Shown here: piece after piece, positions 1 through 32,000 of the stretch
Layout of the letters: each line of letters begins with the position of its first letter
How positions within the stretch are numbered: the first letter of the stretch is position 1
Assembly (NCBI GenBank): GCA_016840465.1
Contig: JAEOSH010000002.1
Coordinates: forward strand, 1 to 32,000
Source of the DNA: Candidatus Baldrarchaeum yapensis
GTDB lineage: Archaea; Asgardarchaeota; Baldrarchaeia; Baldrarchaeales; Baldrarchaeaceae
Direction of reading: 5' to 3'
Length of the DNA: 32,000 bases
Position numbers and translations under genes: made by a program
The notes under the pieces: model-generated
The model's database searches: none
What the model was told of the DNA's origin: nothing
What the model saw: the letters and a program-made list of their open reading frames with translations, nothing else

Positions 1-465
1 GGGGCCTTCCGAGGGGTTTCGCGTCTTCACGGGGGACCACGTGCCCCTCTTCCCCTTCAGGCGCTCCCTCTGCCTTTGCAGTTCGGCGCGTACCAGGGAG
101 TCGAGGGTTTCTTCGGACGCGATGCGGGCCACTGTCTCAAGGGGGAGGCGGTTTGTGCACGAGGGCTGCGAACTCAGGCGGGTTGATTTTCCGCGGTAGC
201 CCGGTCGGTACGAGGAGGCGGAGTGCAGTTTTAAAGGAGAGGGGTTTGCGGAGCAGGAGGAGCGCGCTGCGTCATGCGGGATGTCTATATGCTGTTGCCC
301 ACAACAGTAGTATCGGGCGCGGCCGGACATGGCGGACCCTCTGTGTGCCTTGTGTTGGCGATATTACGGTGCCAGCCGCGCCCTTCTACTTTTTCGCACG
401 CTTGTCATAGACAATCGTTGGCTTGACAAAAGACAACCTTTTGGTGGGCTCGTTATGAGTAAAAG
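1..465. mobile_element. GC-rich segment abutting the 3' end of tRNA-Glu; possible degenerate mobile element or edge of an integrated element (runs off the left edge)
   Basis: Roughly 60-65% GC by eye against about 40% in the flanking genes. A minus-strand frame is open from ATG 330 to the window edge (...PLETVARIASEETLDSLVRAELQRQRERLKGKRG...), and a second protein-like frame suggests frameshifts. No diagnostic motif, TIR or att duplicate is visible. Confidence 0.35.
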
Positions 466-543
466 TGGTGCCCCGGCCGGGATTTGAACCCGGGTCGCGG
501 GCTCGAGAGGCCCGCATGCTTGACCGGGCTACACCACCGGGGC
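466..543 (-). tRNA. tRNA-Glu (anticodon CTC), CCA encoded, no intron
   Basis: Reverse complement GCCCCGGTGGTGTAGCCCGGTCAAGCATGCGGGC-CT-CTC-GA-GCCCGCGACCCGGGTTCAAATCCCGGCCGGGGCACCA folds as a cloverleaf with GTTCAAATC T-loop. Confidence 0.97.
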
Positions 544-956
544 TGAGTGAAGAAGACGATAGTCATCTTATTTATCTTTTTAAAGCCCTTAAGTATTTTT
601 CTAAGCATGCGAGAACACCGACATTTGCGAAATTAAGCATCCTCTATCTCATTTTCCAGAGACTTTATGACGCAGGCATACTTGCGTGTAGGAAATTTGA
701 CATTTAAATGTATTATTTACTTTTCATCGATGTTAAATTTGAAATCAATGTAAATGAAACGAATGACAAATTCGTAGTGAGATGACCTTTTCATTCCATG
801 TTCACTCCTCGATATATTTTTAGTTGGGATAATGAGTGATAATCATATATTGGAAAAAATTGTAATAAGGAAACTTTATTACCGAGATTCGCTCCATGCA
901 AAAATGCTTTTATAGATCTCCTTTTTAGAGGAGAACGTTGACCTAGGTGAAATGAG

Positions 957-2174
957 ATGGTGAATGTTAGAGTCGACATGCTGAAGACTCTGCCAATAGA
1001 GGAGCAACCAATTGAGATGGTAGAGAGAAAGGGTCTGGGGCATCCTGACACCATTTGCGATGCAATAGTTGAGGAGGTCAGTCGTGCACTATGCAAGTAT
1101 TACCTTGAACACTACGGACAGATACTCCATCACAATGTTGATAAAGGAAGTCTCGCGGGAGGACGTGCGGAACCTAGGTTTGGTGGGGGTGAGGTTTTAG
1201 AGCCTATATACATCTTGATAATCGGAAGAGCTACCACTGACGTGCTACACGAGGGAAAATTGGAGAGGGTTCCGATAGGGACATTAACATTAGAGGCCGC
1301 AAGGAGTTTCTTGCACAGGAGTTTTAGATTCCTTGATCCCTGCAAACATGTGCAGATAGACTATAAAATAAGGCCAGGAAGTGTTGATTTGGTTACTTTA
1401 TTTGAGTCTAGAAAGTCCGCACCACTAGCGAATGATACAAGCTTTGGTGTTAGTTTCGCACCGTTTTCGGAGACAGAGAAACTTGTACTGGAATGCGAAC
1501 GTTATTTGAACTCAAGTAAGGTCAAGAAGGAACTGCCTGAGGTTGGTGAGGACATAAAAGTTATGGGACTTCGTGAAGAGAACAAAATAAGGTTAACTAT
1601 AGCGGCTGCCATAATTTCGAGTTTAACGCCCGATCTGGATCATTACATCAGTGTAAAGGAGGAAATAAAGGATAGAATTTTGGACCTAGCCACTAAAATA
1701 ACGACGCGCGAGGTTGAGGTTGAAGTTAATACTGCAGACATCATAGATCGAAATCCCCCATTGGTTTATCTGACAATTACTGGCACGTCAGCTGAAGCAG
1801 GTGACGACGGGCAAGTAGGTCGAGGGAACAGAGTTAATGGTCTTATAACGCCGATGCGTCCGATGTCACTGGAGGCTGCCGCTGGGAAGAATCCCCTATC
1901 ACATGTCGGCAAAATTTACAATGCACTTGCAAATCTCATTGCGAACAGAATTGTGGAAGAGGTGCAGTATGTCAAGGAAGCATATGTGAGAATACTGAGT
2001 CAGATAGGAAAACCAATTACAGACCCCCAGATAGCGAGTGCACAGTTAGTCACGGATAAGGGGGCGCCTTGGAACGTCGTAAAGAGTGATGTGGAGGGAA
2101 TAATAGAGGACGAAGTTAACAAGGTCACCTCGTTAACGCAGAAGTTCGTAGAGGGGAAAATTTCCTTGTACTAG
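957..2174 (+). CDS. mat: Archaeal S-adenosylmethionine synthetase
   Basis: Motifs [56 protein letters not shown] and [15 protein letters not shown]; 405 aa. Confidence 0.96.
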
Positions 2175-2186
2175 ATGCTAACTATT

Positions 2187-2402
2187 TTAGATGCCAAATA
2201 GTGATAATAGTACGTGAATTCCGACCCCTATTGTTATAGATGCTATGAATATGTTTACTAAGAGGCGAGATATCGAGAGTTTCTCACCGCTCTCGACATA
2301 AAGAATAAGTGCAATTATGGAAATCACGCCTATTACTAATAGGGTTATTGAGATAGCGAGGGCAAAGTCCCACAATTTTATCGTGAAAGAGGGTGCTTGC
2401 AT
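2187..2402 (-). CDS. Small hypothetical membrane protein (two hydrophobic helices, about 71 aa)
   Basis: The ORF fills the gap between mat and the signal peptidase. GAGGTG SD-like motif precedes ATG 2402. Two hydrophobic stretches: FALAISITLLVIGVISIIALILYV and LLVNIFIASITIGVGIHVLLSLFGI. Confidence 0.6.
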   Translation of the reverse strand: MQAPSFTIKLWDFALAISITLLVIGVISIIALILYVESGEKLSISRLLVNIFIASITIGVGIHVLLSLFGI

Positions 2403-2475
2403 TGTTGGCACCTCTTAATATGAGAAACGGACTTGGATATCAGAATATCCAAAAAGAGTATTTGAGGGTTTTCTG

Positions 2476-3195
2476 ATGAAAGGGGGACATAAATCGTTCG
2501 TACTATTAGTTATCATATTAGGCTTCGTTATTAGTACACACATATTTTTCACAATCGGCCTGAGAATTCTCCTTAACACGAATGAGCCAATTGTTGTTGT
2601 AACATCGGGAAGTATGGAGCCCTCAATCAAGGTTGGTGATATTTTAGTGCTGAGAGGTGCCACTCCTGATGAGATACACATTGGTGATGTAATATTATAC
2701 AGCGGAAGTGTACACGGACCGGATACTTTAATTGTACATAGAGTAGTAAAAAAATACAGTGTTGGAGACGAGATCTTTTTCATAACAAAGGGTGATGCAA
2801 ATCCGGCTGTCGACCCGGTGCCTGTTCCCTATTCAAAGGTTTTTGGTAAAGTTGTTTTGAGGATCCCCGTGCTGGGCTTTATATTGTTATGGTTAAAGGC
2901 GGGTGGTATAATCATATATGCGATTATTGTGCTTCTCATCATTGTCGCACTATGGGGTATTTATTCAAGTGAGACTGATGATATTTCTAATATTCATGTT
3001 CCTTCTCCAAATACTGAACTATTTTCCGATAATCTTCTCTTTCAATCCAGTTATTCCTTAAATACTCTTTCAGAAGTTCGGAAATTGTCAATATGCTATA
3101 GAGGGGTATTCCCTCCTTCTCCAAGATTCTTCTACCTCCTTGTTCTCTATCTAAGAGAACCACTGCACCTACGACTATTCCTCCTTCCTTTTTGA
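2476..3195 (+). CDS. Signal peptidase I (S26B/Sec11 type); 3' end extends antisense into pyrE
   Basis: N-terminal TM helix, VVTSGSMEP (catalytic Ser), GDILV, IVHRV (catalytic His), TKGDANPAVDP, and a C-terminal TM helix. Confidence 0.92.
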   Translation: MKGGHKSFVLLVIILGFVISTHIFFTIGLRILLNTNEPIVVVTSGSMEPSIKVGDILVLRGATPDEIHIGDVILYSGSVHGPDTLIVHRVVKKYSVGDEIFFITKGDANPAVDPVPVPYSKVFGKVVLRIPVLGFILLWLKAGGIIIYAIIVLLIIVALWGIYSSETDDISNIHVPSPNTELFSDNLLFQSSYSLNTLSEVRKLSICYRGVFPPSPRFFYLLVLYLREPLHLRLFLLPF

Positions 3196-3628
3196 TGCTT
3201 TTTGCAGCATTGAGTATGTTCCCACCTGTTGTTATCAAATCGTCAACTATTATTACCTTTTCTCCCTCGTTTAGTATTCCTTCAACTTGTTTCCTCATAC
3301 CATAGTCCTTCGCTTCTTTTCTAACATAAATCAGCGGCTTTTTGAGTTTGTAGCTCACAAGTGTTGCGATTACGAGACCCATTGTTGGGATTCCAGCTAT
3401 TTTATCGTAGTTTTCTTTAAAGGTGCTTTTTATCAGCATGACATATGCGTCACAGATTCTTGAGAAATATTCGGGGAAGCTTGGTAAAACCCTCAAATCG
3501 ATGTAATATGGACTATATTTTCCGGAACTGAGTACGAATTTTCCTATTTTTAGTGCGGAAATTTCGTACAATATTCTGCAGATATAATTTTTGTCAAACG
3601 ATTCTTGAAACTCTTTGTTTTTCATCAA
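2987..3628 (-). CDS. pyrE: Orotate phosphoribosyltransferase
   Basis: FVLSSGKYSPYYIDLR, YVRKEAKDYG, PRPP-binding VIIVDDLITTGG, VVLLDREQGG. Confidence 0.95.
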   Translation of the reverse strand: MMKNKEFQESFDKNYICRILYEISALKIGKFVLSSGKYSPYYIDLRVLPSFPEYFSRICDAYVMLIKSTFKENYDKIAGIPTMGLVIATLVSYKLKKPLIYVRKEAKDYGMRKQVEGILNEGEKVIIVDDLITTGGNILNAAKSIKKEGGIVVGAVVLLDREQGGRRILEKEGIPLYSILTISELLKEYLRNNWIEREDYRKIVQYLEKEHEY

Positions 3629-4331
3629 ATTCTACCCTCACTACCTCTAATATTTCACATTGGTGAGCGATCACCTGCGGTAAATATCTACTCACGAGCG
3701 ACGAAAACTCCTCTAAAGATTTTCTTTTGTCGGTATGAATTGGTATCGCAACTTTGGGATCGGTCAGTTTGACGATTTCGAATCCAGATCGTGGAGAGAG
3801 ATTTCTTGAGATGCCAACCGGGCAGAATGTTATTAATGGTTTGTATTTCTCTCCTATTACTTTCATTTCCGAATGAGGAACACTATCACCAGCATGAAAA
3901 ATTGAGAAATCTTTAAAGGACAACAAATAGGCAAGTGAATGAATTGCAGGGTGAATAGCTTCAATTGCAACTATTCTTATTCCACAAACTTCTTCACACC
4001 GTTTTGCGTTCATAGTAACCAAATAATCATTTTTTACATACTTTCTAAGCATATACGCTATTTTTTCTGGGATAACAACAGTAGCCTTCTTCTTCTCATG
4101 AAGCTTTCTGACGGTTAAGGGATCTAAATGATTCTTGTGCTCATGAGTTATTAGTATGAGGTCCACTTCACCTACTTCCTGCGCATCCATTCTTATCGGA
4201 TCAATGAATACCGTAAACTCCGAGGTTCTTATGATAACACTCCCATATCTGTTTATCCATGAGAAAAGTACAGCTCTATCGCTTGGTATTTCCTTGTAGA
4301 TCTCCATGTACATGCTCGGCAATTTTGACAC
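3594..4331 (-). CDS. Metallo-beta-lactamase fold hydrolase (UlaG-like)
   Basis: FIDP, DLILITHEHKNH (variant of THxHxDH), FHAGDS, PKVAIPIH. Confidence 0.85.
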   Translation of the reverse strand: MSKLPSMYMEIYKEIPSDRAVLFSWINRYGSVIIRTSEFTVFIDPIRMDAQEVGEVDLILITHEHKNHLDPLTVRKLHEKKKATVVIPEKIAYMLRKYVKNDYLVTMNAKRCEEVCGIRIVAIEAIHPAIHSLAYLLSFKDFSIFHAGDSVPHSEMKVIGEKYKPLITFCPVGISRNLSPRSGFEIVKLTDPKVAIPIHTDKRKSLEEFSSLVSRYLPQVIAHQCEILEVVRVEFDEKQRVSRIV

Positions 4332-4374
4332 CTATGACTATCGACAGAAAATCGGAGTTATCAGGATCTCCTTG

Positions 4375-4905
4375 TCACTTTTCGTCATCATCCTCCTCTA
4401 ATTCCTTGGCCATAAGATAGGCATCTTCTCCGTCGGAATAGTATCTTTTCAGAACTTTTACCTCTTTATATCCCAACTTCTTGTAGAGAGAGATTGCCGG
4501 AGTGTTGCTCACTCGCACCTCGAGCATCATTTCTTTTGCTCCATACTCCTTAAGGGCCTTTTCTGCCGCGCGTAGGAGAGCAGTTGCAATACCTTTTCTT
4601 CTATGTCCTGGCATGACCGCAATTGAGACCACATGCCCCTTTCTAGTAAGTTTTATGCCCATATTTGATAGACCATATTCGACCCTACACATGATATAAC
4701 CGACGACCTCGCCGTCTTTTTCCGCGATTAAAAACGCCTTAGGGAAATTCTGATGCAGGTATATGAAAAATGATGAGGGATAGTTTTCGGGAAGACATGT
4801 TTTATTTATTCTCATAACATCAGCTAATTTGTCTGCGGAGAAAACTTTTATTTTATAATCGCCAACTGTAGCGACAACGTCTTCTTCCTTGCTAAGCCTT
4901 TCCAC
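4375..4905 (-). CDS. GNAT N-terminal acetyltransferase (archaeal Ard1/RimI)
   Basis: INKTCLPENY, VGYIMCRVE, GHVVSIAVMPGHRRKGIA, LEVRVSNTPAISLYKKLGY, YYSDGEDAYLM. Confidence 0.93.
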   Translation of the reverse strand: MERLSKEEDVVATVGDYKIKVFSADKLADVMRINKTCLPENYPSSFFIYLHQNFPKAFLIAEKDGEVVGYIMCRVEYGLSNMGIKLTRKGHVVSIAVMPGHRRKGIATALLRAAEKALKEYGAKEMMLEVRVSNTPAISLYKKLGYKEVKVLKRYYSDGEDAYLMAKELEEDDDEK

Positions 4906-4989
4906 AGGGACGCACCACCAATGTATTTGGTGGTTCTTATCTAGTATGAGGCTTATAACGTGCTATACATGGACGCTACATTTCGTCTT

Positions 4990-6108
4990 TTATTGATTCA
5001 TTTGCCTTCGGAATTTAAACCATATCCTACACGTACCTTCTTGTGAAACCATGCAAGGACCATAAGGAGACGCGGGTGTACAGACTTTACCGAACAGTTT
5101 GCACTGCGGAGGGTATATTTTTCCTATTAGTACTAGATGACATGAACAACCGGGCAGAATATCACGCGATTGATGTTCTAACCTGATATCGAACTTTTTT
5201 CTCGCGTCAAAGTTTTCATAAGGCTTTCTAAGAGAGAATCCGGACTTTGGAACCCTACCAATTCCTCTCCAATGAGCGCTCACGGGTACGAATACTTCAT
5301 TCATCGTCTCTTGCGCTTTGACGTTTCCCTCATACTTTACACATCTTAAATACTCGTTTTCACACTTTATGTCATTTGTTACTATTTGTTTGAGGATCAT
5401 GAGGACCGCTATAAGGATGTCAGCAGGCTCAAAGCCGGCAATCACTGTTGGCATGTTATAGGCATCTGCAAATATTTCAAACGGCTTTACACCGATTATT
5501 GTGGCTACATGTCCTGGACATATGAAACCATCTATATGTAAGTCGCCAATACCTAGCAACAATTCCATTATCGGCGGTATTAGCCTATGTGAACAGAGTA
5601 TACTGAAGTTCTCGGGTGGGTCATTTAAAATTAAGGATGCAACTCCGGGTGCTGTTGTTTCGAAGCCTACCGAGAAGAATACTACTTCTTTATCCTTATA
5701 CTTCTTAGCAAGCTGGACAGCATCGATAGGACTATACACAATTTTAACATTGGCACCTTCAGCACGTGCTTTCCACAGCGAGCTATATGATGCCGGTACC
5801 CGTGTCATGTCTCCGAACGTTGCTAATATTACATTTTCTTGCTTTGCTAGGAAAATTGCTTCATCGATTTCTTTTGCCGGAACAACACATACAGGACACC
5901 CAGGACCTGGCAACAACTCCACATTTTCGGGAAGAAGATCCCGTATACCATGCTGTGTTATCGATTGTTCATGTGTCGGTGCCGGTCACTGACCGGCAGT
6001 CCCGCACACGTGCATGATTTTTATTTTTCCGTGTACTTCTCCTGACAATATTTTTAATTTCCTTCTAACATTCTTAATGAATTCCTTATCTCTACCGAGA
6101 CCTAGCAA
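4990..6108 (-). CDS. hypD: [NiFe]-hydrogenase maturation protein HypD, interrupted by a 24-nt insert containing an in-frame TGA (364 aa if the insert is removed)
   Basis: TTG start at 6108 after a G-rich SD gives MLGLGRDKEFIK...IKIMHVCGT-[insert 5975-5998]-HEQSITQHGIRDLLPENVELLPGPGCPVC. Downstream motifs TFGDMTRVP, VGFETTAP, GFICPGHV, GFEP and the C-terminal Fe-S Cys set (GCSC...PPQCKLFGKVCTP...GPCMVSQEGTC) are intact. The supplied ORF track starts only at 5922. Confidence 0.93.
5975..5998 (-). other. 24-nt palindromic insert in hypD; candidate bulge-helix-bulge mRNA intron
   Basis: Minus-strand sequence TGCCGGTCAGTGACCGGCACCGAC. It contains the perfect inverted repeat TGCCGGTCA-G-TGACCGGCA and an in-frame TGA (5988-5986). 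Removal gives TGC GGG AC|A CAT GAA = C-G-T-H-E. Confidence 0.6.
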
Positions 6109-6763
6109 CGTATCCCCCCACGACTCCTTTTAATAATTCTAAATCTCTTTTAGAGTTCACATTTAGGAATGTTGTTAGCTTTGTATCCATGTTTTTTAGT
6201 ACATTTGTTGAAACATAAAGCACCCGCGTCAGCCTCTTAATCGCGCAACTGATTTTAAAGTTATGCTCAGTTGTGATCAGGTCGATGCATGCTTTATACA
6301 TCGCATCTGTTTTGTAAGCTGCATGAAGCGGTTCTAAATATCCATTCGGCCAGCGCGGTACTACTGCATCAGTGTCATTTAGGAGGCAGAGCCTTACTAG
6401 AAATGATACTACGTCCCTATTTGGGAACGGAGAATCACATGGTAACACTAATGTTACTTTCGTTTTTGAATACTTTAACGCCGATATTAACCCTATTATT
6501 GGAGCGTGAATGTCAGAGAATTCTTCATCGAACACTATTTTTACGTCCTCATATATTTCCTTAGAGAAAATTTTGTACTCCTCTGCCTGTCTGGAATCTT
6601 TAAACACTATGAAAATAGGATAGCCGAGAGAACGGCATGCCTCAATTATCCAGGAAATCATGCTTTTCCCGCGTATTTTATGGAGACACTTATTACCATG
6701 TCCGAATCTGCTCGACCTGCCGCCAGCTAGTATGGCTATGGATGCTCCTGTCATGAAGACCAC
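6092..6763 (-). CDS. mobA: Molybdenum cofactor guanylyltransferase
   Basis: ILAGGRSSRFG..NK, PIIGLISAL, LVLPCDSPF, VVPRWPNGYLEPLHAAY, FLNVNSKRDL. Confidence 0.9.
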   Translation of the reverse strand: MVFMTGASIAILAGGRSSRFGHGNKCLHKIRGKSMISWIIEACRSLGYPIFIVFKDSRQAEEYKIFSKEIYEDVKIVFDEEFSDIHAPIIGLISALKYSKTKVTLVLPCDSPFPNRDVVSFLVRLCLLNDTDAVVPRWPNGYLEPLHAAYKTDAMYKACIDLITTEHNFKISCAIKRLTRVLYVSTNVLKNMDTKLTTFLNVNSKRDLELLKGVVGGYVARSR

Positions 6764-6766
6764 GTA

Positions 6767-7666
6767 TTACTTTCTGAGAAGGGCGGACGCTAAGTAACCC
6801 ACTATTGCGGTCGCGTCGTCATTTCTTATGTCATAGCTTGTTAGGTACTTAAGTGTGCGCACCTCCAAGTTTCCGTATTCCTTTGCAAATTCTATTAATG
6901 TGGCTATAGCACCCGGTCCACACATTGTTAATTGTTCGCTCATTACTGTTTCTAAGAGACCTTCAGCGTCTAATTTTTCTATTTTTTCGATAACTTTTTT
7001 ATCGGTTTCATAGATCCATTTGAGAATTCTCGTCAGCGGAGATGTTCCAACAGGGGTGTAACCGTAAATGGTTCCGTAGTGAGTCATATCAGTAGTTGCT
7101 ATTACAACAACCTTCCTTTCGGTTTCTTTTACTGCGTTAGCAAGTGCAACTCCAACTTCCTTACATGTGTCATAGTCCATAGTTGCGATCACTATTGGTA
7201 CTATCTTGAAGTTCTCTTGCAAGAAGTACTGCAAGAAGGGCAATTGCACCTCTATGGAGTGTTCACCCTCATGAGCTTCCGGAGCATCAAGTAGCACGTC
7301 ACAATAGGATATTATTTTGTTTGCAAGTTTCTCATCTATTTTCACAACCCCGAGAGGGGTATGCCACTCGCCTTCCATCATGATGCTTGCGCCCACAAAG
7401 CCCGTGTGACTCGGGCCTAGGAGTATTGCGGTATCGAAGATCCCATCTTTGAACAAATATGAGTAAAAGTGAGCTGCAACGGGACCTGAGTATATATACC
7501 CGGCATGTGGCACAATCCCCCCAATAACCTTTTTCAAGTACTCATTTTTTATTTGTGGAATTTCTTGAGGTCCATATTTGCTCAAAAAACAGTCTTCGAT
7601 ACATTTTTTCAATTCGGAAGGTTCAAACGGATAAAATCCTATTGCGGCTGGATATCTTATCGTCAT
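6767..7666 (-). CDS. MEMO1 family protein (AmmeMemoRadiSam system protein B)
   Basis: IVPHAGYIYSG, ILLGPSH, WHTPLG, EHSIEVQLPFLQ, ATTDMTHYG, TMCGPGAI, YLTSYD...VGY. Confidence 0.93.
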   Translation of the reverse strand: MTIRYPAAIGFYPFEPSELKKCIEDCFLSKYGPQEIPQIKNEYLKKVIGGIVPHAGYIYSGPVAAHFYSYLFKDGIFDTAILLGPSHTGFVGASIMMEGEWHTPLGVVKIDEKLANKIISYCDVLLDAPEAHEGEHSIEVQLPFLQYFLQENFKIVPIVIATMDYDTCKEVGVALANAVKETERKVVVIATTDMTHYGTIYGYTPVGTSPLTRILKWIYETDKKVIEKIEKLDAEGLLETVMSEQLTMCGPGAIATLIEFAKEYGNLEVRTLKYLTSYDIRNDDATAIVGYLASALLRK

Positions 7667-7828
7667 TTTATGACCACCATTTTCTGCTTCTTAAATAGTC
7701 TCAAAAAAGGTAACGATAAGAGAGCGTGAATACTTTAACTCATCTCCCTCTGATATGTAACATCTATCGTAAAATTACCAAAAATGTTATAAGGTTGATT
7801 AAATTAGGAATCTCATTGGTGATAAGGA

Positions 7829-9037
7829 GTGACGCTTGATATTATAGAGAGTGAGTTGCAGAAACCATCAATATTTAAGGATGAGAGCAAATTATCGATC
7901 GATTATGTTCCACCCAAACTTCCTCACAGAGAGCAGGAAATCAGGAAACTGATAAGTATCTTTCGAGCAGTCTTGGAAAATCCCATGAGCATAAGCAGAA
8001 AGGTCGTAATTACGGGTGATATTGGTACAGGTAAAACGGCAATTTCGAAGTTTTTTGGAGAAAAAATTTTAGAATACGCAAAAAAGCGGGGATTACCATT
8101 AAAATATATACATTTGAATTGTAGAAAACACAGATCAACTTTTGTGCTATTAAATACTCTCATAAGGGCTCTCTCACCCAAATTCCCCGAGAGAGGATAC
8201 TCACATGACGAGTTATTGTCAATACTCAGGGGAATTCTTGCAGAAAAGAATGTTCACGTGATACTCACACTAGATGAGATAGAGTATTTGATACAATTCA
8301 ACAGACAGGATGCACAAGAGTTGATATATAGTCTTACGCGCTTATATGAGGAGGAGATGAATGCCCCTCAGAGGATATCTCTAATTTTAATTTCTCGTAG
8401 TGATGCTTTTCTATCGGCGTTCGATGAGAGTGTGTTAAGCACTCTACAACCAAGTAAGATACATTTGGAAAAGTACACCGAAGAACAACTGTTTGATATA
8501 CTTAAAGATCGGCGGGATATGGCGTTTTACGAGAGAGTAGTTCCGGATGATATTTTACAAATGATTGCGGAAATTGCTGCTCCACGCGGGGATGCAAGGT
8601 ATGCAATTGAATTGCTGTTAAAGGCAGGAAAGTATGCAGAACAAGAGGGTAAAACAAAAGTAATACCTGAGCACGTTAGAAAGGCCAAATCTGAAACTCA
8701 TCCGGCCGTCAGGAAAGAGGTTCTTAGGGATCTATCAAAACATGAAAAATTGTTACTATTAGCTCTTGCGCGTAAATTGAGAAAGAGCGAGCAGGTATAT
8801 CTAACTATGGGAGAATTAGAAGAGCTTTACAGGATACTTTGTGAAGAACTTGGCGAAAAGGCGCGAACGCATACGCAAATATGGGAATATGTACAAAATC
8901 TTGAGAAATTTGGAATTATTTCAAAGAGATTATCTGGTAGAGGTATGCGCGGAAAAACAACTCTTATTAGCCTTCCTGAGGTTCCTGCTGAGATATTGGA
9001 GAGGGAACTTATGAGAGAACTGGGAATCTCGGAGTAG
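7829..9037 (+). CDS. cdc6: Orc1/Cdc6 replication initiator family AAA+ ATPase
   Basis: LSIDYVPPKLPHREQE, Walker A GDIGTGKT, Walker B LTLDEIE, GDARYAIELL, and a C-terminal winged helix ending GMRGKTTLI. Confidence 0.95.
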   Translation: MTLDIIESELQKPSIFKDESKLSIDYVPPKLPHREQEIRKLISIFRAVLENPMSISRKVVITGDIGTGKTAISKFFGEKILEYAKKRGLPLKYIHLNCRKHRSTFVLLNTLIRALSPKFPERGYSHDELLSILRGILAEKNVHVILTLDEIEYLIQFNRQDAQELIYSLTRLYEEEMNAPQRISLILISRSDAFLSAFDESVLSTLQPSKIHLEKYTEEQLFDILKDRRDMAFYERVVPDDILQMIAEIAAPRGDARYAIELLLKAGKYAEQEGKTKVIPEHVRKAKSETHPAVRKEVLRDLSKHEKLLLLALARKLRKSEQVYLTMGELEELYRILCEELGEKARTHTQIWEYVQNLEKFGIISKRLSGRGMRGKTTLISLPEVPAEILERELMRELGISE

Positions 9038-9334
9038 GTGATTTATTTGAAAAAGGTGCCTATAGAGGCGTTATTTTCATCAAGGGGGCGTGTAAAGATC
9101 ATAAAAATACTTGCAAAAGAGGGAGAGTTAAACATCTCCGAGATAGTACGTAGAACTAAGCTTAATCATAGTACTGTATATCAACATCTCATGTTTTTAG
9201 AGAGTATAGGAATAGTTCAGGAGAAAACTTTCGGTAGGATAAAAATATACAGATTTAAAGACGAAAATATTAAGGCAAGAGCCCTTAAGAAGTTCATAGA
9301 AGTTTGGGAGGAGTGGGACAAAAACGAATATTGA
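9038..9334 (+). CDS. Winged-helix (ArsR-like) DNA-binding protein
   Basis: LFSSRGRVKIIKIL...ELNISEIVRRTKLNHSTVYQHLMFLESIGIVQEKTFGRIKIY; abuts cdc6. Confidence 0.85.
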   Translation: MIYLKKVPIEALFSSRGRVKIIKILAKEGELNISEIVRRTKLNHSTVYQHLMFLESIGIVQEKTFGRIKIYRFKDENIKARALKKFIEVWEEWDKNEY

Positions 9335-9343
9335 GGTAAAATA

Positions 9344-10132
9344 ATGAGCAAAAAGATTGCGCTTTTGGTGTCATACTTGGGGTGTGGCTACTTCGGTTTT
9401 CAATTACAAAAGGAAAAGATGACTGTTGAGAGGGTTCTACTTAATGTATTAAGCGAAGCAAAACTACTCAATGAAAATCAGAGGTTGGAATTTGCCAGCA
9501 GAACTGATACAGGAGTACACGCGTTATGCCAAGTAGTGTCATTTCTTCCGAGGAAATCATTTGAGCCTTCCGATATAGACAATTTGAATTCCCTATTACC
9601 TGATAATATCAAAATTTGGGGATATTCTTATGTTGACAAATCCTTTAATCCACGATATGACGCTTTATATCGTCATTATGTCTTTTTAAAACCATATGAA
9701 GGCGAAAATGTGCTCTTAATGAACGCATTTGCTAAATTTTTTCTTGGTCAACATGATTTTAGAAAGTTCATTATAAGACCCGTACCTAAGAATACCTTCA
9801 GGAGAGTTTATCAAATAACATGTAATGTATGGCGTGACTTTTTGAGAATAGACGTTGTCGGAAGAAGTTTCGCGCGAGGAATGATAAAATCGATAGTATC
9901 GGCACTGCTGATATCTTCGATAAACAAAAATTTTATTTATAAGTTCAGGTACTTGGCTAGTCCGATATCTAGGACAATTTTTCCCATTCCCAAAAAGAAG
10001 TATGGAACTGGACTCATATTATTTGATGTATGTTATCCGTCCGATGTTTCGTTTATAAAGATAGAAAATATCAGAAATTATATGTTTAGAAAAATTGTCG
10101 AGTATATTAGTGGGTATATTGAGGGGTGTTAG
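9344..10132 (+). CDS. truA: tRNA pseudouridine(38-40) synthase
   Basis: SYLG.GYFGFQ.Q, catalytic ASRTDTGVHA, LNSLLP, FNPRYDA..RHY, GQHDF. Confidence 0.9.
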   Translation: MSKKIALLVSYLGCGYFGFQLQKEKMTVERVLLNVLSEAKLLNENQRLEFASRTDTGVHALCQVVSFLPRKSFEPSDIDNLNSLLPDNIKIWGYSYVDKSFNPRYDALYRHYVFLKPYEGENVLLMNAFAKFFLGQHDFRKFIIRPVPKNTFRRVYQITCNVWRDFLRIDVVGRSFARGMIKSIVSALLISSINKNFIYKFRYLASPISRTIFPIPKKKYGTGLILFDVCYPSDVSFIKIENIRNYMFRKIVEYISGYIEGC

Positions 10133-11358
10133 ACTCTACTTGCCTTTTTTATGTATTCTATCTCATTCTTGTTAAAGTCGAACCATTTAAGCAATTTTTC
10201 GCCTATACTTGGATTTACTCTGTTTATGATCACTATATAAGGTAGATACTCCGTAATTGCACGCTTAACGGATACATGACATCTTCTTTTTATTTTCTCA
10301 CCAATGGAGTTGAGAATTTCACGTTCCTCCTTTGTTTTGCTCATCTCTTTTATCAACGAGGGAAAATTATATTTCACAAATTTGAATCTCGATCTTGTTC
10401 TTGCGAGAGCAACTCCAGCGGTCATGAGATCCATAGCGTATGATAGCAATTTCCAGTTCTGCTCCCTATGAATTCTCCCGAGATAGACATCAGCCCTTGA
10501 TAAAGCGTCATAAGCATTTGCCAGTTCGAGGGGATCCTCCATGTGATGTGGAATATTTTCGTTTATCCATTGCAATAGCATTTCATAGTCAACATCGGCC
10601 ATACCCGCCGCAATTATTGCTCTCCGTGCGCTCTGAGATGCGAATATCATACGTAAAACTTCGAATATATTCTGTTCTCTATCACGTTTTGCTAAAAGCA
10701 TAAGGTCCTCCTTTGTAATGGTTTTCTTTCCCCTTGCAATGGCCTCAAGATCGTTAATTGCAGATCGCAAGTCGCCCTCGGCATTTTTCGCTATCATTTT
10801 TAGAATTTCAGGAGATACCGTAATGCCCTCTTTTGCGCAAATGGCCTTTAAGATTCTAATAATTTCTGTTTCACGCACCTTTTTGTACTCTATCAATTCA
10901 CAAACACTACGGAGTGAACTTAGTTTCGGATCCCACGCATCATTTGCTGTTAGAACAACAGGTGCTTGTGTAGACTTTATTACATCAATTATGGCTTTAA
11001 GTCCTCCTCTATCTTCACGCGCAGATACGCCATCAACTTCATCGATTAATATGATTTTTCCCTTTTTCCCGAAAAGGGACATTTGCATTGCGGCAGAGCC
11101 AGCAATTCTCATTATGGATTTTGCATCTCTCACGTCGCTTGCATTCATTTCTACAACTTCGTAACCCAGTTCTCTAGCAATAACATATACACTAATGGTC
11201 TTTCCAGTGCCTGGTGGGCCGTAAATTAATGCCACCTTTCCACCAGGCTTCCAAGTTTTTATAAAATTTAGCAACTTCAAGACAGCATCTTTATTTACAA
11301 GCTCGTCTATCCTCTTAGGTGCATGTTTTATCGTCCAAGGAGCTTCATTCTTTTCCAT
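10129..11358 (-). CDS. rfcL: Replication factor C large subunit
   Basis: [68 protein letters not shown]. Confidence 0.95.
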   Translation of the reverse strand: MEKNEAPWTIKHAPKRIDELVNKDAVLKLLNFIKTWKPGGKVALIYGPPGTGKTISVYVIARELGYEVVEMNASDVRDAKSIMRIAGSAAMQMSLFGKKGKIILIDEVDGVSAREDRGGLKAIIDVIKSTQAPVVLTANDAWDPKLSSLRSVCELIEYKKVRETEIIRILKAICAKEGITVSPEILKMIAKNAEGDLRSAINDLEAIARGKKTITKEDLMLLAKRDREQNIFEVLRMIFASQSARRAIIAAGMADVDYEMLLQWINENIPHHMEDPLELANAYDALSRADVYLGRIHREQNWKLLSYAMDLMTAGVALARTRSRFKFVKYNFPSLIKEMSKTKEEREILNSIGEKIKRRCHVSVKRAITEYLPYIVIINRVNPSIGEKLLKWFDFNKNEIEYIKKASRV

Positions 11359-12332
11359 TAAAGTCCCCTCTTTATCTGACTGCCTGCGAGAGCAAATTGA
11401 GCAAGTAATGCACTTAACTGGATTTCTTCATGTGCACCCTCACTTATTCTAAAGTCTATTTCGCCCGTTACGTCAGCAAGTCTTACTTTCCATGCTTCTG
11501 GGAGGTCCAAATTGAATATTTCCCTATGGATCTGCCTTATGATGTCTATACCTGACAGACCATACCTTATTAACAACTCTCTCAACTTTGCTCTAGCGTC
11601 CAGGAACTTTCCATCGAGAGCCATTTTTAACATTTCACGAACTTCCTCTGGGCGTGCCCTTCCCGTTACCTTATATACGGTTTCCGCATCTATAACCTTG
11701 CCCAGCGCCGCCGCTGCCTGTAAGGTGTTTATTGCTCGTCTCATATCCCCCTCTGCGATGTAAAGAATAGCGTTGATAGCGTCATCCGTTACCTCAATTC
11801 CCTCCTGTTCTGCAATCCATCTTAGTCTTTTTGCGATGTCTTCATCTTTTAATGGTGCGAAACGAAATATTGCACACCTACTCTGAATAGGTTCTATTAT
11901 TTTCGAGGAGTAGTTACATATGAGGATGAACCTGCATGTTCTTGTGTATCTCTCCATGGTCCTACGAAGGGCTTGTTGTGCGTCAGCCGTCATGTTATCG
12001 GCCTCATCCAACGCTATGATTTTAAAGGGAGCACCACCATAAGGTGCCGTTCGCGCAAATTCCTTCACAGTGGTTCTAATAACATCAATACCACGTGCAT
12101 CACTTGCATTTAACTCCATGAAGTTCGCGTCCATAGTATCTTGGAATAGTTCTCTTGCTAAGCAGAGAGCAGCAGTCGTTTTCCCAGTTCCTGGTGGACC
12201 CGCGAACAGACAATGAGGCATCGACCTCTGCTCTACAAAACTCTTAAGTCTCTTCACAATCTCCTCTTGATTCACTATATCATCAAGCACTCTTGGCCTG
12301 TACTTTTCTGTCCACATGATTTCCTCGGCCAT
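11358..12332 (-). CDS. rfcS: Replication factor C small subunit (no intein)
   Basis: [67 protein letters not shown]. Confidence 0.97.
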
Positions 12333-12470
12333 CTTTAAACTTCCCCCGCTACACGTTCCTAGAACTCTGAGGATATATATGATGTTGTTCTCGCAGAATT
12401 ACCATTTCGATAGAGTTATCCGTTATTAGGAAAGCCATTTGTGTTATAAAGATTTTTAGAACGGAAAATG

Positions 12471-12899
12471 TTAGATGTCAAGAACAAATCTAATAACATA
12501 ACGGTCTTTCTCCTTTTTTATCTCCATTTGCGCATAGGTTACCGCTTTTACCTCGGTCCCCCTTGTATGCTTCTTTTCATCAAATCTTTCGCCCGTAACC
12601 TCAGCCTCTAACTCATACTCTTTACCGACCTTTCTTATTCTTTTGACATTAAATTTTGAAAACAACAACAATTCTGTATTAAATATGAACAGCAATTCTT
12701 CAAGCCACATGTACAGCAATGCGTAAAGATCTTCCGCTCTCACATGTACTTCTCTCGTTTCTCTCGGCTCCACCTTCGCCGTGTCGGTCATCACTTCGAA
12801 CATTCCATGTGCGGCCCATCCAAAAGCCTCTTCTAACGTTTCACCCCAAGCCTCTATAAGCACGTCTGCTGTATGGTCAAGAAATCTAAAACCACCCAT
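12471..12899 (-). CDS. Archease (RtcB tRNA ligase cofactor)
   Basis: FRFLDHTAD, WGETLEEAF, EVKAVTY, and C-terminal FVLDI. Confidence 0.95.
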   Translation of the reverse strand: MGGFRFLDHTADVLIEAWGETLEEAFGWAAHGMFEVMTDTAKVEPRETREVHVRAEDLYALLYMWLEELLFIFNTELLLFSKFNVKRIRKVGKEYELEAEVTGERFDEKKHTRGTEVKAVTYAQMEIKKEKDRYVIRFVLDI

Positions 12900-12930
12900 T
12901 TAAACCACGCTCAAAGCATTAAATAATAAA

Positions 12931-13020
12931 TGGCGCCGGGGGCGGGATTCGAACCCGCGCGGCCCCCGAGGGGCCACGGGCTCTCAAGGCCCGCGCCGTG
13001 GTCCACTTGGCTACCCCGGC
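12931..13020 (-). tRNA. tRNA-Ser (anticodon TGA), long variable arm, CCA encoded, no intron
   Basis: Reverse complement GCCGGGGTAGCCAAGTGGACCACGGCGCGGGC-CT-TGA-GA-GCCCGT-GGCCCCTCGGGGGCC-GCGCGGGTTCGAATCCCGCCCCCGGCGCCA. Confidence 0.96.
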
Positions 13021-13125
13021 AACCTCCGCTCTTTTTTCTTTACATTAACACTCAGATAAATATATCTCTTTGATAAACACTTAAGTCCGTTAGTACACAT
13101 TGCCATACGGATAAGATGAAAATCG

Positions 13126-14016
13126 GTGCTGGCCGTGTTCCCACCACCAAAGAGGAAGACATCGATTGAAGTTTTTATCCCAGCGTCGCTCTTAGAGGAC
13201 TCTCCTGATCTTAAAATGAAGACCATGAAACTTGGTTTTATTGCACGTGCCTTTGCGATCTATCGTGTTGACAAAGTAGTGATATATCCTGATAGGAGTT
13301 TTGATGAACAATATGATGATATGAACTTCATAGAGTTGATATTAAGTTATATGAAAACGCCACAATATCTCAGAAAGCACGTATATCCGTTAATGCCAGA
13401 ATTGAGATATGTGGGATTATTGCCGCCACTTGCAACGCCCAACCATCCATTAGCAAGATCTTCTAGGGACATTTCGGAGGAATATAGGGAGGGATTTGTC
13501 CTTAAGATAAAAGGAGGTGCCGCAATTATAGATGCGGGGCTTGAAAGATACATTACATTAAAACTCTCGTATGTGCCGTCACGGATAAAAGTTGGAGATT
13601 TTGTGCTTCTAAGAGTTTATAGGGATAATGATCGCATTTCTTGCGAGGTTGTAGATAAGAACTCTGTGAGCACTTTCCTTTGCTATGATGTGCAAAAAAT
13701 TCGACATACTATTGGAAAATACTTGCAGAGAAAAAGAAATTATTACGATCTAATAATTGCGACATCGCGCTACGGAGTTCACATTACAAAAATCATGAAT
13801 GAGATAAAAGGGAAACTTAAGAATGCCAGAACAATTGCAGTGCTATTTGGTGGACCATATGAGGGGTTATTTGAGATTCTCAAACGAGAAGGTTTAAGAC
13901 TTGATGAAGTTACCGATTTTATAATCAATACGATACCGTACCAAGGTACTAGGACTGTGAGAACCGAAGAGGCTATACACGCTACACTTGCAATCCTTAA
14001 TATCATCATGCAATAA
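13126..14016 (+). CDS. SPOUT-family RNA methyltransferase (COG2106/MTH1 type)
   Basis: IPASLL, LGFIARAFAIYRV, TPQYLRK, GLLPPLATPNH, IIATSRYG, FGGPYEGL, INTIPYQGTRTVRTEEA; usual position upstream of rpl3. Confidence 0.92.
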   Translation: MLAVFPPPKRKTSIEVFIPASLLEDSPDLKMKTMKLGFIARAFAIYRVDKVVIYPDRSFDEQYDDMNFIELILSYMKTPQYLRKHVYPLMPELRYVGLLPPLATPNHPLARSSRDISEEYREGFVLKIKGGAAIIDAGLERYITLKLSYVPSRIKVGDFVLLRVYRDNDRISCEVVDKNSVSTFLCYDVQKIRHTIGKYLQRKRNYYDLIIATSRYGVHITKIMNEIKGKLKNARTIAVLFGGPYEGLFEILKREGLRLDEVTDFIINTIPYQGTRTVRTEEAIHATLAILNIIMQ

Positions 14017-14081
14017 CTTTTTATCAACGTGTAAGTTAGGATAGGAACGTTCAGATGAATGCAGTAGAAGGGTGAAGATCA

Positions 14082-15101
14082 TTGGGTCATCGCCGGACAC
14101 ATGCACCTAAGCGCGGATCGCTCGCATATCTACCTAGAGGAAGGGCTGCCCGGCCAATTGGCAGAATCAGAAATTGGCCCGAATACGATGGAAAACCGAC
14201 AATATTGGGATTTGCAGCATATAAGGCTGGAATGACACACGCTATTATTGTTGATACAACAAATGAAAAAAGTCCACTTTATGGCCAAGAAGTTGCAAAG
14301 GCGGTCACGATTTTAGATGCACCACCACTCGTAGCGTGTGGGATACGGGCTTATGTTGAAACACCATACGGGTTGAGGACGTTTTCTGAAGTTTGGGCAC
14401 CGGAACTTTATGAAGATCTTTCGAGAGTTTTTCCTCTACCGAAAAAGTATGATTTTGACGCTGCATTGCAAAAGATAGAGGATAACTTGGGGAACATTTC
14501 TGAACTTAGAATGATAGTCCACACACTCCCACGTCTTGCAGCAGGAGTTCCTAAGAAGAAACCTGATATCATGGAATACAAGATAGGAGGAGGGACAATC
14601 GAGGAGCAATGGGAGTATGCAAAGAGTATTCTAGGCTCGGAGATAAGAACTAAGGATGTTCTCAAGGAGGGACAGTACGTAGATGTTATAGCTATCACTA
14701 AGGGTAAAGGATTCGAGGGGCCCGTTAAAAGATGGGGCGTGAAAATACTTCCACGTAAGAAAAGGAAAGGTAGGAGAAAAGTTGGTTCCATAGGTCCCTG
14801 GCATCCAGCGCGTGTTAGTTACACGGTACCCAGAGCAGGACAGCTGGGGTACCACCAGCGTACAGAATACAACAAGTTAATACTTAAGATTGGAGAGTGT
14901 GGAGAGGAGGTTGTTCCCAGCGGTGGTTTTCCGCATTATGGTGTGATAAAAGGAGATTACATAATATTACTTGGGTCAGTACCGGGGCCCGCGAAGAGAC
15001 TTATAAGGTTGCGTTACGCAATAAGGCCACCAGACAACAATCCGTTCATTACACCTCCTAAGATTGTGTATCTCAGTTTATCATCAAAAATTGCAAAATG
15101 A
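14082..15101 (+). CDS. rpl3: 50S ribosomal protein uL3
   Basis: [65 protein letters not shown]. Confidence 0.98.
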
Positions 15102-15112
15102 TGGTGTTAACA

Positions 15113-15889
15113 ATGAAGGTTCATGTATATTCGCTAGAAGGGGAACCCATTAAAGAAATAACGTTACCGGAGGTTTTTAACACACCTCTTCGCCCAGACC
15201 TCATAAGAAGAGCTGTCATATCTGCGATAACAGCCAGAATACAGCCTTACGGCGTCGACAAAATGGCCGGAAAGAGAAAGACCGCTGAAAGTTGGGGGGC
15301 AGGATACGGTCTTGCAAGAGTCCCCCGCATCAAAGGTTGGGGTTATCCGGCTGCTGGAAGGGCTGCCATTGCCCCTATGACTGTCGGGGGAAGAAGAGCA
15401 CATCCACCAGTTCCAGAAAAGAAAATATGGGAGAGAATAAACAAAAAGGAGAGACTCTTAGCGCTAAAATCGGCAATTGCAGCAACTGCAAATATAGATC
15501 TTGTGAGGCGAAGAGGGCATATTGTGGACGAAGTGCCCGAATTGCCTTTAGTGATCTCGGATGAGTTTCAGAAAATCAAAAAGACTAGGGAGGCTCGTGA
15601 GATTTTTATGAAATTGGGATTATGGCCGGATCTTGTCCGTGCAAAAGAGGGTGTCAGAATACGTGCGGGAATAGGGAAGATGCGAGGGCGAAAGTACAAG
15701 AAACCCAAAGGACCTTTGATTGTGGTATACGAGGATAATGGTATTGTTAAGGCGATAAGAAACTTTCCTGGAGTTGATGTGGTGACTGTCAACTTATTAA
15801 ACGTGGAGATATTGGCACCAGGGGCTCATCCAGGACGACTCACTCTTTGGACGGAATCTGCAATTAATTACCTCAATCACTGGCCTTAA
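15113..15889 (+). CDS. rpl4: 50S ribosomal protein uL4
   Basis: [50 protein letters not shown]. Start may instead be 15098. Confidence 0.97.
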
Positions 15890-15901
15890 AGGTGATAATG
15901 C

Positions 15902-16171
15902 ATGAAATTCGACCCATATAGTATCATACTTGGGATTGTGATGACCGAGAAAACACACAGATTGATGGAGATGGAAAACAAATTGACATTTATCGTCAGA
16001 AGAGATGCAAATAAAACTATGATTAAGCGTGCTGTTGAGGAGTTGTTTGGCGTTAAGGTGGAGAAGGTAAATACTTTGATAATGCCGGATGGTAAGAAAA
16101 AGGCTTACGTTAAGCTGAAACCTGAGTATAGCGCCGTCGATGTTGCGTCAAAAATGGGCGTGTTAATATAA
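15902..16171 (+). CDS. rpl23: 50S ribosomal protein uL23
   Basis: TEK...ENKLTFIV...[25 protein letters not shown]...KKAYVKL. Confidence 0.97.
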
Positions 16172-16192
16172 TAATCACATGAGGGGTTAGAA

Positions 16193-16912
16193 ATGGGTAA
16201 AAGGATACTAGTCCAGAGGAAAGGAAGAGGAGGACCAACATTCAGAGCGCCTTCACACAAGAGAATAGCACCTGTGAAATATCCGCCGCTCGATCCAAAT
16301 GTTACGATAAAGGGCAAAGTCGTCGATCTGGTTCACGAGCCTGGAAGATGCATGCCTGTTGCATTTATCAAATTGGAAAACGGACAGGAATGCGTATTAT
16401 TGCCGCATGAGGGATGTTATATAGGAGAGGAGATAGTGATAGGAGCAAATGCGCCCATCAAGATGGGCAATATACTCCCCTTGAAGGCAATTCCTGAAGG
16501 AACCCCCATATTCAATATTGAGAGCGAGCCAGGGGACGGCGGGAAATTTGTAAGGGCCTCAGGCACCTATGCTGTAATAACGACAAAAACTGCAACTAGC
16601 GTTTATGTGCAATTGCCATCGGGAAAAGTTAGAGAATTTCATCCTAACTGTCGTGCAACAATTGGTGTAGTCGCTGGTGGTGGAAGAACTGAGAAGCCAT
16701 TTGTGAAAGCGGGTAAAGTTTACCATCTATCTAAGGCCAAAAGTTGGAAATGGCCAGTGGTCAGGGGCGTTGCCATGAACCCTGTAGCGCACCCACACGG
16801 TGGTGGTAGTCATCAATCGCCTAGAAAACCCACCACAGTTTCGAGGAATGCTCCTCCGGGAAGAAAAGTTGGTCACATTGCTGCTAGGAGAACTGGACGC
16901 AAGAAGAAATAA
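16193..16912 (+). CDS. rpl2: 50S ribosomal protein uL2
   Basis: MGKRILVQRKGRG, HEPGR, GDGGKFVRASG, GGGRTEKPFVKAG, WPVVRGVAMNPVAHPHGGG, RKVGHIAARRTG. Confidence 0.98.
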   Translation: MGKRILVQRKGRGGPTFRAPSHKRIAPVKYPPLDPNVTIKGKVVDLVHEPGRCMPVAFIKLENGQECVLLPHEGCYIGEEIVIGANAPIKMGNILPLKAIPEGTPIFNIESEPGDGGKFVRASGTYAVITTKTATSVYVQLPSGKVREFHPNCRATIGVVAGGGRTEKPFVKAGKVYHLSKAKSWKWPVVRGVAMNPVAHPHGGGSHQSPRKPTTVSRNAPPGRKVGHIAARRTGRKKK

Positions 16913-17176
16913 CCATCCATTTTTGTCTTGTTATTAGAAATTTATACCGTCAAAAATTTTCCGATTATCAAAAATTTGCAATTTTTACATTGGATCATCA
17001 TTTCTAACTCATTATTGTCTACAACATTTATGATTCGATTATAACGTATGCGACGATTCTTTCCTATAGAGGTACTACTTTATCTTTACCGATATTCCCT
17101 TGCTATTCCTAAACTATTTATACAAACGTCACTGCTAACTTATTGTACCATATTGCGGAGAATGGAGGTTATGAAA

Positions 17177-17341
17177 ATGAAATTAATAACAGTGCACATA
17201 CCCGAGGCCTATCTCAAAGGGCTTGATGAACTTGTCAAGAATAAAATGTACCCCAACAGAAGTGAGGCAATTCGTGTAGCAATTAGGGATTTGCTGAAAA
17301 GGGAACTTTGGAGGAACAATATCGATGTCTGTGAGGTGTGA
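17177..17341 (+). CDS. cdrS: Ribbon-helix-helix regulator CdrS (54 aa) upstream of ftsZ
   Basis: MKLITVHIP..YL..LDELV....YPNRSEAIRVAIRDLL is the RHH pattern. GGAGGT SD lies 7 nt before ATG 17177, and the gene sits directly upstream of ftsZ as in the conserved archaeal cdrS-ftsZ2 pair. Confidence 0.88.
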   Translation: MKLITVHIPEAYLKGLDELVKNKMYPNRSEAIRVAIRDLLKRELWRNNIDVCEV

Positions 17342-17347
17342 TCGCCG

Positions 17348-18553
17348 TTGAAATTCCTCATAAAAGACGCAGTTTCGCATTCAAAACTCGAGGGGCATAG
17401 ATCTTATAGCAGGGAACCTGGAAGAGCGCGAATAGTCGTAATAGGTACAGGAGGGGCTGGAAACAACACAATTAACAGATTAATGACGATAGGAATCCAA
17501 GGGGCTGAGTGCATAGCCGTTAATACCGACAAACAGCATCTAGACAGCATAAAAGCTCACAGGAAGATCCTAATTGGGGAAAATTTGACACATGGGCTCG
17601 GAACTGGAGGTTTTCCGGAGATTGGTGCAGCGGCTGCGGAGGAAAGTAGAGACGTGCTGGAGGACGTATTAAGAGATGCGGATCTCGTATTTATAGCTGC
17701 AGGAATGGGTGGAGGAACCGGAACCGGAAGTGCGCCTGTTATTGCAGAAATTGCTAAAGAGGCCGGCGCAATTGTAGTGGGAGTTGTCACAATGCCGTTT
17801 CATATAGAGAAGGCACGGATAAAGAAAGCAAAGGAAGGTCTTAAAAGACTGTTGCAACGAGCCGATACGGTGGTTGTGATAGACAATAATAGACTGCTCG
17901 ATCTGGTACCTGACTTGCCGATTGAGGAGGCATTTAGTGTTGCTGACGAAATACTTGCAAATATGGTGAAGGGGATCACTGAGACAATAGCCTTACCATC
18001 ATTGATAAATTTAGACTTCGCGGATGTACGGGCAATAATGTCAAATGGCGGCGTTGCAATGGTAGGGATAGGAGAAGGAGAGGGTAAGGATAGGGGCAGA
18101 GAGGCTGTGAAAAATGCAATATTTAACCCGTTACTCGACGTTGACATAACAGGTGCAAAGGGCGCGCTTGTTCACGTGAGCGGCAGCCTTAATATGACCC
18201 TGAAGGAGGCAGCCATGTGCGCAGAGTTCGTCGCAGAAAAAATGGATGATAACGCACGTATAATTTGGGGTGCACGTATAGATCCAACTTTGGATCCCGA
18301 TGTGCTGAGATGCATATTGATAGTAACTGGTGTAAAGAGTCCGCACATACTTGGAAGGAACAGTAATGACAATGAGGAATTATTTAAGGAAAGGTATGGA
18401 AGCTTGGATGAGGAGGATGATTCATTAGATTTGCTGGATGCAGGATTTCAGCCGCCTAACTATTTAAAGGCGGTACTTAAGGGAAAGAGATTCCAGAAAA
18501 GACAACCAAGGTTCGAACTCGAGAAATACATAACTCCATTAAAATCAAAATGA
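17348..18553 (+). CDS. ftsZ: Cell division protein FtsZ (probably FtsZ2 type by its link to cdrS)
   Basis: [15 protein letters not shown], tubulin signature [30 protein letters not shown], and ILIVTG. Confidence 0.97.
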
Positions 18554-18591
18554 TTACTGCAATGTGTTTCCTAACTACACTACCATTGTAT

Positions 18592-19802
18592 TAGTACCTC
18601 TGGACCTTTCTGAAGAATGAACATTTATAGTTTATTCCTCCATTCACGCCACCTCCCATCGTGCGGCGAAACGCGCACCGGCGAGCGACCGAAATGCGGT
18701 ACGGTGGGCGCGACACTAAGCAATATCATGCAAACTCTAAACATCAGCCGGAGGCGGACCCGCATCGACCTCCCACTAGAAGAAGAGCAAAATAAGCGCA
18801 TCAAGAAAACATGTGTGGCTCGTCGGGGCCGGATCACAGCGCGAAATCAGGTAAACATATGAAAAATAAATGACCGCAGAAACAAGTAACCAAAAACCAT
18901 CTAAGCGCAACGCTGCGCGAGCACGTCCGCGCCCTTTGCACCTTCACCATTCTATTACGCGTCTCAACGCCCACCTCCGCCAGTACTCCAAAGCATCGCC
19001 CAACGATAAGTCACGGCACACAATCACAATCCGCTTCCCCGCGCCGGTAAACAACGAGATCGACCCTTATCTGCCTCCTTCCGCCGCTCGCGCTCACAAC
19101 GTACGGAACAACGTGCGGACCGTCGCCGCTCAGACCCTTCAGAACCCTCTTTATGCCCGCCGTCCTCCTGGCGGCGATTGCAAATGAAGTATTCCTTCTC
19201 GCGAGAACCTCCATGACCTCCACGGAGAAAAAGCCGCAATCCGTGTAGACCCTCTTGATTCCGAACCCCAGCCTCTCGATGTCATGAAGCACCGTCTCCA
19301 CGGCGTCGGCGTGATTGTCGAACATGGAGAGGGGCCGTCGATGGCGGCCGCCACAACATACCTGTGCACGTAGCACCTCCTGGTAGGTGAGTGGTGGACC
19401 CACTCGTCGCGCGTGCCGAAGTAGGGAACTTCAATTATGTCGATCGTGATCGACCCTTCTGCGGCACAGCACTCCGGCGGCGATCTCCCCGAGGGTCTCG
19501 TTGATCTTCTCGGCGTCGCGCATTCCTATTTTCCTCAGTTGGAACGCCACTGAGTCGGGATGCACATGAAGTGGCCACGCGGCGGGTGTCACGAAGTCGT
19601 CGGAGACAGTAGCCTTCGTCAGGAACCAGGAGAGAGCCTCCCGATGGGGCTTGTAGCCACGTATGGAGCACGAGAGCACCCTTGCGATCGCCGATGCGCG
19701 TTTTGCCTTTTCGATGTTGTACCGGGCTCTCATACTTTTAAGTGCCAATGAGCAGCCGCATAACCCCTTCGCATTCTCCGAGAAGAAGCTTCAGAAGTAC
19801 TA
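18592..19802 (-). mobile_element. Decayed ISH3-like (IS4-related DDE) insertion sequence, 1211 bp, imperfect 17-bp TIRs, 6-bp TSD TTGTAT
   Basis: Left TIR TAGTACCTCTGGACCTT (18592-18608) matches the reverse complement of the right TIR TAGTACTTCTGAAGCTT (19786-19802) at 14/17. TTGTAT flanks both sides (18586-18591, 19803-19808). The interior is GC-rich. Confidence 0.85.
18625..19748 (-). pseudogene. Frameshifted DDE transposase of the IS
   Basis: Fragments spread over changing frames: ITIDIIEVPYFG (first D), HRYVVAAAID, RVYTDCGFFSVEV (second D), and EYWRRW/GVETRNRMVK (YxxRWxxE motif). Several frameshifts and stops are present. Confidence 0.82.
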
Positions 19803-19849
19803 TTGTATATCAAATTTCTCATCAGTCTAAACCGGTTGTTTAATTTGTT

Positions 19850-20230
19850 TCATTCTAACTTAAGCCCAATAGTGACTTTTTCGTATAATTTCAGTTCAGG
19901 GTCGGCTTCCTTCTTGCATTCTAGTTTAAACATAAGCCCGCCTAAAGATATGTAATATGTTTTTGTATCGTTACTGGAGATTATTCTAAAGACTTCGCCA
20001 ACGCCTTCTATATCGAGATCCTCTGACACGTTTTCGTCCTTTATTATCATTATTTTGAGTTGTGAACCCTCCGAGATCAAACGTCCTCTTTCTTTTAATT
20101 TTTCTTCAACTACACTAGGGATATCGAGAGTAACCTTGCTTTTTTTATCGAGGGATTCCGCATGCAAGATTCTTAAGTTCTCAAATATCGTCTCTTCCAA
20201 CTTGACAATTGTTGCATCGATAGTTATCAT
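19850..20230 (-). CDS. rpoG: RNA polymerase subunit Rpo8/RpoG (RPB8 homolog)
   Basis: 126-aa OB-fold-like protein with YISLGGLMFKL, matching the RPB8 S(F/Y)GGLL motif. It lies next to SmAP3, a neighbourhood known for rpoG. Confidence 0.75.
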   Translation of the reverse strand: MITIDATIVKLEETIFENLRILHAESLDKKSKVTLDIPSVVEEKLKERGRLISEGSQLKIMIIKDENVSEDLDIEGVGEVFRIISSNDTKTYYISLGGLMFKLECKKEADPELKLYEKVTIGLKLE

Positions 20231-20398
20231 TTCAATTTGCCCCCAGTTATGACTAGAATGATAACTGCTCCTTACCGAGTTAAAAACCTTAAGTTTTTAT
20301 AAACACATAGCGATTGACTTATATTGTCAGTACTGATGATGAGTAAAAAGCATCTGGTGTTTCGGTAATTGATACGTACTAGAATGGAGGGAATATCT

Positions 20399-20848
20399 TT
20401 GATAGATAGTGCCGCAGCAAGGCGTTTTTTTAGAGAATTAACGACCTCTCTGGGAGCATATGTTCATGTGATTACCGATCAGGGTAGAAAATATACAGGA
20501 AGGCTTGAAGGATTTGATCCAAATACGCTCAGTATATGCCTTCTTGACGCTCGTGAGGACGACTCCCAGAAGACATTTCCGAAGGTTTTCATCCTAGGAT
20601 CACACATAGTGGAAATAATACAAGTAGAAGAGCCTTTTGACATAAAGGCTCTTGCACAGGAATTAGAGAAACTCTTTCCACAAAAGGGAGCCATTAAAGT
20701 GTATGAAGATGCAGGATTGATAATGATCCTCGATAAGATCAAGGTTACTGCAAAAGGAGTCGAGGGTTCCGGTCCTATTGCCGAAAGGGTGAAGAGGGTC
20801 TATGAAAAATTTGTCGAAGAGAGAAAGGGAAAGTCGACGACCACGTAA
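20399..20848 (+). CDS. Sm-like archaeal protein with C-terminal domain (SmAP3 type)
   Basis: Sm1 (V.VITDQGRKYTGRLEGFD...LSICL.DA) and Sm2 (KVFILGSHIVEI) motifs plus a C-terminal domain (...GVEGSGPIAERV). GGAGG SD favours TTG at 20399. Confidence 0.85.
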   Translation: MIDSAAARRFFRELTTSLGAYVHVITDQGRKYTGRLEGFDPNTLSICLLDAREDDSQKTFPKVFILGSHIVEIIQVEEPFDIKALAQELEKLFPQKGAIKVYEDAGLIMILDKIKVTAKGVEGSGPIAERVKRVYEKFVEERKGKSTTT

Positions 20849-21054
20849 CTTCGGTTACTACATACCTTTAATGACTCCTTTATTTTTGAAATCCTAAAAA
20901 ATACTTTCATTTAACTCTCCATCTCTTGGGTCATATGCTCCTTTTGAAATTACTGAACAAATCTTCCCGCGAATTCGATAATGCTATTAATCGTACGCGC
21001 ATTGCACGAAGAAAATAAATAATGTTGCTCCGTTTTCTCGTTGAGGCGATAACT

Positions 21055-22044
21055 ATGAAATGTCCCGAATGCAATGGAGATGTTGTTCTCCATAACGGAG
21101 AATATGTTTGCTCTAAATGCGGACTTGTAGTAGATCAGGAATTCTTATCACCAATAATAGAATTCCACACAAACGATATCGATTCGCCCGCAGTCTCAAA
21201 GCAATACGCCTCTCTCGGCGAGCGGCACCACATAGTTGACGGCATCGGCAGTTACATCGACTATTATGAGAGTTACGTTTTCAAAGATAGCAGAGGAACA
21301 GTACTTAATAAAGATAAGCAGTCGCTCTTTCGCAGGCTGAAATTTCTTTATGACTCCAAATACAAAATTTTCAGAAATGAAACCCCCTATAGAGCCCTTA
21401 GAACACTGAACCACGCATGTGCAAATCTTCAGGTACCAGTCCACATACGTGATAGAGCCGCTTACTATTATCACAAGTTGCTAACTCTAGCAAAGACCGC
21501 GAAACTATCATTAACAAATCACATATTAGCAGTTGCGGCATGTCTTGTCATCGCCTTACACGAGGGACATGGAAGCCCGCCTATAACTATTAGGGAAGTG
21601 ATAGAAGTTTTCAGAAAAATGGGACATAGAGTTAACCATCGCAATTTGATGAAAAAAGTATTTGAACTAAAAAAACTGCTTAGAGTAAGGTATACTGCCA
21701 AAAATTGTGAGGATTTTGTTCCGAGAATAGTGTCGAAGATGTTGTCATCGAAAGACGTAAAGAGAATCTTAAACAAACTGCGTATTGATGTTTTATGGTT
21801 TAAAAATGCTTTGGAGAAAGAAACCTATGAACTTCTTAAGATGGTTCCGAAGAAGGAGAGAGGTGGGCGCCACCCTTATACTTTAGCTGCGGCTGCCGTC
21901 TATGCTGCCAGTAGAGTTATTGCGAAGAAGCTAGGAAGAAAAAACTTATTAACGCAGAAGATCGTGGCTAAAGCCGCGGGTGTGAGAGAATATGGATTGA
22001 GAGATCACTTCTGTGCGATCTTTAGGAGATTCTGCGAGCAATAA
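21055..22044 (+). CDS. Divergent transcription initiation factor IIB (TFB) paralog
   Basis: Zn ribbon CPEC...EYVCSKCGLV, first cyclin repeat (LQVP..IRDRAAYYY, AVAACLVIA), second repeat (GRHPYTLAAAAVYAA, TQKIVAKAAGV). GAGGCG SD precedes ATG 21055. Confidence 0.85.
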   Translation: MKCPECNGDVVLHNGEYVCSKCGLVVDQEFLSPIIEFHTNDIDSPAVSKQYASLGERHHIVDGIGSYIDYYESYVFKDSRGTVLNKDKQSLFRRLKFLYDSKYKIFRNETPYRALRTLNHACANLQVPVHIRDRAAYYYHKLLTLAKTAKLSLTNHILAVAACLVIALHEGHGSPPITIREVIEVFRKMGHRVNHRNLMKKVFELKKLLRVRYTAKNCEDFVPRIVSKMLSSKDVKRILNKLRIDVLWFKNALEKETYELLKMVPKKERGGRHPYTLAAAAVYAASRVIAKKLGRKNLLTQKIVAKAAGVREYGLRDHFCAIFRRFCEQ

Positions 22045-22067
22045 CGGCAAAAACGAGTGTAAATAAC

Positions 22068-23645
22068 ATGAAACCTAAGCAATTTTCAAAAAGAGTTATG
22101 AGAGATCTCTATGAGGTAGGACCGTTTAGAATAATAATATTTGAGGATATTCATGAACCTGGTGCTCTTTGCTCATCACTGGAATACATCTATCACGTTC
22201 TTGACATAACACATAACGATCCTCCACTCAAACATCTTGTAGACCTAATCTGCAAAAGAATCACACCTGACACAAAGTTACTGGAGACCAGTTCCCTAGA
22301 TCTGTTATTAAACCAAGTAATGGAAAAAGCCACCTGTGAACTCGACAAAGTCGAGGCTAAGATTGCAGAGAATATCAAGAGGAAAGTTTGCGAACTCGCA
22401 ACATTTAAATACTTAAAGCTCGATGCATTTGCTCCCTTCCTCTTAGACGATAACGTTTGCGAGTTTTATTTGGATGGCGTAGGAGAACCAATATACGTGG
22501 ATCACGAAAAGTGGGGACGTTGCGTTTCGACAATTACACCCACGTTAGATGATGTTGAGAGCCTCATTACTCATGTAAGATTAGATAGCGGTTTTAGACT
22601 TGATAAGAATAAACCTTCACTAAAAACAGAAGTTAAGACAAGGATGTTTCATCTAAGAGTTTCTATAGACTCCGAACCCCTCGTTATGAAGAAATATCAC
22701 CTTGATGTTAGAAAAGTAAAAAGAAAAGTCTTCACACTGCCGGTTTTAGTAAGTAATGGTACTTTATCCTCGGAAATGGCAGCATACCTGTATCTTTGTT
22801 TGATTTTTAAGAGAAACATTTCAATAATCGGAGAACCCGCGGCAGGAAAAAGTACTCTTCTGAATTCACTCGATATGTTAACACCATTACATTGGCGGAA
22901 AATATACGTTGAGGATGTTATTGAAAGTGCTGATCTTTCCCAGTACGGGATGCATCAAGTAAAACTCAAAGTTGAACCCTTTGAGGAATGTGTGAGGAAA
23001 AGTACTAAAGAAATGGAATTGGTAAAGATGCTGCACAGGTCTCCGGACTACATATACTTTGGAGAAATACAAACAGATGAACATAGCAGGGCATTGTTTC
23101 AAGCGCTATCGGCAGGTTTAAGGGGATTCCATACTTTTCACGCCAATGATCCCATGGCGGCAATCATACGGTGGCATTATTATCACAAGATTCCGTTAAC
23201 ATCCATTTCCATGATAGACCTATTTGTCCTGATAAAAAGATTACAAAAGGGATTTCTTGTCGTAAGAAGAGTGGCCAAAATATACGAAACATATATCAGC
23301 AGTTTCAGCAACTCTATTGATAGTATCGAGGTTTTTGAAAGTTTTTCGTGGAATTTGCGAGAAGATAGGCATGTTAGGAATTTTTCAAGCATATCCGAAA
23401 CTCCTGTTATGAAGAAAATACGCGACGAGTACCATATCGATGAGGATTCTCTTGAGACGTTATTTATGTTATTACAAGAGGTCTTCGAGATAATTGTAAA
23501 AGCAGAGATCTTCGATGTAAAATCCGTTATAAGGATCTTTAATGACTTCTATACTATTTTTGTCCACAATATCGATAAATTGACAAGAATGTCGGTCTAT
23601 GACCTTAAATACTCAGTTAAGGAACTTTTAAAGGGATACGTATGA
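22068..23645 (+). CDS. Type II/IV secretion (VirB11/TadA/FlaI family) ATPase
   Basis: Walker A GEPAAGKST, Asp box YVEDVIE, HRSPDYIYFGEIQ (Walker B region), His box TFHA, and an N-terminal domain with PFLLDDNVCE. Confidence 0.9.
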   Translation: MKPKQFSKRVMRDLYEVGPFRIIIFEDIHEPGALCSSLEYIYHVLDITHNDPPLKHLVDLICKRITPDTKLLETSSLDLLLNQVMEKATCELDKVEAKIAENIKRKVCELATFKYLKLDAFAPFLLDDNVCEFYLDGVGEPIYVDHEKWGRCVSTITPTLDDVESLITHVRLDSGFRLDKNKPSLKTEVKTRMFHLRVSIDSEPLVMKKYHLDVRKVKRKVFTLPVLVSNGTLSSEMAAYLYLCLIFKRNISIIGEPAAGKSTLLNSLDMLTPLHWRKIYVEDVIESADLSQYGMHQVKLKVEPFEECVRKSTKEMELVKMLHRSPDYIYFGEIQTDEHSRALFQALSAGLRGFHTFHANDPMAAIIRWHYYHKIPLTSISMIDLFVLIKRLQKGFLVVRRVAKIYETYISSFSNSIDSIEVFESFSWNLREDRHVRNFSSISETPVMKKIRDEYHIDEDSLETLFMLLQEVFEIIVKAEIFDVKSVIRIFNDFYTIFVHNIDKLTRMSVYDLKYSVKELLKGYV

Positions 23646-23809
23646 GAATTGCCAAGAGGAGAGCCTCACCTATAGTTGAAGAGGGACTCCTAATAGGGCT
23701 GTCCCTCATTGCACTTGCATTACTGATACAGCTTATAATGAAAGTTATCGACTGGTCGGGGTCTTCCTTAGACCAAGTGCTAAATAACTTATCTTCGATT
23801 TTCGGCTAA
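23642..23809 (+). CDS. Tiny type IV (Flp-like) pilin with class III signal peptide, 55 aa (absent from the ORF track)
   Basis: MRIAKRRA|SPIVEEGLLIGLSLIALALLIQLIMKVIDWSGSSLDQVLNNLSSIFG: basic leader, small residue at the predicted cleavage site, Glu at +5, then a hydrophobic helix. ATGA overlap with the ATPase stop. Confidence 0.75.
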   Translation: MRIAKRRASPIVEEGLLIGLSLIALALLIQLIMKVIDWSGSSLDQVLNNLSSIFG

Positions 23810-25188
23810 CTAATGAGCCCCTCCTTGCGTAAAATCCCACGCGCTGCCAGAATCCCGGTAGCCGCTGCAGTTACGAGCCCTCGTGATAGACCTGCACCAT
23901 CACCCGCAACAAAGATCCCCCCGATCGATGTTTCAAGATTTTTATCAACTTCTATCCTATTTGCATAAAACTTTACTTCAGGAGCGTATAGGAGAGTTGA
24001 GGAACTGGCAACACCTGGAATTACAGAATCTAGTTTCTCAAGTCCCTCAAGTATGTCAGTTACTATCCTATGAGGAAGGGCCATTGCTATATCGCCCGGT
24101 GTCACATGCCTTAAAGTTGGTTTTACAATACTTCTCTCTATCCTCGCCCATGTTGATCTCCTACCTCTTTTCAGATCTCCTAACCTCTGTATTAACGGTC
24201 TGCCACCACCTAAGGTTGTTGTCTGCCTCATTATCGAAAAGCCATACGCAGTAGTATCTTCAAGTGGTTCTGTCAGTTCTATTCTCACAAGCAAGGCGAA
24301 ATTTGCATTTTCCGATTTCTCTGCCTGTAGCGTATGCCCATTGACCCCCACAGCGTCCTTTCCATAGACCTCTTGTACAACAAATCCCCTGTAATTAACG
24401 CAAAAAGTGCGCACAAAATCGTCATACGTTTCGGTATAAATATGGAATTTTGGATCAAAAGCTACTTTTATTACGGGTTCCATGACTATTGCGGGAACCT
24501 CCACACGTACCCCCACATCTATAGGCCCAGGTCTCGATGCTATGCCGAGTCTCCTTGCTTGTTCTAGTAACCATCTTGCACCACTCCTTCCGGGTGCTAT
24601 GATCAAGTACTTCGCTTCAAGCACTGTACCATCGTCTAGAACTACCTTCCCCTTATCGAATTTCTCAACTCGATGCTTTAAGAGAAATCTTACGCCCTTA
24701 CGTTCGAGATCGTTTTTAAAATTCTGAATTACTCTGGGAGCCAAATCACTCCCTATATGACGTTGCCTTATTGGAATAAACTTTATTCCCGCAGCGGCTG
24801 CTCTCCTTGACAACTCCTCTATTGCTCCCTGATCCCCACCATAAACGGTATTGGGGGCACCATACTTGACAAAAATACTATCAACTTCATTTACAAGTTC
24901 CCAAGCAACCCTTTCGCTTCCGGTGAGTTCCTCTAAATCTCCACCTACCTGAGGATGCAGATTTAAGAGCCCACTTGATAGTGTGCCAGCACCACCAACA
25001 CCACAAATAATCTTGCACGGGTTACACTTCTTGCAAAAGGATACGTTTAATGCGGGGCATATCCTCTCCTTAACATCGGGTCCCCAATCTATTACGAGAA
25101 TCTTCATGTCAGATTTCGAGGATAACTCGTTTGCCGCGAAGAGCCCAGCAGGTCCTGCTCCCACAATTATCACATCATAAAATTTCAT
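23806..25188 (-). CDS. FAD/NAD(P)-dependent oxidoreductase (COG2509-like)
   Basis: Rossmann motif DVIIVGAGPAGLFAA, Cys cluster CPA...CKKCNPC, GVGGAGTLSSG, APGRSG, RTFC, YAPEVKFY, VAGDGAG. Confidence 0.88.
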   Translation of the reverse strand: MKFYDVIIVGAGPAGLFAANELSSKSDMKILVIDWGPDVKERICPALNVSFCKKCNPCKIICGVGGAGTLSSGLLNLHPQVGGDLEELTGSERVAWELVNEVDSIFVKYGAPNTVYGGDQGAIEELSRRAAAAGIKFIPIRQRHIGSDLAPRVIQNFKNDLERKGVRFLLKHRVEKFDKGKVVLDDGTVLEAKYLIIAPGRSGARWLLEQARRLGIASRPGPIDVGVRVEVPAIVMEPVIKVAFDPKFHIYTETYDDFVRTFCVNYRGFVVQEVYGKDAVGVNGHTLQAEKSENANFALLVRIELTEPLEDTTAYGFSIMRQTTTLGGGRPLIQRLGDLKRGRRSTWARIERSIVKPTLRHVTPGDIAMALPHRIVTDILEGLEKLDSVIPGVASSSTLLYAPEVKFYANRIEVDKNLETSIGGIFVAGDGAGLSRGLVTAAATGILAARGILRKEGLIS

Positions 25189-26093
25189 GTATTCACCCCG
25201 TTTTCGAAGACACGACCAATGTATGTTCCATCCAATAAGTATATTTCTATCGTATCAAGTCTGAGGAATTTTTTATCAAAAATCGGGCATAGAAGTCTTT
25301 TTGATTCTTTCTCTTCGATAAAAAGCTTATTTACTATAAAACCACCGCACAATCTGTTAAATGCGGGCAGAACTATAAATTGACGTAAATGTATAGTATC
25401 AATTAATAAGTCGGGATCACATATTCCCTCTTTGGTTTTTCTCGCAACGAATCTTCTTCTATACTCGGCCTCCAAGGATGATTTGACAAATTTTCCTCTC
25501 AGCCAGCATCTTTCTACAAATGAGCGTCCTCCACCCGGCGTTAACATATATAGTGGATGTATGTGCGCAAAGATGAGCAAATCACATGACAATAGTGGAA
25601 TATCCGGCCACGTATGTCCATGAAACACCCCTATAGATTTTCCGCCCTCTAATTTCAGGACAAGACTCTTAACAACCTGGATGCCTAACGGCGATAAAAA
25701 CCTCTCTATAACCCCGTCATGGTTCCCCTTTATTACGATTATAGATAACCCCTTTTCCAGTAATCCCCTCATTAGGCTCATCACTTCGTAAAAAGTCCTT
25801 TTTTGAAACCCTATTTCATGTTTCAAATCCCCGACTATAACCAGAATATCCGGATTTAAATCACTTATTAATTTCTTTAAATCAAACATTAGAAGATTTA
25901 CCGCCTTTTGTGGAATATAGATCCCTTTTGCTCGAAAATCTGCCTCTATACCTATATGCAAATCCGCTATAAACACGTATCTGCGACTCTCAAACTCTAA
26001 TATTAGTGCCGGGTATCCGACGGCAAAGTTTAGATGACTTCTCATGAATTTCACCTTTAGGAGCCCTGCTATGTCCTTTAAGATCTCTGTCAT
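25185..26093 (-). CDS. Calcineurin-like metallophosphoesterase (Lhr-associated type)
   Basis: IADLHIG, VGDLKH, KGNHD, FHGH, AHIHP, LPAFN. Confidence 0.9.
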   Translation of the reverse strand: MTEILKDIAGLLKVKFMRSHLNFAVGYPALILEFESRRYVFIADLHIGIEADFRAKGIYIPQKAVNLLMFDLKKLISDLNPDILVIVGDLKHEIGFQKRTFYEVMSLMRGLLEKGLSIIVIKGNHDGVIERFLSPLGIQVVKSLVLKLEGGKSIGVFHGHTWPDIPLLSCDLLIFAHIHPLYMLTPGGGRSFVERCWLRGKFVKSSLEAEYRRRFVARKTKEGICDPDLLIDTIHLRQFIVLPAFNRLCGGFIVNKLFIEEKESKRLLCPIFDKKFLRLDTIEIYLLDGTYIGRVFENGVNT

Positions 26094-26115
26094 TTAACAC
26101 TATGAGGTGTGGCGA

Positions 26116-26211
26116 ATGATCTCAGTGATGGATCTAGCGACTATAATTGCCTTACTCTCGATATTTGCCCTTCTGTTAATAATCCTTTACCAAATATTCG
26201 CTGAGGAATAG
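26116..26211 (+). CDS. 31-aa single-pass membrane microprotein (absent from the ORF track)
   Basis: MISVMDLATIIALLSIFALLLIILYQIFAEE. GAGGTG SD upstream; the stop lies 2 nt before the next ATG. Confidence 0.55.
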   Translation: MISVMDLATIIALLSIFALLLIILYQIFAEE

Positions 26212-26213
26212 CC

Positions 26214-26441
26214 ATGCCGTGGAAGGATGTCATTCTTGAAGCGTACACCGAGGCGAGACCTTACATCGTAAATGTCAAATGGTTTAAGGAGTTATTAAAT
26301 AAGATACTTAATGAGGCGAAAAACCTAAATGATGTGATAAAAACCGTGCAAAATTTATTAGAAAGCGAAGATGTCGTAAAACAAACAGACTTGAAGATAT
26401 TCCTGATGTTCCTCGAAAAAGTCATGAAGGGACAGCGTTAA
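26214..26441 (+). CDS. Hypothetical helical protein, 75 aa
   Basis: Tightly packed between the microprotein ORF and lhr (1-2 nt gaps), with amphipathic helical composition. Confidence 0.7.
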   Translation: MPWKDVILEAYTEARPYIVNVKWFKELLNKILNEAKNLNDVIKTVQNLLESEDVVKQTDLKIFLMFLEKVMKGQR

Positions 26442-26442
26442 A

Positions 26443-29310
26443 ATGAACTCCTTTGACCTCTTAGATCAGCAGATAAAAAACGTTCTTGAAAAATTGAACT
26501 TCAGAAAACCTACAGAAATACAGCAGATTGCCATTCCACTAATCCTAGAGGGTCATAATGTCATAATAATTTCCCCCACAGGAACGGGAAAGACAGAGGC
26601 TGCTCTACTTCCTGTTCTCTCAATGTTATTGCGCTTAAAGAAATCCTCTCATGTGAACGGCATATTAGTTCTTTATATAACGCCTTTGAGAGCACTGAAT
26701 AGAGATCTTCTTCACAGAATTTCACAACTGTGCGATCCCCTCGGAATAAAAATATATGTTAGACATGGCGACACCAGTAGAAAAGAAAGAACGCAACAAA
26801 TAAGAGATCCGCCGGATATTTTAATAACAACTCCTGAAACGCTCCAGGCAATACTTCCAGGTCTATATTTTAGATATTTCCTGAGAAACGTACGATGGGT
26901 AATTATAGACGAAATACACGAATTGGCCGAGGATAAGCGAGGATCTCAGCTCTCTCTTGCACTTGAAAGATTACAATTACTAACTTCACATGACTTCCAA
27001 AGGATCGGACTCTCGGCAACCATCGGAAACCCTGAGGAAATAGGAAAATTTTTGGTCGGAGTTAGCAGGCCCTTTAAGGTAGCAGTATCGTCGACGGGCA
27101 GACGATACCATATAGTCGTTGATGCTCCGCAACCATCATCAGAAGATTCGGAAATTGCCGAACACTTATATGTTTCGCCTGAAGCCGTTGCAAGAATCAG
27201 GAGAATAATTGAATTGATGCGGTCATCGACCTCCTGTATAACATTTGTAAACACACGTGAAATGGCCGAAATTCTGACATCACGCATAAAGGCCTTAGAA
27301 GGCAAATTTGAAGTGGGAATTCATCATAGTTCTCTGGATAAAGAAGTAAGGGTTGATGCAGAACATCAATTTAAGGATAAAAAAATCAAAATGCTCGTAA
27401 GTACAAGCTCGCTTGAAATGGGAATAGATATCGGGCATGTAGATCTTGTGATACAATATATGTCTCCAAGGCAAGTTACCAGACTTATCCAGCGCGTAGG
27501 CAGAAGTCTGCATAAGGAGGGGATGCCAGCACGAGGAGTAATAATTACTGCCATTGAGAACTTAGATGACATTTTGGAGGCCGCAGTAATAGCAAAGCTT
27601 GCAATAATGGGGAAAATAGAGCCTATAAAAATACCCGAGAAACCCTTAGATGTTCTCGCCCATCAGATAGTCGGCTTTCTATTGGACTTTAAGTCCATGG
27701 ACCTGCAGAATCTGTATAATGCCATAATTAAGGCGTATCCCTATAGAAACTTGTCAAAGGAGGAATTTCTATCGGTAATGAGGTTCTTAGAAGGCTTAGG
27801 ACTTGTAAAGATAAGAGGTTCACAAGTGCAAAGAACAAGAAGAACGTGGCAATATTATTACGAAAATTTATCAATGATTCCAGATACTCGAAAGTATGAT
27901 GTCATAGATACGACTTCAGGGAGAAAAATCGGCACACTTGATGAAGAATTTGTAGCTGAATACGGAATACCTGGAAGATCAATAATAATGAGGGGATCTT
28001 CCTGGAAAATAGAGGATATTTCCGAGAATTGCGTTTATGTATGCCCAATTAAAGATATTTCCGCAGCCGTACCCTCATGGATAGGTGAAGAAATACCAGT
28101 GCCATTTGATGTTGCTGTGCGAGTTGGCGCGCTTAGAAGACTTCTCGCGGACGCGAAGAACCCTATGGACGCAAAAAAGTTATTAAGGTCACTGATGCTA
28201 TCGGAGAAAACTGCTGACCTTGTTATTGAAAAAATTAATAATATTCGTAAAGCAGAACTGCCGATACCATCGGAGAAGCTAATAGTCATAGAATGTCCCA
28301 CCAATTACGGGGATGAGAATGCTTATGTAATAGTAATTCATTCGTGCTTTGGCTCACTCGTAAATGAAGCCCTAGGAAGAATTTTAGCGGCACTTCTAAG
28401 CGTGCGTTATAACACTTCCATAATGCTGAGCACAGACCCCTACAGAGTAGTTTTGAAAAGTACGAGAAAAATAAATCCTCATCACGTTGCCGAGATGTTG
28501 CAAGAATTAAAGCCCGATCACGTACCTCATCTTATAAAAATCTCAGTTAAAAACTCAGGTATGCTTATTTGGAGGTTATTGCACGTAGCTAGAAGGTTCG
28601 GCGCGATTTCGCGTAATGCTGAAATAACTCCAGGAGTTTACGAAAAATTGCCTGAAATTTATAGCGGCACTCCCGTATATGAAGAGGCCCTCCGAGAAGT
28701 AACTTCCCAAAAACTTGATGTTACCAATTTATGCAAAATATTACATTTTCTTCGTGACGGAAAGATTGGGATTGAAGTTATTACGCCTCAAGAGCCTTCT
28801 TTCTTCGCAAAACTCGCACTAGAACCCTTATTTCTCCGTGATTACGTAAGTACAGGTAAGCCTATCGCTGAAATTATAGAGTACGTCAAAAAACGTCTTT
28901 TGAATGAACGATTAAAAGTTTTATGTATAAATTGCCTAAAATGGGAAATAGAGACTTCGGTCTCTGCAATTCCGGAGAATATGAAATGCCCGGTGTGTGG
29001 CTCAGTACTATTAGCGATGACTTCTGTCTACGATGACGAGACGAGAAGAGTATTGATGAAGGTAAAAAGAGGAGAAGAGCTTAGCGATAAGGAATTAAAG
29101 ACTTTTAGGAGTGCCCAGTTGTCAGCAAGTTTATTCGCAGAGTATGGAAAACGCGCAGCAATTGTCATGGCAGGACGTGGAATAGGTCCAAAAACCGCGG
29201 CCCATATCCTAAGTATGTGCCACAATTGCGATATAGACGAACTTATTAAAGAAGTAATTAATGCTGAACGCACATTTTTAAGAACTCGAAGATTTTGGAG
29301 CAACGATTAA
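26443..29310 (+). CDS. lhr: Lhr-family SF2 helicase with C-terminal Cys-rich region
   Basis: SPTGTGKTEAA, ITPLRALNRD, TTPETL, DEIHE, LSAT, HHSSL, STSSLEMGIDIG, QRVGRS, LDVLAHQI, and C-terminal CINC...CPVC. Confidence 0.95.
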   Translation: MNSFDLLDQQIKNVLEKLNFRKPTEIQQIAIPLILEGHNVIIISPTGTGKTEAALLPVLSMLLRLKKSSHVNGILVLYITPLRALNRDLLHRISQLCDPLGIKIYVRHGDTSRKERTQQIRDPPDILITTPETLQAILPGLYFRYFLRNVRWVIIDEIHELAEDKRGSQLSLALERLQLLTSHDFQRIGLSATIGNPEEIGKFLVGVSRPFKVAVSSTGRRYHIVVDAPQPSSEDSEIAEHLYVSPEAVARIRRIIELMRSSTSCITFVNTREMAEILTSRIKALEGKFEVGIHHSSLDKEVRVDAEHQFKDKKIKMLVSTSSLEMGIDIGHVDLVIQYMSPRQVTRLIQRVGRSLHKEGMPARGVIITAIENLDDILEAAVIAKLAIMGKIEPIKIPEKPLDVLAHQIVGFLLDFKSMDLQNLYNAIIKAYPYRNLSKEEFLSVMRFLEGLGLVKIRGSQVQRTRRTWQYYYENLSMIPDTRKYDVIDTTSGRKIGTLDEEFVAEYGIPGRSIIMRGSSWKIEDISENCVYVCPIKDISAAVPSWIGEEIPVPFDVAVRVGALRRLLADAKNPMDAKKLLRSLMLSEKTADLVIEKINNIRKAELPIPSEKLIVIECPTNYGDENAYVIVIHSCFGSLVNEALGRILAALLSVRYNTSIMLSTDPYRVVLKSTRKINPHHVAEMLQELKPDHVPHLIKISVKNSGMLIWRLLHVARRFGAISRNAEITPGVYEKLPEIYSGTPVYEEALREVTSQKLDVTNLCKILHFLRDGKIGIEVITPQEPSFFAKLALEPLFLRDYVSTGKPIAEIIEYVKKRLLNERLKVLCINCLKWEIETSVSAIPENMKCPVCGSVLLAMTSVYDDETRRVLMKVKRGEELSDKELKTFRSAQLSASLFAEYGKRAAIVMAGRGIGPKTAAHILSMCHNCDIDELIKEVINAERTFLRTRRFWSND

Positions 29311-32000
29311 ATCTGCAAGTTTAAGGACCTCATCTATGGCCTCTCTATGCTCAGGTGTGAGCATCGATGAAACTGCGGGTTTAACTTTGCGAATTTTTTC
29401 ATACGATTCTTTTATCGATATTTCACTCACAAGCCGGCCACCGCACATGCATCTCTGTGTTAAAGTTGGGCGAGAGTAGCTTCGGCCGCATTTTTCACAA
29501 GAATATTTTACTGAAATGAGTTCCCTCATACCGCTCAAAATTGCCCTTAAAATTGCGTTATAAATGGCCTCCTCACTTATTTGGCTGAAGCACTTTGGAC
29601 AGAAGCGACCTTTAAGCTTCAAGATATCCAACGTTGTATTGCACCTCTCACATACGACTTGAATATTGTCATCAAATATCATTTCCATCGAAGATCTTAC
29701 TGACATAACACCACTATTACCATTAGTCTCGAGGAAACTCTGCAGTGTGACACCTACATTAACATTGAGCAGTTCCTTCTTGGAAATTCCTAACGGTTTA
29801 AAGAGCCGTTCAGCAGGTTGAAGCAATTGCTTTTCCAAATAATATTCATCATCAATTTCCAAGCCATTTTCCATGACATATTCTGGATCTTCTGCCCGCT
29901 CAGCTATCGACCCTTTACCTTTTACTATTACAAATGCTATGCGTTCACCGACGCTAGGCGCCATCTTACCCTGTCTCTTACGCAGTTTTTCCGCTAAAAC
30001 GACATGTGGTTGTTTTGCCTTATATTCTTTAGGCAGCTTCGAAAGAGATCTTGTTAATATAAGTTTTTCCAGCGGTATCTTGCCCTCCTTTAAGTCTTTA
30101 ACTACTGTTCTGAAATAGTTAACAGCCTTTTCGACGTTATTCTCTCTGAGAAGAATGTCAAGTATCGTTTCCATAACTTCACTAACAAGATCACACCATT
30201 CTCTCCTTACAGTCTCTATACCCTTCATGTCAATTACGTCCTCATGCCACTTACCATCATCTCCTCTTGTAACCCTTAAGCCGGCATACCGCTTCTTACT
30301 CAATATTAGGAACGATTTGTAGATTTTTTCGAACTCTAACAGAAGCGGCTCAGGCAACAATCTGGATATTTCGATCGATATTTTTCTTCCTATTTCCTCA
30401 GCTTCGTCGAAATTCCTCGTCTTGATCCTCACCATAATGCTATCAGTATCTCCATATATCACCTCATATCCATAGGTCTCTTCGACTTTCTGCTTCGTAA
30501 ACTCAATGGTTTGTCTGCCAAAACCAGTAATCGCATTTGCAACATCCAAGGAATATATACGGGCCTTTAAATACCCCGTATAACCGTAAAAGCTGTTCAT
30601 CATTATTTTTATCGCAAGTTGCCGAGCATCGAGTTGCCGATATCTTTCAGGATCCTTCTCCTCCTTCATCATTTTCTTAACCTTAACACGAAACTCCATC
30701 AACTCCCTAAGTATTTCGGGCATTAAACCTTCTCTTACCTCCTTAGATACAAACTTTGCCCCTGTTGGTGCAGTTATATGCGATACTTCACTATCTCCAT
30801 CTTCTAGTAGCAACGTGGTAAAACAAATATTGTAAGCGATAATTATCGACGGATACAGACTTCTGAAGTCTAAAACAAGAATTTTATCATCGCCAGAATA
30901 TATTCCAACCTTTGGTTCAAGTACTGTTGCACCCTTTAGTTCCTTTTTCTCTCGCTCTTTCCTCCGTCTCTCGATCTCCTGATCATCGGGTTTGCACGGA
31001 AGTATTATATCTCTTTTCTTTCCGTAACGAAGAAGTAAACTTTCCACCTTTGCTGATTGCCCGCCATAAATGACATCTTGAGGTAATAATCCGCACACGC
31101 GCGACAATTCCAAATATTTATCAAGTAATCGCTTCTCTAAGAGTATCTTCAGGGGAAGTATAGCATCCTTCCGTGCGTATTCTATTAACTTCTTTATCTC
31201 GTTTGAGTTCCCGTTCCAAAGCTTGGGAATATCCTTATAATCCAACTCGACCTTCTTCTCATTAATTAGCTTCTCGGCAACGTGATCAAGCGTATAGCGC
31301 TTCAAATGGAACTCCGATTTTACAAGTTCCTGAACATCCGCAACTATCCTTCCAGGAATTAAAATTCTCGTTTCCCTTTCACCTTTCTTCAACTGAACTC
31401 CTTTATCCAAAACTCGACCCATCTTTGATGGTATATTATACTCTTTTAACCTCCTCAGCAAATACGGTAGGTCAAAATTCAAAATGTTATACCCTGTTAT
31501 GAGATCCGGATCGTATGCATCAATGATTTCAAGAAACCTCCTTAACATCTCCTCCTCTCCATTAAAACACTCTATGTTGTCTATCTTCGCATTCACTGGC
31601 CTTGATACCAGTACTAGTGTATCCTTCCCATCAAATGAGGGGTAGAAGGCTATGCTTATGATTATTATCGGGTCTTTTGACGGATCCGGTAATAACTTAT
31701 CGTTCGACGGTAAACACTCTATGTCGAAGCTCATCATCTTGAGTTCAACCTTTGGCGCTACCTCATCCTCGACAACACGAACTTCATGTGCTTTCATCTC
31801 CATACTTGTCTTTCCTAGTGAAGTTTTTATGACCTCACCTTTCACTCTGAGCAAAGAATACCCGTAAATTCCATTATCTATCATATACCTGTATCTAAAC
31901 GGTATATCCGCCTCAAAAACCTCAATAACTCCTTCCATTTTCCTAACTTTATCCCTAATCTCCTTAACTTGAGTCGGAACCCTAACCTCGACCCTTAAAA
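29278..32000 (-). CDS. polB: Family B DNA polymerase, Pol delta-like core with Cys-rich C-terminal domain (N-terminus beyond the window edge)
   Basis: Exo I SFDIEC, Exo II GYNILNFDLPY, Exo III YARKDA, LDFRSLYPSII, KIMMNSFYGY, YGDTDS, KKRYAG, KGIETVRR. The frame stays open from 31938 to the edge (LRVEVRVPTQVKEIRDKVRK). Confidence 0.97.
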   Translation of the reverse strand, partial: LRVEVRVPTQVKEIRDKVRKMEGVIEVFEADIPFRYRYMIDNGIYGYSLLRVKGEVIKTSLGKTSMEMKAHEVRVVEDEVAPKVELKMMSFDIECLPSNDKLLPDPSKDPIIIISIAFYPSFDGKDTLVLVSRPVNAKIDNIECFNGEEEMLRRFLEIIDAYDPDLITGYNILNFDLPYLLRRLKEYNIPSKMGRVLDKGVQLKKGERETRILIPGRIVADVQELVKSEFHLKRYTLDHVAEKLINEKKVELDYKDIPKLWNGNSNEIKKLIEYARKDAILPLKILLEKRLLDKYLELSRVCGLLPQDVIYGGQSAKVESLLLRYGKKRDIILPCKPDDQEIERRRKEREKKELKGATVLEPKVGIYSGDDKILVLDFRSLYPSIIIAYNICFTTLLLEDGDSEVSHITAPTGAKFVSKEVREGLMPEILRELMEFRVKVKKMMKEEKDPERYRQLDARQLAIKIMMNSFYGYTGYLKARIYSLDVANAITGFGRQTIEFTKQKVEETYGYEVIYGDTDSIMVRIKTRNFDEAEEIGRKISIEISRLLPEPLLLEFEKIYKSFLILSKKRYAGLRVTRGDDGKWHEDVIDMKGIETVRREWCDLVSEVMETILDILLRENNVEKAVNYFRTVVKDLKEGKIPLEKLILTRSLSKLPKEYKAKQPHVVLAEKLRKRQGKMAPSVGERIAFVIVKGKGSIAERAEDPEYVMENGLEIDDEYYLEKQLLQPAERLFKPLGISKKELLNVNVGVTLQSFLETNGNSGVMSVRSSMEMIFDDNIQVVCERCNTTLDILKLKGRFCPKCFSQISEEAIYNAILRAILSGMRELISVKYSCEKCGRSYSRPTLTQRCMCGGRLVSEISIKESYEKIRKVKPAVSSMLTPEHREAIDEVLKLADLIVAPKSSSS

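Follow-up and report, generated by a model that had tools for sequence, protein, structure and literature searches.

The pre-mRNA intron of the archaeal cbf5 gene is said to have been reported by Watanabe in 2002 and by Yoshinari in 2006. At the time of a later survey cbf5 was the only archaeal gene with confirmed pre-mRNA splicing (Yokobori 2009, PMC2738675), and a 2023 review (PMC10485636) named two archaeal mRNA targets of the splicing endonuclease, cbf5 and HVO_1309, adding that further ones still await discovery and linking cbf5 splicing to the alpha/beta arrangement of the endonuclease. Among Asgard archaea, the Freyarchaeia genome paper (PMC11291895), in which 92-95% of tRNA genes are interrupted, describes tRNA introns only, and mRNA introns came up neither in the Asgard tRNA-intron preprint nor in a literature search on Asgard, bulge-helix-bulge (BHB) and mRNA. 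A full-text literature search found no paper linking hypD with an archaeal intron, and the first-pass annotation of this DNA knew of no description of a spliced mRNA intron in a hydrogenase maturation gene.

The gene in question is the minus-strand hypD of Candidatus Baldrarchaeum yapensis, at positions 6108-4990 of the window (the whole stretch of DNA that was analysed, 32,000 nt of contig JAEOSH010000002.1), where it is arranged as follows.

5999..6108, minus strand: hypD exon 1, probably starting with the TTG at 6108; it is 36 codons long, with two further bases that open the Thr codon, and its translation closes with ...MHVCG(T)
5975..5998, minus strand: candidate BHB-type intron UGCCGGUCAGUGACCGGCACCGAC; 24 nt, 71% GC; the in-frame TGA occupies 5988-5986
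4990..5974, minus strand: hypD exon 2, the third base of the Thr codon and then HEQ..., with its stop at 4992-4990
6092..6763, minus strand: MobA-like nucleotidyltransferase gene (Pfam NTP_transf_3), directly upstream and overlapping the hypD start

Read on the minus strand the gene runs ...AUG CAC GUG UGC GGG AC, then the insert, then A CAU GAA, and the CGT|HE motif of hypD is split by the insert at 5998-5975, which is flanked at both ends by a GAC repeat and is far richer in GC than the hypD exons (42%) or the genome (46%). Taking out the 24 nt gives MHVCGTHEQ and an open HypD of 364 codons (spliced ORF of 1095 nt). The gene matches the Pfam HypD profile over positions 5-350 of 351, the TGA being the sole stop; the 310-aa ORF of exon 2 by itself covers profile positions 47-350. 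Unspliced hypD RNA would stop at the UGA after 40 codons. The other HypD blocks (GPGCPVC, GFETT, CPGHV and the C-terminal Cys cluster) are all kept in the spliced translation, and the earlier claims of a 24-nt insert with an in-frame UGA splitting CGTHE, and of an otherwise undamaged gene, were borne out, the former to the base.

We infer that these 24 nt are a BHB intron in the hypD pre-mRNA which is removed by cleavage and ligation, and put the probability of this reading at roughly 0.85. The first-pass annotation had proposed the same, and comparison now supports it, with 11 inserts at the same site in other genomes, splicing enzymes in the host and further split genes in this genome. The sole serious rival is that hypD is dead in this lineage, the insert being a former intron or an unrelated sequence which is no longer removed (for instance through a C-to-A change in the central helix described below). 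This seems improbable to us; the in-frame TGA would suit it, but there is no further lesion in the 1095 nt and the HypD motifs are intact. It would also require the organism to have lost its only hypD, as no second HypD match was found with the Pfam profile in the 2.27-Mb, 96%-complete genome, which disposes of the case, foreseen as a refutation, that a second intact hypD does the work. At other loci the same genome has three [NiFe] hydrogenase large-subunit candidates together with HypC and HypF, all of them intact; hypD is required for the assembly of such nickel-iron enzymes.

The predicted fold of the transcript around the insert is made up of the following elements.

6005..6008, minus strand: outer (exon-exon) helix, 5' strand UGUG, pairing with CAUG at 5973-5970 (G-C, U-A, G-U, U-G)
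6001..6004, minus strand: central helix, 5' strand CGGG, the last base of the Cys codon and the Gly codon; 4-bp helix with ACCG at 5980-5977
5998..6000, minus strand: 5' bulge ACU, predicted cut C5999/U5998 by the rule of cleavage after the second bulge base
5981..5997, minus strand: inner hairpin of the intron, with a stem of 7 bp (GCCGGUC/GACCGGC) and AGU as its loop, -11.6 kcal/mol alone
5977..5980, minus strand: central helix, 3' strand ACCG (CCCG, CUCG or CCUG in relatives)
5974..5976, minus strand: 3' bulge ACA, predicted cut C5975/A5974, giving GGG ACA CAU GAA
5970..5973, minus strand: outer helix, 3' strand CAUG, the His codon and the first base of the Glu codon

Two 3-nt bulges lie on opposite strands with a 4-bp helix between them, which is the hBHBh' arrangement in a relaxed form, as the central helix CGGG/ACCG has three Watson-Crick pairs plus a G-A mismatch and two of the outer pairs are G-U. 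Cleavage behind the second base of either bulge would join the exons precisely to G-T-H-E and the 364-codon HypD; the predicted spliced junction is GGGACACAUGAA, with ...GTGTGCGGGAC joined to ACATGAACAA. The first-pass annotation had drawn the fold in this register (ACU/ACA bulges, 7-bp hairpin, CGGG/ACCG, UGUG/CAUG) and correctly so; the product that it derived from the cutting rule, UGC GGG ACA CAU GAA or CGTHE, was recovered in the spliced translation, and its three caveats, namely the G-A in the central helix, the two outer G-U pairs and the GAC repeat, are all accurate.

The free RNA is predicted to fold somewhat differently. In the ViennaRNA minimum free energy (MFE) structure a U-A pair lengthens the hairpin, the 5' bulge shifts by one base to GAC and the 3' bulge is 1 nt; the first intron base, U, is able to pair with the mismatched A of the central helix. 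A shifted register with GAC as the 5' bulge was rejected by reasoning from the folds, since 25 or 26 nt would be excised and the frame lost, and the register listed above is the sole one that obeys the cutting rule and preserves the frame. The canonical BHB conformer was calculated to lie 11.9 kcal/mol above the MFE here, compared to 6.3-10.3 in the 11 relatives introduced below, and in this model the gap is at the edge of the relatives' range and still inside bounds. Among the twelve motifs this one is the weakest and most relaxed, with G-A where the other 11 have G-C. Both this mismatch and the energy gap, the widest of the 12 introns, are what a decayed intron in a dead gene might show, but the inner hairpin is perfect.

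The strongest support for a spliced intron comes from inserts at the same site in other Asgard archaea. Among the first 40 relatives sampled, four HypD matches started only at profile position 29, directly past CGT, and the DNA of those four carries inserts at the identical nucleotide position. When 400 genomes of the phylum were then searched with a site pattern (CAYNTNTGYGGNAC-12..42-CAYGARCA), 12 of them matched, namely this genome, all five sampled members of family f8 and all six of family f18; the reversed pattern, used as a control, gave a single match. The families f8 and f18 are two Jordarchaeia/Freyarchaeia families and include a closed chromosome, CP147778.1, with the insert at ~2,580,005. 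Their 11 inserts are of 16, 17 or 28 nt, none a multiple of 3, and would break the frame unless removed. All 12 inserts fit the BHB geometry, and in each of them cuts after the second bulge base restore CGTHE; in the common layout an outer helix and CGGG are followed by a 3-nt bulge, then a hairpin, an xCCG-type partner, a second 3-nt bulge and the other strand of the outer helix, with four of four central pairs formed in the 11 relatives.

The position is conserved while the sequence varies, across 12 genomes and four length classes, although these 12 intron-bearing genes represent two or three independent lineages. An alignment of the 12 sequences shows pairing in 94% of its cells for the BHB register, compared to 22-48% once the 3' partners are displaced. 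Both sides have changed in three of the pairs. The covariation statistics are modest, the observed values being attained by 36 and 31 of 500 shuffles. Of the ortholog comparison suggested in the first-pass annotation, the expectation of inserts at the same site was thus upheld, in 11 genomes, while that of covarying stems has three pairs with only modest statistics behind it. BHB geometry this loose occurs in this genome at ~1.6e-4 per position and length (37,915 hits over 4.5 million positions, both strands and ~51 lengths), and hence the likelihood that chance put one at precisely the site shared by 11 other species is negligible.

The insert in this genome is alone among the 12 in having a length that is a multiple of 3, and the frameshift argument is not directly applicable to it. 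That length, the stable hairpin and the flanking GAC repeats would also be compatible with translational recoding of an unspliced RNA, either by read-through of UGA as Sec or Trp or by bypassing of the gene-60 type, an explanation to which we give very little credence. Read-through would add 8 residues between Thr and His, which none of the 27 aligned intronless orthologues have. Bypassing as in T4 gene 60 would call for matching take-off and landing codons in frame and for a stop directly behind the take-off codon; neither is present, the TGA coming 4 codons past the Thr codon. Moreover, what the same-site inserts of 16, 17 and 28 nt have in common is BHB geometry, not hop signals, and an Rfam search of the region gave no element. 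A terminator scan there was likewise empty.

Wider searches for this kind of hypD were also carried out. A metagenome scan with the pattern gave 7 matches, two of them true hypD genes, both Jordarchaeales-type. The other five are due to chance in bacterial DNA rich in GC, and none of the 7 adds another lineage whose insert resembles the 24-nt one. A scan of public contigs gave 55 matches, 8 of them in archaeal hypD, and the remainder, including Halolamina, were taken as chance from their record titles. Many Freyarchaeia HypD records are cut to 305-320 aa. Two truncated HypD calls, P0084 and P0112, were considered as intron carriers and rejected, their genes being intact and intronless with mis-called starts, which means that a truncated call alone is no marker of an intron.

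The exon bases beside the insert carry a signal of their own. TGC GGG stands at the site in all 12 intron-bearing genes and in none of 21 intronless Asgard genes, which mostly have TGT GGA, and neither codon is a usual choice within this hypD (TGC makes up 3 of the 13 Cys codons, GGG 2 of the 27 Gly codons). TGC GGG provides the CGGG strand of the central helix, and exon codon choice is held by the RNA structure here, giving a sequence-only signal for finding such introns. The retention of these rare helix codons along a long branch of the HypD tree (0.45 changes per site) counts against a dead gene.

The host encodes the enzymes that a BHB intron would need. It has two EndA paralogues of ~195 aa (alpha, on C56 in the region 16145-16384, and beta-like, on C53 in the region 4158-4412), each with both Pfam domains, and an RtcB gene (C30), that is, both a splicing endonuclease and a ligase. 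One EndA paralogue is closest to the solved chains 3p1z_B, 3ajv_B and 2cv8_A, which we take to be crenarchaeal catalytic alpha subunits, and inspection of both translations showed the second to lack His where the first has the catalytic His. Introns were detected by aragorn in 11 of 24 tRNA genes. The alpha/beta endonuclease type is reported to accept relaxed motifs (PMC5829648), which speaks against hypD being a pseudogene.

If the insert is a BHB intron, the transcript would pair the exon CGGG (from UGC GGG) with the intron ACCG to form the central helix, with the 7-bp GC-rich intron hairpin on one side of it and the UGUG/CAUG exon-exon helix on the other, leaving the bulges ACU and ACA on opposite strands. 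An endonuclease of the heterotetramer type (catalytic alpha plus the His-less beta) would cut after the second base of each bulge, and RtcB would join the exons to GGG ACA CAU GAA, restoring the Cys-Gly-Thr-His-Glu active-site motif and the 364-aa HypD. That hydrogenase biogenesis might be regulated through this splicing is speculation.

Evidence that such inserts are removed from mRNA in this organism comes from other genes of the same genome. The single-copy, full-length aIF5B gene has a canonical 30-nt BHB insert with TGA and TAG in REAGGI|TQHIG; an AmmeMemoRadiSam radical-SAM gene has a 29-nt BHB insert in CNFTCP|W|CQNW (profile 7-83 plus 86-333), and a POR gamma gene one of 28 nt (profile 1-123 plus 129-173). 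Canonical cuts restore the frame and the continuity of the profile in all three. As aIF5B is essential it cannot be a pseudogene, and the organism must therefore remove such inserts from mRNA. The first-pass annotation had suggested scanning the genome for other conserved genes broken by BHB inserts; such a scan brought up the radical-SAM and POR gamma genes, and all three split genes were verified. With an ORF-joining filter the scan is noisy (3033 candidates compared to 1369 in the control), and ordering the candidates by hairpin energy brought no gain over the control; real cases came only from short GC-rich stems.

Several other candidates of the scan were discarded: a BcrAD-type ATPase (C89) is intact in another frame, a HAD/IGPD candidate (C76) and C67 (window 3594-3628) are ordinary gene boundaries, and the second part of a PBP gene (C65) is without a family match. 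A FAD-oxidase/CCG gene (C52) is a further candidate.

The insert belongs to the DNA of the organism as sampled. Six public assemblies (ENA, two JGI, NCBI and two Logan, from at least 5 samples) have 0 mismatches over the 1119 nt of hypD, insert included, which excludes an assembly artefact, one of the refuting cases foreseen in the first-pass annotation; the six come from different pipelines. The population is present in ERZ1742239, JGI 3300014911 and 3300022470, SRR14699971 and SRR6823441. The palindromic form of the insert between 3-nt direct repeats, together with the source being a 100-contig MAG, could otherwise have pointed to an assembly or hairpin artefact, or to a MITE or transposon scar with GAC as a 3-bp target duplication. 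We consider either origin most improbable. The 17-nt hairpin lacks the further copies that a MITE should have, allowing up to 2 mismatches, in the window or the 2.27-Mb genome; at the same site 11 other species carry inserts that differ in length and agree in RNA geometry; and a scar would not select TGC GGG, the flanking exon bases being part of the structure.

These assemblies also show how the gene has been called. HypD appears as a truncated protein of 308-310 aa in five of the six, the exon-2 part being uncalled in the sixth (L122), and exon 1 is called as a 40-aa orphan ORF in two of the six. In the protein collection only the 308-310-aa forms of this HypD are found in its cluster and a product of the spliced length is absent, which might be expected of a pseudogene but is uninformative either way. 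The sampled populations are near-clonal (at least 99.97% identity over 8.9 kb) and hence provide no test of selection, and with one species of the lineage available purifying selection is not measurable, a gap from which the pseudogene explanation benefits.

Returning to the hypD intron and its origin, the gene has the MobA-like nucleotidyltransferase gene on one side and a GNAT acetyltransferase gene on the other, outside any hyp operon. A MobA-like gene directly before hypD is also present in those f8/f18 loci that are long enough, in a Guaymas Freyarchaeia contig and in the intronless family f10, and was not found within ~1.5 kb of hypD in the class-mates of family f2. Five species of the collection belong to the class of this genome, and the four besides it (f2) have an intact intronless hypD. 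In the HypD tree f8 and f18 group together in a single clade, supported at 99/99, and the HypD of this genome stands, on its long branch, apart from f2 and beside the f9/f10/f8/f18 group. An AU test did not reject a single clade of the 12 intron-bearing proteins (p = 0.279) and rejected a clade of this genome with f2 (p = 2.5e-48), that group having been named after the tree was seen.

The hypD intron is probably homologous to that of the Jordarchaeia/Freyarchaeia, and it may have arrived with the mobA-like/hypD gene pair. These data fit one gain with a later transfer of the gene pair, and they also fit an old gain with losses afterwards; independent gain at the same site is possible. A fuller scenario, which we offer tentatively and think rather less likely to be right than wrong, is that one element was gained once and moved from a Jordarchaeia-like donor to this lineage with the mobA-like/hypD pair, and that it is part of a larger unpublished Asgard population of endonuclease-spliced mRNA introns settling in GC-rich codons of catalytic motifs, with at least 4 genes here including the essential aIF5B; the relaxed motif and the competing fold could then tie HypD output to splicing efficiency.

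There is also a consequence for annotation. With HypD uncalled or given as 308-310 aa without the active-site cysteine in the six assemblies, metabolic reconstructions may score hypD as broken or accept a product unable to work.

The Jordarchaeia/Freyarchaeia hypD inserts, which as far as we could find are unpublished, are among the systems closest to this one. They have in common with the present one the nucleotide position, the exon CGGG, an inner stem starting GC, a central partner of the form xCCG followed by A, the MobA-like gene upstream and neighbouring places in the HypD tree; they differ in length (16, 17 or 28 nt compared to 24), in the fully paired central helix, in the first intron base (A compared to U), in belonging to another taxonomic class and in shifting the frame, whereas the insert here carries a stop.

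Archaeal tRNA and rRNA BHB introns, processed by EndA and RtcB, have the motif and the predicted enzymes in common with hypD, but the hypD substrate is an mRNA with no tRNA body to aid recognition, and its reading frame must survive. The intron of HVO_1309 in Haloferax volcanii (Schwarz 2020, PMC7714728, as cited in PMC10485636) resembles hypD in being, on the review's account, in an endonuclease-cut mRNA, though its host is a euryarchaeon with an alpha2-type enzyme, unlike the alpha/beta type here.

The best match among published systems is the cbf5 intron of the Crenarchaeota (PMC2738675). Like that of hypD it is short, lies inside coding sequence at a catalytic motif, has a relaxed BHB formed partly from exon bases with predicted cuts after the second bulge base, occurs in hosts with a hetero-oligomeric (alpha-beta) splicing endonuclease, is lineage-specific with apparent loss, and was missed by gene finders. 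However, cbf5 encodes a pseudouridine synthase in Thermoproteota and hypD a hydrogenase maturation protein in Asgard archaea, the sequences are unrelated, and splicing of cbf5 was demonstrated by cDNA and in vitro cleavage, whereas that of hypD is what we infer from comparison of DNA. The hypD intron very probably joins the cbf5-type class of endonuclease-spliced mRNA introns, of which the kind within coding sequence is published only for cbf5, and would add to it a metabolic gene and an intron position conserved across two classes.

Elsewhere in the Candidatus Baldrarchaeum yapensis genome (G000; C-numbers are its contigs and L-numbers the loci fetched), inserts predicted to fold as a bulge-helix-bulge (BHB) were found in the following genes, together with one ORF pair that could be joined:

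G000:C66:13021-14132, minus strand, AmmeMemoRadiSam radical-SAM gene, BHB-split (locus L105; genome BHB scan)
G000:C67:52987-54768, minus strand, aIF5B, single-copy, with a BHB insert (locus L131; about 22 kb past the window end)
G000:C56:106485-107133, minus strand, 2-oxoacid:ferredoxin oxidoreductase gamma-subunit gene (Pfam POR), BHB-split (locus L112)
G000:C52:27048-29592, plus strand, FAD-oxidase ORF (478 aa) and Fer4/CCG ORF (360 aa) (locus L106)

In the radical-SAM gene a GC-rich insert of 29 nt with a canonical BHB lies within the CX3CX2C motif (CNFTCP/W/CQNW), and the parts before and after it cover TIGR04337 positions 7-83 and 86-333 respectively. The aIF5B insert, also a canonical BHB, is 30 nt long, carries TGA and TAG in frame and falls between Ile and Thr (REAGGI/TQHIG), with an intron stem of 9 bp and an outer helix of 6 bp. 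The insert in the POR gamma-subunit gene has 28 nt and a GC-rich stem of 9 bp; the junction reads GIPVL/N/TPMLGA, and Pfam POR is covered from 1-123 and 129-173 on either side of it. The C52 ORFs would be joined if a weak BHB-like insert of 28 nt were taken out, and they could be one split fusion gene or two adjacent genes. An ORF-joining scan also picked out two sites, one on the minus strand of C94 around scan position 4372 and one on the plus strand of C21 around 3191. Each is flanked on both sides by an open frame exceeding 900 codons, and taking out approximately 91-92 nt would fuse the two frames; giant genes that carry a frameshift or an insert of greater length could account for them.

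In public records (window 4990-6108; loci L120-L125, L128), a HypD of 308-310 aa lacking the active-site Cys was called in five of six assemblies of the near-clonal population, the exon 2 part having no gene call in the remaining one, while exon 1 was a 40-aa orphan call in two of the six. A 26-member Freyarchaeia HypD cluster was annotated as similarly short (291-320 aa).

A MobA-like gene (window 6092-6763) is paired with hypD in the source genome, in Jordarchaeia/Freyarchaeia and in the intronless family f10 (loci L039-L049, L011, L128), but the pair was not found in class-mates of the source genome within the flanks fetched, and the source-genome HypD is phylogenetically separate from theirs (AU p = 2.5e-48), which together suggest that the MobA-like/hypD locus was acquired by transfer.

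Across the whole genome, aragorn detected only 24 tRNA genes and predicted introns in 11 of these, suggesting that many others are hidden by multiple or non-canonical introns, as has been reported for tRNA genes of other Asgard archaea.

Follow-up and report, generated by a model that had tools for sequence, protein, structure and literature searches.

The polymerase gene that runs off the end of the stretch of DNA analysed here (the window, positions 1 to 32,000 of a contig from the Asgard archaeon Candidatus Baldrarchaeum yapensis) encodes a family B DNA polymerase, PolB, that is probably the catalytic subunit of the two-subunit, eukaryote-like replicase of the Baldrarchaeia (PolB group B6, 'PolB3-DP2CTD'). 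We put the chance of this reading at about 80%, jointly with the view that PolB is related to the ancestor of the eukaryotic alpha/delta/zeta group without being an orthologue of Pol delta. Eukaryotic replication is carried out by B-family polymerases whose Cys-rich tail is bound to a nuclease-dead B subunit, and most archaea use PolD. The family to which PolB belongs is already known, having been published in 2020 (PMC7544198) and analysed and tested in 2025 (PMC12680538), in keeping with the caution in an earlier, sequence-only reading of the same DNA that it might not be new. A literature search for enzyme assays on a Baldrarchaeial PolB found none.

That reading had assigned positions 29728 to 32000 to a PolB core closer to Pol delta than to archaeal PolB1 or PolB3, and all 13 of the motifs it quoted are present letter for letter in a single open reading frame of the minus strand. 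Position 29728, which corresponds to residue 843, is indeed where the PolB core ends, but the gene continues to a stop codon at 29278. The full gene occupies contig C67:29278-32256 from an ATG and encodes 992 aa, such that the start codon lies approximately 256 bp past the window edge and the first 85 codons fall outside the window; if translation began instead at the GTG codon at 32271 or 32301, the protein would have 997 or 1007 aa, respectively. Pfam matches are to DNA_pol_B (E 3e-126) and DNA_pol_B_exo1 (E 9e-41). The assembly, a 96% complete MAG of 2,267,786 bp in 100 contigs with 45.95% GC, also encodes PCNA. The features of the gene are listed in Table 1.

Table 1. Features of the PolB gene, given as positions in the window.
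Feature	Position	Strand	Basis or remarks
PolB gene	29278..32000 (in window)	(-)	Residues 86-992 of 992 aa; Pfam matches
Uracil/hypoxanthine read-ahead pocket, in-window part (P94, V97, R101, E115, D117, I118, P119, F120, R123)	31876..31977	(-)	Alignment to KOD and Deep Vent, E about 1e-14
3'-5' exonuclease: ExoI FDIEC (31714-31728), ExoII (31459-31494), ExoIII YARKDA (31162-31179)	31162..31728	(-)	Acidic residues intact
Polymerase domain: motif A (30847-30870), motif B (30583-30609), motif C YGDTDS (30439-30456), KKRYAG (30280-30297), thumb motifs (to 29875)	29875..30870	(-)	Catalytic aspartates intact
PIP-box-like motif GVTLQSFL after the thumb	29731..29754	(-)	Alignments; putative PCNA binding
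Whole C-terminal domain, about 150 aa: two Cys4 motifs and three helices, Pol epsilon/alpha/DP2-type	29278..29730	(-)	Model, Foldseek
CysA, first Cys4 (C869, C872, C886, C889)	29590..29652	(-)	Invariant in 7/7 Baldrarchaeial sequences
CysB, second Cys4 (C920, C923, C936, C938)	29443..29499	(-)	Homologous to the PolD DP2 C-terminal zinc finger

The resemblance of the core to Pol delta greatly exceeds what chance would give. As NCBIfam holds no delta-specific model, PDB searches and trees were used to compare delta with B3. In the PDB sequence search human Pol delta gave the best score (440 bits) and yeast Pol delta 402-407 bits, with the Thermococcales B3 enzymes at 347 bits or less, Pol alpha at 287 or less and Pol zeta at 257. 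Foldseek with the predicted model of PolB (mean pLDDT 71.5) returned Pol delta structures as its top five matches (E 1e-66 to 4e-63), with B3 at 1e-58. Mean identities over 616 core columns were 50.5% to B6 sequences of the Aenigmatarchaeota type, 39.5% to Pol delta, 33.2% to Asgard B3, 31.1% to Pol alpha, 29.9% to viral enzymes, and 27.2% to B1 and other archaeal PolBs. The core is nearer to Pol delta than to PolB1 or PolB3, as the sequence-only reading had proposed. The closest homologues are from named Baldrarchaeia (56-60% identity) and Aenigmatarchaeota (40-48%), with eukaryotic Pol delta at approximately 41% over the core; the best viral match is 32% identical. The Delta-like clade of Kazlauskas et al. 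(2020) is marked by conserved Cys residues in the regions of ExoI, ExoIII and motif A; PolB has a Cys in ExoI (C181) and one following motif A (C478), with none in ExoIII (YARKDA), and the ExoI Cys also occurs in the canonical B3 of the same genome.

This likeness to Pol delta is limited to the core, and PolB as a whole is a mosaic of a B3-type N-terminus, a delta-like core and a tail of the epsilon/alpha/DP2 type. The N-terminal domain matches Thermococcales B3 with an E value of 4e-15, and Pol delta only with E 0.03. All 12 of the compared residues of the KOD uracil/hypoxanthine pocket, as defined in PMC8596578, are identical in PolB, three of them (Y8, P39 and Y40) being encoded past the window edge. 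Other B6 sequences keep the pocket residues, except for a Leu at the Pro115 position. Uracil recognition is described in the literature as an archaeal trait that is absent from the eukaryotic enzymes. After the thumb, the first position of the PIP-like motif is Gly in the B. yapensis copy and Gln in the other Baldrarchaeial copies.

The C-terminal tail is derived in part from PolD DP2. A profile search with the tail matched the DP2 C-terminus (E 2e-10) and the Pol epsilon C-terminal domain (CTD; E 0.0014), and returned no Pol delta chain up to E 10. The zf-C4pol domain (PF14260) carried by eukaryotic delta proteins has no match in PolB, by either a Pfam scan or precomputed domains. All eight Cys of the two motifs are invariant among the Baldrarchaeial sequences (7/7), and none of the Aenigmatarchaeota B6 sequences examined has CysA. 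The tail model has a pLDDT of mostly 70-90 over model residues 29-152; its top Foldseek matches are the Pol epsilon CTD (5vbn), PolD (8ppt) and the Pol alpha CTD, and VIA-align gives the Pol epsilon CTD a Z score of 7.9, tied with unrelated helical bundles. Among 1.84 billion representatives, full-length matches to the tail came from two Baldrarchaeial clusters only; most other matches cover its second half, and the long ones that were checked are DP2.

PolB is found where DP2 is missing. The Pfam models for the N-terminal and catalytic regions of DP2 found nothing in any of the five genomes of the order, the 96% complete B. yapensis genome among them, and as all of these are MAGs this means that DP2 was not found, rather than that it is proven absent. 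The same models detect DP2 in 24 of 26 other genomes of the phylum, and tblastn with full-length DP2 gave no match below E 0.3. In a scan of 400 phylum genomes in which two candidates were scored per genome, PolB was present in 5/5 genomes of the order and 0/395 others.

DP1 is kept. Its single gene adjoins cdc6 on contig C51, and its GNH motif, which aligns to N450/H451 of Pyrococcus abyssi DP1 (N450 being a metal ligand and H451 the essential catalytic His; 10.1101/2023.08.09.552591), reads GDS in B. yapensis and GEN, GET and GDA in three order-mates. The catalytic His is gone from 4/4 Baldrarchaeales copies and kept in 24/24 other Asgard copies; on this basis DP1 of the order would be expected to lack nuclease activity, as the eukaryotic B subunits do. 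A model of DP1 in complex with the tail scored 0.87 (best of three controls, 0.00), a score that shows likeness rather than binding, since like complexes are already solved and the pass may be memory. The runs agreed in at least 74% of contacts with a partner pLDDT of at least 72, and 58 of 80 solved pairs and 2 of 110 mismatched pairs cleared the same mark. The CysB loop (residues 927-935) lies at the middle of the predicted contact. In published yeast two-hybrid assays of Baldrarchaeial proteins, DP1 bound PolB-DP2CTD and neither of the two other PolBs (PMC12680538).

On our preferred reading, PolB would have taken over the place of DP2 as catalytic subunit, docking on DP1 by means of the DP2-derived CysB region, with zinc presumably held by both Cys4 sites. 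Proofreading would have shifted to the PolB exonuclease, and DP1 would as a result have become a structural B subunit. Running on PCNA, the PolB-DP1 complex would then do the main work of chromosomal replication, and the canonical B1 and B3 enzymes would assist it.

This role as main replicase has a rival reading. The genome encodes three PolBs, and its canonical PolB1 and PolB3 (the latter on contig C56) look intact, so that either could be the main replicase instead, as in the PolD-less Crenarchaeota; the same family of enzyme, in the same complex with DP1, might then be an accessory, repair or lagging-strand polymerase while PolB1 or PolB3 carries out bulk replication. Such a role would fit the retention of a canonical B3 in three of four order-mates at 70% identity, the degenerate PIP motif of the B. 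yapensis copy, and the position of its gene away from cdc6 and DP1. We nevertheless consider it unlikely, given that PolB occurs exactly where DP2 is missing, that the DP1 that has been kept binds only the B6-type enzyme of the three in the published assay, and that the same replacement is seen in Aenigmatarchaeota.

The placement of PolB was examined with IQ-TREE (LG+C20+F+G4 PMSF; 50 sequences, 627 core columns), and a 79-sequence run gave the same pattern; B3 was represented by Asgard sequences only, and Pol zeta, Pol epsilon, B4 and non-Asgard B3 were not included. The Baldrarchaeial sequences, including the cluster of the top homologue P0003, form a clade (100/99) inside B6 together with the Aenigmatarchaeota-type sequences (99/99). 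In the best tree B6, Pol delta, viral enzymes and Pol alpha (rows taken from metagenomes by means of a sequence motif, and identified by motif and length rather than annotation) are split from B1/B3 with support of 98/95. Pol delta pairs with the viral PolBs (100/100), in which rows labelled 'VirP' may be viral or divergent eukaryotic, and the branch uniting B6 with delta and viral sequences against alpha is weak (85/64). Nesting with support inside the PolB3 or viral clades, which the sequence-only reading had named as the result that would count against it, was not recovered: the AU test rejects a grouping of the Baldrarchaeial sequences with B3 (p=0.0075), and PolB does not fall among the viral PolBs. 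The test also rejects a clade of Baldrarchaeial sequences and Pol delta (p=0.0001) and one of B6 and delta that leaves out viral and alpha sequences (p=0.0003), the viral PolBs being nearer to delta. The nearest relatives of PolB are archaeal B6 enzymes, and 'delta-like' thus describes similarity and membership of a broad clade, not orthology. Both published phylogenies agree with this placement of B6 (PMC7544198, PMC12680538).

The AU test does not reject trees in which a branch sets all B6 together with B3 apart from the rest (p=0.14), which leaves some room for B6 being a derived offshoot of archaeal PolB3 whose likeness to delta reflects slow evolution or convergence; the retained B3-type N-terminal pocket and the short B6 branches, relative to those of alpha and viral sequences, would suit such an origin. 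The separation of B6 and the eukaryotic enzymes from B1/B3 in the best tree, the alignment of the two-motif tail with the Pol epsilon CTD across both motifs, and the B6/B3 separation in both published phylogenies make it very improbable. That the gene is instead a transferred eukaryotic or viral Pol delta (an orthologue or a proviral copy) or lies on a mis-binned contig, as the top PDB match and a tRNA gene approximately 190 bp upstream of the start codon might suggest, is already largely refuted and can be given hardly any weight, in view of the rejected clades with delta, the B3-like N-terminal domain, a tail that matches DP2 and not Pol delta, the distant best viral match, and the archaeal ribosomal operons on the same 105-kb contig, while proviral origin in particular is ruled out by a locus shared with order-mates and the lack of a duplicated tRNA end flanking PolB. 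The upstream neighbourhood (a ribophorin-like gene, the tRNA, a phosphoesterase and the next genes) is common to two order-mates of another family, and the GC3 of PolB is 42.1% compared with 40.0 +/- 3.2% for the contig; together these mark PolB as an old chromosomal resident.

A second group of polymerases shares the two-motif tail. Among 134 homologues whose tails were counted, both Cys motifs occur only in the Baldrarchaeial sequences and in those of the P0155 type (P0155, P0158, P0493 and P0513; 1014-1020 aa), P0155 being 39% identical to B. yapensis PolB. Support is moderate (84/85) for the P0155-type group as the sister of the Baldrarchaeial clade. The genes of the group are chromosomal, in surroundings of 59-61% GC that include thrS, topoisomerase VI B, ftsZ and ribosomal genes. 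The gene was not found in other Asgard genomes among the 400 phylum genomes searched, and the order ftsZ-secE-spt5-L11 is common to the P0155-type locus and to this Asgard contig, so that it carries no taxonomic signal. The host is probably an archaeon outside Asgard. PMC7544198 includes nine metagenomic B6-aenigma2 sequences, and the P0155-type group may be represented there. We suggest tentatively, and at somewhat less than even odds, that the full two-motif PolB-DP2CTD fusion also exists outside the Baldrarchaeia, an archaeal lineage of approximately 60% GC encoding a chromosomal sister enzyme. Should the host be both non-Asgard and unreported, the replicase would be older than the Baldrarchaeia or would have been gained by transfer, the proposed route into eukaryotes would change, and PolB would be a mosaic intermediate that combines an archaeal uracil sensor, a delta-like core, an epsilon/alpha-like tail and a dead DP1; a second host lineage could also shift the origin of the fusion itself.

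PolB offers the closest prokaryotic model of the switch from PolD to PolB, and so bears on the origin of eukaryotes. What is added here amounts to refinements, namely the dead DP1 across the order, the intact uracil pocket and the second host lineage. The order-wide loss of the DP1 His completes the parallel with the eukaryotic B subunits, the kept pocket makes it possible to test directly at what point uracil read-ahead was lost from eukaryotic polymerases, and the type genome supplies an intein-free copy of PolB for biochemistry. In the main texts of PMC7544198 and PMC12680538 we found neither the dead DP1, nor the uracil pocket, nor the sister two-motif lineage, and the main text of the latter (Feng et al. 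2025) does not mention DP1 inactivation, the pocket or the B. yapensis genome.

Among known systems the nearest is the Baldrarchaeial PolB3 (PolB-DP2CTD) that Feng et al. describe with DP1 as a 'Pol delta-like complex' (PMC12680538). It comes from the same lineage and shares the three PolBs, the full-length two-motif tail, the missing DP2, the kept DP1 and the lack of a firm order relative to Pol alpha and delta. There is no difference of kind: the B. yapensis copy comes from the type family, of which this is the sole genome among the five of the order, and is about 57% identical to the copies of the other family, two of which carry an intein. The B6-aenigma2 sequences of the Delta-like clade (Kazlauskas et al. 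2020, PMC7544198) likewise have a tail with two Cys motifs, and this tail groups with those of DP2, Pol epsilon and Pol alpha. Two named members, RLJ05308 and OYT28452, fall within the 90% cluster of P0003; the group was first assigned to Aenigmarchaeota and later recognised as mis-binned Baldrarchaeia contigs (PMC12680538).

More distant are the B6-aenigma1 enzymes of Aenigmatarchaeota, which have an inactive DP1 and form the sister group (99/99) at 42-48% identity. They share the CysB finger, the uracil pocket and the loss of DP2, but their tail has a single Cys4 motif and is about 90 aa shorter. The Thermococcales PolB3 enzymes (KOD, Tgo, Pfu) have the complete uracil/hypoxanthine pocket and a PIP motif right after the thumb, as does PolB; B3 enzymes, however, have lower core similarity (33% to Asgard B3), lack a C-terminal Cys domain and form a separate clade. 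Eukaryotic Pol delta (POLD1/Pol3 with POLD2/Pol31) remains the best match to the core at about 40% and has the same proofreading exonuclease motifs, and its C-terminal Cys domain, which binds a nuclease-dead homologue of DP1, parallels the binding predicted for PolB. In contrast to Pol delta, PolB has a three-helix tail of the epsilon/alpha/DP2 type with no zf-C4pol domain, predicted to hold zinc where Pol delta has an Fe-S cluster, and an archaeal, uracil-sensing N-terminus that is about 100 aa shorter.

A C-terminal tail with both Cys motifs (CysA and CysB) also occurs in a second group of B6 polymerases (L378, L379, L380 and L384), which the tree places as sister of the Baldrarchaeial clade (support 84/85) and whose archaeal host has a GC content of about 60%. 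A further set of metagenomic PolBs (P0254-P0264, 1440-1640 residues) is 38-60% identical to Naegleria Pol delta. Many carry a Pol delta-type C4 tail. Three members of the set were placed in trees, where they fall immediately outside eukaryotic Pol delta; the set may comprise viral or divergent eukaryotic PolBs.

Location of the genes discussed
Gene	Location	Strand	Remark
B6 PolB, second two-motif group	L378:10001-13063
B6 PolB, second two-motif group	L379:39-3083
B6 PolB, second two-motif group	L380:4369-7431
B6 PolB, second two-motif group	L384:10001-13063 (GCA_964412355.1)
tRNA	L001:8444-8531 (contig 32444-32531)	minus	just outside window
Lhr-type helicase	window 26443-29310	plus	convergent with polymerase gene
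Metallophosphoesterase (SbcD-related/PdeM-like)	window 25185-26093	minus	divergent from helicase gene
DP1	L007:2602-3984 (own genome, C51)		convergent with cdc6/orc1
E1-like (ThiF/MoeB) and E2-like ubiquitin-conjugating	L009:8175-9673 (own genome, C66)		assigned by eye
Polymerase with intein	G002 C17:5181-9209
Polymerase with intein	G004 C240

The tRNA gene precedes the start of the polymerase gene by approximately 190 bp. Its closest likeness is tRNA-Gln(CTG) on contig C32, and the best interpretation is a tRNA-Gln(TTG) interrupted by an intron of 11-12 nt, in which case the ARAGORN call of Gly or Stop is a miscall. The Lhr-type helicase gene overlaps the polymerase gene by 33 bp; the helicase/metallophosphoesterase pair is not kept beside the polymerase gene in the order-mates (other Baldrarchaeales genomes).

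In DP1, the putative partner, the equivalents of the catalytic residues N450/H451 are substituted, and after the second metal motif a loop some 11 residues long is deleted; the three order-mate copies are all altered in a similar way. On C66, the genes assigned by eye as E1-like and E2-like come after a histone deacetylase-family gene, a few genes downstream of polB1.

The order-mate polymerase copy L076 (JAGGSW010000163.1) comes from a MAG named Odinarchaeota by NCBI, a misleading label because this MAG is order-mate G001. Two other order-mate copies (L397 and L398; P0007 and P0008) are interrupted close to motif A, at about residue 461-466, by a LAGLIDADG intein, whereas the Ca. Baldrarchaeum yapensis polymerase has none. 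The uracil-pocket residues are kept by the B6 enzymes and the Baldrarchaeial B3, but are lost in several canonical PolB3 from other Asgard genomes (L360, L361, L362 and L366).
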